Source: Candidatus Neptunichlamydia sp. (GTDB lineage Bacteria; Chlamydiota; Chlamydiia; Chlamydiales; Simkaniaceae). From it: a DNA stretch of 64,000 nucleotides. The position numbers were made by a program, and so were the translations under genes. Every line of letters begins with the position of its first letter. Position 1 is the stretch's first letter. The stretch spans positions 928,001 to 992,000 of the forward strand of contig OZ247587.1 of NCBI GenBank assembly GCA_965233865.1, written 5' to 3'. Positions 1 through 64,000 of the stretch are shown one piece after another. Below the pieces are notes generated by a model that saw only the letters and a list, made by a program, of their open reading frames with translations, did not search any database and was not told the origin of the DNA.

Positions 1-540
1 TCCGACGCTGTCCGTTTTGCTGAGCTCCGCTTCGGACAAGGAAGACTCAGCAATGGAAATTTCTTTTTTGGGAATCGTATTGGATCCATGGGAGAAACAT
101 CGATCTTTGCCTGCCTTTTAGGGGCTTTTCTTTTGATTTACACACGAATAGGATCATGGAGATCTATGGCAGGGATGGCAGCTGGCGCTTATCTTTGCGC
201 CCTTCTTTTTGAGTGGGGTTCTCTCCATTTAGGTCCTCATGAAGGAGCATTTAATGCTGCAAAGTATGCATTTCCCGCCTACAAACATCTCCTTTTAGGA
301 AGCCTTGCCTTCGGATTAGTCTTTATGGCCACCGACCCCGTCTCTTCTCCTTACATAAAAGGAGCAAAGTGGATCTACGGGATCTTATGCGGAGTTCTTG
401 TCATCGTCATTCGGACCATCAACCCTGCCTTTCCAGAAGGGGTCATGTTAGCCATTTTGTTTGGAAATGTCTTTGCTCCACTCATTGATCATTATGCACT
501 CACAAGGAAATGTCGTGGTAGAAAGAAAATCCGGATTTAG
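1..540 (+). CDS. nqrB: Na+-translocating NADH:quinone reductase subunit B, C-terminal part (5' end outside window)
   Basis: Frame is open from base 1. Motifs GSMGETS, FMATDPVS and PEGVMLAILFGN; followed by nqrCDE. Confidence 0.95.
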   Translation, partial: SDAVRFAELRFGQGRLSNGNFFFGNRIGSMGETSIFACLLGAFLLIYTRIGSWRSMAGMAAGAYLCALLFEWGSLHLGPHEGAFNAAKYAFPAYKHLLLGSLAFGLVFMATDPVSSPYIKGAKWIYGILCGVLVIVIRTINPAFPEGVMLAILFGNVFAPLIDHYALTRKCRGRKKIRI

Positions 541-1357
541 CAACGCTCGCACCCTTATTTTTGTTGTGATTATTTGTACAACTTGTGCCCTAGTCCTGTC
601 AATCTTCGCTGAATTATTAAAAACTCCCCAGCAAAATGCAAAGGAGATCTACCGGAGCAAGCAACTCCTTCTTGCCGCCCGTATCTTAGATCATAAAGGA
701 TACTTTCTTCTAGATGGAAAACGAACAAATAAAGCAAAAAATCAAGAACTCTTAGAGGTATTTGAAACTAGAATTCTGACTCGACTTACAGATTTCCAAG
801 GAAAACTTTACACATTTGAAGAAGCAAGTTTGAACGAAACAGATTACCTGCTAGATCACGCAAAGCTAGGCTACTCGAAACTCCCCTATAAACTCATCTA
901 CCTTGTAAAACAAGCTGCTCCTTCTTCTACCCCCTATGGATATGTCATTCCTGTGAATGGGTATGGGCTTTGGAATGCCATTTATGGTTATTTAGGGATT
1001 GCAGCAGATGGAAATACCGTGCTTGGTATGACTTGGTATGATCAAAAAGAAACCCCTGGACTGGGCGGTGAAATCGCTCTTCCACAGTGGCAACAGCAAT
1101 TTTTAGATAAAACCATTTTCCAAAAAAAAACCGATGGATCAACTAATTTTCAAAGAGCACCCCTTGGAATTAAAGTCGTGAAAACAACCGTAGAAGAAAC
1201 ACTTGGAACAACTCCTATGGCGGATAGCGCCGTAGATGGAATTGCAGGGGCCTCCATTACGGTTACAGGAGTCAACGAAGCCCTCCGCTCTTCTCTTGAT
1301 CCTTATCGTCCCTTCCTCATCCGTGCACATAACCAAGAGGTGAAAATCGATGGTTAA
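515..1357 (+). CDS. nqrC: Na+-NQR subunit C
   Basis: N-terminal TM helix, [14 protein letters not shown] and the VDGIAGAS flavinylation motif. GTG 515 after AAGGA is preferred over the ORF-track start at 461. Confidence 0.93.
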
Positions 1358-1988
1358 AAAGCCCTCTCTTGGCCGTTACTATACAGATCAATTGTGGAAT
1401 AATAACCAAATCCTTGTAACAATTTTAGGGATTTGTTCCGCACTTGCAGTTACAATTAAATTGAGTGTTGCGACTGTTATGGGGATTTCAGTGATTTTTG
1501 TAACAGGATTTGCTTCCCTTTTGGTCTCACTTATCCGCAAATGGACTCCTTCAAGCGTCCGGATGATTGCGCAACTTGCCATTATCTCCCTTTTTGTCAT
1601 TATCGTCGATCAAGTCCTCAAAGCCTATTTCTATGAAATGTCGCTAACACTCTCTGTTTTTGTGGGGTTGATTATCACTAACTGCCTTGTGATGGGACGA
1701 GCAGAAGCTATGGCAAAAAATAGCCTCCCCCTCCCAGCCTTTATGGATGGACTAGGAGCCGCTTCAGGATACGCCCTGATTCTTTTGGGAGTGGGTTTCA
1801 TCCGTGAACTCTTTGGTTTTGGGACCCTTTTTGATTTTCAAATCATTCCCTTAGCATGGTATGCCACTCCGCAGCATCCTGATGGTTATCTGAATTCCAA
1901 CCTGATGGCACTAGCTCCTTCTGCATTCTTTATTATTGGGGGAATGATTTGGGTTCGAAACATCATTGCAAAAGAGGGCGGTGAATAA
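1350..1988 (+). CDS. nqrD: Na+-NQR subunit D
   Basis: LGICSALAV and [13 protein letters not shown] motifs; hydrophobic. Confidence 0.95.
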
Positions 1989-2683
1989 TGGGTCCCTACT
2001 CCATCTTGAATTTACTAGGCCTCGCCATTCAGTCTATCTTTATTCAAAACATCCTTCTCTTTAATTTTCTAGGGATGTGTTCTTATCTTGCCTGTTCGAA
2101 CAAAATCAAAACGGCCAATGGACTCGGGATGGCCGTCTGCGTCGTGATGGCCATTTCCGGAGTGCTTAATTGGTTTGTTCATACTTATATTACAGGTGAA
2201 AATGCTCTCTCTTGGCTAGGCCACCTAGGCGTTCCCACTGAAGGCGTCAACCTTGGGTTCCTTGAATTTCTTATCTATATCTCCGTGATCGCTGCCTTTG
2301 TCCAAGTTCTCGAGATTGTGATCGACAAGTTTGCCCCAGCCCTCTATCGAGCACTAGGGATGTATCTTCCTCTCATCACTGTCAACTGCGCCATCTTAGG
2401 AGCCTCCCTCTTCGCAACAGTAAGAGCCTACCCCTTTATTCCCAACCTCATCTACGTAGCAGCCGCAGGGATAGGGTGGTGGGTCGCCATCCTTCTCATC
2501 GCTGCCATCCGAGAAAAACTTTCCTACTCTAATGCCCCTAAGGGACTTCGCGGGATGGGATTGACCTTTATCATGACAGGCCTTATTTCTTTGGCATTCA
2601 TGGGGCTTTCAGGAATCGCTCTTGACCAAATTACTGAAGATGACACCTATCCCCTCCTTATCCAAACAGAGCCATCAGAATAA
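1988..2683 (+). CDS. nqrE: Na+-NQR subunit E
   Basis: FLGMCSYLA and LPLITVNCAILG motifs. Confidence 0.95.
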   Translation: MGPYSILNLLGLAIQSIFIQNILLFNFLGMCSYLACSNKIKTANGLGMAVCVVMAISGVLNWFVHTYITGENALSWLGHLGVPTEGVNLGFLEFLIYISVIAAFVQVLEIVIDKFAPALYRALGMYLPLITVNCAILGASLFATVRAYPFIPNLIYVAAAGIGWWVAILLIAAIREKLSYSNAPKGLRGMGLTFIMTGLISLAFMGLSGIALDQITEDDTYPLLIQTEPSE

Positions 2684-2718
2684 GAACCACAGCTGCAAAA
2701 TTTAAACTTAAAACACTA

Positions 2719-3550
2719 TATAGCTAAAATATTTCGTTTTAGTTATATTTTTTTGAATGACGTATTCATTAGATTTTAGAAAAAAGGTACTGTTGATCCG
2801 AAGCACAGAAAATTTAAGTTTTTCCAAGACAGCAAAACGTTTTGGTGTAAGTGTAAATAGCATATTTCTTTGGTCTAAGAGGCTAGAGGCAAAGCGCACT
2901 AAAAATAGACCTGCAATAAAGATTGAAAGAGATCGCTTGATGGAGCGATATCAAAAAATACCCTGATGCCTTCAACTATGAACGAGCATATCGTCTCAAT
3001 GTAAGCCCTTCAGGTGTTCGTTGTGCCATGAAGCGGCTAAGAATTAGCTATAAAAAAAACACTTAACCATCCCAAGGCTTGTAAAAAGAAGAGATCTCTC
3101 TTCAGAGAAAAGATTTCAAGGTATGAATGCTTGGGAAAACCGATTGTATACATCGATGAAAGTGGGTTTGCCCATGATATGCCCCGAACGCATGGTTGCT
3201 CAAAAATAGGGGCGTTACTTGGAACAAACCTTCTTACTCTTGCACTGTTTGATTGTAATATTAATACAGATGCCTTTAGCAGTTGGGCAGAGCAAGACTT
3301 GATGCCGAAACTTCCTTCTGAAAGCGTTTTGGTTATGGATAATGCATCGTTTCATAAAAGCAAATCTATGCAAGAAAAGATCGAAGCTGCAGGCCACATC
3401 TTGGAATATTCCCCCCCATATTCCCCAGATTTAAATCCTATTGAGCATAAATGGGCACAAGCAAAATCTAAACGAAGAAAATATCAATGTGGAATTGATG
3501 AACTTTTTAAGGAATATTTCCTATAACTAAATTATATCAACTTAGCTATA
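2719..3550 (+). mobile_element. IS630-family element, degraded (832 bp)
   Basis: 29-bp imperfect terminal IRs: TATAGCTAA...TTTAGTTATA at 2719-2747 and its complement at 3522-3550, with TA ends. HTH ORF MTYSLDFRKK and DDE ORF (IDESGF, MDNASFH, PYSPDLNPIE). A8 tract at 3052-3059 at the ORF junction; extra frameshift near 2945. Confidence 0.93.
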
Positions 3551-3660
3551 TGCAGTCCATTCAGTATCAACCTAAGTTTTGTAAATAAAAAATTAAAAAA
3601 GAAAAAGGTTATTGATGATATGCTTTGTGCAAAGAATTCTAACTCGAAAGTTTAGAAAGC

Positions 3661-4029
3661 CTATTCTTCTGGAAGCAGCGATCCTAAAACTAATTTTTTG
3701 TAATCCTCCGCTGCATAAAGCGATTTGATTTCTTCTGGGTTAGATGGCACAATCTCAAAAAGATATCCTTCCTTTTCAGGAAACTGATTGAGCAAATTCA
3801 CATCTTCTTTTAGCTTCATATTAACAGCCGTAACGATCCCTGAAATGGGGCTGTAGATGTCAGCTGCTGCCTTAGTAGACTCTAGGACTGCTATTTCTTC
3901 CCCAGCTTCTACTTGTTGCCCAACTTTAGGAAGCTCGATATAAACAATTTCCCCAAGCTCCTGTTGAGCATATTTAGAGATTCCCACTTTTCCAGCTAAG
4001 TACCATTCATGTGTATCTGTATACTTCAT
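3661..4029 (-). CDS. gcvH: Glycine cleavage H-like lipoyl carrier protein
   Basis: YTDTHEW and ESTKAAADIYSPISG (lipoyl Lys). ATG 4029 overlaps the upstream stop. Confidence 0.93.
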   Translation of the reverse strand: MKYTDTHEWYLAGKVGISKYAQQELGEIVYIELPKVGQQVEAGEEIAVLESTKAAADIYSPISGIVTAVNMKLKEDVNLLNQFPEKEGYLFEIVPSNPEEIKSLYAAEDYKKLVLGSLLPEE

Positions 4030-4625
4030 CTTATAAGCTCCATTGAGGCCCAAAGGGCGGGGTGTTTTTCAAGATTAAAATAATCCGAGGAAAGGTTAAA
4101 GTGTTCCTTTTCTCCATTTTTTCGCTTAAAGCGGTAGCAAAATCCGAGGCGCTTAAACTCTACCGGATCATACCCATATAGAAGCTCTTTAGGAAGGGCG
4201 ATTTCAACCCTATATGAGCTCCTCTTCACTTCTGTCTTCATTGTAATAACATCAGAATCTGCCAATTCATGGCTATCTTCGCCTCGAAAACGGGTCACTT
4301 CAATTCCAGTCTCTTCCTCTAAATCAAACGAGAAGTGGTGGCAAAATCGGGTGATGACATTGGATGTCTTAAGATCTCGGGTATCTATAAACAGCTCTAG
4401 CTGATCCCCACTCTCTATTCCCAGTTTGCATCCCATCTCCACATAGATTCCCACAGGGCTCCACAAGAGAGCCAGCGAAATGAGATTTCCTTCTCCAGTC
4501 AGACTTGTGGTATTAGGAAGAAGCCCCTTCTTAAACTGCCGCTTCTTTTCTGCTTTGGAGATTTTCCCTCTCACTTCAAAAAAGGCCGCTGGACTTAAAG
4601 GTTTAAGGTCTTTCAAAACTGACAT
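4026..4625 (-). CDS. Hypothetical protein, possibly DOMON/CBM9-like beta fold
   Basis: 199-aa ORF coupled to both neighbours. DQLELFIDT and YRVEIALP resemble CBM9-like motifs. Confidence 0.7.
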   Translation of the reverse strand: MSVLKDLKPLSPAAFFEVRGKISKAEKKRQFKKGLLPNTTSLTGEGNLISLALLWSPVGIYVEMGCKLGIESGDQLELFIDTRDLKTSNVITRFCHHFSFDLEEETGIEVTRFRGEDSHELADSDVITMKTEVKRSSYRVEIALPKELLYGYDPVEFKRLGFCYRFKRKNGEKEHFNLSSDYFNLEKHPALWASMELIR

Positions 4626-6999
4626 CGTTAAGCTTTATTGCATTTTTTTTCTGAATCCGCTTAATCAAATCGGTCATGAGGTGGCGCTCCGCCTCTTTTG
4701 ATAGAATCGTTTGTCCTTGCTTCATTTCTGCATTGAAATTCCCACTAGGAACTAATTTCTTCTGAAGCTGGAAAAACGAAAGACGATTTTCAGAGCGATG
4801 CTCCACATTAGACCAGCTCTTTTCTATCATTGAAAAGAGCTCCAAAGAAAACCAAGGACTACGCTCATGGTTTTTGAACATTGTATTTTCTTTTACAAGG
4901 GACCATTGGGAGCTGAGATCTTCCTTTACTCCAAGCTTTCCATCTTCTTTAAAAGCCTCTGTTTGCTTCAAGAATTGACTCCCCTCACCAACCCTACGAA
5001 TGTCCTTTTCTGCCACCATCATATGTGGAAAAAGGCGGTGCTTAGGGTAAAATTCGTCAAGCCTTGCAAATCGGTCCTCAGGAAGTTCAACCCCAAGTTG
5101 CGACATTTGAAAATCAATCTTCCTTAAGGTATCTGCAAAGAGGATCCGACCCACTTCTTTCTCCACCTCGCTTAAAGGCTTCCAATCGTTTTCTTCTGTT
5201 TTGAAAACAGCAGGATTTTTGATCCGCACTTTAGGGTAAGATGTCTCCAAATGCATTTGAAGCAATGTGTCTAAAATTCCGCGTTCGCTTGCTTCCTCAA
5301 AGGTTAAAACCATTCGAGTGAGATCCCGATCCACTACTTGAAAGCGGTAATAGATTTCTCCATCCCCTGTAAATAGTTCCAACTGATTTTTTGCTGCAAG
5401 AGCTTCAGGATCGCTATCGAGTTCCCCCTTTAGCACTGCTATAGAAAATAAGTTAGAAAGTTTTTTGCTAGACTCTATTCCTTCAAAAGGAGAGTTTCTT
5501 CCACTCGGTGAAAAACTCACAGTGCGCAAATTTATATGCTTTTGGTTGAGCGCTTCTTGAATCCATTCAGGGTGATTTTCAACAATCCTTCCTCTTGAAA
5601 ATCTGTCGATCTTTCCGCGAAGTTCAGGTCCTAATTCTTCAAGCGCTGCAAAATATTCTCCTGCATCTTTAGCATTTTTAAGTTTCAATTGTGGAAACTC
5701 TTTTGTTAAAAGTGCAAAATTCTCTTCCTCAAGCTGCCACTCCCATGTTTCTTTAAGACTCACACCAAGAGCAACTTCATCCTTTTTTACTTCAGCAATT
5801 TCTACCAAAAACCGCTGTTCAATAAGCTCAGGGGAGATTTTTTCAATCTCACTAGCACTTGTAAATGTTTCTGGAAGTATCAACCCTTCCCTTCGGTTTT
5901 GCGAAACTTGATCAAGATAGAGCTCGAGTTTCATCAAGGTAGAGAAATCTTTGATATCCAAAGAACCGGGCAAATGATACAAATCCACTTCAGCTGTCTT
6001 CGAAGCGAAACTATAGAATGCCTCGTAGACATGAGGGTCAACAAAAACAGCTCCACCTACATCTTCAAATAAGCGGCGAAATAGCATAATTTTTTGCCAC
6101 ACTCCAACAGCTTCTTTTTCATTCATCCCAAGAGAGTGTAGCTGCTGCTGCCAAAGCTGCGAGATTTCTTCTTCAGAAACCTCTGATTTTCGAAGCTGCG
6201 TTTGCATTGATTCGTAACCATTACGAATCAAATCAACACGCGCTTCTTCAAAGCTAACTTTATATCCTTGCTCCTTGGCAATAAGCTCTGCATTGATCAC
6301 AAACTGGGCCACCAGCTCAATAAACTGAGGGCCAAACCACTCTTCTAAGCTCCGACAATGAAAAACATTTAAGTTCACTCTTTCTAATGCTGGGTCAGGC
6401 TTAATCCAGTTGTAGTGCTTTTGCTGGAACATTAAATATTCACGTAGAATGTTTGGAGGAAATGCAGATTCTCCGAGATACAAATTCACAAGAAGCCCAA
6501 AAGAATCCGGATTCACTTCTCCAGTCGTATCCAAAAAAGCATCCAAATAAGCTTTCTGCGAAGGTAGAACTTGTGACCACATATTTTCTACGCTGATAAA
6601 AGGGGCTGTCGGATGACGATAAGGATGAAACGCCTTATGGTGGGTCATGCGCTCGTTAAGGTTTTCTTTCAAATCTTCAAAATAAGCATGCGCGAGCAAT
6701 ACTCCAATACCGGTTCCCAAAAGATCCTTTCTTACTACCCCATCATTGAAAAAGTTGGGCATCATTCCTTTTTCCGTAAGCGCTAAATCATTTCGATCAC
6801 TCGATAAGAAGCGAACCATATGGCCCAGCTCACTTTTCATAATTTTTGATCCATCGACCCCTTGGCAAATACAACTATTCTCAGCTTTTTGAGGAGCATT
6901 GGTTGCACTATGCGTTCCGAAAAAGGAAAAGGAAATGACGATGACAACAGCGATAACGATAAAAAAATAACGTTGGTATTTGCGAAAAAATTCCAGCAT
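4603..6999 (-). CDS. Conserved chlamydial membrane-anchored protein with SurA/PpiD-like N-terminus (CT283-like)
   Basis: 798 aa starting MLEFFRKYQ plus a TM anchor, as in PpiD-type N-termini; next to gcvH. Confidence 0.7.
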   Translation of the reverse strand: MLEFFRKYQRYFFIVIAVVIVISFSFFGTHSATNAPQKAENSCICQGVDGSKIMKSELGHMVRFLSSDRNDLALTEKGMMPNFFNDGVVRKDLLGTGIGVLLAHAYFEDLKENLNERMTHHKAFHPYRHPTAPFISVENMWSQVLPSQKAYLDAFLDTTGEVNPDSFGLLVNLYLGESAFPPNILREYLMFQQKHYNWIKPDPALERVNLNVFHCRSLEEWFGPQFIELVAQFVINAELIAKEQGYKVSFEEARVDLIRNGYESMQTQLRKSEVSEEEISQLWQQQLHSLGMNEKEAVGVWQKIMLFRRLFEDVGGAVFVDPHVYEAFYSFASKTAEVDLYHLPGSLDIKDFSTLMKLELYLDQVSQNRREGLILPETFTSASEIEKISPELIEQRFLVEIAEVKKDEVALGVSLKETWEWQLEEENFALLTKEFPQLKLKNAKDAGEYFAALEELGPELRGKIDRFSRGRIVENHPEWIQEALNQKHINLRTVSFSPSGRNSPFEGIESSKKLSNLFSIAVLKGELDSDPEALAAKNQLELFTGDGEIYYRFQVVDRDLTRMVLTFEEASERGILDTLLQMHLETSYPKVRIKNPAVFKTEENDWKPLSEVEKEVGRILFADTLRKIDFQMSQLGVELPEDRFARLDEFYPKHRLFPHMMVAEKDIRRVGEGSQFLKQTEAFKEDGKLGVKEDLSSQWSLVKENTMFKNHERSPWFSLELFSMIEKSWSNVEHRSENRLSFFQLQKKLVPSGNFNAEMKQGQTILSKEAERHLMTDLIKRIQKKNAIKLNDVSFERP

Positions 7000-7220
7000 A
7001 ATAGCTCTTCCAATAGATTATAAAACAACCCATCGTACCAAACCCTCTCCTTTCCCGCAACATCCCTCAAACAATTCCAGCAGCTCCCGGGAAATGTGTG
7101 GGATGAGGAAAGTGTAGATTTTTTTTAACGTCAAAAATATACACCCTCTTGAACCTTATTTTTTATGAAGTATCTAGAAGGAAATTTTAACCCAAAAACA
7201 GCGAGCTATAGTTGACTTTA

Positions 7221-7258
7221 GTAGTATTCTCTAATTGTGCGCAATTAGAGAATACTAC
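7221..7258. repeat. Perfect 17-bp inverted repeat just downstream of proS
   Basis: GTAGTATTCTCTAATTG-tgcg-CAATTAGAGAATACTAC. Confidence 0.85.
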
Positions 7259-7262
7259 CTTA

Positions 7263-8759
7263 CTAATAGGATTTTGCGAAGAGGACTCTTTGGGAGCTCA
7301 GATTGCCGGTAAATGGGCATGTCCCTTCTTCTTTAGGCCCGTCTAATGGGATACACCGGATAGTCACACTCAAGTCTTTTTGAACCATTTTCTCAACTGC
7401 AGGCTCTCCTGACCAGTGGCAGCTTGCAAAACCCGTGTCCTTTTTAAAGAAGTTATAGAATTCCTCTTTGGTGTTGATCTCTTTAACGCGGCTATCACGA
7501 AAAGCCTTTGCTTTTTGATAGAGGTCCTTTTGGATCTTCTCAAGTTGATCAACAACAGAGTTAAGAAGTTCTTCTTCTGATTGCTTTTCGAAATCCTTAT
7601 GCCCTTTATTTCTTTTAGCAATAGAAAGCTGATTTTGCTCCAGCTCGCGAGGCCCTATTTCAATCCGGATCGGCACCCCTTTCTTAATCCAAGACCAAAC
7701 CTTCTCCCCGCTCCGCATATCGCGATCATCAAGATGAACAGTAAGAGGGTCTTCGCAGTAATGAATCGCCTGCAATTTCTTCTTAAGCTCGCAGCAATAG
7801 GAAAGAACTTTTTCCTTAGCTTCGGGGTTATGAACCAGAGGAAGAATCACGATCTGAGCTGAAGCTATACGAGGAGGGAGAACCAGGCCATCGTCATCCC
7901 CATGCACCATCACCATTCCTCCAATCATGCGCGTAGTTACCCCCCAAGAGGTTGTCCAGGCAGGCACTTGATTTCCTTCCTTATCTTGAAAGATAATATC
8001 CTGTGCTTTGGAAAAGTTTTGGCCAAGAAAGTGGGAAGTCCCCCCTTGCAAGGCCTTTCCATCTTGCATCATAGCTTCGAAGGTGAAGGTCGCAACGGCC
8101 CCTGGAAAGCGTTCGCTCTCGGTTTTCTCTCCTTTAAAGACAGGAATTGCAAGCTTGTTTTCTACAAAATCGACGTAGATATCAAGCATTCGACGGGTTT
8201 CTTCCCGCGCTTCTTCTTCTGTAGCATGCGCGGTGTGCCCTTCTTGCCAAAGGAATTCTGCTGTACGTAGGAACAAACGTGTGCGCATCTCCCAACGAAC
8301 AACGTTTGCCCACTGGTTGATGAGAAGAGGCAAGTCGCGATGAGACTCTATCCACCTAGAGAACATATCACCGATGATCATCTCAGAAGTAGGCCGCACA
8401 ATGAGAGGTTCTTCTAGTTCTCCATCAGGAACAAGTTTTCCATCCTCACCTTGCACCAAGCGATGATGGGTCACAACCGCGCACTCTTTAGCAAACCCTT
8501 CGACGTGCTTTGCTTCTTTTTCCAAATAACTCAATGGAATAAAAAGAGGAAAGTAAGCGTTTTGATGTCCCGTTTCTTTGAACCGGCGATCCAAGATCTG
8601 TTGGATATTTTCCCACAGAGCATAACCCCAAGGTTTGATGACCATGCATCCTCTCACGGGAGAGTGTTCGGCAAGTTCTGCCACCTTGATCACTTGTTGA
8701 TACCATTCTGGATAATCTTCTTCCCGTGTTGGATTCACGGCAGTCCTTGGCTTATTCAT
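7263..8759 (-). CDS. proS: Proline--tRNA ligase, archaeal/eukaryote type
   Basis: VRPTSE, QWANVVRWE, FLWQEGHT, TTSWG and C-terminal FAKSY. ATG 8759 overlaps the upstream TGA. Confidence 0.96.
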   Translation of the reverse strand: MNKPRTAVNPTREEDYPEWYQQVIKVAELAEHSPVRGCMVIKPWGYALWENIQQILDRRFKETGHQNAYFPLFIPLSYLEKEAKHVEGFAKECAVVTHHRLVQGEDGKLVPDGELEEPLIVRPTSEMIIGDMFSRWIESHRDLPLLINQWANVVRWEMRTRLFLRTAEFLWQEGHTAHATEEEAREETRRMLDIYVDFVENKLAIPVFKGEKTESERFPGAVATFTFEAMMQDGKALQGGTSHFLGQNFSKAQDIIFQDKEGNQVPAWTTSWGVTTRMIGGMVMVHGDDDGLVLPPRIASAQIVILPLVHNPEAKEKVLSYCCELKKKLQAIHYCEDPLTVHLDDRDMRSGEKVWSWIKKGVPIRIEIGPRELEQNQLSIAKRNKGHKDFEKQSEEELLNSVVDQLEKIQKDLYQKAKAFRDSRVKEINTKEEFYNFFKKDTGFASCHWSGEPAVEKMVQKDLSVTIRCIPLDGPKEEGTCPFTGNLSSQRVLFAKSY

Positions 8760-9460
8760 TTTGTCAGTTCCTTCTGAAGTTGGTGTTTGAGAGTTTCCCT
8801 CACCTGCATTAGATCGTTTTGAGTCCATCCTTTCCCTAAAATAGAGAAGGTATTGGAAAGCATTGCTTCCTGGACTTGGGTATTAGGAAGGAGGATAGAG
8901 TTTAGAAAGTTTTCTTTAGGAAGGGCTATTGCAATGCTTCCTTGGTGGAGATATCCTTGTTTTCGCCGTCTTTGGGACGCTCCGGCCACTTTCCTCCCCT
9001 CTAGCATCACATCATAGATTGTGGGCTTAGCCATACAGAAGTGACGACAACTCTCGTCGAGAGGGGTCGGATCCTCTGGGAGAAGGGAAAGGCCATCTTC
9101 AAAAAAAGTCTTCACTCCTCTTTTAACCGCAGTATTGATAAAATCATAGTTGTCGAGTGTGCTAAGTGAGAAATGAGGATGATCTGCGGGGACTAAGACT
9201 GAAAAAGCTAAGTCGCTGACATGAAATATGATCCCACCACCGGTAGGGCGCCGGGCTAAAGAAAGGCCCATTTGACCTGCTGCCTCTAAGTCTAGGAACT
9301 TGCCCGGATCTACAAAATAGCCATGAGTCGCCGCATCCCCCTCCCAGTCATAGAAGTGGAGAATAGGAGCGTCGCTTGGCTGCATTTTTTCAAGAAGGGC
9401 CCGGTCAATTTCCATGTTTTTTTGAGCAGAAGCGGTGCCGGTATTTAAAATTTTCCACAT
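8756..9460 (-). CDS. Lipoate--protein ligase / octanoyltransferase family protein
   Basis: NMEIDRALL, RRPTGGG and KVAGASQ...QGSI motifs; near gcvH. Confidence 0.9.
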   Translation of the reverse strand: MWKILNTGTASAQKNMEIDRALLEKMQPSDAPILHFYDWEGDAATHGYFVDPGKFLDLEAAGQMGLSLARRPTGGGIIFHVSDLAFSVLVPADHPHFSLSTLDNYDFINTAVKRGVKTFFEDGLSLLPEDPTPLDESCRHFCMAKPTIYDVMLEGRKVAGASQRRRKQGYLHQGSIAIALPKENFLNSILLPNTQVQEAMLSNTFSILGKGWTQNDLMQVRETLKHQLQKELTK

Positions 9461-9665
9461 TGCTAATCACACCTGGTAAAGAGGTTAAAACGTACCAGAA
9501 AAGGAGATAAAAAAACAGGGCACAATTTAAATTCCCAAAAAAATAATAACATGGGCAGAATACGAATTATAGAAGGGAAACATATTCACTTGATTAGTTT
9601 GGCTTAAAATATTAATCTTTAATAAGATTAGTGTTTCAATTTAGACTAATAAAACCACGGGCATC

Positions 9666-12215
9666 ATGATGTTTGATAAGTTCACAAACCGGGCCAAGCA
9701 GGTCATAAAACTCGCTAAGAAAGAGGCTCAGCGCCTCAATCATAATTACTTGGGAACGGAACACATTCTGCTCGGCCTCCTCAAGCTGGGACAAGGGATT
9801 GCAGTGAATGTAATGCGTAACCTCAATGTCGACTACGACACTGTCTTAGCTGAGGTGGAACGCCTTGTGGGCTTTGGGCCTGAGATTCAAGTCTATGGTG
9901 ATCCAGCTCTCACCGGAAAAGTGAAAAAGGTCTTTGAGTATGCAAACGAAGAAGCTGCAGCTCTTAACCATAATTATGTGGGAACAGAGCATCTTCTCCT
10001 TGCACTCTTAAGACAGACTGATGGTGTTGCCACTCAAATCCTAGAAAATCTCAATATCAACCTAAAAGAAGTTCGAAAAGAGGTTCTTAAAGAACTTGAA
10101 ACTTTTAATCTTCAACTTCCTCCAATGGGAATGTCAGGATCTCCTTCAACACCTCGGCAAGAAAAAACTTCATCAGCACCTGGATCAGAAAAGCTTGCAG
10201 CGCTCCGCGCTTATGGACATGACCTAACGGAACTTTGCCGGGAAGGGAAGCTTGACCCTGTAATTGGAAGAAAAAATGAAGTCGAGCGCCTGATCTTAAT
10301 CCTCTGCCGTCGACGAAAAAATAATCCTGTTCTCATTGGAGAGGCCGGCGTTGGTAAAACAGCAATTGTTGAAGGACTTGCCCACGCAATTGTAAATGGA
10401 GAAGTTCCTGATCATCTGACAAAGAAAAAACTCATTTCTCTCGATCTTACCCTTATGATCGCAGGAACGAAGTACCGAGGACAGTTCGAAGAACGTATCA
10501 AAGCAGTCATGGATGAAGTGAAGAAGCATGGAAACATCCTTCTCTTTATTGATGAGCTTCATACGATTGTGGGAGCAGGGGCTGCTGAAGGAGCAATTGA
10601 TGCTTCAAACATTTTAAAACCCGCTCTTTCTCGTGGAGAAATTCAGTGTATTGGTGCCACAACCATTGATGAATACCGAAAACATATTGAAAAAGATGCT
10701 GCCTTAGAGCGTCGCTTCCAGAAAATTCAAGTGACTCCTCCCTCTGTTGAGGAAGCAACAGAGATTATCATCGGACTCAAAGAAAAATATCAAGAACACC
10801 ACAAGTGTATTTATACTGAAGAAGCGATTCGAAGCGCTGTCTACCTTTCTGATAGGTACATCACAGGACGGTTTCTCCCTGATAAAGCAATAGACTTAAT
10901 CGATGAAGCGGGTGCAAAAGCACGGATCTCGATGCTTCACCAGCCTCAAGAGATTCACCAGCTCGAGATTCAGATTGAAGAGCTCCGCAAAGCTAAAGAA
11001 GAGTCAATTGGTAAGCAAGAGTATGAAAAAGCTGCAAACCTTCGCGATAATGAGAAAAACCTGCGCGAAAAACTCGCCAAGGAAATTGCCCTTTGGGAAA
11101 AGAATAAAGAAGAGAATCAAGTCGTTGTTGATGAGGATGATGTTGCATCTGTTGTGGCAAAACACACCCGTATCCCCATGTCTCGTTTGACAGAAGGAGA
11201 GGCATCGAAAGTTCTCAAAATGCACGAGATTCTACAAGATTATATTGTCGGACAAGAAAAAGCACTTGATACGGTCTGTCGCTCTATTCGTCGTAGCAAG
11301 GCCGATATCAAAGATCCTGATCGTCCCATCGGAGCGTTCCTTCTTCTTGGACCCACGGGAGTCGGTAAAACCCTCCTTGCCAAACAACTCGCCATTCATA
11401 TGTTCGGTGGAGAAGATGCCCTGATCCAAGTTGACATGTCTGAGTACATGGAAAAGTTTGCGGTGAGCCGCATGACAGGATCCCCTCCAGGATATGTAGG
11501 ACACGAAGAAGGCGGTCAACTGACTGAACAGGTCCGCCGCCGCCCTTACTCTGTTGTCCTCTTTGATGAAGTCGAAAAAGCTCATCCCGATGTGATGAAT
11601 CTCCTCCTTCAAATTCTTGAAGATGGAAAACTCACTGATTCTATGGGACGTAAAATAGATTTCCGCAATACAATCATTCTCATGACGTCTAATCTTGGCT
11701 CTGATTTAATCCGCCGTACGACTGAGGTTGGCTTTGGAGTTAAAGAAGGAATGCCCGACTACGATACCATGAAAAGCAAAATTGACAAAGCGGTGAAAAA
11801 ACACTTTAAGCCAGAGTTTATCAACCGCCTAGATGATCTTGTCATTTTCAAAGCTCTTGATAAGGACAATCTCATGAAAATTATTGAGATTGAGGTTGCA
11901 AAGCTCAAAGTGCGACTCGAAAGAAAAAATATCATTATTCATCTCACCAGCGATGTGAAAGCCCATCTTGTTGACAAAGGACATCAGCCTGAAATGGGCG
12001 CTCGTACTTTACGCCGATGCATTGAGCAACTCCTTGAAGATCCTCTTGCTGAGAAACTTCTTCTCGAAGGTGATGAGCCTAGACAGATCGTCATCGATTT
12101 TAAAGATGAAAAGATCACTTTCACCGACGAAGATCTTCCTAAAGAAAAGAAGAAAAAAGAGAAAAAACTCGCTGGGTCCACAACCACGAAGGATGAAGAA
12201 GGGAGTAAAGCTTAG
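9666..12215 (+). CDS. clpC: Clp protease ATP-binding subunit ClpC
   Basis: Two Clp-N repeats, Walker A motifs GEAGVGKT and [11 protein letters not shown] coiled coil. Confidence 0.97.
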
Positions 12216-12322
12216 AAAGCTTCAGCGCTGCACGACGTAAATCTGCAGAAAGCTTTTAGCTTTCAAATACTTAAAACGAAGAGATTGGATACTGTGGCGG
12301 CATAAATGGAGCTGTTAGTCTC

Positions 12323-13057
12323 TTATGAGCCCTTAGCTCCAACTTGAGACTCCCAATCCTTTAGGTACTCAAGAAGTTCTTTCTTCTCAGGCTGCGAGCG
12401 AAACAATTCTAAAGCTTCATCACTGCTACTAAGATGAGCAAGCTTTGCTAAGAGATGGAGGTGCCGTTTGTCATCACAGCCAAAAAGGAAAAAGAGAGTG
12501 TGGACAGGAGCTTCGTCTAAGGCACCCCAATCGATCGGATCCTTTGGGAAAACAATTACAACCACGTCTGTTGGTCCTTTCAACAAAAAATCTCGTGTGT
12601 GAGGAACAGCAATCCCATTATTCAAGGCTGTAGGCATCAACTTTTCTCGATCGAGCAGAAGATCAGACATAACCGAAGGATCCATTCCCAATTCTCCCGA
12701 AACACGATCCATAGTTTCTCGAATAATCGCGTCTTTTTTTGTAGACTTTAGATCTGTGAAAACCCCGCCTTTATGCACTGCACGATACAGGCTAAACTGT
12801 TGCATTCCCTTTTTGCCATCTTGTTCTTCATTCTTTTCTTTTTTGGGAGGGAAAATTTGTTCTTCTGTGGAAGGAAGGAAGTTTCCTGTCTCTTTTTGAA
12901 GACGACAGCTAAGCATCCAGTTTTCTATTTCAATGCGACTGAATCGGTATTGGTGATGAAGACGATAAGCAGGGATTTTTCCTTCTGCAAGCCACCGTCG
13001 AATGGTTGTTTCGGAAACATTTAATAACTCTGCTACATCTTTAATCTTTAGATCCAT
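12323..13057 (-). CDS. ptsN: HTH-fused PTS IIA(Ntr)-like protein
   Basis: N-terminal excisionase-like HTH (DVAELLNVSETTIRRW) plus EIIA domain with GIAVPH. Confidence 0.9.
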   Translation of the reverse strand: MDLKIKDVAELLNVSETTIRRWLAEGKIPAYRLHHQYRFSRIEIENWMLSCRLQKETGNFLPSTEEQIFPPKKEKNEEQDGKKGMQQFSLYRAVHKGGVFTDLKSTKKDAIIRETMDRVSGELGMDPSVMSDLLLDREKLMPTALNNGIAVPHTRDFLLKGPTDVVVIVFPKDPIDWGALDEAPVHTLFFLFGCDDKRHLHLLAKLAHLSSSDEALELFRSQPEKKELLEYLKDWESQVGAKGS

Positions 13058-13226
13058 CTCACACCCTGGCTTACCACCTTTAACTCTATGATGACAAACC
13101 TATATTAATTTTGACTTTCTTGCAACATTTCCGCCACGAATTCTTTCCGCTGCAAGCAGCAAGAGTCTAAACATAAGGCGGGTTATTAAAATGGCAAAAA
13201 ATGATTAAGAATGAGTAACTTTAAGA

Positions 13227-13679
13227 CTATAAACCCTCAAACAGGGCGAGAACTTCTTCTTTTGTCCTAGAGTTGATCAAATTTTTTCTCCGGTCTTCAT
13301 CTTTAATCGCTGCTGTTAAAAGAGAAAGAATATTTAGGTACTCTGTCTGCCGATTAGCAGGCCCTCCAATCAAAAAGATGAGCCGGACAGGAGGCGTACT
13401 TTCTGTATCCCATTTAATCCCTTCCTTGGATTTTAGAAGACCCACAGCTAAAAAGAAACGGTTAAATGTGGGAAGTTTTGCATGAGGAATAGCAACTCCC
13501 ATTCCAATTCCAGTCGATACAATTTTCTCTCTTTTGTAGATTGCTTCGCGAAATTCTACTTTATCACCGAGATCACCTACATCCGCAAGAGTTTCTACCA
13601 TTTGATCTAGCGCCTTGTCGCGACTTTCTGCTTCTAAAAAGCAGACTACTCCCTCTTGGATAAATTCTGAAAGAGTCAC
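13227..13679 (-). CDS. ptsN: PTS IIA(Ntr)-like protein
   Basis: STGIGMGVAIPH motif; GTG start at 13679 after AGGAG. Confidence 0.9.
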   Translation of the reverse strand: MTLSEFIQEGVVCFLEAESRDKALDQMVETLADVGDLGDKVEFREAIYKREKIVSTGIGMGVAIPHAKLPTFNRFFLAVGLLKSKEGIKWDTESTPPVRLIFLIGGPANRQTEYLNILSLLTAAIKDEDRRKNLINSRTKEEVLALFEGL

Positions 13680-13704
13680 ATTTTCTCCTTTCTTAAAGAG
13701 ATGG

Positions 13705-14148
13705 TTAATGCGTTCCAGTATGGCCAAAACCGCCTTCCCCTCTTCCTGTCATTCTTAGCTTGTCTTTTTCCCTGTAGTATGCCTGAAAAACTGGTGCAAA
13801 AACTAGTTGTGCTATTCGCATTTTCGGTGTGACTATAAAAGGATTCCTGCCGTGGTTGATTAAAATCACCCCAACTTCGCCGCGATAATCAGAATCAATT
13901 GTACCTGGGGTGTTTAAGACAGTAATACTATGTTTTAGCGCTAGTCCGCTTCGAGGACGGACCTGAATTTCAAATCCCTTTGGTATTTCTAAACGGATCC
14001 CTGTGCGAACAAGCTTGCTCTCCCCAGGAGCTATGACGAGCTCCTCCTGGACCAGAGCACGGACATCCGCCCCCGCTGCCTCTTCAGATCCGTAGATGGG
14101 GAGCTCTGCTCCCTCTTCTAATTTTATGGGGATATCATGTTTTTTCAT
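13705..14148 (-). CDS. dut: dUTP diphosphatase
   Basis: [18 protein letters not shown] and [10 protein letters not shown] motifs. Confidence 0.97.
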
Positions 14149-15107
14149 GGCTTGCTAACTTTAATCGTGTTTTTTTTCCGCTCTTTCTGTGAAAGTGCGA
14201 TAAGATCATCAAATTTTTCTCGCTCTACTTTCTTAGCTCTCTTTTCAGGAAGTTTTTGATTCCCTGTTAAGAACCCAATAAAAAAAACGAGTTTTTCTTT
14301 GAGTTCGCTCCGCTTAACGATACAGTCTATCATTCCCTTTTCTAGAAGAAATTCAGATTTTTGGGCTGCATCGGGAAGCTTCTGGCGAATGGTTTGCTCC
14401 ACAACCCGTGGTCCTGCAAACCCAATTAAAGCATTTGGCTCTGCAATCATAATGTCTCCAAGAGACGCAAATGATGCAGTCACTCCACCTGTTGTGGGAT
14501 TAGCCAAGACAGAGATATAGGGAATTTCAGCGTTGTGAAGCCTTGCAAGTGCTGCAGAAGTTTTTGCCATCTGCATCAGAGAGTAAATAGACTCTTGCAT
14601 CCGTGCTCCTCCAGATGAGGAAACAAGAACAACTGGAATACAATTCATTAATGCGTGTTCAATTAAGAGTGTAATTCTCTCCCCTACGACAGACCCCATT
14701 GATCCCCCCATAAATCCAAAGTCCAAAACCCCAAGGGCAATTTTATTCCCCCCCATTTCGCAAGTTCCAGTCAGAATCGCTTCAGTTCGGCCCATCTTCT
14801 TCTGAGCTCTTTCTAGGCGCTGAATGTAGGGTTCGGAATCAACAAAGTTTAAGGGGTCTTTTGGGTGAATTTCGCTAAAGAGCTCTTCAAAAGTCCCTTC
14901 ATCGGCAAGAAGATCGGTGCGCTGTATTGCTGAGAGACGGTAATGATGTTCACATTTCGGACAGCAGTTATGATTCGATTGAAGTTCATTAGCATGGACC
15001 ATCTCTTCACATTTCGTGCATTTGATCCAACCACTAAATCCGTCTTTTTTCGTCGACTCTACTTGAACCATCTGTCGGCGACGTGTAAAAAGATTTAAAA
15101 AATTCAT
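14145..15107 (-). CDS. accD: Acetyl-CoA carboxylase carboxyltransferase beta subunit
   Basis: CxxC...CPKC zinc finger, [16 protein letters not shown] and PTTGGV. Confidence 0.97.
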
Positions 15108-15179
15108 ATCAAGCCATCTTGATTAAGTATTTACCAAAAGGTTACCAAACCGGTCAAAAGAACACAACCTTGATCATTC

Positions 15180-16436
15180 CTAAGATTGCAATTTAATTTT
15201 TAAAATACTGCGTGTAATTGCTCCTATCGCCGTCAGCTTAATTTCTTTGGGTACCACTGTAAAAGCTTCTGAAAAAGCTTCAACCGTTGAAGGACTTGTA
15301 AAAATAATTTCGTCAAAACTTTCTAAATCAGGTTTGACACTTGGGATTTTTTTCTTTGTATCATAAATAGACACTTTTTGATGGCGCGCTCTCCGGAGCA
15401 TCAAGGAGGTCGAAAGCGCAGAGCGTGCCCTTGAAGATTGTGGCAAAAGAACATAGGCATCATCCAAATCTTCCATTGCCAAGAGATGAATCATTCCTTC
15501 TTGGGTCTCTTCCACTGCCACCTCATCAACTTTCACCCCTCTCTCTTCTAGAGCCTTAGTCGTCACTTTCCCTACTGCAAAAATTTTTTTTCCCTGAAAT
15601 TTTACCTTGTAATACTTCATGCAGTCGCAAAAAATCCGCGCTCCATTTTTACTTGTAAGGATCACATGGGTATACTCAGAAAAGTCGGTCATTGCTGTTT
15701 GTATTTCAAATCCTTGAAAATCACGTGGAATAATTTCAATAAGAGGAAGGTGCACCATCCCCTTTTTCCCTTCTGTTCCTAAATAAAGAACTCTCTTCTT
15801 TTTTCGGGAGTCTAAACTTTTAAACACTTTTTCCATCTCAAAGTCCCCATTGCGCGCAACCACAGCAAGTTTCCCTTGAAGCTGCGCCCCTTTTCCAGGA
15901 AGGAGCACTCGGTTTCGACTTGTCAATTCCAAACGGATTAGAGCGGCTTCTGCAACAACAAGAGCATCGACTTCTCCCAGATCCAGCATCTTCAATCGCA
16001 GGTCAACGGGCCCTCGCAACTCTCTGCAAAGAAAATCAGGGCGCAGCCCTTTAACGACCTTATCGCGGCGAAAAGATGAAGATCCAATTACAGCTCCTCT
16101 CTTCAGAGTTTCCAGACAATCTCCTTCTCGCATCACTAAGCTGTCTCTTGAGTCGACTCCCCGCGTCAAAGCAATAAGTTTGAGCCCCTCTGGAAGTGGA
16201 TCTGGAAGATCTTTTGCTGAATGAATCCCCACATCGTATTTCCCCTCTAAGACCCTTTCATCTATTTCTCTCGTGAAAAAATCCGTCTTGTCCATTGGAC
16301 CTAGCTGTGAAGCAAGATCGCGATCCCCCATAGTTTCAACCCATCCACACTCATACTCTCTCCTGAGTCCTTTCATAATTTCTTCCACTTGTCTCTTCGA
16401 AAGCTTTGATCCTCGTGCTCCCACTTTTATTTTCAT
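15180..16436 (-). CDS. hemC: Fused hydroxymethylbilane synthase (truncated) / uroporphyrinogen-III synthase (HemC-HemD)
   Basis: HemC motifs RGSKLS, HSAKDLP and GSSSFRR, then HemD motifs LTSKNG, AVGKVT, FTSPSTV and AIGAIT. Confidence 0.88.
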   Translation of the reverse strand: MKIKVGARGSKLSKRQVEEIMKGLRREYECGWVETMGDRDLASQLGPMDKTDFFTREIDERVLEGKYDVGIHSAKDLPDPLPEGLKLIALTRGVDSRDSLVMREGDCLETLKRGAVIGSSSFRRDKVVKGLRPDFLCRELRGPVDLRLKMLDLGEVDALVVAEAALIRLELTSRNRVLLPGKGAQLQGKLAVVARNGDFEMEKVFKSLDSRKKKRVLYLGTEGKKGMVHLPLIEIIPRDFQGFEIQTAMTDFSEYTHVILTSKNGARIFCDCMKYYKVKFQGKKIFAVGKVTTKALEERGVKVDEVAVEETQEGMIHLLAMEDLDDAYVLLPQSSRARSALSTSLMLRRARHQKVSIYDTKKKIPSVKPDLESFDEIIFTSPSTVEAFSEAFTVVPKEIKLTAIGAITRSILKIKLQS

Positions 16437-16554
16437 CAATAAATAATCCTCCAAAAGACTCCCAAAATCCTGAGCATAAACTTTTTTCTTTCACACCACA
16501 AGAGTAACTTGTTAAGAACTTATGAGGAATGTCGTTGATCGGAAAATTTTGTGA

Positions 16555-17925
16555 TTAACCCAACAAAGTCTTAATGGCTTCTTCAACGCGTGTGACGCCT
16601 TGAAGTATAATTTTTTCAGGCAGTTTCTTGTTAAGGCCCTTGAGATTTTTAGAACTGAGGATGCACCGCTTAAATCCCATGTTAATGGCTTCTTTAATAC
16701 GACTTTCAATGCGAGGAATGCTTCGCACTTCGCCGCCAAGCCCCACTTCTCCCATCACAACTGTGTCCGAGGGAATATGCTTGTTGCAATAGCAGGAGGC
16801 TATGGAAAGGATTGTTCCAAGATCAATCGCTGGCTCGGTAATTTTCATCCCACCAGCAATAGAAACAAAAACATCAAGTGCATGAAGCTGGTACCCCATC
16901 CTTTTTTCAAGAACGGCGAGGAGGAGGGTCAGCCGTTTGGGGTCAAGGCCTGTGGAGCGCCGAGTGGAGGTTGCAAAAGAACTCGGTGCAACAAGAGCCT
17001 GTACCTCAATTAACAAAGATCGGGTCCCTTCAATCGTTGGAATGATGACAGATCCTGGAGTGCCTGTCATTCTCTCTTCTAAAAATGTTACTGAAGGGTT
17101 AAGAATCTCAACTAGCCCCTTTTCATTCATCTGGAAAAGGGCTACATCATCTGTCGGTCCAAAACGATTTTTAACCGACCGCATCAGGCGATATCCATGT
17201 TGACGATCTCCTTCAAACTCGAGAACAGTATCGACAATATGCTCAAGAACGCGTGGCCCTGCAATGTCACCACTTTTGGTTACATGTCCTATGAGAAACG
17301 TTGTGATCCCACTCCCCTTAGCAAGATGCATACACTCCATTGCGATCTCGCGCACTTGCGTGACAGAACCAGGCGCGGAGGGAAGCTCACTTTTGTAAAC
17401 AATCTGAACGGAGTCAACAATCAAGACATCGGGATGAATCTTTTCGATTTGTGCACGAATTTGAGAAAAAATTGTTTCGCTGTAGAGATAAATCTTATCA
17501 CTCTTAATGCCGAGTCTTTTAGCTCTAAGAGAAGTCTGTTCTACTGACTCTTCACCACAAATATATAGGACTGTTAGCCCCTGGTCAGCGAGACGTTTGG
17601 AAAGTTGGAGGAGCATTGTAGATTTTCCGATCCCTGGCTCACCTCCGAGCAAGTTAAGGGACCCTGAAACAATCCCCCCTCCCATTAAACGATCAAATTC
17701 TCGGTATTCTGTATAGATACGCTTAAAATTTGAGGCATCAACTTCTTCAATTAATACGGGTTTAGTCGTCCGAGAAACCTTTGCTTCAAACCGTCCGACC
17801 TTTTCACTGATTTCAAGTTCTTCAGCAAAAGAATCCCAGCTCTTGCAAATATTGCAACTTCCTGTCCATTTGAATTGCTTATTCCCGCATTCATTGCACA
17901 CCCAAACCGACTTCTGCTTGACCAT
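16555..17925 (-). CDS. radA: DNA repair protein RadA/Sms
   Basis: C4 zinc finger, GEPGIGKS, KNRFG and Lon-like C-terminus. Confidence 0.97.
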   Translation of the reverse strand: MVKQKSVWVCNECGNKQFKWTGSCNICKSWDSFAEELEISEKVGRFEAKVSRTTKPVLIEEVDASNFKRIYTEYREFDRLMGGGIVSGSLNLLGGEPGIGKSTMLLQLSKRLADQGLTVLYICGEESVEQTSLRAKRLGIKSDKIYLYSETIFSQIRAQIEKIHPDVLIVDSVQIVYKSELPSAPGSVTQVREIAMECMHLAKGSGITTFLIGHVTKSGDIAGPRVLEHIVDTVLEFEGDRQHGYRLMRSVKNRFGPTDDVALFQMNEKGLVEILNPSVTFLEERMTGTPGSVIIPTIEGTRSLLIEVQALVAPSSFATSTRRSTGLDPKRLTLLLAVLEKRMGYQLHALDVFVSIAGGMKITEPAIDLGTILSIASCYCNKHIPSDTVVMGEVGLGGEVRSIPRIESRIKEAINMGFKRCILSSKNLKGLNKKLPEKIILQGVTRVEEAIKTLLG

Positions 17926-18633
17926 TTATAACCCTAAGTTTTTGATTGCGTTTTCTGCGGCATTTTGCTCTGCCTCTTTCTTGGAAGATCCTTTTCCTTG
18001 ACCAAGCTCTCTATTGTCGAGATGCGCTTTAATAAAAAAGGTCTTGAGATGATCAGGCCCTTCTTCTTTGAGCACTTCATAATCTGGGGTTTTTTGATGA
18101 CTTTTCTGACAATAATCCTGAAGCTCAGCCTTCCAGTTTCGATGGGGCTTCTCAATGATAGAAAGGACATTCTCTCTAAAGTGATCAAAGAAAAACGAGC
18201 GAGCTGCTTCAACCCCCCCGTCGAGATAAAGTGCGCCAATGATTGCTTCAAAAAGATCCGCAAGAATCGTTCCACGACCTTTCCCTTCATTCATGGATTC
18301 CCCTTTTCCAACCATGAGAAATTTCTCTAAATCAATTTTCTGAAGATACAGGGTGCAGGCAGGAGCCTCGACCATTCTAGAACGGAGGTAAGAAAGCTCT
18401 CCTTCAGGGCGGTCTGGAAGGTGGTTGTAAAGAAAATCACTAACAATCAACCCAAGAATAGTGTCACCTAAAAATTCTAATCGCTCATTATGCCCCTCAA
18501 CAACATCGCGATTTTCATTGGTAAACGAGCGGTGAATAAACGCGAGTTCAATTAAAGACTTTTCTTTAAAAATGTAGTTGATTTGCGCTTCAATAAGAGG
18601 AACGCCTTTTCTCAAATGGTCATATGTATTCAT
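17926..18633 (-). CDS. rnc: Ribonuclease III
   Basis: NERLEFLGD signature and C-terminal dsRBD. Confidence 0.97.
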   Translation of the reverse strand: MNTYDHLRKGVPLIEAQINYIFKEKSLIELAFIHRSFTNENRDVVEGHNERLEFLGDTILGLIVSDFLYNHLPDRPEGELSYLRSRMVEAPACTLYLQKIDLEKFLMVGKGESMNEGKGRGTILADLFEAIIGALYLDGGVEAARSFFFDHFRENVLSIIEKPHRNWKAELQDYCQKSHQKTPDYEVLKEEGPDHLKTFFIKAHLDNRELGQGKGSSKKEAEQNAAENAIKNLGL

Positions 18634-18693
18634 TGGACTTCTGACTCTAAAACCGTTATAATGATTCTAACAAATATATTGTAAAAGGTAAAC

Positions 18694-19344
18694 ATGCGGT
18701 TTGCACTTGCTAAAGATCATCTCGATTTCTTCTATCGGAATCATTATATCGAATTTGAAGATATTCTGACTCTTGAAGAAGTGTTCTCAATCGAGGATGC
18801 AATTGAAGAGGTTCTCACAAAACGAGTGGGGGGAAACCGCAATCCCAAAAAGATTTACTTAGCGGGTAATTACTGCTGGCAAGACGACCCCCGCATTACA
18901 AAAATTGCACTTAGCTACCGCCTTGCAGAAATCGCCTCACAGCTTACAAAAGAGCGCACCCTCCGCTTAGCATCTAGCCAAATTCTTTCCGGCAGTCTCT
19001 CAGAGGAAAAGGTTTTTGATGAGCCATTGCCCCTTGAAAACCTCTGCTCAATTCAAAAAATATCATGCGGGGTCATTCTACACCTCTCTTCTTCCGAAGA
19101 GCTCGAAGATCCTCAACCTAAAAAGATTGGAAGCGCCACCTTCTTCTCTACAAGGATTCCCATTTCATTCGACTACCTCACCAAAACCTCACACCTCACT
19201 CAGCTTTTTTTTATCTACTCAGTGGAAAATGCTCTCTATGCTCTCACCCCTACCGATCCTCATACCCATGCCCTTAAAAAGCTTGGCTATGGCTTCGGCG
19301 ATCATGTCCTCCCAAATACGCACCCCATCGTTATAACTCCTTAA
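18694..19344 (+). CDS. Conserved chlamydial protein, CT296/DcrA-like
   Basis: 216 aa divergent from rnc, as recalled for Chlamydia; C-terminal LGYGFGD...HPI. Confidence 0.7.
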   Translation: MRFALAKDHLDFFYRNHYIEFEDILTLEEVFSIEDAIEEVLTKRVGGNRNPKKIYLAGNYCWQDDPRITKIALSYRLAEIASQLTKERTLRLASSQILSGSLSEEKVFDEPLPLENLCSIQKISCGVILHLSSSEELEDPQPKKIGSATFFSTRIPISFDYLTKTSHLTQLFFIYSVENALYALTPTDPHTHALKKLGYGFGDHVLPNTHPIVITP

Positions 19345-19583
19345 AAAAATTGATCATTTTTAACAACTTAATATTTGTTTTTTAGTTTCTTTTAATCGCA
19401 TTTGTCTTAATAAGAATTGTACATCGTTGTATATAAACAATCTGCATAAACACTCCTCTAGCCTAGAGGAGTGAAACTACATGAACCATAGCATGCTCTC
19501 GAACGTTCAGATCAAATGGCATTGCGATGAAATGGACACAAACGCTCTCGCCACTGGGGGCTTTTAGCTAGGTAGATCTCTAC

Positions 19584-20471
19584 CTATATATCGTAAAATG
19601 CTTTGGCATTTTCATAGAACAGCTTGCGTTGAACTTCCGGCGCATAGCGAGAAAATGCGGTACGAAAGATTTCTATAAGCTTTCCGTAGGTTAGAAATAA
19701 GGAATCTGGAGGAATATTGCTTCCAAAAAAGCACCGATCTTCTCCGAAAGCTTCGATACCTGCATGGAGAAACCTCTCAATATTCTCTTGATCATGGGAT
19801 TTAAATATAAGTCCAATTCCACTGAGCTTCAGATGAACATTCAGATTCTCCGCGAGAAGCTTGATGTCCCTCTTCCAAGCTTCAAAACCATTGTCTGTGA
19901 TATCACGGGGCCACCCCAGATGATCTAAGACAAAGGTCACATTAGGGGTCGACTTAACAAGCTTCGCCGCATCTGGGATTTGATGGCCAAATAGAGAAAT
20001 ATCAAAGGTAAGAATCTGCTTCGATAGGGATTGAAGACCTTTTTGAAAATGGGGTTCACTCATGAGATCTGGATCAGAAGATCCTGCTTCATGAAAAAGG
20101 ATCTGGCGCACGCCACGGACGTTAGGAAAATGGCAATGATCTTTTAACACGTTTTCAATATCAGGATCTCTAAGGTCCGCTTGAAACACAATAACATTTG
20201 GAAACCCATGGTTATCGGCAATTTTTTGAAGCCATTCTGTTTCATAAAGCGACTTCTTAAAAACAGGATTCGCTTCTAGGTGCACACACTTTGTGACATG
20301 GTAGGGCTTAACCAAGCTCTCATAATCGGTAATCAAAAAGTTCTTGCACAGCTTATTGCCTTTTCCGATAACCTCTTCAAAGTGCCCCTCTTTTTCTGTA
20401 AGCCAGGGGTATTCACCGTCATCTAGGTCCCATAGATGCATATGCCCATCGATAATTTCGTCTGTATACAT
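19584..20471 (-). CDS. Amidohydrolase_2 family protein (sugar-lactonase-like)
   Basis: IIDGHMHLW, VRGVRQ, VLDHLGWP, KLSG, FGSNIP and ENAKAFY motifs. Confidence 0.88.
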   Translation of the reverse strand: MYTDEIIDGHMHLWDLDDGEYPWLTEKEGHFEEVIGKGNKLCKNFLITDYESLVKPYHVTKCVHLEANPVFKKSLYETEWLQKIADNHGFPNVIVFQADLRDPDIENVLKDHCHFPNVRGVRQILFHEAGSSDPDLMSEPHFQKGLQSLSKQILTFDISLFGHQIPDAAKLVKSTPNVTFVLDHLGWPRDITDNGFEAWKRDIKLLAENLNVHLKLSGIGLIFKSHDQENIERFLHAGIEAFGEDRCFFGSNIPPDSLFLTYGKLIEIFRTAFSRYAPEVQRKLFYENAKAFYDI

Positions 20472-20556
20472 TGTTGATGCCTTTGTGAAAAATCCTGTCC
20501 TAAAATTCACATTACTGGTTTAATGAATTTTTTTGCACGTGCGTACTAATTTTTGA

Positions 20557-20573
20557 TGGGCCAGAACTTTGCA
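20557..20573 (+). promoter_or_regulatory. Possible sigma54 (-24/-12) promoter for the secretin gene
   Basis: tgGGccagaactttGCa: GG at 20559-60, 10 nt spacer, GC at 20571-72 within TTGCA, about 85 nt upstream of the CDS. Confidence 0.4.
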
Positions 20574-20656
20574 ATGATAAGAAATTCAGTTTTTGTAGTA
20601 AAAAATTGATGCAGAGTAATTCCCATCTCTGATATGAAAATAAGATCCTTCGGATA

Positions 20657-23600
20657 ATGATAAAATACGTGATGAAAAGCAGAACTGTAACACTCTTCCT
20701 CTACTACATATTTTTATGTTTTTCTTTATCCACCGCTTATGCTGCAAAAGGTCCAATCTCACACCCTCAAGCAGATCTCTCACCAGAAAAGGGTCTAATA
20801 CCTGATGCTTCCTCAGGACCAGGATATACGATTAACTTCGATAACGTTCCAGTTCTAGAAGTCGTCAAGTTTATCAGCAAAATTGGGAAGGTTAACTTCG
20901 TCTATGATGAAACAGCCTTAAACTTCAATGTTACAATCGCTTCAGAAGAGCCTACTCCTCTCGTTCATGTAATGGCGGCATTTATTCAGGTCCTTAGAAT
21001 CAATGGTCTAGACCTGATTGAGCAAGGGAACACTCTGGTGATTTCCAAAGGAGCGGGCATTAGGCAGATTGCAACAGTCGTCTCCAAAGAAGTCCCCCTT
21101 ACTGGGGATTATATCCCGCCGATTATGACCCGTGTATTTGATGTGAAAAATGCTAACCCCGATACGTTAGCAGGAATCATTCGACCTCTTCTCTCTTCAT
21201 CTGCAATCATAGAAGTGTCTGAGGCGACCCGTCACATTATCGTGACTGACATCACTCAGAACATAGAAGAAGTGCATAAGCTCTTTTACACTCTAGATGT
21301 TCCCAGGTCTGCTTTGAGCCTTGACTCATTTTCTTGCCATAACAGCTCTCCTGAAGAGCTAATCGCTCTTGCAAACCAAATCATGATCCCTATTTCTGAA
21401 GGGAATCCCTTAATATTTGTTCCTCAAAACCAAACACGCACGATCTTTATAGTTTCAACGCCCTTTCTTATCGAACAGTCGATCATGATCTTAGAAGATC
21501 TTGATACCCCTCCCTCTCTATCTAGAGGAATCCCTGGGCCGCTCACTGCAAACAACATTTTAATCTACCACATTAAATACAAGCCTGCTGATGCCTTGAT
21601 GCAAGGTGTCAAAGGGGTTGAAGGAAATCTTCACCAGCTAGGTCCTTCTTCTCAAAATTTAGTCGGTGCCTTAGGCTCCATGAAGTTTGTGAAACAAAGT
21701 CACTCTCTGTTTTTTGTTGGAGATACTCAGTCCCTTGATGAAGTCAAAACCATCTTGGATAGCTTGGATGTTCCCTATAGCGAGCAGGAACTCGAATATG
21801 TTCGAGGGGGGTTCTACATCTACAAAATTAAATATAATGATGAACAAGAAATTGCCAGCTCTCTTGACAAGCTTGTTAAAAACTTAAAAAATTCTGATCA
21901 TCCAGATACCGATCTTATCAGCACTATTCAATCAATGAAGTATATCAAGGAGAACGACTCTTTGATGTTCACCGGAGATCAACGGTCCATTAACCGTCTA
22001 AAAGAGATTTTGACAACGTTTGATGTACCTCAACATCAGATTTCGAAGATCCCCATGAGTAACCACTTCTTCATCTACAAGCCCACAAATGAGACTGCAG
22101 AAGACTTGTTAACTCAGGTAAAAAACACCTCTAAAAATCTTAAGAATTCTAATTTTACCGATGCAGCATTTCTGAAAGCTCTAAGCTCTATAACCCTTTC
22201 TGATGAAGGCAAATCCGTCACGTTTACTGGAGACCGACAATCCCTTGATCGAATTAAGGCTTTAGTCGCAGGGATGGATCAACCTAAAGGACCGGCTTCT
22301 GCTGAAACAAAAAATTTTATCTATCAGATCCAATTTGTAAATCCCGAATACATTGAAGGAGGGCTTCAAAGTATAGCAGAAACGCTCCCTTCTGATAACC
22401 CTTTAACTCTGACAATCGATAACATGAAATATGTCAAGCAGTCAAACTCGATTGTTTTTAGAGGGTCAGAAAACACGATTAGCGAGATCAAAACAATCTT
22501 GCCAACGCTTGATAATCAGCAAATTTCTCAAAATCAAGCAGCTGGAAAGTCTACGTACTTTGTCTACAAATTGCAAAATGCTTCCGGTAATCAAGTCATT
22601 AAAGAACTCAAGCAAACAGCTCAATCCATCAAGGGTTCTACTACCCAAGATAAAGAAGTTATACAATCAATCAACAGTATTGATTGTATTGAGTCAACAA
22701 ATTCTCTAGTTATTACAGGCCCTCCCTCTGTTATTGATCGCATTAGAGGCATGATTGAAAAATATGATACTCATCGTGCAGAGGCGACTTCGTTCTATGT
22801 CTATAAACCAACAGGTATCACTGCTGAAAAATTCCAAAAACGTGCTCTCAGCGCTGCAAAAGAAATGGATGCTGCTGGACTTGATAATAGTAGCTTTATT
22901 GAAGCTATGGGCTCCGCGAAAATTGTATCGAATGGTTCTGCTGTAATGTTTACCGGTACTCCTCAAAGCATCGAAAAACTCAAAGAGATGATTACATCTT
23001 TTGACTCCTATAAAGCAGATCAGCCAAAAACTTCAGAATTTTTTATGTACAAACCTAAGGTGATTTCGGCAGAACAACTTAGAAATGACGTCTTAAAAGC
23101 TGCTAAACAGCTTGAGAAGTCAGGACTCCAAGATCCTGAGTTAATTAGCGCCATGGACTCTGCCAAAATCTCCTCTAGTGGAGATCGTGTTGTCTTTACG
23201 GGAACACCTGAAGCTATTTCAAAAATAAAAATGATGGCTGAACAGTATGATAATCAAGAGGAACAAACCAAAGCTTCTCAGTATTTTATTTTCAAACCGC
23301 AGCATCAAACTCCTGAAGAGATTATCAAACAATCACAACATGCTGCCGATCAAATGGAAGATAAGGGTCTCACTGACAGGAGCCTGATTACAGCTCTTAG
23401 CTCTGCAACAATTGTTTCCCAGGGAACTGGTGTTCTATACACTGGAACCAAGGATGCCATAATGCAAATTGAGGACCTTGTTCCAACCTTTGACAATACA
23501 AAGGCTACCTCCCCCGATGCAAACCAATTCTTTGTGTATACTCCTGTTCATATTACCGCCGATCAGCTAAGGCAACACTCACGTCGTGTTGCAGATGACA

Positions 23601-25480
23601 TGGAAGGTGCTGGGTTTAGCGATAAAAGCTTGATTAGCACCCTGCAAAACACCCGCCTTGCTTCTAACAGAAAAGGTGTTTTATTTACGGGAACTTCAGA
23701 GTCAATTGCCAAAGTTCAACAATTACTCCCCTCTTTAGATAGTCCAACGGATGATCAGCCCAAACAAGTTGGGAAGACCACTTTCATGATCTACAAGATC
23801 AAGTATCTAACAGGGCAAACCTTAATGGGATACTTAAGAAATATGGCCTCAGACTTGCAACGCGCTGGGTCTACTCAAGATGACTTAATGACAACTTTGA
23901 ACAATATGCGCTATGTTCAGGATACTAACTCGATTATCTTTACTGGAACCCCTCATGCTATTCAAGAATCTCTGGCCCTAGCTCAGAAATTTGATATTCC
24001 TTCGCTTGCTCAAGAAGCTCCCATTCGTGCCCCTACTGACTATCTGATTTACAAACCTAAGTTCGTTCCTGGAGAAGAATTAATTCGTGTACTCCACGAT
24101 TTTGAGCAGAATTTAAGAACATCTGGCGTCACTGATAAAGAACTCTTTGATGTGATCAATAACCTCAAGTGGATGGAAAGGACCTCTTCAATTCTAGTCT
24201 CAGGCGATGAAAAGGAGACAAAAAAAGTTTTAGAGCTTCTAGAACGTTTTGATATTCCTGGACCTGGAATTCCTGAGGGTGCACCTGGAATTGAAACTGT
24301 CTCTGATATGAGCTTCCTTATTTACAAGTTACAGTATCATTCAGGAGAAGAAATCCAGTCAGCAATTAAGCTTATCGGAGTAGACCTTGGAAAATCAAAA
24401 TCAAATAGTGATTTAGCCCAAGCAATTCGAACACTTCAATGGATCGAGGTCACCAATTCCCTTGTTGCCACAGGGCAAGCAGATTCCTTAGGGAAACTCA
24501 AGGAGTTGATCAAGAGCATTGACATCCCTCTTAAGCAAGTCTTTGTAGAAATTTTAGTGATTGAAACGCAAAACGCCGACACTCTAGAATTTGGTCTTCA
24601 CTGGGGGTCTCAAGGTGTCTACCGCAATAAGTTCTCTTATGGCACATATGGCAATCCTATAAATACATCGAACAACAAAGATCCACTCGTGTCCTTTAAC
24701 GAATCCGTACAAAGAATTACTGGATCAGCAACTCCGAGTGGAACCATGATTCCAGTCGTATCAGGTGGAGATCTTGGAGTAATTGGGGATATTATCCTCC
24801 ATAAAGGACAGACCTATTTTGCACTAGGTTCTTTGATCAATGCACTCAAGAATGATGGTGATTCTACGATTGTAATGAACCAGAAAATCATCACTCAGGA
24901 CAATAAAATGTCTACCATCTTCTCAGGGCAGAACATTCCCTATACTGGATCCCTTGTCACACAAACGGGTGCGAATCAAATCACAACAGCCAACTTGGAA
25001 TATCGCGATGTGGGAATCAGCCTAAGTATTACTCCTGTTGTTGGGAATAACGACATTATCACACTCATGATTGAGGAAGACATTTCCGAACAAATCAATA
25101 CCGATCAAGGAAGTAGCGTAAACTCTGATCAGGTTCAAGGAATTACAACAAGTAAAAACAGCACGAAGGTTGTTGTCAGTGTTCCAGACAAAAGCTTCCT
25201 TGTCTTAAGTGGGTCGATTCAGGACTCTAAAACACGCACCAAAACAAGCATTCCCTGCCTTGGAGGTCTTCCTCTGATTGGTGCGGCCTTTTCCGATGTC
25301 AGTCTGGATAGCTCGGTTGCAAACATTGTCTTCTTTGTGAAGCCGCAAATTATCAAATCCTTCGATGTCTACTCGGAGATTACCGAAAGACAGGAAGATA
25401 TTTTCCGCGGTTACTCAGGTGACTCTGAAGACTTTGATATTGGTGTCGAACTTGTCAAAACCCCAGATGACACTTATTAG
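20657..25480 (+). CDS. Giant secretin of the chlamydial CdsC/SctC type with 12 tandem periplasmic repeats
   Basis: Signal peptide, N0 (GYTINFDNV...LNFNVTI), N1 and N2 domains, 12 repeats, then secretin core (KQVFVEILVIE, EYRDVGISLSITP, IPCLGGLPLIGAAF, VFFVKPQII). Confidence 0.92.
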   Translation: MIKYVMKSRTVTLFLYYIFLCFSLSTAYAAKGPISHPQADLSPEKGLIPDASSGPGYTINFDNVPVLEVVKFISKIGKVNFVYDETALNFNVTIASEEPTPLVHVMAAFIQVLRINGLDLIEQGNTLVISKGAGIRQIATVVSKEVPLTGDYIPPIMTRVFDVKNANPDTLAGIIRPLLSSSAIIEVSEATRHIIVTDITQNIEEVHKLFYTLDVPRSALSLDSFSCHNSSPEELIALANQIMIPISEGNPLIFVPQNQTRTIFIVSTPFLIEQSIMILEDLDTPPSLSRGIPGPLTANNILIYHIKYKPADALMQGVKGVEGNLHQLGPSSQNLVGALGSMKFVKQSHSLFFVGDTQSLDEVKTILDSLDVPYSEQELEYVRGGFYIYKIKYNDEQEIASSLDKLVKNLKNSDHPDTDLISTIQSMKYIKENDSLMFTGDQRSINRLKEILTTFDVPQHQISKIPMSNHFFIYKPTNETAEDLLTQVKNTSKNLKNSNFTDAAFLKALSSITLSDEGKSVTFTGDRQSLDRIKALVAGMDQPKGPASAETKNFIYQIQFVNPEYIEGGLQSIAETLPSDNPLTLTIDNMKYVKQSNSIVFRGSENTISEIKTILPTLDNQQISQNQAAGKSTYFVYKLQNASGNQVIKELKQTAQSIKGSTTQDKEVIQSINSIDCIESTNSLVITGPPSVIDRIRGMIEKYDTHRAEATSFYVYKPTGITAEKFQKRALSAAKEMDAAGLDNSSFIEAMGSAKIVSNGSAVMFTGTPQSIEKLKEMITSFDSYKADQPKTSEFFMYKPKVISAEQLRNDVLKAAKQLEKSGLQDPELISAMDSAKISSSGDRVVFTGTPEAISKIKMMAEQYDNQEEQTKASQYFIFKPQHQTPEEIIKQSQHAADQMEDKGLTDRSLITALSSATIVSQGTGVLYTGTKDAIMQIEDLVPTFDNTKATSPDANQFFVYTPVHITADQLRQHSRRVADDMEGAGFSDKSLISTLQNTRLASNRKGVLFTGTSESIAKVQQLLPSLDSPTDDQPKQVGKTTFMIYKIKYLTGQTLMGYLRNMASDLQRAGSTQDDLMTTLNNMRYVQDTNSIIFTGTPHAIQESLALAQKFDIPSLAQEAPIRAPTDYLIYKPKFVPGEELIRVLHDFEQNLRTSGVTDKELFDVINNLKWMERTSSILVSGDEKETKKVLELLERFDIPGPGIPEGAPGIETVSDMSFLIYKLQYHSGEEIQSAIKLIGVDLGKSKSNSDLAQAIRTLQWIEVTNSLVATGQADSLGKLKELIKSIDIPLKQVFVEILVIETQNADTLEFGLHWGSQGVYRNKFSYGTYGNPINTSNNKDPLVSFNESVQRITGSATPSGTMIPVVSGGDLGVIGDIILHKGQTYFALGSLINALKNDGDSTIVMNQKIITQDNKMSTIFSGQNIPYTGSLVTQTGANQITTANLEYRDVGISLSITPVVGNNDIITLMIEEDISEQINTDQGSSVNSDQVQGITTSKNSTKVVVSVPDKSFLVLSGSIQDSKTRTKTSIPCLGGLPLIGAAFSDVSLDSSVANIVFFVKPQIIKSFDVYSEITERQEDIFRGYSGDSEDFDIGVELVKTPDDTY
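21557..24525 (+). repeat. 12 tandem protein-level repeats (~82 aa) in the secretin
   Basis: Repeat starts: IYHIKY, IYKIKY, IYKPTN, IYQIQF, VYKLQN, VYKPTG, MYKPKV, IFKPQH, VYTPVH, IYKIKY, IYKPKF, IYKLQY. Each ends with a F/YTG-like strand and a helix closing in L/F/Y/M/I-D. Confidence 0.9.
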
Positions 25481-25567
25481 TTTCAACCTGAGATTTGTAA
25501 AGCACTAGCCTTAAGAGGGCGTCAAACAGCTGGACTTTTCGTTCGATGAATGCTAGGCTGTTTCCCA

Positions 25568-26521
25568 ATGAAGTATGCAAAATTAATCCTCACCGTTTTT
25601 TTATTGCTCGCCGTGACAGGTTGCTACAAGGTCCCTGATAAAATTGAGCCACAGGTGAATTTCTCGGTGCAAGACAAGTACTTAAAGCAATTACCTCCCG
25701 CTTTCCCCCCACTAGACTCAAGTGAGAAAGGAGAATCGTGGGGACAGGAGTATCTGATTGCTCAAAAATTTGCAGAACATTTGGACCTTTACCGCGCAAT
25801 TACGACATTTAAACGTGCGGAGTTTTTATTACCAGCGGGGAAGCTTAACCGTCTTGAAGAGATTCAGTACCAGATCCTCTTGAGCTACTATTTAGGAAAG
25901 CGATATGAGCAAGTAACGCAAGAGTTTATCCACTCATCTCTATACTCAGCGACAGAGAGTTTTCCTGCTTACCATGATCTTCTGATCATAATGTATGAAA
26001 GTTACCTGGAAGTGGGAGAAGAGCAAAAAGCGGATTACGTCTTTAAAGTGATAGAACACCGTTTTCCTGAAGCAGCAAAAAGGCTCAAAGTTTCAACGGC
26101 CCTGATTGAAGGGAATCTGGACACACTCCAAACGATTCAGAAGGAAGGCCCTTCAAAGGAATACATCACACAATTTCTAAACACTTACGAAGCAAAAAAA
26201 AAGTCTGTTAAAAAAGCACAAACGCTCAATGCCCTCCTGCCAGGTGCAGGGTTCTTGTATATCGGGCAAAAACAATCAGCATTTACCTCTTTTCTCTTAA
26301 ATGGCCTCTTTATCTGGGCGTCGGTTCACTTTTACACTAAAGGAAACTATGCAGCCGGAGCAATCTTCACAAGCTTTGAAACAGGCTGGTATTTTGGAGG
26401 GATCTATGGAGCTGGAGAAAGTGCTAAGTTTTACAATGAACGTCTTTACGAAGAGAATGTCTGCCCCATCCTTAACAAACATAGCTCCTTTCCTGTCTTA
26501 ATGCTGAAGTTTGGGTTCTAA
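25568..26521 (+). CDS. Putative lipoprotein with TPR-like helices and a C-terminal TM2-like membrane region
   Basis: Lipobox LAVTGC; LLPGAGFLYIGQ motif followed by hydrophobic segments. Confidence 0.75.
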   Translation: MKYAKLILTVFLLLAVTGCYKVPDKIEPQVNFSVQDKYLKQLPPAFPPLDSSEKGESWGQEYLIAQKFAEHLDLYRAITTFKRAEFLLPAGKLNRLEEIQYQILLSYYLGKRYEQVTQEFIHSSLYSATESFPAYHDLLIIMYESYLEVGEEQKADYVFKVIEHRFPEAAKRLKVSTALIEGNLDTLQTIQKEGPSKEYITQFLNTYEAKKKSVKKAQTLNALLPGAGFLYIGQKQSAFTSFLLNGLFIWASVHFYTKGNYAAGAIFTSFETGWYFGGIYGAGESAKFYNERLYEENVCPILNKHSSFPVLMLKFGF

Positions 26522-26943
26522 TGAAAACACTCCTATTACTCATTTTGTCCATTCCTCTATTTGCTGAAGTGGGGTTTGTGAAACCATGGGGAAGAGATTC
26601 TGAACTGGTCCCTAGCACTAGTCTCATTCCTCCCCTTCCAGAACAGTCAGGGCTCATGACTAAACTGAGCGAATATATTATCCTTTTTCATCAAAATATC
26701 ATCTCCCCTGTTGATGGCCCCCGTAGTCACTTCCGTCCCACAAGCTCACGCTATATGCTTCTGGCAATGAGAAGAAATGGCTTTATCAAAGGGTACATTA
26801 TGGGATGTGACCGCCTCCTACGAGAAAATAAGGAGGAGTGGGTCTATCGCACAGTAACAATTAATGGAGAGACTTATAAGTGGGACCCAACTTTTTCATC
26901 ATCAAAAAGAAGCGGCTCCTCCAAGAAGGCTACTTCATCATGA
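26521..26943 (+). CDS. YidD-like membrane protein insertion efficiency factor domain protein
   Basis: ISPVDGPRSHFRPTSSRY...GCDRLLR matches the YidD pattern with Cys-to-Ser changes; has an N-terminal signal-like segment. Confidence 0.75.
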   Translation: MKTLLLLILSIPLFAEVGFVKPWGRDSELVPSTSLIPPLPEQSGLMTKLSEYIILFHQNIISPVDGPRSHFRPTSSRYMLLAMRRNGFIKGYIMGCDRLLRENKEEWVYRTVTINGETYKWDPTFSSSKRSGSSKKATSS

Positions 26944-28262
26944 GATGATTTCTTCTTGTCCTGCTTCTTTTTACCTTTGAGATAAAAAGTCAGGGGGACA
27001 CCAGTATATTGATAGGCCTTGCGGAACTGATTGATTAGATATTTTTTATAGGTATCGCCTAAAAGGCTAATCTGATTAACGAAGAAGACGAAACGGGGGG
27101 GAGCGGAGTCAACCTGCGCCATATAGTAGATACGAAGGCGTTTCCCTTTAAGCATTGGAGGATGCACCTTATGCATCACCTTCTCAATAAATTTATTGAG
27201 TTGTCCGGTAGATATTCTTTTTGTAAGATTTTCATAAACCTCTCGAATCAAAGGGAAGAGCTCATCAATTTTTCTACCTGTTAGAGCAGATCCAAATAAA
27301 GTGGGGCAGTAATTGATAAAGGATGCTTCAATCTCGAGACTCTTTTTACAATGCTCCATTCGAAATCCCTTTACAAGGTCCCATTTATTGAGAAAAATGA
27401 TGCATCCCTTTCCTTTTGATTCAATAGAATTAGCAATCCTTTTTTCCTGAGAGGTCATTCCCTCTTGGGAATCCAGCATGAAGATACACACATCGGCCCG
27501 TTCAATCGCGCGTTCGGTCCGAATAGCAGCAAATTTATCAACGACTTCAGGCTCAGATTTTTTTCGACGGATCCCTGCTGTATCAATAAAGGTAAAAGTC
27601 TCTCTTTCAAACTCTACGGCAACATCGATTGAGTCTCGAGTCGTTCCAGCAATAGGGCTCACGACGCACCGGGATTCATCTAAAAGTGTATTGATAAGGG
27701 TTGACTTTCCAACATTGGGACGACCAACGATGGCTACCTTAATCCCCTTAGCATCATCTTCTCTATCAACAAGGGGACAAGGCTCGAGAGCTGCCTGCAA
27801 CATTTCAACAATGTTATTCCCTTGAATCGCAGATACAGGAATCATCCTCTTTATCCCTAATGCATAGAATGGTGCCAGGATCGAATGGTCTTCATTATCC
27901 ATTTTATTTACAGCAAGGGTAAGTGGCTTTCCACTTTTCAAGAGAATTTGCGCAACATTTTTGTCTAAATTGGTAAGACCAATCCGAGAATCAACAACCA
28001 TGATTAAACTGTCGGCTTCTTCAATTGCAACTTTTGCCTGAAGCTTGACCTCTTCAGCAAAGGGAATCGTACTGCTTTCATCAATCCCACCAGTGTCGAT
28101 GATTTCAAAAGGACGCCCAAATAGATCCGCTTCGGTATAGAGACGATCACGAGTCACACCTTCCATTTCATCAACGATAGCGATTCGTTTTTTAGCAATC
28201 CGATTAAAAAGGGCCGATTTCCCTACATTAGGGCGCCCTATCAAAGCAATTTTTGTTTTCAT
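26874..28262 (-). CDS. der: Ribosome biogenesis GTPase Der
   Basis: Two GRPNVGKS G-domains, DTGG/DTAG, NKMD/NKWD and a KH-like C-terminus. Confidence 0.97.
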   Translation of the reverse strand: MKTKIALIGRPNVGKSALFNRIAKKRIAIVDEMEGVTRDRLYTEADLFGRPFEIIDTGGIDESSTIPFAEEVKLQAKVAIEEADSLIMVVDSRIGLTNLDKNVAQILLKSGKPLTLAVNKMDNEDHSILAPFYALGIKRMIPVSAIQGNNIVEMLQAALEPCPLVDREDDAKGIKVAIVGRPNVGKSTLINTLLDESRCVVSPIAGTTRDSIDVAVEFERETFTFIDTAGIRRKKSEPEVVDKFAAIRTERAIERADVCIFMLDSQEGMTSQEKRIANSIESKGKGCIIFLNKWDLVKGFRMEHCKKSLEIEASFINYCPTLFGSALTGRKIDELFPLIREVYENLTKRISTGQLNKFIEKVMHKVHPPMLKGKRLRIYYMAQVDSAPPRFVFFVNQISLLGDTYKKYLINQFRKAYQYTGVPLTFYLKGKKKQDKKKSSHDEVAFLEEPLLFDDEKVGSHL

Positions 28263-28337
28263 AGGCGTTCATTATACCAAACCCTTGCTTAAAAAAAAAT
28301 ATTAATAAAAAATTGTGGAGAAGGTAAACAGTAAGGA

Positions 28338-28733
28338 ATGGAAAAAAGATACCACTTCTTGCTTATTTTTTTCTTGACTGTCGGCGCCCTTGCAATTGGA
28401 ATTTCTTTCTATGTCCAATACAGAATGGAAATCCCCCCCTGTATCTACTGCAAGTTACAGCGGTGGGGGTATTTCTTTTTGGTTCCCCTCTCAATTATTG
28501 GTCTATTGATCAGGCAGAAGCGAAGATTGCTCCGGTTCATCCAAGGAATATTGGTGATAATCCTTTGGTTTGCCGCTGTTCGTACATTCAAGGATTTTTT
28601 TGGAAGTACATGCAGCTGCGCAGTAGGAGCAATGCAATGGAAAATATTAGGATTAAACGCCTCTCTTCATAGCGCGATCCTCTCTATTGCCCTATTCTCA
28701 ATGGTGCAAATTTTTCTTAAGAGACATAAGTAG
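28338..28733 (+). CDS. Small DsbB-family disulfide bond formation protein
   Basis: Four TM segments, PCIYCKLQR motif and a second Cys pair (CSC) before WKILG. Confidence 0.8.
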   Translation: MEKRYHFLLIFFLTVGALAIGISFYVQYRMEIPPCIYCKLQRWGYFFLVPLSIIGLLIRQKRRLLRFIQGILVIILWFAAVRTFKDFFGSTCSCAVGAMQWKILGLNASLHSAILSIALFSMVQIFLKRHK

Positions 28734-28746
28734 ACTTATTTCTCTA

Positions 28747-28920
28747 TTATTTGGCCGTTTTACAATAATAGCATTCTGTTGTCCCTTCATAATTATGAAG
28801 TCCACAGTTTGAGCATTTCCATTCTTCTGCTATGGGGACTACGCGACGTGATTCCGAAAAAGTCATCGCGGGAGAAAAAGATGCTACGAGTATTAAAACT
28901 GATATTGCAAAGTGTTTCAT
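28747..28920 (-). CDS. 57-aa exported microprotein with RanBP2-type zinc finger (absent from ORF track)
   Basis: Hand translation: MKHFAISVLILVASFSPAMTFSESRRVVPIAEEWKCSNCGLHNYEGTTECYYCKTAK. Fits W-x-C-x2-C-x3-N-x6-C-x2-C; GGAAG upstream. Confidence 0.8.
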   Translation of the reverse strand: MKHFAISVLILVASFSPAMTFSESRRVVPIAEEWKCSNCGLHNYEGTTECYYCKTAK

Positions 28921-29101
28921 ATATCTTCCAATTTAAATTTTGAGTAATTTTCAAAAACACCTATTTTATTCCTTAAGCAATATAATTTCAAGGTTATTTT
29001 TTAAGAAAAATTTTATGCCTAAGGCAATCTATGCTATATATTTCCTTAGTACATGGATTATGTTGCTTTAGTAGTCATGATTGGGGTAGTCACCCCAAAT
29101 T

Positions 29102-32100
29102 CTAAGAAAGACTCTTTAAAAGCCTGATGAGATCTTTGCGATCTAAGTGTTTAATCTGATCTTGATCATCATACCCAATTATCCCTTCTGTGAGGCTAAT
29201 CTTCCTCTCAATAAGCGCATGAATATGCTCTTCAATAGTTAATTTATTCACCATCTTAAAGACTTGAACCCCACGGTTTTGCCCAATTCTATGAACTCGG
29301 TCGGTAGCTTGATTTTCTTTTGCTGGATTCCACCATCGATCATAATGGATAACAACGGAGGCTGCAGTTAGGTCAACACCTGTCCCCGCGGCTTTCAATG
29401 AAGCAACAAAGACTTCACACTCAGGATCTTCTTTGAAGGTCTGGAGTTGTTTTCTTCGATCTTGAGTGGACCCCCTAATAGTTGCATACCCAATCTTGTT
29501 ATCTTTAAGATAGTTCTCAATAAGAGTCATCATATCGAGATACTGGGAAAAAACAACAAGCTTCTGCCCACTCCCTCGGGTTTCTTCAAGAAGTTCAATA
29601 AAAAGATTCCATTTCCCGCTTTGGTATTTTTTGTAGTTTTTAAGATCTTTATTAATCAGGCAAGGATGATTACATATTTGTTTTAAGCTATTTAGAAGTG
29701 CAAAAACATGCATATATGGAACAGCTTTATCAGGATTCGAGACGTCATTTACCAGAGCATCGCGAGATTGATTCACAATATCCATATAAAGTTTCTGCTG
29801 CTCTTCAGAAAGATAAGAGTATGCAATTTCTTCAATCTTCTCAGGAAGATCATCAAGAACATCACTTTTTTTTCTTCGAAGGACAAAAGGGTGAATTAAA
29901 CGAGAGAGGAGCATCCTTTTCTCTTGGTCATGAAGTTTTTCAATAGGATTGACAAAAAGTTCACGATACTGAGCCTGAGTTGGCATATATCCTGGAAGAA
30001 CAATATCAAAAAGAGCTTTGAGTTCTTGAAGCCGGTTTTCAATTGGAGTTCCTGAAAGACCTATTTTAGTCTTGGCCTTCAACATAGAAAGGGCTTTATG
30101 CGTTTGAGATTGCGCATTTTTAGCAATTTGAATTTCATCAAGAATTGCTACATCAAACTCGATCGTCGACAATTCTTTTCTCTCACTCCGCAGTGTTCCA
30201 TAGGAAGTGAGTAGAATGTCGGCTTTATAATTAAAAGATTTTAGAGTGCGCTGCGTTCCATAAAAAACTACGACATTCATACCAGGAAGAAATTTTTCCA
30301 AGAGATCTTCCCAATGATAAATCACAGAAGTGGGACAGACAACAAAGAATTTTTTCTTTTTCTTTCCTTCAGAGCTTTTAGCAGCAGCAAGAAGGGCCAT
30401 TGCTTGGTGGGTCTTCCCTAGCCCCATATCGTCACATAAAAGCCCTGAAAGTCCATAAGAGTAGAGAAACCATAACCACTTGGCACCCACGTCTTGGTAA
30501 GGACGTAACGTGCTTTTCAATCCTTCTAAACTAAAAATATCTGTCGTCTCAAAAGTATCAAGCTCTTCAAGAAGTGCACGCGTCTTATAAGCCTCCTCCG
30601 TTTCTTCCTTAGGCTGCTCGATATTCTCGAATGTTCGAAGACGCATCCACTGTAAAGTCGAAAGAGTAAGGGGCTCTTCTTCACTGTTTCCAACTTCTCG
30701 AAGCCAATTAAATCGAGGATCTTTAAAAAAGAGTAATCCCGCCTCAGTAATGGCATAGGAGCGGTGGCGATCAATTGCTTCTTTAATAGTGCTAAGATTT
30801 TCCTCTCCAAATTCACTGACATACGCTAGCTGCACTTCCCACTCCTTGCCCTCGGTCCTATCGATAGCATTCACTTTGAGCGTCAAGTTATGAGGCCGCT
30901 TGAGTCGACGGTCGATTTTAATGATGTAAGCCTTAAGTTTTGTCAATTCTACCGTAATAAAAAGAGGTTCTCCCGCCTCATCAATATGAGCTCTTTTCCG
31001 ATATTTTTCTGGAAGGCGTGAAGAAAGGGACATTTTACTAAAACCCTCTCCAGGCACATATGCATAATCCCCATAGTAGTGAATCTCACGACCCTGATAT
31101 TCTGAGCGATAAAAATACTCAGGCTCCACTACAATGCTCCCCTCCTCATCGATCGAAATATTGAGACCGGCTTTTTCTAAGGGGCAAACAGGGCTGAAGA
31201 AGTTTTTAATTTGTTCAAGCTCTTCTTGGTTTTCATGAATAAAAAGAGGGATTTCCCTTGCTTTTATCGCTTTACTCGGAGAAATATTTCCAAGCCCTCG
31301 AGCCCGAACTTTTCGATAAAACCCTTTCTTGTTCATGTAGAGCCAATCTCCAAAGTCAAGGATATCTTCATTCCCTTCAAATGTTCCTGACTCACTTTCA
31401 AATGTAAGCATTTTCAAATCAAAGACATAAGTTAAATGAAATTCTACATTTGAGAGGTGAATCTGAAATCCTTCGTGCTCATTGAGCCATAGGCGATGCT
31501 CATTAATAAAGTCCCCGATCTTATCAGCCGAAACAACTGTATCGAGGTCTTCAAATAACATCTCTTTGAACGGATAAAACCCATTTCCATCAAGATAAAC
31601 CCACGGTAAGAACAGTGCTGCTCCTTCCTGTTGCAAGTCTCCTTTCTCAAAAGCATAACACTCGATATGAAGCTGCCTTTTTTCATCAAAATATAAATCA
31701 TAAAGCGGAGTCACCACTTCTCGAGAGAGAATCGCTCCTTCAAGATATCTTTGCACTGCTTTAAAGTTTTTCTGCAAAAAGTCCCCAAGTTTTTCCTGTG
31801 AAACAACTTTTTTCTTCAATAGGGGGCTTGTTTTTGCTGGAAAGAACCCACTTGTAGGAAAAAATTCCCAGTCATCTACTTTTACCATTCCTTCCCCTCT
31901 TTTTTCCTCTAGAGGCTCTGAGGAAATATGAAGCTCTTTAGCACCTACATCGTAGCGCATTTTTTGCACTCTTACATCTCGAAACTCATGAACAGAAAGA
32001 GGAGATTTCACAAAGCGGAGGGAGGGGATAATTTCTTTCCAGTTCACTTCAGCAATATAAAATTGAAACTCTAAATCTTTGAAAGTAACAATTACCATTT

Positions 32101-32770
32101 TTGGAAGCGCCTTTTCTGACGCGCTAAAATCAATCGAATACGTTTCTTTAAATTCATCAGCGAGAATCATCCATTTTGCCAAGTCAGACCAAAAAGAAAG
32201 TTCATATTGAATCGCTTGAGTAGGGGTTCCTCTCTTCCAGAGAGCGAGTTCTTCCGCTGGAAGATTAGAGAATTTTAGGGATGTCTCCTCAGTTTCCACC
32301 TCCCGATTAAAAACCATTTCATTAAGGGTTTTCTCTCCTTTTTTTGTTTTGATTTTTACAGAAAAAAGGATTTCTCCTTCCTCGGCTGTGGAAATATACT
32401 CTTTCTCTCCTTTTTTCTTTAAAGAGTTTTGTAGTGCCCCATGTCTTTTAAAAGACATAAGGCAAAGCTTGTTCCAAAAAGAGTCCTCAAAGCGGATGTG
32501 AAGAGGCTCTTCCTCATTAACTTTAAGAAACGCTGCTGCTAAATGAGGACATGATTGATGCTTTTCAGCCTCATTACAAGTGCAGAAGGCATCTTTAACC
32601 TCCCCTTCATCACTGAGTTGGAGGAAAGGCCAATATTCTTCTCCACTTTTAGGGTCATGGACTTCGACCTGGTATGTTCCTCCAGAAAAAACAATGCTTT
32701 TAACCTCTCCCCCCTCGATCAAGGCTTCCCCTTCTAAACGATGCTGAGCTTGAAAGAATCTCTTGGTCAC
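29102..32770 (-). CDS. SWIM-domain SNF2-family helicase
   Basis: CTC...CPH SWIM, DDMGLGKT, DEIQ, SGTPIEN and QATDRVHRIGQ. Confidence 0.95.
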   Translation of the reverse strand: MTKRFFQAQHRLEGEALIEGGEVKSIVFSGGTYQVEVHDPKSGEEYWPFLQLSDEGEVKDAFCTCNEAEKHQSCPHLAAAFLKVNEEEPLHIRFEDSFWNKLCLMSFKRHGALQNSLKKKGEKEYISTAEEGEILFSVKIKTKKGEKTLNEMVFNREVETEETSLKFSNLPAEELALWKRGTPTQAIQYELSFWSDLAKWMILADEFKETYSIDFSASEKALPKMVIVTFKDLEFQFYIAEVNWKEIIPSLRFVKSPLSVHEFRDVRVQKMRYDVGAKELHISSEPLEEKRGEGMVKVDDWEFFPTSGFFPAKTSPLLKKKVVSQEKLGDFLQKNFKAVQRYLEGAILSREVVTPLYDLYFDEKRQLHIECYAFEKGDLQQEGAALFLPWVYLDGNGFYPFKEMLFEDLDTVVSADKIGDFINEHRLWLNEHEGFQIHLSNVEFHLTYVFDLKMLTFESESGTFEGNEDILDFGDWLYMNKKGFYRKVRARGLGNISPSKAIKAREIPLFIHENQEELEQIKNFFSPVCPLEKAGLNISIDEEGSIVVEPEYFYRSEYQGREIHYYGDYAYVPGEGFSKMSLSSRLPEKYRKRAHIDEAGEPLFITVELTKLKAYIIKIDRRLKRPHNLTLKVNAIDRTEGKEWEVQLAYVSEFGEENLSTIKEAIDRHRSYAITEAGLLFFKDPRFNWLREVGNSEEEPLTLSTLQWMRLRTFENIEQPKEETEEAYKTRALLEELDTFETTDIFSLEGLKSTLRPYQDVGAKWLWFLYSYGLSGLLCDDMGLGKTHQAMALLAAAKSSEGKKKKKFFVVCPTSVIYHWEDLLEKFLPGMNVVVFYGTQRTLKSFNYKADILLTSYGTLRSERKELSTIEFDVAILDEIQIAKNAQSQTHKALSMLKAKTKIGLSGTPIENRLQELKALFDIVLPGYMPTQAQYRELFVNPIEKLHDQEKRMLLSRLIHPFVLRRKKSDVLDDLPEKIEEIAYSYLSEEQQKLYMDIVNQSRDALVNDVSNPDKAVPYMHVFALLNSLKQICNHPCLINKDLKNYKKYQSGKWNLFIELLEETRGSGQKLVVFSQYLDMMTLIENYLKDNKIGYATIRGSTQDRRKQLQTFKEDPECEVFVASLKAAGTGVDLTAASVVIHYDRWWNPAKENQATDRVHRIGQNRGVQVFKMVNKLTIEEHIHALIERKISLTEGIIGYDDQDQIKHLDRKDLIRLLKSLS

Positions 32771-33885
32771 AGCGTGTTTAACACTTCTTCAGGTTCATAA
32801 AAATCAAGATTTAAATCATGAGCCACATGCTCATTCGTCACTTTTCCTAAACAGACATTTACTCCAGGTAGAAAAAGAGGGTCGGCAAGAAGAGCCTTCT
32901 TATAGCCCAGATCTGCCAGTCGAAGGGCATAAGGAAGTACACTATTCGTGAGTGCAATCGTCGCCGTACGAGCACAAGCCCCGGGCATATTCGCAACGCA
33001 ATAGTGAACAACCTCATCCTGAATATAAATAGGATCGGAGTGCGTCGTAGGACGAGAAGTTTCACAACACCCTCCTTGGTCAATTGCCACATCCACAACA
33101 ACAGCCCCATGCTTCATCTTCTTGATAAGCTCTCTTGTCACAAGTTTGGGAGTGATTTTTCCAGGTATAAGGATCGCCCCAATCACAAGATCGGCAGCTA
33201 TAATCTCTTCTTCCACAGTCGATGGAGTAGAGTAAAGCGTCTTGAGTTTCCCATCAAAAAAGTCATCGAGCTCGCGCAGACGATTTAGATTATTATCCAA
33301 AATGGTGACATCTGCTCCAAGGCCAACCGCCATCTTTGAGGCTTGGGTTCCTACACTGCCTCCACCAATAATCACCACTTTTCCAGGAGACACTCCAGGA
33401 ACTTCCCCAAGGAGAATCCCTCGTCCACCATTTGCCATATGAAGCGCATAAGCACCCGCTTGAATTGCGATTCTTCCCGCTACTTCACTCATTGGGGTTA
33501 ATAATGGAAGCCCCTCTTTATGATCGATAACCGTTTCAAAAGCGATGCCACCTATTTTTTGTTTTAAAAGCGCGGCTGTTTGCTCAAGATCAGGTGCTAA
33601 GTGGAAGTAACAAAAGAGGATCTGGTTTTCTCGAAGGAGAGGATACTCGGAGGGTTGAGGCTCCTTCACCTTAATCACCATTTCGGCCGAGTAGACCTCT
33701 TTAGGCTCTGAAACAATTGTTGCCCCTACCTTCTGATAATCTTCATCTTCAAAGCTAATTTTTGATCCAGCTCCTTTTTGAATAAAGACCTCATGCCCCC
33801 CTTTGATAAAAGCTCTGACCATCGCAGGAGTTGCTCCAACCCGATACTCATGATCTTTGACCTCTTTCAGAACTCCAATTTCCAT
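32767..33885 (-). CDS. ald: Alanine dehydrogenase
   Basis: KEVKDHEYRV, KVKEP, PMSEVAG, VAIDQGG and YCVANMPG motifs. Confidence 0.96.
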   Translation of the reverse strand: MEIGVLKEVKDHEYRVGATPAMVRAFIKGGHEVFIQKGAGSKISFEDEDYQKVGATIVSEPKEVYSAEMVIKVKEPQPSEYPLLRENQILFCYFHLAPDLEQTAALLKQKIGGIAFETVIDHKEGLPLLTPMSEVAGRIAIQAGAYALHMANGGRGILLGEVPGVSPGKVVIIGGGSVGTQASKMAVGLGADVTILDNNLNRLRELDDFFDGKLKTLYSTPSTVEEEIIAADLVIGAILIPGKITPKLVTRELIKKMKHGAVVVDVAIDQGGCCETSRPTTHSDPIYIQDEVVHYCVANMPGACARTATIALTNSVLPYALRLADLGYKKALLADPLFLPGVNVCLGKVTNEHVAHDLNLDFYEPEEVLNTL

Positions 33886-33887
33886 CG

Positions 33888-34637
33888 TTAAACGATCCCA
33901 TTGTAGACGTGACAGACACCACCCGACATAGTGATCTCTACAAGTTTTTCGTTTTCAGTTAGTATCTCGAATTGAAGTTTCTCTGTGCTACCAAAGATGA
34001 CTTCGATAGATCCAGAAATCCCAAAATGGCGCCATGCAGCCATACAAACAGCTGTTGCACCACTCCCACATGAAAAAGTTTCTTCCTCTACGCCCCGTTC
34101 AAAAGTGCGCATATGTAGAGTATTAAGGGGACCAAGCATAGCATAGTTGATATTCACTCCTAAATCAGAAAAACAATCTCGAGCCTCCAGGTCAAATCGA
34201 GCAAGATTATCAGTAAAGACAACAAGATGAGGAACACCTACTTCGAGAAGATACTCTGAGCCTTTTTCTTCTACGATCTTGGGAACTCCCATTTGGACAG
34301 AAATTTTTCCCTGATGAACTTTGCAAGAGTAGATTTTTTTCATCGTTTCAATCTGAAACTTTGGTTTTTTATCACCTAAATCTTGAATAAATTGAACCAA
34401 ACATCTCAGACCATTGCCACACATTTCTGCTTCCGACCCATCTGCATTGAAAATTTGCATTGCATAATCTCCCCGCTTAGAAGGGCGCAAAAAAATGAGT
34501 CCATCACCTCCAACACCATATTGCCTATGACAAACCTTCGAGATCATACTCGGATCGATCGAAATCCCCATCTTTCGGTTATCGATCAAGATAAAATCAT
34601 TCCCTGTCCCATGGTACTTGGAAAAAGAAAAGACCAT
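33888..34637 (-). CDS. dapF: Diaminopimelate epimerase
   Basis: KYHGTGNDF, EMCGNG and ERGVEEETFSCGSG. Confidence 0.95.
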   Translation of the reverse strand: MVFSFSKYHGTGNDFILIDNRKMGISIDPSMISKVCHRQYGVGGDGLIFLRPSKRGDYAMQIFNADGSEAEMCGNGLRCLVQFIQDLGDKKPKFQIETMKKIYSCKVHQGKISVQMGVPKIVEEKGSEYLLEVGVPHLVVFTDNLARFDLEARDCFSDLGVNINYAMLGPLNTLHMRTFERGVEEETFSCGSGATAVCMAAWRHFGISGSIEVIFGSTEKLQFEILTENEKLVEITMSGGVCHVYNGIV

Positions 34638-35263
34638 TACTCAAAACCGAGTTCCTGGAAAGACTCTACAATCCCATCCAAGAGCCCAAAATCCTTTGCT
34701 TCATCAGCACTCATCCAAGTGTCACGATCAATTGTTTTCTCAATCAATTCAGCGTCCTTTCCTGTTGCCTTTGCATAAACATCAACAATTTGCTTGCGCG
34801 TTTTGATAATTTCTTTTGCTTGGATCTCTAAGTCTGTCGCCTGCCCCTGAATCACCCCAGGAATGAGAGGTTGATGAATCATAATGCGCGCATTTTGGGT
34901 CGCGTACCGTTTCCCTGGAGCCGCAGCTAAACTAAGGACAGAGCCCATCGAAGCAGCAAGCCCCGTTACCACAGTTACGACTGGCGATGTAATCATATGT
35001 ATCTGATCCCAAATCGCAAACCCAGAGTCAACAGACCCTCCAGGAGAATTGATCACAAATAGGATAGGTTCTCTGGGAGCTATATGTTCTAAGTACCAAA
35101 GCTTGCGGATTACATCCTTTGCACTTTGGTCAGAAACCGAAGTAGAAAAAAAGATCCGCCGTTTTTTCAGAAGAACCTCTTCTATCTTTGCATCAAGTAG
35201 TTTAGGAAATTCTTTTTCATCTTCGTCATCTTCCAATCGAATGGGATTGAGTTGGGTCGTCAC
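34637..35263 (-). CDS. clpP: Clp protease proteolytic subunit (ClpP1 type)
   Basis: INSPGG, AASMG and IMIHQP; lies between glyA and dapF. Confidence 0.95.
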
Positions 35264-35295
35264 TTTTCTATCCTTTGTTATAATAGTTCATTTAA

Positions 35296-35452
35296 GGAAG
35301 TGTGCAAAAATAACTTAAACATTTCTGCAATCATAGCATCCTTATCTACTTTGTTATAAATTCTTGAAAATCAACAAGTTTCCTGAAAATTTATGGCGCA
35401 TAGCCGCAGCGCTATGACACTAGAAATATTCAACTTATTTTTCCACACTTCC
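35296..35452. mobile_element. MITE-like element (157 bp) with long terminal inverted repeats
   Basis: Arms 35295-35337 and 35411-35453 match at 35/43 positions. GGAAGTGTG...CACACTTCC is flanked by TAA on both sides; no ORF. Confidence 0.75.
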
Positions 35453-35465
35453 TAAGTCTAAATTA

Positions 35466-36971
35466 CTATACTGTTAATTTTTGCACTTCATCTAACATAG
35501 AAAGCTCGGGATAAAGAGGAAATCCTTCTAGAAGAAGTGTGACTTCCTGCTTCACTTTCTCGAGGCAAGGTCCGTTAATGTTTACCTTTGCTTTGCTCGG
35601 TTTCCCAGTGCGTTCTACTACCCTTGCTTTTGTTGCTTTTAGCAGATCTACCATTAAATCAGCAATGAGTCTCATTTCTTCTTTCTTGAGACCGCGCGAT
35701 GTTAACGCCGCCGTCCCCAGACGAACTCCAGATGTGTACCACGCTCCATTGACATCATTGGGAATTGTATTCCGGTTCACAGTCATGTTTGCCTCAATCA
35801 TCGCCGTCTCAGCTTGTCGCCCTGTCAGTCCAAAGCTCTCCATGACATCAACAACAATTAAGTGATTATCGGTTCCTCTAGTGAATAGCTTTGCTCCTCG
35901 AGAAATTAATTGATCTGCCATTGCCTGGGAATTTAAAATCACTTGCTTCGCATACGTCTGAAATGCAGGCTTACTTGCCTCTCTAAAAGCGACTGCTTTT
36001 GCAGCCATGACATGAGGGAGTGGTCCCCCAAGCACAAGAGGGCATCCCTTATCAATCACTTCTCGAAACTCTTCCCTACAAAGAATCAATCCGCCGCGAG
36101 GGCCGCGAAGCGTCTTATGGGTTGTCGAGGTAATAATATCCGCGTAAGGAACAGGGTCAAACTCTCCAGTGAGGGCCTTTCCTGCAACAAGCCCCGCAAA
36201 GTGGGCCATGTCAACCATGAAAACAGCGCCACATTTATCTGCAATTTTCCGCATTTTTGCAAAGTTGATGAGCCTTGGATACGCAGAATATCCAGCGATT
36301 AAAATCGTTGGTTTTTCGCGCATCGCCTGCTCTTCAATAGCATTGTAATCCAAGAGCTCTGTCTTTGGGTCGACGCCGTAAGAGGTAGCTTGCATCATCT
36401 TTGATGAAACATTATGTTTAAATCCATGGGTTAAATGCCCCCCAGAATCAAGCGCAAGCCCCATCATTTTCTGCTGAAGCATGAGCATCCGTATTTTCTC
36501 ATATTCCTCAAGAGAAAGCTCATCAAGATTCTTTTTTCCAAGCCTTTCGATCTCTTTATTTTGAACGCGGTGAACAAGAATCGCCCAAAACGCAACTAAG
36601 TTGGCATCTGCTCCAGAATGAGGCTGCACATAAGCATGCTCTGCACCAAAAAGTTTTTTTAACTCTTCAACGGCTAAAGCCTCAATTTTATCGACATTTT
36701 CACATCCTGCATAGAAGCGATGGTACGGGTGCCCTTCACTATATTTATCGGTTAAAAGATTCCCCATCGTTAGCTGCGTTGCCAATGAAGAATAATTCTC
36801 CGAAGCAATCAACTTCAAATGTTTTCTTTGATCTTGGAGTTCTTTGACAATTCTGAAGGCAACTTCAGGATTGTCTTTCTGGATATGATCAAGAGCTGCC
36901 AGATAGGCAATGTTTGCAGAATTTCTCTCCGCCTCGGAAGTCTTCTCAAAATAACGGCTTAAATAGGACAT
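35466..36971 (-). CDS. glyA: Serine hydroxymethyltransferase
   Basis: LIASEN, QPHSGADAN, GGHLTHG and TTHKTLRGPRGG. Confidence 0.97.
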   Translation of the reverse strand: MSYLSRYFEKTSEAERNSANIAYLAALDHIQKDNPEVAFRIVKELQDQRKHLKLIASENYSSLATQLTMGNLLTDKYSEGHPYHRFYAGCENVDKIEALAVEELKKLFGAEHAYVQPHSGADANLVAFWAILVHRVQNKEIERLGKKNLDELSLEEYEKIRMLMLQQKMMGLALDSGGHLTHGFKHNVSSKMMQATSYGVDPKTELLDYNAIEEQAMREKPTILIAGYSAYPRLINFAKMRKIADKCGAVFMVDMAHFAGLVAGKALTGEFDPVPYADIITSTTHKTLRGPRGGLILCREEFREVIDKGCPLVLGGPLPHVMAAKAVAFREASKPAFQTYAKQVILNSQAMADQLISRGAKLFTRGTDNHLIVVDVMESFGLTGRQAETAMIEANMTVNRNTIPNDVNGAWYTSGVRLGTAALTSRGLKKEEMRLIADLMVDLLKATKARVVERTGKPSKAKVNINGPCLEKVKQEVTLLLEGFPLYPELSMLDEVQKLTV

Positions 36972-37427
36972 ACGGGCATCTCTCTATCATGTTCAACCAC
37001 CCAATATGCCACATTCCCATTAAACCAGCAACAGCAGGAATAATTGTATACGTGCAACAAGCTCTGCATACATTCCTAGACAACTCCTAGCAACTTCAAG
37101 TTGTTTAAAAGGGCGGTTTTGATTCATGACCTTACTCTCATCAGAATATGTTAGTGTACGCTCCTAAGTTGCAATGTCGCATAGAGACAAGTTTAATTTT
37201 TCCTTCGCCTTAAGGGCAAAGGTTTTACCCCCCCTGGAGGAGGTAATAAAATTTGGTTTATCATTCAAACTTAGTCCTCTAAAAAGCTTCTGAAAGAACA
37301 CTATGAAACATCATTTTTTACAATTCTCCATAAGCCCTCTCTCTCAATGGGGGCTTGAGTTTTCGCTTGAGAATTTTTTGCGAAAAAGGTACGCTGTTGT
37401 TCATAAGCAAACCGCAGAGAGAACTAG

Positions 37428-38195
37428 ATGCACGAAGCAATAAAGCCACTACTTGATATTCAAGAACTTGATATAAAGATGATTCGCTTAATGCGGGTGA
37501 AAAAGCAAAGGCAAGGGGAGCTGAAGCAGATTGAATCTCTCCGCATCGAGCTGAATGAACAATTGAAACTGAAAGAAGAAGAGATTGGCGATCTTGATAA
37601 GCAGTCCCTCGGCCTTGAGGAAAAAACCCAAGGACTTACAGAAAAATATAAAAAGCTCGAATCGCAGCAATCAAGCGTTAAAAAAGTCGAAGAATTCAAT
37701 GCCCTCACTCAAGAAATGACAACTGTCGAAAGAGAAAAAGCCGCTCTAGAAACTCAAACCTCCAACATTTTAGATAAAAAGGTCCTCAAGGAAGAGACCC
37801 TTGAAAAAATCAAAGAGAGCCTCTCCTCAACAAAAACCAATAGCCAAGAGCTAGGAAAAGAAATTAAAGAAAGCATCGACCAGATTAATGAAGAGGGCCA
37901 GCGCCTCAAAGTCGAGCGCGATGCAATCATCGGGAATGCTGAGCCCGAAACCCTTAAAATTTACGAACGCCTTCTTCGCAACAAAAAAGACCGTGTGATT
38001 GTTCCGATTGAAAATCGGACATGTAGCGGATGCCATATTGCCCTCACCCTCCAACACGAAAACCTCGTCCGCAAGGAAAAGGCTATCGTCTTCTGTGAGC
38101 ACTGCTCGCGGATCCATTTCTGGCAAGAAAGCGAAGCAGCCGAAGGAGCGGAAGCACCAACACGCCGCCGTCGTCGCCGCGCTGTAAAGGCATAA
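37428..38195 (+). CDS. cdsZ: Coiled-coil / C4 zinc-ribbon protein (CT398/CdsZ-like)
   Basis: Long coiled coil, CSGCH...CEHCSR and an Arg-rich tail; upstream of rnpB. Confidence 0.85.
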   Translation: MHEAIKPLLDIQELDIKMIRLMRVKKQRQGELKQIESLRIELNEQLKLKEEEIGDLDKQSLGLEEKTQGLTEKYKKLESQQSSVKKVEEFNALTQEMTTVEREKAALETQTSNILDKKVLKEETLEKIKESLSSTKTNSQELGKEIKESIDQINEEGQRLKVERDAIIGNAEPETLKIYERLLRNKKDRVIVPIENRTCSGCHIALTLQHENLVRKEKAIVFCEHCSRIHFWQESEAAEGAEAPTRRRRRRAVKA

Positions 38196-38219
38196 AGTTT
38201 CTGATCGCGATCAGAAACT
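38196..38219. repeat. Perfect 24-bp palindrome between cdsZ and rnpB
   Basis: AGTTTCTGATCGCGATCAGAAACT. Confidence 0.8.
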
Positions 38220-38228
38220 AAGAAACTA

Positions 38229-38587
38229 CGGAGCGGGATGCAATCGCTGTTGTAGAAGCGCAGCTTCTATAAGAGAGGAAAGTCCGGACTTCAGAGAAAA
38301 AGGTGCCAGCGAAATGCTGGGGGCCGTAAGGCTACGGAAAGTGCAACAGAAAACAGGCCTCTGATCTGCAAGGATTAGATAGGATGAAAATGCTGGGTTA
38401 ATAACCTAGCCCCGAGGCAGAGATGTCCCGGAGAGGCAAACCCCACCTGAAGCAAGAAAAGAGTCTAAGCTGTTTTTCGCAAGGAGGCTCTTTAAATGTC
38501 GCTTGAGGGTCTTAGCAATAAGGTCCCTAGATGAATGATTGCAACCCACGGTTTGTGGGTGACAGAATCCGGCTTACTCCCCTTCCG
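38229..38587 (+). ncRNA. rnpB: RNase P RNA (class A)
   Basis: GAGGAAAGTCCGG, GGAAAGTGCAACAGAAA and ACAGAATCCGGCTTA conserved regions; 5' and 3' ends pair. Confidence 0.96.
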
Positions 38588-38595
38588 GGAATTTG

Positions 38596-38623
38596 AGCGT
38601 CAACCTTGGTTGGCGCTTTTTTT
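38596..38623 (+). terminator. Intrinsic terminator of rnpB
   Basis: AGCGTCAACC-tt-GGTTGGCGCT followed by a T run. Confidence 0.85.
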
Positions 38624-38667
38624 CTGGAATAATTTATAAGCCGCTTATTTTGTAGCAAGTTAGTGAA

Positions 38668-39564
38668 CTATACTTTCTTAGCGCGTGGGTGGGAGCGCTC
38701 ATAGACCTCCCTCTTGAGTTTTGTGGAGACTCTGGTATAAATCATGGTTGTTCCCAGCGAGGCATGGCCCAAAAGGACTTGAATGGTTTTGAGATCCATC
38801 CCATTTTCGAGCCAGTGGGTAGCAATCGTATGACGAATAGTATGGGGGGTGATATGCCCTGCTAACCCACTTTTTTGGAGGTAGATCTTAAAAAGACGGT
38901 CTATTGATCGCGTCGTTAGACGTTTTCCCCATTTATTGAGGAAAATTGCATCTGAATCTTTCTGAAAGTGGGGCTTCCCCTCTTCATAGCGACGCGAATC
39001 ATCGAGATATTTTTGGATCCACTTAGCAACATTTTGGGTGATGGGTACAATCCGTTCTTTCTTACCTTTTCCTTTAACGCGAAGAGAACGAGAGTGAAAA
39101 TCAATATCTCTGCGATTAATACTCACAAGTTCGCTGATGCGAAGACCAGAGCTATAGAAAAGTTCCATAATTGAGCGGTCTCTTAGCCCAAAAAGTTTTT
39201 CGGTATTGGGCTGATCAAAAAGCTCTTGAACTTCCGCGTAAGAAAGAGCTCCTGGAATAAGCTTATCAAGTTTTGGACTGCCGACTTCAGCTGCAGGATT
39301 TTCCCTAATCTTTTTCTCTTTAAGGAGGTACTTAAACATTGAGCGAAGAGAAGAAAGGTGGCGCAAAACAGTCCGTTTTGAAATCCCTTTTATCTGCAAG
39401 TGAGCAAGGTAAGAACGAATCAATTTCTTATCAACCGTTTGACCTTTTGTAAAACCCTCAAAAGTTTTCAAATCTAAACGATAATTCCTTAGGGTATGCA
39501 CCGACGCATTTCTCACCGCTTCCAGATGATGAAGGAATTCATATATATATTTACTAAGTTCCAT
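38668..39564 (-). CDS. xerC: Tyrosine recombinase XerC
   Basis: SSGLRISE, GKGKKER, HTIRH, LGH and IYT catalytic residues intact. Start could be 39564 or 39603. Confidence 0.9.
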   Translation of the reverse strand: MELSKYIYEFLHHLEAVRNASVHTLRNYRLDLKTFEGFTKGQTVDKKLIRSYLAHLQIKGISKRTVLRHLSSLRSMFKYLLKEKKIRENPAAEVGSPKLDKLIPGALSYAEVQELFDQPNTEKLFGLRDRSIMELFYSSGLRISELVSINRRDIDFHSRSLRVKGKGKKERIVPITQNVAKWIQKYLDDSRRYEEGKPHFQKDSDAIFLNKWGKRLTTRSIDRLFKIYLQKSGLAGHITPHTIRHTIATHWLENGMDLKTIQVLLGHASLGTTMIYTRVSTKLKREVYERSHPRAKKV

Positions 39565-39649
39565 ATCCCAATTATTGATGAATCTTTCTGGAAGATAAAG
39601 CATTTTCTCTCTTGAGTCTTCTAAAGTTTTTTGCTATAGTGGTTCCATT

Positions 39650-41230
39650 ATGATCGTATTAGATAAAATTTCAAAAAAGATTGGGACACGGATCCTATTT
39701 GACGATGTTTGCGCAGCATTCAACCCAGGAAACCGCTACGGTTTGACGGGCCCAAATGGAGCTGGAAAATCAACTCTCCTAAAAATCATGATGGGAACTG
39801 TAGACTCCACATCAGGATCAGTTTCACTTCCTAAAAATATTGGGTTTTTAAAACAAAATATTGAAGAGTTCAAGGATAACCGCGCCATTGATGCTGTTAT
39901 CATTGGAAATGAACGACTCTGGGGAGCTTTATTTGAGAGGGACATGCTCTATGAAAAAGAGATGACCGATGAAATCGGGATGCGTTTAGGTGACATAGAA
40001 GAAGTGATTGCTAATGAAGACGGCTATAGCGCCGAATCGGATGCTGAAATGCTCCTTTGTGGAATGGGCATCGAAATTGAATTTCATGAGAAGAAGATGC
40101 ATGAGCTTCCGAGTAACTTGCAGTTCCGTGTTCTTCTTTGCCAGGCTTTATTTGGCGACCCTGAGGCCCTTCTCCTGGACGAACCTACCAACCACCTCGA
40201 TCTTGAATCAATTGGGTGGCTAGAAAACTTTCTTCATAACTACACTGGAACATTAATCGTTGTAAGTCACGACCGCCATTTTTTAAACGCTGTTACAACA
40301 CACATTGCTGATATCGATTACGACACAATTATTACTTACCCGGGTAATTATGATGAGATGCTTGTTGCCAAAACTGCAGTGCGTTCCCGTGCAGAGTCAG
40401 AAGCAAAATCAAAAGAGAAAAAGATTGAGCAGCTTAAAGACTTTGTATCTCGATTTGGAGCGGGAACACGCGCCTCACAAGTGCAGTCCCGTGTGAGACA
40501 AATTCATCGTCTACAACCTCAAGAACTGAAGAAATCAAATATCCAACGCCCTTATATTCGCTTTACCCCTCCCGAAAAGCTGTCAGGAAAAATCGCCCTT
40601 AAAGTTGAAGGAATTAGCAAAAGCTTCGGTGACAATCATGTGATCAAAGACTTTAGTATTGAAATCATGCGCGGCGACAAAATTGCCGTTATCGGAACCA
40701 ATGGAATCGGAAAAACAACTCTTCTGAAGCTGCTTGCTGGAGAGCTTGAGCCTGACAGTGGTGCAATCGAAAGAGGGCATCAGCTCGAACTTGGTTACTT
40801 CCCACAAAACCATGAAGACTTCATCGATAAAAGTGAGAAAATTCAAGCCTTTGACTGGCTCAAGCGCTATAAATCAAGCGCTTATGACCAGGAAATTCGT
40901 GGTGTCATGGGGAAAATGCTTTTTGGAGGAGATGACGCTTTTAAAGAAATCTCAAAACTTTCCGGAGGAGAAACCTGCCGCCTAATCTTTGCTGCACTAC
41001 TGCTCAACCCCTATAATACTCTTATTCTCGATGAACCAAATAACCATCTTGATCTTGAGGCAGTATCCGCTCTTGGGTGGGGACTTGCCGAACTCCAAGG
41101 AACTTGTGTTACTGCATCCCATGACCGTGACCTCATCAATGAAGCCGCCACTAAGATCATTTCTCTCAATGAGGATGGGATCGAGATCTTTGACGGAACA
41201 CTTGACGAGTTCCTTGCTGCAAAGACCTAG
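39650..41230 (+). CDS. ABC-F family ATPase
   Basis: Two ABC domains (GPNGAGKS, LDEPTNHLD; GTNGIGKT, LSGGE, LDEPNNHLD), no TM. Confidence 0.95.
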   Translation: MIVLDKISKKIGTRILFDDVCAAFNPGNRYGLTGPNGAGKSTLLKIMMGTVDSTSGSVSLPKNIGFLKQNIEEFKDNRAIDAVIIGNERLWGALFERDMLYEKEMTDEIGMRLGDIEEVIANEDGYSAESDAEMLLCGMGIEIEFHEKKMHELPSNLQFRVLLCQALFGDPEALLLDEPTNHLDLESIGWLENFLHNYTGTLIVVSHDRHFLNAVTTHIADIDYDTIITYPGNYDEMLVAKTAVRSRAESEAKSKEKKIEQLKDFVSRFGAGTRASQVQSRVRQIHRLQPQELKKSNIQRPYIRFTPPEKLSGKIALKVEGISKSFGDNHVIKDFSIEIMRGDKIAVIGTNGIGKTTLLKLLAGELEPDSGAIERGHQLELGYFPQNHEDFIDKSEKIQAFDWLKRYKSSAYDQEIRGVMGKMLFGGDDAFKEISKLSGGETCRLIFAALLLNPYNTLILDEPNNHLDLEAVSALGWGLAELQGTCVTASHDRDLINEAATKIISLNEDGIEIFDGTLDEFLAAKT

Positions 41231-41231
41231 A

Positions 41232-41290
41232 TATAGCTAAAATAATTTGTTTTAGTTATAACCTTTTGAATGACATATTCACTAGATTTT
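41232..41290 (+). mobile_element. IS630 left-end fragment
   Basis: Close match to 2719-2777: TATAGCTAAAATAATTTGTTTTAGTTATA followed by ATG MTYSLDF, then interrupted. Confidence 0.88.
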
Positions 41291-41296
41291 TGCTTA

Positions 41297-42065
41297 GTAC
41301 AGGACAACCCGTTGATATGCAACAATCTCTTTTGCAAAAAAACGAGGTTGTAACATGCATATCAACGAGTTATCTAAGATCTTAAATCAGTACTTCAATT
41401 TTCACAAGACCCGCTCTGACTGTTTTGCTCAGCTTGTGATAGCCATAATTACTGTTAAAACTGCCAACTTTACACACTTTGCAACAGCATTTATAACGGA
41501 GTCTTTTCCTGAGTCATGCTACAAGCGCATCCAGAGGTTCTTTCGATTCCTCAAGTTTGATTCTTTGGCTGTGGCCTCTATGGTGATAACGCTTTTTGGT
41601 TTGAAAAACAAAAAGCTAAGCCTAGCCCTTGATCGTACAAACTGGAAGTTTTGAAAATTAGACATCAATATTCTTATGCTTACGGTATCTTATAAAGGGA
41701 TTGTCCTCCCGTTGATGTGGGATTGCCTCAAAAAGAGAGGCAACTCCAATACCTCAGAGCGGATTGATTTGATAAAACGTACCCTTCTCCTTATTGACCC
41801 TGAGAATATTGATTGCCTGCTGAGAGATAGGGAATTTGTAGGGGTAGAGTGGATTAAGTGGTTGGATGAGCAAAATATTCCCTTTCTTTTTCGAACTCGC
41901 AACAATAGCTTGCTCGAAGGGATGCTACCGGTAAACGTCTTTTTTAGGAGGCTGCCACCTCATAAAAAAGTCAAAAATGGAAAAACCATTCTATGGAGAA
42001 GGACCATTTACCTGAGTACAAGGTAGTCTTACAATAAAAATGAGCTTGTTACGGTTATCTCAAAT
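41297..42065 (+). mobile_element. IS4-family transposase pseudogene, 3' truncated
   Basis: Candidate end GTACAGGACAA. ORFs 41355-41654 and 41676-42026 share one frame split by TGA (LALDRTNWKF*KLDINILML; KRGNSN; DREFVG). Confidence 0.85.
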
Positions 42066-43058
42066 GGGACTGTTGAGAACTGACATAATTTCCTGAAATG
42101 CATTCACAAAACTTTAGTGGAATGATAACTATTGGCTGTATTCTTCAATGGGCAATCTTTTGAGTACTCTCCCTAGAGAAGAACAACCCTCATAAGGGAC
42201 ATGGATTGCTTCGATTATTCAAGTGTTTACTACTACAGTTCATAGAGAATTGGAACGCTTTATCCAAGAAAACACTGCAGCTCGATGGTTTTGTGGGTTT
42301 AATCTTAGAGACAACACCCCAGATCACACGGTCTTTTGCCAACTTAGAAAAAAGATAGGGACCAATATTTTGTCCAAAATTTTTACCGATCTAAGAGATC
42401 AATTAAAAGATCAAGGACTTATGAGTGGAGTTTACTTCAGTTGATTTAAAAACAAATAAATATTTTAAAATGAGCTCAAAAAAAAACAGATCTCAAAATT
42501 CAGGTCTTCGATTTTCAAGGGTTGTTTATGATTCTAAGAGCTCTCCGATACTGTCATTGTCAATCGTTCCCAACGGCCCTTTAAGGATTGTAAATGTTTT
42601 CTCCCTTTCTTCGCCACTCATGCTTTGATCTGTCCCTTTATGATCGCTTGTTCCTTGACAAGAGTAACGGCAGTTATAAAAAATTATTTTTTACCATTAC
42701 TATCCTTTGCATGCAAGTAGGGCATTTATTAACAAAGCAAACTTGTGGGAGGAAAGAGATAAGGCGATTGTAGAAAAATACGAAAAACTGAACAACGAAA
42801 ATATCTCTCAATTTTCTGCAGACACTCAAGCGAAAATTGGGTGTAAAGGGAAAAGTAAGTATTGGTATGGTTATAAGCAGCACACCAGTGTAGACATGCA
42901 GACAGGGCTGATCAACAAGATTGCAATTACTCCGGCTAATATCACAGATGCTTCAGGCTTCAAACACGTGTGCCCCTCATGAGAGGGTCTTTTCGCAACG
43001 AGAAAAACGAGTTCGGTACCGAGGAATCGCGAAGAATCAGTTTGCAGGTTTCATACAG
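42066..43058 (+). mobile_element. IS5/IS1182-type transposase pseudogene, fragmented
   Basis: DUF772-like ELERFIQENTAARWFCGF..PDHT, then KANLWEERD...WYGYKQH...TPAN and ERVF..RYRG. Contains a 267-bp insertion and a deletion. Confidence 0.8.
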
Positions 43059-43733
43059 ATCATAAGGGTCCTAGCAGAAAAAAGGCGTGGGATGGATCGA
43101 TCTCAACTCATTAAAGCATCGAAGCTCAGTAACAGAGGTCACATAAGTCTTGTTTTAAGAGAGCTCGAAGAGTCTGATTTTATTGCAAGCTTCCCAGAGC
43201 TTGGAAAAAAAAAACGTGGCACTCATTATTATCTAAATGATGAATATACTCTTTTCTATCTTAAATGGATTGAGCCGAACAAGGGAACTCTTCTTAAAGG
43301 AGTAGGAAAGGACTTTTGGATTAAACGACAATCAAATTCATTTTGGAAATCTTGGGCGGGCTTTGCTTTCGAAGGGATTTGTCTCAAGCATGTACTCGAA
43401 ATTAAAAAAACTTTGCAAATGGGAGGAGTGAGCAGAATCTCTGGGTATTGGCAGTCAATTATAGAGAGGGAAAAAGAGGTTGAAGTAGACCTTGTCATAG
43501 ATCGAGCTGATCAATGCATTAATCTTTGTGAAATTAAATTCTATAATACTAATTATGTGATAACTAAGGGGGCTTTTGAGGATTTGAACAGAAAAAAAGC
43601 AAGACTTTATGAGAAAACAAAAGCGAAAAAAACCTTGTTTGTAACCCTCATTACCCCCTTTGGGGCCAATGAAAACCCACACTATCAGAACATAGTAAAT
43701 AATCAAATCACGCTAGAAGATCTATTTTCTTAG
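43059..43733 (+). pseudogene. C-terminal remnant of an AAA ATPase / DUF234-type PD-(D/E)XK protein
   Basis: Winged-helix part, WAGFAFEGICLKH and EVDLVIDRADQCINLCEIKF; no Walker A; fused to a transposase fragment. Confidence 0.8.
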
Positions 43734-43864
43734 AGGGCACAGCCTAACCATTTTCAGTAAGAATGGATTTCTGCATAAAAAATAAACGATAATAACAAAG
43801 AGCTTGAAAAAAATAAAGAAAAGATTAAGATATATGTTATCAACTCAAATAGGGAGGATACTCT

Positions 43865-44044
43865 ATGAAAAATATTCATCTAGAAGAGACGCTTACGGTA
43901 GCCTTTCAAAGAAGCTCATCTTCTCACCTCTTTCTAAGTAAAAAGAAAAACTTATTTCCAGCTTCTTTGCATCTAGTTCAAAAATTGCAAGCATTGGAGA
44001 AATGGCGTAGACTGAGCCCCTTCTCTCAAATGAAGGTTGAGTGA
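43865..44044 (+). CDS. Putative 59-aa basic small protein (absent from ORF track)
   Basis: MKNIHLEETL...FSQMKVE. Strong SD GGGAGG and TTGAAA-N16-TAAGAT at 43804-43831. Confidence 0.55.
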   Translation: MKNIHLEETLTVAFQRSSSSHLFLSKKKNLFPASLHLVQKLQALEKWRRLSPFSQMKVE

Positions 44045-44061
44045 ATTTGGCAAAGCCATGA

Positions 44062-45216
44062 TTAACTCTTTTGAAAGAATCCCTTCTTCTTATTTTCTTT
44101 TTCGATCTTGCCAAGAATAGTGCCGCCAATTCCAAAAATTAATGCTGCTGAGGTAATGACAATACCTAGATAGGGGACCATTGAGAGAGTAAAATAGATA
44201 ATCAAGGCAAAAGCAAAGTAGAGATTTTTATGCCTTTTGAATTCAAAGCGGCAAAAAAGGTGGGTTGAAAGCCACAGGATGGAGAGAATCTTTGCCGTGT
44301 AAAAACCTACGACAGTTAGAGAGAGTAGCGTCAGGGCAAAGGGAACGCCAAGTATGGTGATGATCATTGCAAGCATAATCATGGGGAGGAGAAAGATCAT
44401 TACAATCCCTGCAACAGCCGACTGTGCCGGTTTAGTATTGAGCATCACAATGGTTCGCTCAATCCTTGAAGGGAAATAGCGAAGCATGATGAGACCAATA
44501 ATAAAGCTATAGAAAAAATTCATAACAAGCCCAGCAAATTTCGATCCAATCTTTAACCAATTAAACACTTTGTTATGTATGAGGTCATAGAAGAATGATG
44601 GATGATGGGTCACTCCCCCTTTAACTACAGCATTGGGATCGATCAGCGCATTTTTATTACTCCAGTATTCAAGAGAACCGTCGATCACAACTTTGGAAGT
44701 TAAGCGGAGTTGCCCTACATTTGCTAGAACTTCCCCTCCAATATGATCGGAAATACGGACGCTAGAAGAATAGAGGCGAAGATTTCTGGCAATATGAGAT
44801 TCCACATCTACGTTTCCTGAAACAAGGACAGCGTTCCGCCCAATTGTTGCCGAGGGGCCTAGCTCAATTGTTGCAGCCATTCCTGTGAGGCTTCTTCCGA
44901 TATGACCAGTAATGAGCGCTTGCCCTGTAAGCACCCGGACATTATTCGCAACGTTTCCAGAAACTTCAACACTACCTGCTAGGATTAAAACATCACCATT
45001 GACAGTTCCATCAATAAAAACTTGCCCGCCTAAAACATAAAGATCACCATTGATTGTGCCAGAAATTTCCACTGCTCTCCCATTTGCAAAGTAATCATTA
45101 TTGACCACAACAGTGCTGGGAAGGACAACAATATCAATCTCATTATCTTCTTTCTCAGCAGCAAAAAGGACGCTGAAAAGTAAGAAAAAAATTAGAGTGC
45201 CGTGGCGTAACGCCAT
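44062..45216 (-). CDS. Membrane protein with bactofilin-like beta-helix repeats
   Basis: Signal-like N-terminus, repeated [VI]xGx[VI]xG[DN] units and several C-terminal TM helices. Confidence 0.8.
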   Translation of the reverse strand: MALRHGTLIFFLLFSVLFAAEKEDNEIDIVVLPSTVVVNNDYFANGRAVEISGTINGDLYVLGGQVFIDGTVNGDVLILAGSVEVSGNVANNVRVLTGQALITGHIGRSLTGMAATIELGPSATIGRNAVLVSGNVDVESHIARNLRLYSSSVRISDHIGGEVLANVGQLRLTSKVVIDGSLEYWSNKNALIDPNAVVKGGVTHHPSFFYDLIHNKVFNWLKIGSKFAGLVMNFFYSFIIGLIMLRYFPSRIERTIVMLNTKPAQSAVAGIVMIFLLPMIMLAMIITILGVPFALTLLSLTVVGFYTAKILSILWLSTHLFCRFEFKRHKNLYFAFALIIYFTLSMVPYLGIVITSAALIFGIGGTILGKIEKENKKKGFFQKS

Positions 45217-46163
45217 TTTGCTTGCCTTCGCTCTTTAAAGAGTTTTATTTGCCGTTCTACGGCCTTTTCAATCACACTCTCACATAGAAGGATTTCTTTT
45301 TCATCTTTCTTTTTGCGAGCAATCTCACCAATTTGATCGATATTATAGAGCGTTAATTTGGGGTGCCTAGCAAGACTTGGATTGATATTTCTGGGAACGC
45401 TTAAGTCAAAAAGGAGAATTTCCCCAAGCTGTTTTCCCGGTTTGTCGATGACAAAACGGTCATAATTGGTCCCACAAACCACAACATCATAACAGTCCCA
45501 CTCTAAAAGTCTGTCCCAGTGAGTGACTTCCATAGCAGGAAACTCTCCCTGCGTCATCCTTGTACATAAGGCCACCTGATGGCACCCTTTCTGTTTAAAG
45601 AAAACCATAAGCTGTCGGTTGATGGACGAATTACCAACAAATAGAACGCGGCAATTTTGAATGGCTTTCTGATTCCCTTCTACAATCGATTGAATTGCAA
45701 GCGGGAGAGGAACTCCTTTTTTGGTGAGAAGAAATGAGGTTCTCATCTCCTTTCCAATCTTAAGTCCTTTTTGAAACAGATAGTGAAGTTCATGAGAAAG
45801 ATGTCCCCTTTCCCTTGCAGCTTCATAGGCTAATTTTGACTGCCTTTGGATATCACTTTCACCAAGGATTGCACTATCGATTCCTGAAATAACTTTTCCT
45901 AAATGATGAAAACAATCATGACCAAAGTAGGAGTAAAGAGCCTGTTCAAAACTTCCTGAAATCTGGCTTCGTAGCTTTGCAAGTATCTCAATCTGCTTCC
46001 CTGCTAAACTCGGAGCACAGAAAAAAAGCTCCGTTCTATTACACGTAGAAAGGAGTACCAAATTCGAAGCACTTTGAAACTCTTTTTGAAATACCCTTGC
46101 AAGCCTTTCACGAAGCGCTAACGAAGACGATTTATGATTGATTCCAACTACACCAACTTGCAT
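45192..46163 (-). CDS. hemA: Glutamyl-tRNA reductase (short form)
   Basis: VGINHK, LSTCNRTE, DSAILGESDI and DLSVPRNI. Confidence 0.93.
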   Translation of the reverse strand: MQVGVVGINHKSSSLALRERLARVFQKEFQSASNLVLLSTCNRTELFFCAPSLAGKQIEILAKLRSQISGSFEQALYSYFGHDCFHHLGKVISGIDSAILGESDIQRQSKLAYEAARERGHLSHELHYLFQKGLKIGKEMRTSFLLTKKGVPLPLAIQSIVEGNQKAIQNCRVLFVGNSSINRQLMVFFKQKGCHQVALCTRMTQGEFPAMEVTHWDRLLEWDCYDVVVCGTNYDRFVIDKPGKQLGEILLFDLSVPRNINPSLARHPKLTLYNIDQIGEIARKKKDEKEILLCESVIEKAVERQIKLFKERRQAKWRYATAL

Positions 46164-46210
46164 ATACTTTGCGACCTGATCAAAAAAACCGTATATAGCT
46201 TATCTGATGC

Positions 46211-46804
46211 TTACTCGTCTACAATCAATTGCTCTCGAACTAGAGAGTTGTCAAATCCTTTACCGATTAAAAACCGATAAAGTCGCTGTTTTACTTTAAT
46301 TTCTGAAAGATTGGTGGAGCGCGTTTTCTTCTTAATCCACTGCTTAATTTGCTCCCGTTGCTCATCATCGGTAAAGGAATCGCGCGCCATTTCTTTTAAC
46401 TCTGGAGCTTTCTGCCAGAGCTTCATAGCAATGAACTGAGGTCCCTGGCCTCTTTGTTTCCCCCTCTCAATAAAGAGCCTCCCCTCTCTTATATCGTCCA
46501 AATAGCCCAATTTTTCGCACTCTGAGAGAACTTTGGCTATAGCCTGAGGATCAATTTTATAAGAACTAAGCTTCTTTGTGAGCTCTGTTTTCATAAAGCC
46601 CCTAAGTGCAAGCCATTTATATACAAGCATCCGGGCGAGTTTTATATCAACCCTTAAGCATAAGTCCCTTAGGTTTTTTTTTGTAGAGGTGCGAAGAATT
46701 TCTATTAAATGGTTCTTATAGAGACTTTTATGAACCTCTTTCCACTTTTCCCCATCGATCAAGATGTCAACATATCGCTTATTATCAATAATTTCTATCT
46801 TCAT
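46211..46804 (-). CDS. recX: Regulatory protein RecX
   Basis: ELTKKL, LGYLDD, GPQFI and RFLIGKGF three-helix repeats. Confidence 0.8.
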   Translation of the reverse strand: MKIEIIDNKRYVDILIDGEKWKEVHKSLYKNHLIEILRTSTKKNLRDLCLRVDIKLARMLVYKWLALRGFMKTELTKKLSSYKIDPQAIAKVLSECEKLGYLDDIREGRLFIERGKQRGQGPQFIAMKLWQKAPELKEMARDSFTDDEQREQIKQWIKKKTRSTNLSEIKVKQRLYRFLIGKGFDNSLVREQLIVDE

Positions 46805-46820
46805 GCACTCTTTACAAAAG

Positions 46821-46849
46821 TTGTAGGATTAAATCCTATAGTTTATAAT
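46821..46849 (+). promoter_or_regulatory. sigma66/sigma70-like promoter with an internal palindrome
   Basis: TTGTAG-N17-TATAAT; TAGGAT-taa-ATCCTA overlaps the -35 element and spacer. Confidence 0.55.
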
Positions 46850-46893
46850 AAGCCTAAGGATAGATAGAAAACAACATGGGAGAGGACAAAATT

Positions 46894-47094
46894 ATGTCAG
46901 ACGCAATTGAAGCCGTTAGTGGAATCTCAGAGACTCAAAACTCAGCCCAATCAAACCTCATGCAACAACTTGAGATGCAGGATGTTCAGAACACTAACCT
47001 GACAAGTGAAGTTAATCGGACCTACCAAAGTAGTTTACAATCTCTAGCTCAATCAACAGGTGATCCTGCTATCGCTGGCCAAAATGGTAGCTAA
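46894..47094 (+). CDS. 66-aa Ser/Gln-rich small protein, candidate T3SS substrate
   Basis: SD GAGG before ATG 46894; own promoter and downstream hairpin. Confidence 0.75.
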   Translation: MSDAIEAVSGISETQNSAQSNLMQQLEMQDVQNTNLTSEVNRTYQSSLQSLAQSTGDPAIAGQNGS

Positions 47095-47113
47095 ATCAAG
47101 ATTTTAAAAGATC

Positions 47114-47136
47114 AGCCCTCACAATGTGAGGGCTTT
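47114..47136 (+). terminator. Hairpin terminator
   Basis: AGCCCTCAC-aat-GTGAGGGCT followed by a short T run. Confidence 0.7.
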
Positions 47137-47281
47137 CTCCCTAGCGTCGTCATATTAAAGTTGCAGTACTATAATCCTTTCTAAGAGAGTTTTTTGAATA
47201 GATTGGAAAACAGATTGTGCGGATTTTTCTGGATTTCATGAAATATCCAGGCTAAAATTTAGATTAAGCAAGGAGAAGAAA

Positions 47282-47437
47282 ATGAGTGGCGTTTCAGATG
47301 TCGGCTCTTCAGGGAGTATTCTTCCACAAGAACTAGTTAAGCAAGTTACTGATCCTAACGAGAATACGGCTGTCAATTTTTTTTATGATCAGTATGCAGA
47401 TCAAGTTGCAGCGATTGTCAAAGAAGAACACCTTTAA
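47282..47437 (+). CDS. 51-aa small protein (absent from ORF track), candidate T3SS substrate
   Basis: MSGVSDVGSSGSILPQELVKQVTDPNENTAVNFFYDQYADQVAAIVKEEHL with SD AAGGAG. Confidence 0.75.
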   Translation: MSGVSDVGSSGSILPQELVKQVTDPNENTAVNFFYDQYADQVAAIVKEEHL

Positions 47438-47448
47438 GGGAGAAAAAT

Positions 47449-47733
47449 GTGGTGAGTGGCGTTCAAGGACCTAATGAAGGAACCGATCCTACCCAATCAG
47501 GTGATGCACCAGAGCAATACCAAACAGGGATGGGTGCGATGTATACTGGATCCAAAGCTCCAGGATTTCAAAAATGGATGACTCAGTGGTTTGGAGCCAA
47601 TGTCTCCCCACAAGAGGTCTCAGCCTTCGAAAAAAATATGATGCAGATGATTCAAAACAGTATGAAACAATCACAAGCCCAGCACGAAAAGGTCCAACAG
47701 AAAATCAAAGAGCGAATCGATGAAGGTGGTTAA
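47449..47733 (+). CDS. Small Gln/Met-rich protein, candidate T3SS substrate
   Basis: SD AGGGAG; disordered N-terminus and a C-terminal amphipathic helix; directly upstream of rluD. Confidence 0.75.
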   Translation: MVSGVQGPNEGTDPTQSGDAPEQYQTGMGAMYTGSKAPGFQKWMTQWFGANVSPQEVSAFEKNMMQMIQNSMKQSQAQHEKVQQKIKERIDEGG

Positions 47734-47776
47734 GAGCTCTCTCCTAGAAATTATCTCCTGTGTTATAATCCCTCCT

Positions 47777-48670
47777 ATGATAAAAAAAATTATTATAGAT
47801 GAGCCCATAAGGCTTGATAAGCTTTTAGCTAAGCGATTTACCGACTACTCCCGTAGCTATTTTCAATATTTAATTGGAATCGGCTCAATTACCCGGAATG
47901 GGAGAGGGGTGAAGAAGCGGGAGATTCCAGCTGTAGGGGATGAGATTCAAATTTTTTTTAACGTCTCTCCAGAGATAAAACTCATCTCAGAGGATATTCC
48001 ATTGAAAATCCTTTATGAAGATGATGCGATTATCTGTATCAATAAACCAGTGGGGATGGTCGTCCATCCTGCTCCCGGTCATCCTACGGGAACCTTTGTT
48101 AATGCCCTCCTTCATCACTGCAAATCCCTCCCTCCTCAAGACCTCCGCCCAGGTATTGTCCACCGCCTTGATAAAGATACCTCCGGAGTCCTTCTTGCTG
48201 CAAAAACATCGGAAGCTCATCGAAAGCTCATTGAAGCTTTTTCAAATAGAAAAATCGATAAGGAATATCTTACTATTACGGTAGGGACCCCCCAAAAAAA
48301 ATCGATTGATGCGCCCATTGGACGTCATCCTGTAAAACGGAAAGAAATGGCTACTATTGAAACAGGGCGCCATGCCTTGACCCATTTTGAAGTGATTGAT
48401 AGCCGTGAAGGCTTTTCTTTTGTTCGCGCAAAACCAGTTACTGGTCGTACCCACCAAATTCGAGTTCATCTTAAATCTCAAAATACTCCTGTTCTGGGTG
48501 ACCCTATTTACGGACCTGAAAAGCTCAGCCGCAAACTGGGTGCGCTTCGTACTCTTCTTCATGCCCACCGCCTTTCTTTCCCTCATCCCTCAACAGGAGA
48601 AAGGGTTGAAATTACAGCTTCTCCCCCTGAAGATTTTCAAAAATGGTCAAATTACATTCAAAAATTCTAG
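47777..48670 (+). CDS. rluD: RluA-family pseudouridine synthase (RluD-like)
   Basis: S4 domain RLDK, NKPVGMVVHP, VHRLDKDTSG and TGRTHQIRVH. Confidence 0.93.
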   Translation: MIKKIIIDEPIRLDKLLAKRFTDYSRSYFQYLIGIGSITRNGRGVKKREIPAVGDEIQIFFNVSPEIKLISEDIPLKILYEDDAIICINKPVGMVVHPAPGHPTGTFVNALLHHCKSLPPQDLRPGIVHRLDKDTSGVLLAAKTSEAHRKLIEAFSNRKIDKEYLTITVGTPQKKSIDAPIGRHPVKRKEMATIETGRHALTHFEVIDSREGFSFVRAKPVTGRTHQIRVHLKSQNTPVLGDPIYGPEKLSRKLGALRTLLHAHRLSFPHPSTGERVEITASPPEDFQKWSNYIQKF

Positions 48671-48766
48671 ATTAATATCATCAATTTTTATTATCATGGG
48701 GTATGCCCTTGATTGCGGTCAGGGGCTAGAGCTATTTATTACCGGCACGCAACCAAGGACCGAACC

Positions 48767-49021
48767 ATGAAAGAATTTGTAGAGTACATCGTAAAAAATC
48801 TCGTAGACAATCCTGACCAAGTAAAGATTAATGAAATCGGCGGAACCCATACTCTCATCATTGAACTCAGCGTTGAGAAGGCTGATATTGGGAAAATTAT
48901 TGGGAAAAAAGGGAAAACCATTAACGCGATCCGCACCCTTTTGATGTCTGTTGCAAGCCGCAATGGAATCCGCGTCAATCTTGAAATCCTTGAAGAAGAC
49001 GGCTCCAAAGTCGAAGACTAA
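48767..49021 (+). CDS. khpA: KH-domain RNA-binding protein
   Basis: MKEFVEYIVKNLVD and DIGKIIGKKGKTINAIR. Confidence 0.9.
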   Translation: MKEFVEYIVKNLVDNPDQVKINEIGGTHTLIIELSVEKADIGKIIGKKGKTINAIRTLLMSVASRNGIRVNLEILEEDGSKVED

Positions 49022-49047
49022 ACACACATCTTCTGATTATAAACGTT

Positions 49048-49075
49048 AGGCTACCCACATGTGGTAGCCTTTTTT
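49048..49075 (+). terminator. Intrinsic terminator
   Basis: AGGCTACC-cacatgt-GGTAGCCT followed by a T run. Confidence 0.8.
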
Positions 49076-49088
49076 ATAGGAAGACTGC

Positions 49089-51722
49089 CTACTGATCGAG
49101 TCTAGGAAGATATGGGGCAATCATTGCTTTGCGCGAATTAAGACCACCTGCACTATAGCGAAGAATGGCAATTGGAAGATCGCTTGGAGCTTGAGGAAGA
49201 TGGTGCTTGATCGGCAAAAAACTCTCCTTAAAGATTTGAGAAAGTTCCCGTGCATTATTTCCTAAGAGCTCAAGCTCAAATTCAAGCCGTTGGGCAGCAG
49301 GCGATCCTTTAAACCCACTCAGGAAAAGCTTCAATTTTTCAACAGCAAGTTCTGTGTGAGGAATCCAAAACCACATCTCATCATTATGATTGTATGAAAT
49401 CTTTTCCCCCTTAAAAAGTTCTTGAGCACTCGCAACAGTCGAGGTTGCATGAAGATGAAGCATGACCTCTCTATTGTTTGCATAAATATTAAGAGCTTTT
49501 TCATACCACAGCTTGCGAAGCTCTGGAGCTGCTTTTTCAAAGTTAGGATAATTACATACAAAAATCTTTGTTTGCCCAACACGGTTACAATAGTTGAGAA
49601 TTTTTGTATCGATAAAAATGTTTGAAGGCTCTCCTCTAAGGGCTATTTCAAGGTTTTCATCAACCCCTTGCTCTTTGTGTTCATAGACTTTGCTATAAAG
49701 AGAATAAAAATCTTCATTTTGAAGGAGCCTCTTAGCTGCTTTAGTGGTGTAATCCTCATCTTCGCGAATGTCATCAAAATCAACAATTTCCATCTCTTTC
49801 TTGGTGATAAGAGATTTCATCCGGTTAAGAAGCGAAGCCATACAATTCACATCAACCCGCGACACCTTAGTCAATAGATCAGTATCGTCAAGAATCGCAT
49901 AAATGAAGTGGAGGTACTCTACAAGTTCCCGCTTTGGATCGACATAATGTTCACAATCAGTACGCAAGACTTTTTTCTTCTGAAGGAGTCGTTGGTATAT
50001 TCGAATGCCTTGAATATGCTCAAGCTTCTTCTCCACTTCTTGGAGTTGCACGTCAACATCCTTTTCTGACAGTCCACCAAGGCCATACTGGTCGTTAATC
50101 GTAAATGCCAGCTCTGCAACAATTGAATTCGAAGATTGTGCGTCACTAATCATCACTTTTGGGGGTGTATCAGTAAGAAGCGAGCTTTTATGATGGTCAA
50201 TTACACTGATTACTTGAAGATAGGAAGGGATTTTCATCTCTTCTCGATTACAAAAGTCTCGAAGAGTTACTGTCCCTAGCGCTTCATCTTGGAGTTCATG
50301 GCTATGGATCACCCCAATAGGAGTAGGGCGCCCCTCTAAATCGGTTTGATTAACAGTAAGGTAGGCGTAATTCCCCATTTTAGAACGGATCTCTTCAATA
50401 TCGGTTCGGTGAGATAAATACTGAGGCTTAAATCCAAAGACATCTGTCTTAATTTGGAAAGCAATAGCTAAGCTATCGACATGTTTCCGAATACTTGAAA
50501 ATGCATCGGAAAGGAATTTCACTAAAATCTCAAGCTGATTGAAAATCAGAGGGCGATTCTCAGTTAAAACCCCTGAAGCATCAAATAGCTCTGATTTGAG
50601 AAGGGAACGAAGCCATGAAGTAATCTGAGAAAAATTAACGACATCAATCTTTTCCATCGACAAAGAAAATTCTTCAAATGATGCCTCATTTCCTTTAGCA
50701 ATTCCGAGCACTTTAAAAAGGTAGTCGTTTACAAATTGAAGGAGTTTCGGAGGAAGCTCTTTTGCAGGAGCACATTCGCTAATTTTCATTTCCAAAAGCT
50801 CACGAATTTCTTTTGAAATGAGCTCAATCGTCAGTTTTTTCTGGGCAAAGCAAGAGATCAGTTGGATATGGAGGTTTGACTCAAACCACATGAGGCAATT
50901 GTTAAAAGCCATTACAACTTGCCGGATTCCTTCCAGATCAATCGTTCGCCAATCACCAAGATAATACCCGTGCTCGTCAATCAGAACAACGGCACTTCGT
51001 TGCCTTTCATGGTCAAAACTTAAGGCTCGATCACTGGTATGTTTCCTAATCATCCCCTTTTGAGAAAGAAGGTCTAAGCTAGTCAATGTGAGGGAAAGAC
51101 GCGTTTTTGCTAAACAATTAAAGACCTGGGGACCAAAAAGCTTCTCAAAAAGGAGCCCGATTTCAACTTGAGTAACAGGGGGACCACCTGGAATGTTCCA
51201 AATGTGAAGCCCATTGCTTACACGCGCCGCAAATGCATCGACCCAGCCCCAAAAAGAAGCTACGGTCGTATCTAGATCTGGAGAGTTATGGGCTGTGACA
51301 AAATGTGTTCCTGGGTAAGATTTGCCCATCCCAATAGGGAAATAGGTCTGATAGGCATCTCGCGGAATCCACTTTCCAACAATCTTACCTCGAATTTTAT
51401 AATTCTCTTCTTTGCTAAGCCCCGAAAAATGGTTGAGCCAAAGCTCAAAAAAGGAGAATGAATGCTGCTCGAGAACCTTTTCCTGATCGACACGTCCAAT
51501 ATATTCAATCACTCCCTCCAATAAAAAAGAGGGCTCGGGAGCCTTTAGAATTAAATCCACAAGGGCTCGATTCACAAAATCGGACTTATCATGCTCATTT
51601 TTTTCTTGAAACTCTTTCGTTTTAAAAGTCTCAAAAATCTCGTCGAGCCCTTCGAATGTTTTTGATTCAAAAGGATATTCCCCTAGAAGAGGAGGATGAT
51701 CACGCTTTTTTCCCATGGACAC
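49089..51722 (-). CDS. Large hypothetical protein with DHH / family II pyrophosphatase-like motifs
   Basis: VTAHNSPDLDT, LRDFCN, VIDHH and AILDDT occur in the family II PPase order. Confidence 0.65.
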   Translation of the reverse strand: MSMGKKRDHPPLLGEYPFESKTFEGLDEIFETFKTKEFQEKNEHDKSDFVNRALVDLILKAPEPSFLLEGVIEYIGRVDQEKVLEQHSFSFFELWLNHFSGLSKEENYKIRGKIVGKWIPRDAYQTYFPIGMGKSYPGTHFVTAHNSPDLDTTVASFWGWVDAFAARVSNGLHIWNIPGGPPVTQVEIGLLFEKLFGPQVFNCLAKTRLSLTLTSLDLLSQKGMIRKHTSDRALSFDHERQRSAVVLIDEHGYYLGDWRTIDLEGIRQVVMAFNNCLMWFESNLHIQLISCFAQKKLTIELISKEIRELLEMKISECAPAKELPPKLLQFVNDYLFKVLGIAKGNEASFEEFSLSMEKIDVVNFSQITSWLRSLLKSELFDASGVLTENRPLIFNQLEILVKFLSDAFSSIRKHVDSLAIAFQIKTDVFGFKPQYLSHRTDIEEIRSKMGNYAYLTVNQTDLEGRPTPIGVIHSHELQDEALGTVTLRDFCNREEMKIPSYLQVISVIDHHKSSLLTDTPPKVMISDAQSSNSIVAELAFTINDQYGLGGLSEKDVDVQLQEVEKKLEHIQGIRIYQRLLQKKKVLRTDCEHYVDPKRELVEYLHFIYAILDDTDLLTKVSRVDVNCMASLLNRMKSLITKKEMEIVDFDDIREDEDYTTKAAKRLLQNEDFYSLYSKVYEHKEQGVDENLEIALRGEPSNIFIDTKILNYCNRVGQTKIFVCNYPNFEKAAPELRKLWYEKALNIYANNREVMLHLHATSTVASAQELFKGEKISYNHNDEMWFWIPHTELAVEKLKLFLSGFKGSPAAQRLEFELELLGNNARELSQIFKESFLPIKHHLPQAPSDLPIAILRYSAGGLNSRKAMIAPYLPRLDQ

Positions 51723-51737
51723 TTACGTTTAAATAAA

Positions 51738-51811
51738 TGGACTGAGCAGGACTCGAACCTGCGACCGTCCGCTTAGAAGGCGGATGCTCTATCCAGCTGA
51801 GCTATCAGTCC
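51738..51811 (-). tRNA. tRNA-Arg(TCT)
   Basis: Cloverleaf GGACTGATAGCTCAG...CTTCTAA...GGTTCGAGTCC...CAGTCCA. Confidence 0.96.
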
Positions 51812-51938
51812 TCAAATTTCATCTGCGGTTTTTCCCGAGAAAAATTCACAGACATTGTGGATTTTAGTCATAAGAAAAATGATTTTCAAGTATATTTGTC
51901 TCATAAGTGGTAATAGACCAAAAAAATAAGGCGAAAAA

Positions 51939-52757
51939 ATGTTAAAGATTGGTGAAATTGAGATTGGAAAAGATACTCCTCTTGTCGTGATATCTGGCCC
52001 TTGCGTGATTGAAAGTGAAGCCCATGCTTTAAAAACTGCATCTGAGCTAAAAAAAATGTTTGCAGATTGTGGAGTTCAACTAATCTACAAATCAAGTTAC
52101 GACAAAGCAAACCGCTCATCTATTGATTCATATCGAGGCCCTGGAATGCAAGAAGGTCTTCGCATCCTAAAAAAAGTCAAAGAAGAGCTTGATCTTCCTG
52201 TGTTTACTGATATCCATCACCCGGAAGAAGCTGCTCCCGTCGCTGAGGTATGTGATGTCCTCCAAATCCCCGCCTTCCTATGTCGACAAACCGATCTGCT
52301 CATTGCAGCGGGAATAACAAAGGCCGTTATCAATATCAAGAAGGGCCAATTCATGTCCCCTTGGGATATGGAACATGTTGTGAAAAAGCTTCTTTCAACA
52401 GGAAATGACAGGATTATTCTCACTGACCGCGGAACCTCCTTTGGATACAACAATCTTGTCTCAGATATGCGAACGATCCCTGTTCTTAAAAACTATGGGT
52501 TTCCAGTTTGCTTTGACGCCTCTCATTCAGTTCAACTTCCAGGTGGAATGGGGAGTCAATCCGGGGGCCAACGTGAATTTATTCCTACTCTCGCAAAGTC
52601 TGCACTAGCGGCAGGCGCCAATCTTCTCTATATTGAATCACATGACAACCCCTCAGAGGCAAAAAGTGACAAGCATTCGGTCATGCCTTTTAATGAACTG
52701 CAGAAGCTTTTAAGAGAGGCTCTTCCTCTTTACAAACTGATTCAACAAGGATCTTAA
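51939..52757 (+). CDS. kdsA: KDO 8-phosphate synthase
   Basis: GPCVIES, DKANRSS, PAFLCRQTD and DASHSVQ. Confidence 0.97.
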   Translation: MLKIGEIEIGKDTPLVVISGPCVIESEAHALKTASELKKMFADCGVQLIYKSSYDKANRSSIDSYRGPGMQEGLRILKKVKEELDLPVFTDIHHPEEAAPVAEVCDVLQIPAFLCRQTDLLIAAGITKAVINIKKGQFMSPWDMEHVVKKLLSTGNDRIILTDRGTSFGYNNLVSDMRTIPVLKNYGFPVCFDASHSVQLPGGMGSQSGGQREFIPTLAKSALAAGANLLYIESHDNPSEAKSDKHSVMPFNELQKLLREALPLYKLIQQGS

Positions 52758-53363
52758 TTGATCAAGAGAACAACAATTATTGCTTTTTTTATTCTACTCC
52801 TCTTCACCGGTGGGATTTTGTTTCAAGCCTTCTATTCTTCTGAAGAAGGAGGAAGTATCGAAGAAATGCTGACCCAAGAAATTTCCATGCCAAAACATGA
52901 GGAAAAATTTCTCAATAAACAAATGCGAAAGGGCGTTACTAAAGACCTTTGGATCTCAGACAAAGATCATGTGCGCCTCCATCACCATATTGAAAGTCCT
53001 CGCTCAATCCTTACTGCAATTCCCCATAGAAATCGGGTAGAACTTATCGAACAAATGATTGGGATGAAGTGTTTTTTTCAAGAAAAACTGGAAAAAGGAG
53101 AGGGGGAATCAATACAACAGATTCGCTATCTACAATCAGGAGAAGGCACCTACCACTATACCGATCATTTTTTTGATGCGCACAGCGTTTTTCTCGCCCT
53201 ATATAGGATTCCTGGGGAAGCTTTAGTCACGCACCTAGATACTGACGCTGCCTATTTAAAAGGAATTGCCGAAGAAGTCTCTTTATCTTTTTCGAATGGC
53301 ACCCCAAATTTCCATGCTGAGAAATTCAAAGCTCAAATTCGACCCTATGGGGAAAACCCATGA
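52758..53363 (+). CDS. Membrane-anchored protein, probable LptC-like
   Basis: N-terminal TM and beta-rich body; lies between kdsA and lptB. Confidence 0.6.
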   Translation: MIKRTTIIAFFILLLFTGGILFQAFYSSEEGGSIEEMLTQEISMPKHEEKFLNKQMRKGVTKDLWISDKDHVRLHHHIESPRSILTAIPHRNRVELIEQMIGMKCFFQEKLEKGEGESIQQIRYLQSGEGTYHYTDHFFDAHSVFLALYRIPGEALVTHLDTDAAYLKGIAEEVSLSFSNGTPNFHAEKFKAQIRPYGENP

Positions 53364-53598
53364 AAGCAGCTACCCTCCTCAGACTTACCTCATATGGAAC
53401 TTTGAAGATCGATCAAGACAGTCTGATAAGTTGTACAAGCACTGAAAACAAACAGCTGCTTTATGAAAACCACGAAGTGCGTCTTCTAGCCGACTTGTTT
53501 CAAAAGAGGCGTCGGTAAAAGGAATCGGAACCGTCCGCTTTACCTTTAGCAAAGAAGAGAGAAAATGTTTTGAAAAACTCCTAAAGGAAACCTCATGA
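53360..53598 (+). pseudogene. Internally deleted gene remnant (possibly LptA/OstA-like)
   Basis: ATGA overlaps at both ends but 239 bp long. One frame gives MKAATLLRL...; another ends KGIGTVRFTFSKEERKCFEKLLKETS*. Confidence 0.6.
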
Positions 53599-54314
53599 TT
53601 CTTAAAGTCCAAAACCTTTCAAAATCATACTCTGGAAAAAAAATAGTAAACGGCCTTTCCTTTAACGTACGTGCAGGACAGGTCGTCGGTCTTCTAGGCC
53701 CCAATGGCGCTGGGAAAACAACTGCCTTTTATATAGCAATCGGGTTAATTCAGCCTGATAGTGGGTCGGTCTTTTTCAAAGACTCAGATGTCACCTCCAG
53801 CCCTGTTCATAAACGGGCACAAATGGGAATGGGGTACCTAGCACAAGAACCTTCAATTTTTAGGCAATTGACCGTCGAGCAAAACATCCTCTGTATCCTT
53901 GAAACTCTTCCCATTACACGCCAGGAAAGGAAAAAGCGTCTAGAAGAACTTCTTGAAGAACTTCACCTCGCACCCCATGCAAAAAAGCGTGCAACAACCC
54001 TTTCTGGAGGAGAACGGAGGCGCCTTGAAATTACACGCTCTCTAGTTACAAATCCAAGGCTCCTTCTTCTCGATGAGCCCTTTGCCAATATCGATCCTCT
54101 CACCATCTATGATGTAAAGCAGATGATCCGCCACCTCACCTCAAAAAACATCGGGGTCCTCATCACAGACCATAACGCCCGCGAAGTCTCTTCCATTGTC
54201 GACCATTCTTACCTCGTCCAAGAAGGACGAGTTACCCACTCTGGCACCATCGCCGAGCTACTAGCCAATAAGGACGCACGCTCCACCTATTTCGGCGAAG
54301 ACTTCGAACTGTAG
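53595..54314 (+). CDS. lptB: LPS export ABC ATPase
   Basis: GPNGAGKT, YLAQEPSIF, LSGGERRR, DEPFA and ITDHN. Confidence 0.95.
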   Translation: MILKVQNLSKSYSGKKIVNGLSFNVRAGQVVGLLGPNGAGKTTAFYIAIGLIQPDSGSVFFKDSDVTSSPVHKRAQMGMGYLAQEPSIFRQLTVEQNILCILETLPITRQERKKRLEELLEELHLAPHAKKRATTLSGGERRRLEITRSLVTNPRLLLLDEPFANIDPLTIYDVKQMIRHLTSKNIGVLITDHNAREVSSIVDHSYLVQEGRVTHSGTIAELLANKDARSTYFGEDFEL

Positions 54315-54354
54315 AATATAGTGCTTTAACTTTAAAAAACACTATACGCAGGAA

Positions 54355-55437
54355 TCACTTACTGGGTTTGACATAAGGGTTCAAAAACACATGGAGTTTC
54401 GAAATAATTTCTTCTGGAGTAAGTGTATGAAGGCAATCGCTCCTTCCTGAGCCACCGCACCCTGGTTGGTAACAGGGACGGCAAGGAAGGTTGCGAGTAA
54501 TCACACAAGAACGAGGATTACGATAAGGACCCCAATTCTGATCGCAAGTCGGGCCAAAGACAGCAGCCACAGTTTTTTTTCGGGCACTCGCAATATGAAG
54601 GGGTACAGAGTCTACCGTAAATAGAAAGCTACTTTTGTCAATCACCGCGCCGAGTTCCTTAAGAGAAATTTTTCCCGAAAGGTCAACGGCTCTAGGAAGC
54701 ACTTCTTGAATCTGCCTGTTCACTTCCATTTCGAGTGGATCAGGGCTAGCTGTGAGAACAATAGTCTCCCCTCTTTCTTGAAGGTATTCGCAAACAGCAA
54801 TCATTGTTTTAATAGGAAGGGTTTTAAACATCCACCGGGAAACTGGGTGGACCGCCACATAGGGCTCTGGAACAAGAGATGCCACCTTCTCATAGGCTGC
54901 TTCAGGAATGTCAAAGGTGAGATCCCTTTCACTAGGAATCGGAAAAATTCCTAAACACCTCAGGGCATCGAGCTGCTTTTCTACGGCATGGCGGGGACGA
55001 AGTGTGTGCTTAACCAAATGGGTGTAGCAAGAAGCCTTCCCCTTCATCCCATTCCCCTGAGGATCGAATCCAATGGAAAATGGAGCCCTGGAAATCTTTG
55101 CAGCAATCGCTCCTCGATCTCCCTCAGTAAGGTTAATAACAAGGTCGTATCTTTTCTTCCGAATAGCTCGGAGAAGTTTCAGCTCCTCCAAGTACCGCTT
55201 CCAAATGGGTAGCTTCTTCCATTCTTTATCATAGAGAAGAAAGTTAGAAATTGCCAGATGCCCTTCTAGCATAGGAAGGGTTTCCGAGTAGATATAAGCA
55301 TCGATTTCTAGGTGAGGAAATCTTTTTTTCAATACAGAAAAAACGGGACTACTGAGGAGCACATCCCCATGATGGCGAAGTTTCGCCACCAACACCTTCC
55401 TGATCTTTGAAAAATCTATGTCATATTGTCCTAGCAC
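54355..55437 (-). CDS. GT9 glycosyltransferase (RfaQ/WaaQ heptosyltransferase III-like)
   Basis: KLRHHGDVLL, INLTEGDRGA, HPVSRWMFK, VDSVPLHIA and FGPT. Confidence 0.88.
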   Translation of the reverse strand: MLGQYDIDFSKIRKVLVAKLRHHGDVLLSSPVFSVLKKRFPHLEIDAYIYSETLPMLEGHLAISNFLLYDKEWKKLPIWKRYLEELKLLRAIRKKRYDLVINLTEGDRGAIAAKISRAPFSIGFDPQGNGMKGKASCYTHLVKHTLRPRHAVEKQLDALRCLGIFPIPSERDLTFDIPEAAYEKVASLVPEPYVAVHPVSRWMFKTLPIKTMIAVCEYLQERGETIVLTASPDPLEMEVNRQIQEVLPRAVDLSGKISLKELGAVIDKSSFLFTVDSVPLHIASARKKTVAAVFGPTCDQNWGPYRNPRSCVITRNLPCRPCYQPGCGGSGRSDCLHTLTPEEIISKLHVFLNPYVKPSK

Positions 55438-55571
55438 GAATTCACTTCCAACACTTTAATCTCAAATGAGTCCTTAAGCTCTGGATTATACGTCATTCCT
55501 CAATATTCCTTAAAGAAATGAGTGAAGCAATGACTAACATTCCTCTCAAGAAAATCCTGGGTGTTTTTTCG

Positions 55572-55818
55572 TTTATGGATCCATCTCATAATCGTTGTGT
55601 GACACGCAGAGAGACCTTACTCTTTAAATATCATCACTAACTTTCTACACGTCAATGCGAACTGGCAATACCATTTCACGGTCTAAATGATAATTTCTCC
55701 AGAAAAATGTTTCCATTTGAGCGGATTATCCTAAACACCCGAATCTCTCATTTTGACCTCTCAGCTGACACATGAAAATTCGATTTTTTACAAGCCAAGC
55801 GTTTTTTGCACCAGAACT
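55572..55818 (-). mobile_element. IS6-family relic (left IR plus transposase N-terminus)
   Basis: Minus strand AGTTCTGGTGCAAAAA at 55818-55803, then NPLKWKHFSGEIII*TVKWYCQFALTCRKLVMIFKE*GLSACHTTIMRWIHK. Confidence 0.85.
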
Positions 55819-55965
55819 AAAAAAAAACATGTTAGGATCAAAAACTTTCAGAATGAAGTTCTTAAGTTGCGGTTGGTAAACTAATTTTTGAATGCGCTAG
55901 CTCTGTGTTAAGTTGTTTTTTTTAATCACTTTATGTTAACGTATCCTCCACCAAGGAGAAAACAC

Positions 55966-56391
55966 ATGACAAAAGAACGCACACTATCAATTATTAAGCC
56001 CGATGCCGTGAGCAAAAATCACGTTGGAGACATTCTTGCCCGTTTTGAAAAAGCAGGACTAAAGATTATAGCCGCAAAAATGAAGCACCTTAGCCGAGCA
56101 GATGCTGAAGGTTTTTACGCTGTTCACAAAGAACGGCCTTTCTTTACAGATCTCGTTGACTTCATGATCTCAGGACCCGTCGTGATCTCGGTTCTTGAAG
56201 GAGAAGGATCAATTACAAAAAACCGTGATCTAATGGGAGCAACCAATCCTAAAGAAGCTGCTCAAGGAACTATCCGAGCAGACTTTGCTGAATCTATTGA
56301 TGCAAATGCTGTACATGGGTCTGACGGAATTGACACTGCAAAAACAGAAATCACTTTCTTCTTCAACGAAGATGAAGTCTACTCTCATTAG
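55966..56391 (+). CDS. ndk: Nucleoside diphosphate kinase
   Basis: [19 protein letters not shown] and NAVHGSD; SD AAGGAG. Confidence 0.97.
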
Positions 56392-56408
56392 CCTCATGCT
56401 AGGGGGGA

Positions 56409-56519
56409 AGTTCTGGTAATGATGATGGAAGAGCGAGGAATGCCTGTAAGTCATATTATCCGCCTAGCTCTTCAGAAAAGAAGGGCTATGGGCGGATATG
56501 CGAAGGTTGCACCAGGACC
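56409..56519 (+). mobile_element. Collapsed IS6-family relic
   Basis: AGTTCTGGT joined to LVMMMEERGMPVSH; right IR TTGCACCAGGACC at 56507-56519. Confidence 0.7.
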
Positions 56520-56555
56520 GACACAAGACTAGGGGGTATCAACGAGACTCCGAGA

Positions 56556-57647
56556 TTAGACTGCAGATTTTTTGAAGGTTTCAAGATACTCGAGTGCTTT
56601 CCCTGTCCCCATGCAAACTGCTAGAAGAGGATTCGAAGCAACAATCACTGGAAGCCCTGTCTCTTTAATCAGGGCCTTATCCAGTCCCTTGATTAAAGCT
56701 CCTCCACCGGCAAGGACCATTCCTGTCTCAACGAGGTCAGCAGCCAGTTCGGGAGGACAACGCTCCAAGGTCTCCTTGGTACAAGCAATGATTTGTTGAA
56801 TGGGCTCTGCGAGGCATTCCCGGATTTCAACAGAATTAATTCGCTTAGTGATAGGGAGCCCCGCTACTTGATCACGCCCCCGCACTTCCATTTCAAGCTC
56901 ATGATCCCCAAGAGGATAGGCAGAACCAATTGTCATTTTGATCTCTTCAGCCGTTCTTGGTCCAATCATCAGATTATAGGTGCGGCGCATATAGTTAATG
57001 ATGCACTCATCAAATTCATCCCCAGCGATACGAATCGATCGGGATTCGACGATTCCACCGAGGGAGATAATTGCAATCTCTGTCGTACCACCACCCACAT
57101 CAATAATCATATTTGCTGAAGGCTCATGGACTGGGAGGTCGACTCCAATGGCTGCTGCCATGGGTTCTTCAATAAGGATCACCTCTTGAGCTCCTGCCCT
57201 AAGGGCTGAATCTTCAACGGCTCGCTTCTCTACCCCTGTAATTCCAGAGGGAACAGCAATCAAAATCTTTGGGCGGAATAGGCTACGCGATGGGGTCACC
57301 CGGGAGATAAGGGCTTTAAGCATCCCTTCTGCAATTTCAAAGTCAGCGATAACGCCATCCTTCATCGGGCGGACAGCATGAATTTTTCGGGGAGTTTTCC
57401 CTAGCATGGCTTTCGCTTTATGGCCAACAGCAAGAACATCACCGGTCACAGAATCAACAGCGACTACCGAGGGTTCAGCCAATACAATTCCTTTTCCACG
57501 AACATAAACAAGGGTATTTGCAGTTCCAAGGTCAATGCCAATGTCGCTCGCAAAAATACCAGTGAAGTGACCAAGCTTATTGATAAATCCTTGTTTAAAG
57601 TTCTTGAGTAGGCTTCCCGTTCCCTTTTTTGCGGCCTTAACTTTCAT
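56556..57647 (-). CDS. mreB: Actin-like MreB
   Basis: [25 protein letters not shown] and LAGGGAL. Confidence 0.97.
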
Positions 57648-57717
57648 TTTTCAATCCTTTTCGATCCAATTGTGCTATGAGATCTGATCATCATAATGAA
57701 CAACCGGATATAATTCA

Positions 57718-60700
57718 TCAAGTTTGTAGAAGTTCGAGAACATCTTCCCAAGTGAGCTTGGTTATCGCTTCGTCATCGCAACTCACGATTTTCTTCACGA
57801 TTCCTTTCTTTCGATTTTGCATTTCTACAATCTTTTCCTCAATCGTTCCCATCGTCACAAGTTTATAGACAGAGACTGATTCTTTCTGCCCTATACGATG
57901 GACCCGGTCAGTCGCCTGATTTTCAACAGCTGGATTCCACCACATATCATAGTGAATGACTGTATCAGCACCTACAAGGTTGAGCCCCGTTCCTCCCGCT
58001 TTAAGTGATACGAGGAAAACGGGGATATTAGGATCATTATTAAACTCGTTGACAATATCAAGACGGTTTTTGCTCGATCCATCAAGATAATTAAATCGAA
58101 TACCTTTCTGTTCAAAGTCGGTTCTCATGATCTGCAACATGCGGGTATACTGCGAAAAAATCACCGTCTTGTGCTGCCCTTCGATCAGCGTCTGCAAAAG
58201 TTCAAGAAGCATCTCATACTTCGCTGAATCTCCCACTTCTGCCTTTTCTTTCGCAAAAATAGCTGGATGACAGCAGATCTGTTTTAATCGAGTAAGGGTC
58301 GCAAGAACATGGATTTGTACTTTATCGAACCCATCTCTTTCAACCAATTTCATCAATTCATCTCGAGCAGACTCTGCATAGGACTTATAAAGCTCTTTTT
58401 GAACATTGGTGAGTTGACAGTGATAAACATTCTCACTGACAGGTGGCAAGTCGTCCAAAACATCAACTTTCATACGCCGCAAGATAAATGGAGCCACTTT
58501 TTTTCGAAGGTATTGCAAGTTCTTAGATTGTTCTTCACCAGAAAGCCGTACATATTTCTCAACAAATCTCTCATAAGATCCCAAAAAACCTGGCATAAGA
58601 TAATCGAACAAGCTCCAAAGTTCATCCAAAGAGTTTTCAATCGGAGTACCAGAGAGGATAACGCGGTGCTGAGCTTTAACCAATTTTACCGACTTTGCAT
58701 TCCTTGTTCCTCGGTTTTTAATGTGCTGTGCTTCATCAAGAATCATATAGGAAAAGGTTGTCTTATCATAAGCTTCAATATCTTTTTGGAGAAGACTATA
58801 GGAAGTAATCACTACATCATAATCTTTAACATTTTTGATCAGCTTCTTCCGTTGATTCGGCATTCCATCAACAATAAGAGTCTTTAGCTCATCATTGAAC
58901 TTATGGCATTCTTCTTTCCAATTGTAGAGAAGAGAGGTCGGACACACTACAAGGGCCGGAGTCTTTGCACCACTTTTATGCTGCGTCAAAGCACAAATAG
59001 CCTGAAGTGTTTTCCCAAGACCCATATCATCCGCTAAAATTCCATTGAGAAACATTGTACGGAGACGCTCAAGCCACTGGACCCCTTCTTCTTGATAGTG
59101 ACGAAGAGTTGCATCAATCTGCTTTGGAATCGGGCTGAACTTTAAGACTTTTTCTCCAAGCATCTGTTTGCAGATGTCTTTGAGCTGAGGTGTCATCGTA
59201 AAGGTAACAGGAAGGTCCTTAAAGTTAGATTCATCAATATTTGCCAAACTCCAAAGAGGACGCTCTAACTTTTTGTTATCAAGTTTTTCAATTCCAAGTT
59301 CATCGAAAAGCTGGACAACAGCCCCCACTTCATCAAGGTCAAGAACAAGAATTTTAGGAATTTTGTTCCCATTTTCTTTGGCTTTAGACGTTTTTTTCTG
59401 CCCCATATCAAGCTCGAGATACGCACGCCTAGAAACAATACAATCCCATAGTCGATCTACAGCTACCCCTTTAAGAGCACCTTTCACATCAATATTCATT
59501 TCGTAAACATCCATCCGATCGGTGTGTGTAAGCGTAAGCTTGAACTTGGACTGATCATAAATAAATTGATCTAGAAGGTTTTGAGGATAGTTGAATTTGA
59601 CCCGATGTTGATTTCTAGGAATTACATCGGTCATAAACTCAATAATTTTCTTCTCAGTTTTCGCTACCCAAACCTGCTGATCAAGATCGAAGATAAAGTC
59701 TTGAAAGAGGTCTTCAATAATTTTCTGCTCTTCGACTAAATTACGGGCAACAATCCCCTCTTCTGTAACAAAAGATTCAATGTCATCAAATCCTAACTTT
59801 TTTAAAGACGCAGGGATTGTATGCGTGTCATAACGGAAAGAGAGGTCCGCATCGAGCTCGCCATTCAAGAAAGTTAAATCACAAATAGCTTCAATCGAGC
59901 CCACAAACGGAAGCGTCGTAAAGTGTTCGACAACGCCCCCCATGTCTACTTCTGCAAAAAGAGACATTTCGGGAAGTGCATTTTCCACAAATGTTCCAAA
60001 AAGAGGTTCTGGAATCGTCATATCCCGCATCGGCATGAGGCTACGCAAATGCTGCCGTGTAATTTGCTCAGAAAAGCGGTAATAGACATGATTGTAAATG
60101 ATTCCAGGCTTTGCACACTCAAAAAAACGAGCATCTTCAAGGACAATTTTTTGTTGGTCAATGAGAAGCATTGGATTGAGCAAAATTTTTGATGTAGGGG
60201 GATGGATATATTCTAGGGTAACACTGACATTGGCATGAGATTTTGAAAAATGAATAGGTGACTCTAAGTTTTCTTCAAAAAGGCACGGAAGCGCAGGAAG
60301 CTCATCATCCTGATAAGTCCATCCCCTTTGCTTCAATATTTCAGAGGCAATTTCCTCCGCCTTAGCCATGATCATTCCAAAGATTTTCACGTCTAAACTT
60401 GCCATTTTCTGAGCGCGTTCATTGGTAATCTTTTCGGGTGATTTTGCATGATCCATTACAAGACGCGCAATTTCCTGCTCACTTTCGTGAAAGGATTCTA
60501 AGGAAAAAAGGTGGCTCTTTCCTCCTACATAAAGAGGTTCCTGGTATCTTACGGCTTCTAAAAACTGACGAACATTCGGAATATGGAGAGGCTTTGACCT
60601 TGCAGGGAGACGAAGAGCCAATTGAACATCAACGTTGCTCGCTCCTTTTTTGGGAAAGTGGAAGATAACCGTAAGCTCCGCCTTTTCAATTTTTCTCTGC

Positions 60701-61206
60701 TGAGCAGGGAGAAAGAAAGGAGATTTTGCAAGAAGAGAAGAAGCTCCAATATATTCCTTAAGAAGTTCCTTTTGATACTCCTCATCTTTCCTTTCAGCTT
60801 CTTTAGTTTCAGCTTCTTTAACCGCTTCAAGGAGCTTTTCTTTCTCCTCGTCACAGAAGCTGTCATCCTCAGTCACCTCTTCAATATTTGTTTCTTTTGA
60901 GAATTTCACCAAAATTTCATCAAGACACGACTCGAGATGAAAAAGAACAGCCGCTAAATGTTGACAATCATAGTGATAGGGGCAATTGCAATCTGAATCA
61001 ATAGTCTCGCTATCCATCCGATCTATCTCAATTTCACTTTCATATGTATTATTATATTGCCCAAGAACTTTGGCACTAATGCGAATAGTGGTAGCGTCAA
61101 GATGAAGAATTTTAGCCGATAGAACTTTTTTAGTTTCAAAAAGGTCTTTTCCTTCTTTTAAAATCGTAGAAGAAAAATCCTGTTTAAGCTTCCTTAAATT
61201 CAACAT
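57718..61206 (-). CDS. SWIM-domain SNF2-family helicase
   Basis: CNC...CQH SWIM, DDMGLGKT, DEAQ, SGTPIEN and QATDRVHRIGQ. Confidence 0.95.
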   Translation of the reverse strand: MLNLRKLKQDFSSTILKEGKDLFETKKVLSAKILHLDATTIRISAKVLGQYNNTYESEIEIDRMDSETIDSDCNCPYHYDCQHLAAVLFHLESCLDEILVKFSKETNIEEVTEDDSFCDEEKEKLLEAVKEAETKEAERKDEEYQKELLKEYIGASSLLAKSPFFLPAQQRKIEKAELTVIFHFPKKGASNVDVQLALRLPARSKPLHIPNVRQFLEAVRYQEPLYVGGKSHLFSLESFHESEQEIARLVMDHAKSPEKITNERAQKMASLDVKIFGMIMAKAEEIASEILKQRGWTYQDDELPALPCLFEENLESPIHFSKSHANVSVTLEYIHPPTSKILLNPMLLIDQQKIVLEDARFFECAKPGIIYNHVYYRFSEQITRQHLRSLMPMRDMTIPEPLFGTFVENALPEMSLFAEVDMGGVVEHFTTLPFVGSIEAICDLTFLNGELDADLSFRYDTHTIPASLKKLGFDDIESFVTEEGIVARNLVEEQKIIEDLFQDFIFDLDQQVWVAKTEKKIIEFMTDVIPRNQHRVKFNYPQNLLDQFIYDQSKFKLTLTHTDRMDVYEMNIDVKGALKGVAVDRLWDCIVSRRAYLELDMGQKKTSKAKENGNKIPKILVLDLDEVGAVVQLFDELGIEKLDNKKLERPLWSLANIDESNFKDLPVTFTMTPQLKDICKQMLGEKVLKFSPIPKQIDATLRHYQEEGVQWLERLRTMFLNGILADDMGLGKTLQAICALTQHKSGAKTPALVVCPTSLLYNWKEECHKFNDELKTLIVDGMPNQRKKLIKNVKDYDVVITSYSLLQKDIEAYDKTTFSYMILDEAQHIKNRGTRNAKSVKLVKAQHRVILSGTPIENSLDELWSLFDYLMPGFLGSYERFVEKYVRLSGEEQSKNLQYLRKKVAPFILRRMKVDVLDDLPPVSENVYHCQLTNVQKELYKSYAESARDELMKLVERDGFDKVQIHVLATLTRLKQICCHPAIFAKEKAEVGDSAKYEMLLELLQTLIEGQHKTVIFSQYTRMLQIMRTDFEQKGIRFNYLDGSSKNRLDIVNEFNNDPNIPVFLVSLKAGGTGLNLVGADTVIHYDMWWNPAVENQATDRVHRIGQKESVSVYKLVTMGTIEEKIVEMQNRKKGIVKKIVSCDDEAITKLTWEDVLELLQT

Positions 61207-61426
61207 CCGTTCACTTTACCTCAATAGCTCTATTATTTTTCTAAAAAACCTATCCACGTTTTACCTTATTTTCGGTAACGCCTGCAACGGTTTTTTCGCT
61301 TAAGAATGAACTATCAGTACTCTTTCTACCAAAAAAAATCAACTCTTTTTTTTACTTAGAGATTTTCTCTGTTCTTTGTCTTTGAAAAAAAACTCTAAGT
61401 TTGTTATGGTGATTTCTTTTTTACAC

Positions 61427-61498
61427 GCGGGTGTAGCTCAGTGGTAGAGCATCACGTTGCCAACGTGAGGGTCGTGAGTTCGAATCTCATCACCCGCT
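61427..61498 (+). tRNA. tRNA-Gly(GCC)
   Basis: GCGGGTGTAGCTCAG...TTGCCAA...GTTCGAATC...CACCCGCT. Confidence 0.96.
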
Positions 61499-61528
61499 TT
61501 TTTTTAAAAGACTGTATGAGACCGACCA

Positions 61529-63022
61529 ATGACAGAACAAAAACCTAAAGAATTCAAATCCGATGCCGTGACCTTTACCATTGAGCGAAAGCCTGAATGT
61601 ATGGTTGAATACAATGTTAAATCCTCCCCAGATGTTGTAAAGAAAGCAAGGAAAGGAGCTATTAAGTCTGTATCCAAGGAGGTTTCTCTTCCTGGATTTC
61701 GAAAGGGACGCGCTCCTGACAACCTAATCGTAAAGAAATTTGCTGAACCTTTGGATGAACAATGGCAAAAAGCTATTGCAGACGAAACTTTCCGTGAATG
61801 TCAGAAACTTGCTCATACTCCTCTCCTTAGCAATGATGCCCAAATCAGCTTCAAGATTATCAAGCACTCCCTAGAAGCTGGTGCGGAAATGACCTATACA
61901 TTTGAAACCGAGCCCGACGTTCCTGAAATTGATTTGTCAAATATTGAGATAGAAGAGATTAAACGGGATGCAGTAGATACTGGGAAACTAGACTCCACCT
62001 TGGGAGACATTCAAATGTTTTTTGCTGAGTGGGAAAAAGTTCCAGACCGAGCCGTACAGGAAGGAGATTTTGCAGCCGTTAATGTCGATATTATCGAAGA
62101 AGATCCTCCTCAAAAGGCTCTTCAAGATGCCCGCTTTGAGGTCAGCAAAATTAAAATGGCGAAGTGGATGTACGATCTCGCTATAGGAATGAAGGCTGGA
62201 GACTCCAGAGAAGGAGTTAGTGAAGCTGATGCTAACGCTTCTGAAGAGGACAAAAAGGCCATGCCCCCCAAAAAAGTGCGAATGACTCTGATCGCTGTAG
62301 AACAGGCAAAACTCCCCTCTATTGATGACGCCTTAGCACAGAAGATGGGAGCAAAAAATGTCAATGAAATGAAGGGAAACCTTGAAAAACTTCTGAACAA
62401 ACAAGCTGATGAGCACATCCAACGTGGGTACCGTGAACAAATGAGTGAGTTTCTTCTTGATCATTACCCCTTTGAACTTCCTAAAACTCTCCTTCAGAAA
62501 GAGACTCAGTTCCGAATCAAGCAACTAGTCAATGATCCTGATTTCCAGAAAAAACTCATGGCAATGAATGAAGATGAAAGAAAGATGGCAATCAATGACA
62601 TCCAAGTGCAAGGAGAGCGCGCTGTGCGCCTTTTCTATATCTCCAAAAAAATCATCCAAGATCAGAAAATTTCCGTCTCTCCAAGCGAAGTTCACCAGGA
62701 AGTAAAAACTCCAATGGAAGCTATGTTTAGCGATCAGTCTGATGTTTACACCGCAAAAGAAGAATCGCAGGAGCAAAAAGCCATTGCAATGTCTCGCTTA
62801 ATTCTGAGCAAAGCCGAAGACTTCTTGATCAGCAAGGCTAAAGTTGTCGGTCCAAAGCCAAAGAAAAATGTCGCTGTTCCCAAAAAAACTGCCGATGAGA
62901 AAGCGTCATCTGCAAAAAAAGCAACGCCTAAGAAAACAGCTGCAGGGGAAAAATCCCCTCCTAAGAAAACGACTGGAGCAAAAAAATCGGTCCCAAAGAA
63001 GAAATCAACGAAGAATTCTTGA
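61529..63022 (+). CDS. tig: Trigger factor with Lys-rich C-terminal tail
   Basis: LPGFRKGRAP ribosome-binding motif and FKBP-like domain; upstream of clpP-clpX. Confidence 0.93.
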   Translation: MTEQKPKEFKSDAVTFTIERKPECMVEYNVKSSPDVVKKARKGAIKSVSKEVSLPGFRKGRAPDNLIVKKFAEPLDEQWQKAIADETFRECQKLAHTPLLSNDAQISFKIIKHSLEAGAEMTYTFETEPDVPEIDLSNIEIEEIKRDAVDTGKLDSTLGDIQMFFAEWEKVPDRAVQEGDFAAVNVDIIEEDPPQKALQDARFEVSKIKMAKWMYDLAIGMKAGDSREGVSEADANASEEDKKAMPPKKVRMTLIAVEQAKLPSIDDALAQKMGAKNVNEMKGNLEKLLNKQADEHIQRGYREQMSEFLLDHYPFELPKTLLQKETQFRIKQLVNDPDFQKKLMAMNEDERKMAINDIQVQGERAVRLFYISKKIIQDQKISVSPSEVHQEVKTPMEAMFSDQSDVYTAKEESQEQKAIAMSRLILSKAEDFLISKAKVVGPKPKKNVAVPKKTADEKASSAKKATPKKTAAGEKSPPKKTTGAKKSVPKKKSTKNS

Positions 63023-63078
63023 CCGAAGCTCATTAGATGTCTATAAAAGAATAAAACGTTAATTAAAAAGGAACCGAT

Positions 63079-63678
63079 ATGTCTTTAATACCCTATGTCA
63101 TTGAAGATACTGGGCGTGGCGAACGCTCAATGGACATCTATTCGCGTCTTCTTAAAGACAGAATTATCTTCATTGGAACTGAAATCAACGATCAGGTAGC
63201 CAATGCTGTGGTTGCACAGTTGATTTTCCTCCGTGCTGATGATCCCAAGAAAGATATCAGCATCTATATTAACTCGCCTGGCGGTGTGATCTCATCAGGC
63301 CTGGCTATCTATGACACTATCCGTTTCCTAGGAATCGACGTAAACACCTACTGTTTAGGACAGGCTGCCTCAATGGGAGCCCTCCTCTTGGCAGCAGGAA
63401 CAAAAGGAAAGCGCTTTGCCCTTCCTAATAGTCGGATCATGATCCACCAACCGCTTGGAGGGATCACTGGGTCATCTGCCGATATTCATATTCAGGCCCA
63501 AGAAATCCTCAGGATGAAAAGGGTACTTGCTCAAATTATTGCTGAACACACTGGGCAAGCCCTCGAAAAAGTCATTGAAGATTCTGACCGTGATTTTTTT
63601 ATGAGCGCCGAAAATGCGGTAAAATATGGATTAATCGATAAAGTGGTTGTCCCGACTAAAGGAAAAAAAGATAAATGA
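63079..63678 (+). CDS. clpP: Clp protease proteolytic subunit (ClpP2 type)
   Basis: [17 protein letters not shown] and MIHQP. Confidence 0.97.
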
Positions 63679-64000
63679 GCAAACCGACAAACGAGTCCCA
63701 AGAAATGGCAGTCTGCTCTTTTTGTGGGAGAACAGAAGATGCTGTTGAAAAACTTGTCTCAGGTCCTAATGCCTTCATCTGCGACAAGTGTGTCCGTCTT
63801 TGCATGGATATTGTTGAAAAAAAAACCGTTAAGCATGAGATCAAGCTTTTAAAACCCATAGAAATCAAGGAACGCCTAGACTCCTATATCATTGGACAGG
63901 AAAAAGCAAAAAAAACTATTGCTGTTGCCGTTTATAACCATTACAAACGGATTCGCTCCCTCTCTAATGAAAAAAACGAAATGGAGTATAGCAAATCAAA
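63675..64000 (+). CDS. clpX: ClpX, N-terminal part (runs off window)
   Basis: CSFCG...ICDKCV zinc finger and [19 protein letters not shown]. Confidence 0.95.

Follow-up and report, generated by a model that had tools for sequence, protein, structure and literature searches.

Which machine does a secretin serve when it carries 12 tandem periplasmic repeats and has no secretion or pilus genes beside it? The window, a 64,000-nucleotide stretch of contig OZ247587.1 from a Candidatus Neptunichlamydia sp., encodes such a protein of 1607 aa (hereafter the giant). A first-pass annotation, made from the sequence alone, had noted its resemblance to chlamydial CdsC and presented it as an orphan, perhaps an undescribed system or a stand-alone channel. 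We examined its domains, family, genomic position and relatives.

Domain layout and fold of the repeats

The giant is encoded by an ATG-initiated ORF at 20657..25480 on the + strand, stop codon included; all features described below lie on this strand unless stated otherwise. From the ORF list, translation, Pfam, core scores and tree, we annotate it as a multi-repeat cdsC/sctC orthologue. Residues 1-29 (20657..20743) form a putative Sec-type signal peptide with cleavage after AYA, recognized by eye in the translation. An N0 domain follows at residues 59-126 (20831..21034; PF21305, type_II_gspD_N0, 31.9 bits against a cut-off of 27), which also aligns to the N0 of XcpQ. In the N1-N2 region, at about residues 135-294 (21059..21538), residues 135-218 align with XcpQ N1, and a repeat HMM trained on the units of the giant itself gave partial matches at residues 173-222 (N1) and 257-289 (N2), the N2 assignment being probable. 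Solved N0-N1 structures of XcpQ/GspD match residues 56-218 at E 1e-5. The secretin core occupies residues 1297-1607 (24545..25477), with the Pfam Secretin domain (PF00263, 108.9 bits, above cut-off) at residues 1396-1567, and Secretin_N scored 232.6 bits, also above cut-off, with seven separately significant stretches. Together with the putative signal peptide, these N0, Secretin_N and Secretin matches mark the protein as a member of the secretin superfamily, with the layout that the first-pass annotation had described. The solved structures nearest to the core were T2SS GspD (E 7e-30), then PilQ, f1 pIV and InvG, with InvG only 19th of 20 matches. Scans for promoters and terminators around the gene returned 18 and 9 sites, compared with 18.5 and 7.9 expected in shuffled sequences. 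Among the sequencing runs listed, three DNA runs of a single study contain the sequence almost entirely, and no RNA run was listed.

Between residues 295 and 1296 (21539..24544) the repeat HMM identified 12 tandem N3-like units, each with an E value between 6e-28 and 3e-34. Units are about 74 aa long and are joined by linkers of 5-17 aa, giving a period of ~85 aa. In an AF2 model of units 7-8 (pLDDT 89.6), each unit has a beta-alpha-(alpha)-beta-beta-alpha arrangement, and the top Foldseek matches of the modelled units were secretin N-domains (ExeD, N0-N2 of XcpQ, GspD and InvG). The pTM of this di-repeat was 0.55, so the mutual orientation of neighboring units is not confidently predicted. 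These results support the proposal, already made in the first-pass annotation, that the array units fold as secretin N-domains.

Family and genomic position

Against CdsC-family proteins from 60 loci, the core of the giant scored 149 bits or more, versus 15-39 bits against GspD-operon secretins, a comparison set made up of the genome's own 781-aa secretin and four from other families. In a quick LG+G4 tree of secretin cores, with SH-aLRT supports and without bootstrap, the giant grouped with CdsC, and the CdsC family was split from six GspD-type rows, which form the outgroup, at 100% SH-aLRT. When the last unit and core were used as query, matches were found in 120 of 120 scored Chlamydiota genomes. 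In 22 genomes of one genus (g9; 1.0-1.3 Mb), the sole match was a frame of 913-954 aa that sits after cdsN, yscO-like, cdsQ-like and pkn5-like genes and is similar in size to C. trachomatis CdsC, given as 921 aa in PMC4682100. Judged by scores and tree, the giant's core is that of a chlamydial CdsC/SctC and not of a T2SS GspD, which agrees with the CdsC-like character first suspected.

A Pfam scan of 21 neighboring ORFs detected no T2SS, T3SS or pilus genes flanking the giant. The T3SS cluster of this genome, with cdsD, sctN, yscO-like, sctQ and pkn5 genes identified by Pfam, lies at contig positions 1559077-1569700, whereas the giant lies at 948657-953480. The distance to the nearest T3SS gene is 606 kb, which counts against a cdsC identity, and the giant does not occupy the usual cluster-end position of cdsC, after sctN-yscO-sctP-sctQ-pkn5, in its own genome. 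In five of five other genomes of the same genus, the giant lies 1.6-2.7 kb downstream of cdsQ-pkn5. Upstream of it in the window is a divergent amidohydrolase gene (19584..20510, - strand; Pfam Amidohydro_2), marking the limit of the segment that has remained beside cdsC; this gene lies between pkn5 and cdsC, in the same orientation, in four of the five same-genus loci. At locus L085 the amidohydrolase was not matched, and the end of pkn5 is about 2 kb from the start of the giant. More widely, of 47 long-secretin loci across the phylum, 40 have a pkn5- or cdsQ-like gene adjoining the secretin: 17 of the 21 with multiple repeats and 23 of the 26 with a single unit.

Homology to the relatives breaks at genome positions 1559078 and 947578, the latter corresponding to window position 19578, and the midpoint of these breakpoints is 1.253 Mb, compared with a cumulative GC-skew minimum at 1.26 Mb. 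The breakpoints trace one recent, origin-symmetric inversion of ~611 kb that split the giant from the T3SS cluster; the gene appears isolated because this inversion carried the cluster away. By position in relatives and by phylogeny, the giant is the orthologue of the T3SS secretin gene cdsC/sctC, and given the upstream cdsQ-pkn5 of its relatives and the inversion here, the idea of an orphan, an undescribed system or a stand-alone channel does not hold.

Two co-oriented genes follow the giant. The first (25550..26521, + strand) encodes a 323-aa lipoprotein-like, TPR-like protein with a lipobox-like LAVTGC motif and a C-terminal hydrophobic helical hairpin, modelled by AF2 as all-alpha (pLDDT 94.5). 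The second (26521..26943, + strand), whose start overlaps the stop of the first, is a yidD-like gene of 140 aa (PF01809; TIGR00278 60.6 bits, above cut-off). Of 36 homologues, 90% or more retain the lipobox-like cysteine, and a yidD-like gene comes after the lipoprotein gene in 36 loci. All 21 multi-repeat loci, and at least 19 of the 26 with a single unit, have the lipoprotein gene downstream of the CdsC-family secretin and on the same strand; it occurs in 0 of 13 loci of a short paralogue (see below), and a single-sequence query did not find it in three of three Chlamydiaceae-like (f4) genomes. On this pattern of gene order, the pair is a phylum-wide conserved partner of the CdsC-family secretin. 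The first-pass statement that no secretion or pilus genes flank the giant is correct for the 21 ORFs as seen by Pfam, although these two conserved partners do.

We could not justify calling the 323-aa protein a pilotin or BamD: Pfam gave no match at E values up to 5, Foldseek searches of the PDB with its model returned only generic TPR proteins at E 0.018 or worse, and its match to the BamD model was weak (E 1e-4) and below cut-off.

The short paralogue and the selection on the array

The remainder of an injectisome is encoded in this genome, with one SctV and one SctJ. The first-pass annotation had left room for a normal cdsC within the T3SS cluster; none is present there, and the second CdsC-like gene of the genome encodes a protein of 564 aa, the canonical size of SctC, with N0, one N3-like unit and the core. 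This short paralogue may be a secretin of the injectisome, either alone or alongside the long form. If it were the working injectisome secretin in two-copy genomes, the long form would be freed for another task, whether as a different conduit across the envelope, as a ring used at a particular stage or as a channel standing alone, which comes close to the first-pass idea. We consider this improbable but the most serious of the alternatives. It would fit with the size and layout of the short form, which are those of a canonical SctC or phage pIV, with its intact state in all 14 two-copy loci examined, with the difficulty of fitting a 15-ring tube into an ordinary periplasm, and with the fact that in this genome neither CdsC-like copy is linked to T3SS genes. 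However, cdsQ, cdsN and yscO-like genes were found in none of the 14 short-paralogue loci (one locus had a weak kinase match only), and it is the long form that retains the ancestral pkn5-cdsC-lipoprotein-yidD order. Neighbors of the short paralogue include no conserved secretion genes, and a PspC-domain gene near the copy in this genome was not conserved in 13 relatives. The short forms make up one clade (100% SH-aLRT) nested within the multi-repeat clade, and the short form is therefore the derived copy. Tree and gene neighborhoods thus identify the short paralogue, never T3SS-linked, as the real orphan, derived from the long form.

Family f7 bears directly on this alternative. A single CdsC-type match was found in 13 of its 15 genomes, and likewise in the one f22 genome. 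Six of six f7 genomes have just two genes with a secretin domain, the long one and another of 730-772 aa; secretin-model searches of these six found no short copy, and SctV was present in five of five f7 genomes tested. By these searches, family f7 has no CdsC-type secretin other than the long form, which is found alongside a T3SS.

It is very unlikely that the giant is a type II secretion secretin, although the NCBIfam equivalog would name it so. Its score of 362.9 bits against the GspD model TIGR02517 passes the cut-off of 351.35, and GspD structures are the nearest solved ones, but elsewhere in the genome a gspD-E-F-G operon begins with a separate secretin gene (781 aa), and GspD-type secretins both score poorly against the giant's core and form the outgroup in the tree. 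The gspE/F/G context that should accompany such a score is absent near the giant, here and in relatives, where T3SS genes adjoin it instead. Against the NCBIfam SctC model TIGR02516, which is of the YscC/InvG type, the giant reached only 88.2 bits (cut-off 238.45). A low score is no surprise, as PMC3459982 describes the T3SS secretin of chlamydiae as T2SS-like and independently recruited from the T2SS lineage.

Protein identity between pairs of the 12 units ranges from 11 to 45% (mean 26%), and DNA identity averages 53%. For the array, dN/dS was 0.075-0.133, near the 0.065-0.085 of the core, and orthologues of 1607-1609 aa are present in three other genomes. The divergence and dN/dS values support an array that is old and under purifying selection, in line with the DNA-diverged, in-frame expansion initially proposed. 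That the array is instead a functionless stretch of repeats, in decay or wrongly assembled, is scarcely credible: only its unusual length speaks for this, whereas the reading frame is intact, the length is shared by the three orthologues, selection is close to that on the core, and the units, at most 59% identical in DNA, are too diverged for assembly collapse or expansion.

Unit number has changed within the clade. The end units R1-2 and R10-12 pair one-to-one with units of relatives, whereas middle units have been gained or lost. Inside one genus there are 8, 12 or 13 units, and across the clade 4-29, with the variation concentrated in the middle of the array. Simkania negevensis, which can be cultivated, is a multi-repeat species with a database protein of 1764 aa, and a 1772-aa protein from a Simkania sp. 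(L010) carries 14 units as we count them; Parachlamydia and Chlamydia are single-unit. In f8 proteins, ~1200 aa lie between N0/N1 and the last unit, with only faint, partial matches to the repeat HMM. Arrays of 4-29 repeats are the normal state in the clade. The first-pass annotation had made its reading depend on whether this is the sole cdsC with a repeat number already documented as normal. Half of that proved true, in that 119 database homologues have 7-29 units by our HMM and 12 is mid-range; a literature search of limited coverage found no published description of such repeat arrays.

A predicted long conduit and its comparison with known systems

The explanation that we favor, and regard as likely, is that the giant is the orthologue of cdsC (sctC), the outer-membrane secretin of the single type III injectisome of this Simkaniaceae-type chlamydia. 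It keeps the T2SS-like core and N0-N1-N2 head of chlamydial CdsC, with 12 N3-like domains, predicted to build rings, between N2 and the core. By analogy with N1-N3 of solved secretins and N0-N5 of Thermus PilQ, the units of 12-15 protomers would stack as successive periplasmic rings; what is observed is the secretin N-domain fold of the units and their short linkers (5-17 aa), and the stacking is a prediction. Such a conduit would be far longer than any characterized secretin, at an estimated 45-65 nm, roughly, for 15 N-domains. Through N0-N1 it would dock onto the rings of CdsD/CdsJ in the inner membrane, and basal-body length would be set by how many middle units there are. The C. trachomatis basal body, at 34 nm, is described as the longest and most flexible imaged, contracting on host contact (PMC4682100). 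A fully stacked 15-ring tube would exceed this length, which counts against the model.

The SctP-position ORF (taken as the longest one lying between the yscO-like gene and the cdsQ-like gene, a definition chosen after seeing the data) becomes longer as the secretin does (Spearman 0.74, n=27; exploratory and not corrected for phylogeny) and with unit number (rho 0.57, likewise uncorrected). When the ORF was chosen automatically, rho was only 0.30, because spurious small ORFs were picked. Control correlations were -0.14 for CdsQ, -0.17 for YscO-like, +0.43 for Pkn5 and -0.61 for SctN, the last partly due to truncated ORFs. We treat the correlation as a lead only.

We tentatively suggest, as a possibility that we would not bet on, that injectisomes of this clade use a length-tunable secretin tube, made of about 15 rings in the giant and of as many as about 30 in its relatives. 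Middle units, perhaps with the SctP-position protein, could adjust basal-body length to a periplasm that is very wide or variable, or the array could act as a compressible spring on host contact, and the short paralogue could provide a second ring for another stage or machine. If arrays of 4-29 units really stack, nature would have supplied secretins in a graded series of lengths, in which one could ask how ring number relates to envelope width, how needle and inner rod pass through, and what determines needle length. The locus also corrects an annotation trap, as a gene that passes the GspD equivalog and seems an orphan is nonetheless a T3SS secretin by tree and position. It further points to two uncharacterized players, the lipoprotein and yidD pair behind cdsC and the short CdsC paralogue without known partners.

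Among the closest known systems is CdsC (SctC, CT674) of C. trachomatis. The two proteins share about 35% identity over the last unit and core, fall in the same clade, have the same plan of N0, N-domains and T2SS-like core, and occupy the same place after cdsQ-pkn5, in the giant's case in its relatives. Three f4 proteins (L045-L047; 908-945 aa) each match our repeat HMM once, in agreement with the first-pass statement of one such unit in CdsC, and have three Secretin_N stretches by Pfam, whereas the giant has 12 N3-type units. In C. trachomatis CdsC a unique domain of ~250 residues precedes N0 (PMC4682100); the giant has no such extension, and its N0 comes right after the signal peptide.

The T2SS secretins GspD, XcpQ and PulD are the closest solved sequences for the giant's core and N0-N1 and the closest folds for its units, but they have N0-N3 only and are encoded with gspC-M genes. 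Secretins of type IV pili have TPR lipoprotein pilotins (PilF, PilW and Tgl). The 323-aa protein is likewise lipoprotein-like, all-helical, TPR-like and encoded beside a secretin gene, but it has no specific sequence or fold match to any pilotin, bears a conserved C-terminal hydrophobic helical hairpin and is followed by yidD.

A parallel for multiplied periplasmic N-domains is PilQ of Thermus thermophilus, described in PMC5745081 and PMC4463427 as one of the largest characterized secretins, in which stacked beta-alpha-beta-beta-alpha rings bridge a periplasm of unusual width. The 757 aa of PilQ form six rings (N0-N5), and its channel is about 35 nm long (PMC5745081, PMC4463427), whereas the 1607 aa of the giant include about 15 N-domains, with a predicted stacking and a T3SS setting. 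With about 15 rings in the giant and as many as about 30 in its relatives, these tubes would have several times the ring number of PilQ.

Domain plan, fold and family of the long secretin

The 1607-aa secretin is encoded by an intact frame at window positions 20657-25480 on the plus strand, as seen in both the ORF list and the translation. Pfam places a GspD-like N0 at residues 59-126 and the Secretin domain at residues 1396-1567, and Secretin_N scores 232.6 bits in total with seven stretches significant separately. Using an HMM trained on the units of this protein, we resolved residues 295-1296 into 12 tandem units (E 6e-28 to 3e-34 apiece); the N1 and N2 regions match the same model partially, and residues 56-218 can be aligned to the solved N0-N1 of XcpQ. 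The architecture proposed in the first-pass annotation, N-domains followed by 12 repeats and an intact core in a 1607-aa ORF, is therefore borne out.

Protein identity between units ranges from 11 to 45% (mean 26%), and DNA identity averages 53% with a maximum of 59%. Judged from this divergence, the array is old and no assembly artefact. Against three same-genus orthologues, dN/dS was 0.075-0.133 for the array and 0.065-0.085 for the core, in keeping with the old, selected expansion suggested earlier. We modelled units 7-8 with AlphaFold2 from an alignment of 131 di-repeats drawn from the long secretin and 12 related proteins. In the model (mean pLDDT 89.6, pTM 0.55) each unit folds as beta-alpha-(alpha)-beta-beta-alpha, and Foldseek returned 34 PDB matches at E <=0.001. 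Those listed were secretin N-domains throughout (ExeD, XcpQ N0-N2, GspD, InvG, PulD and EpsD), so the repeats are predicted to fold as such domains.

The long secretin passes the NCBIfam GspD model (362.9 bits, cut-off 351.35) and fails the canonical SctC one (88 bits, cut-off 238); its nearest solved sequences are T2SS GspDs. This outcome is what the literature predicts, because all "Chlamy" T3SSs employ a T2SS-like secretin according to Abby and Rocha (PMC3459982). C. trachomatis CdsC is described by Nans et al. (PMC4682100) as a 921-aa protein with a unique 250-residue N-terminal domain. Searching with the last unit plus core, we found matches in all 120 Chlamydiota genomes scored (one further genome was unscored). 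Each of the 22 small genus-g9 genomes has a 913-954-aa frame as its sole match; in the fetched loci this frame lies downstream of cdsN, yscO-like, cdsQ-like and pkn5-like genes and carries N0 at about residues 255-335. It is CdsC as published. CdsC-family proteins scored at least 149 bits against the query, versus 15-39 bits for GspD-operon secretins of five families.

A core tree of 63 CdsC-family and six GspD-type outgroup sequences (IQ-TREE quick search, LG+G4, SH-aLRT only) separated the two at 100% SH-aLRT, which identifies the long secretin as CdsC-type. One clade (97% SH-aLRT) holds every multi-unit protein and every copy of a short CdsC-like paralogue; nested within the multi-unit proteins, the 14 short paralogues are monophyletic (100% SH-aLRT).

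Unit number across Chlamydiota

With the unit HMM we counted 4-16 units in 22 multi-unit proteins extracted from genomes and 7-29 in 119 database homologues, where the mode was 10 and twenty proteins had 12. Twelve units are thus ordinary for the multi-unit clade. The largest array, of 29 units, belongs to a 2810-aa database homologue (P0058), and four further homologues have 18-21. Genomes of the same genus carry 8, 12 or 13 units; units 1-2 and 10-12 correspond one-to-one with those of relatives, and units are gained and lost mid-array.

Proteins outside the clade and short paralogues give a single unit-HMM match. Large CdsC size is reached outside the clade by other routes. Such proteins in family f6 have 184-583 aa ahead of N0. 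In f16 (loci L035 and L036) giant CdsCs of 2357-2516 aa have 1600-1770 aa before N0, and in f8 (L037 and L038) proteins of 1763-1934 aa have about 1200 aa between N0/N1 and a lone N3-type unit.

Genomic setting of the long secretin and its short paralogue

The window's genome is a single 1.83-Mb contig with one SctV, one SctJ and three secretin genes, of which the 781-aa one heads a gspD-E-F-G operon and the others encode 564 and 1607 aa. Its T3SS cluster (cdsD ... sctN, yscO-like, a 539-aa ORF, a 228-aa ORF, sctQ, pkn5-like) lies at genome positions 1559077-1569700. The first-pass annotation had called the long secretin an orphan. This does not hold, as cdsQ-pkn5 lies directly upstream in all five other same-genus genomes, with an opposite-strand amidohydrolase gene between pkn5 and the secretin at four of the five loci (in L085 this gene had no match). 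Homology to these relatives ends at 1559078, the end of pkn5, and restarts at 947578 (window 19578), immediately beyond the amidohydrolase gene. The midpoint of the breakpoints, 1.253 Mb, coincides with the cumulative GC-skew minimum at 1.26 Mb. These breaks and their midpoint show that the secretin was parted from its T3SS cluster by one inversion (about 611 kb) centred on the presumed origin; among the six genomes of the genus compared, the inversion was seen only here.

More widely, a pkn5- or cdsQ-like gene adjoins the long secretin at 17 of 21 multi-unit and 23 of 26 single-unit loci; a contig end cuts one of the loci that lack such a neighbour. All six genomes of family f7 have only two secretin-domain genes, one long (1178-1593 aa) and one of 730-772 aa, whose sole copy placed in the tree (from G110) is GspD-type. 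SctV is kept in all five f7 genomes tested, and in this family the T3SS has no CdsC-type candidate other than the long form.

The short paralogue (564 aa; genome G000:C1:549252-550946, locus L005:8252-9946) lies outside the window. It consists of N0, one N3-like unit and a core, shares 50% identity with the long form across 390 residues, and was found in f1, f9, f11, f19, f20 and f23. All 14 short-paralogue loci lack cdsQ, cdsN and yscO-like genes, and 13 relatives share no conserved secretion-related neighbour. The short paralogue is a real orphan. Six of the 13 relatives have an S9-like peptidase gene beside it, and four have an RluA-type gene.

Seventy nucleotides downstream of the long secretin, a 323-aa ORF (window 25550-26521) carries a lipobox-like LAVTGC; 90% or more of 36 homologues retain its Cys. 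The predicted structure (pLDDT 94.5) is helical throughout and combines a TPR-like body with a long hydrophobic hairpin at the C-terminus; the protein's fold matches are generic TPR only, a BamD-model match being sub-threshold. This ORF and the yidD-like gene that overlaps it come after the CdsC-family secretin at 21 of 21 multi-unit loci and at no fewer than 19 of the 26 single-unit loci, and never after the short paralogue among loci compared. A single-sequence query found no homologue in three of three genomes of the Chlamydiaceae-like family f4. TPR pilotins are a precedent for a role in secretin assembly, and from this and its position our guess is that the lipoprotein-like ORF may assist that process.

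Several further features were observed. At locus L028 (G023:C7:54566-73534) of one f6 genome, CdsC is present twice in tandem (955 and 956 aa) downstream of pkn5, with a lipoprotein-gene homologue between them and yidD after the second. In the window's T3SS cluster, the 539-aa and 228-aa ORFs between yscO-like and sctQ (genome 1561903-1564337; L079:9903-12337, minus strand) lack any Pfam match; at this place a single ORF of 277-289 aa stands in Chlamydiaceae-like genomes, and in f1, f19 and f23 loci there is likewise an additional ORF of 195-228 aa. Window 12323-18633 carries two PTS EIIA-domain genes, dut, accD, a hemC/hemD fusion, radA-like and rnc, an order that matches the C. trachomatis CT290-CT299 region and gave an initial hint of the window's chlamydial origin. 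A repeated element of about 850-890 bp, perhaps an insertion sequence or some other mobile repeat, lies at window ~2716-3551 and in at least 30 other places across the genome; it is 70-80% identical to part of a locus from the same genus (L084:3714-4561).

A proposed ring stack and known secretins

The gene's identity is ordinary. Such proteins stand in public databases as "secretin N-terminal domain-containing protein", "type III secretion protein C" or "GspD/PulD". Within a partial full-text literature survey, we found no description of multi-unit CdsC/SctC, its copy-number variation or the short paralogue.

By homology, every unit in every protomer would contribute to a ring, which would give a stack of rings beneath the core. 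A loose tether is the alternative; linkers between units are short (5-17 aa) and the units are strongly constrained, so a structured tube fits better. The length of the ORF in the SctP position rises with secretin length (rho 0.74, n=27; post hoc, with phylogenetic kinship ignored), and we regard this trend as a lead.

Thermus PilQ, with six rings and a ~35-nm channel, is called among the largest characterised secretins (PMC4463427 and PMC5745081). Whereas PilQ has six rings, the long secretin has about fifteen N-domains, whose stacking is proposed by homology. On a rough scaling from PilQ of 3-4.5 nm per ring, their stack would be 45-65 nm long; for the C. trachomatis basal body, PMC4682100 gives 34 nm. 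If the units do stack, this architecture would lie well beyond characterised secretins.
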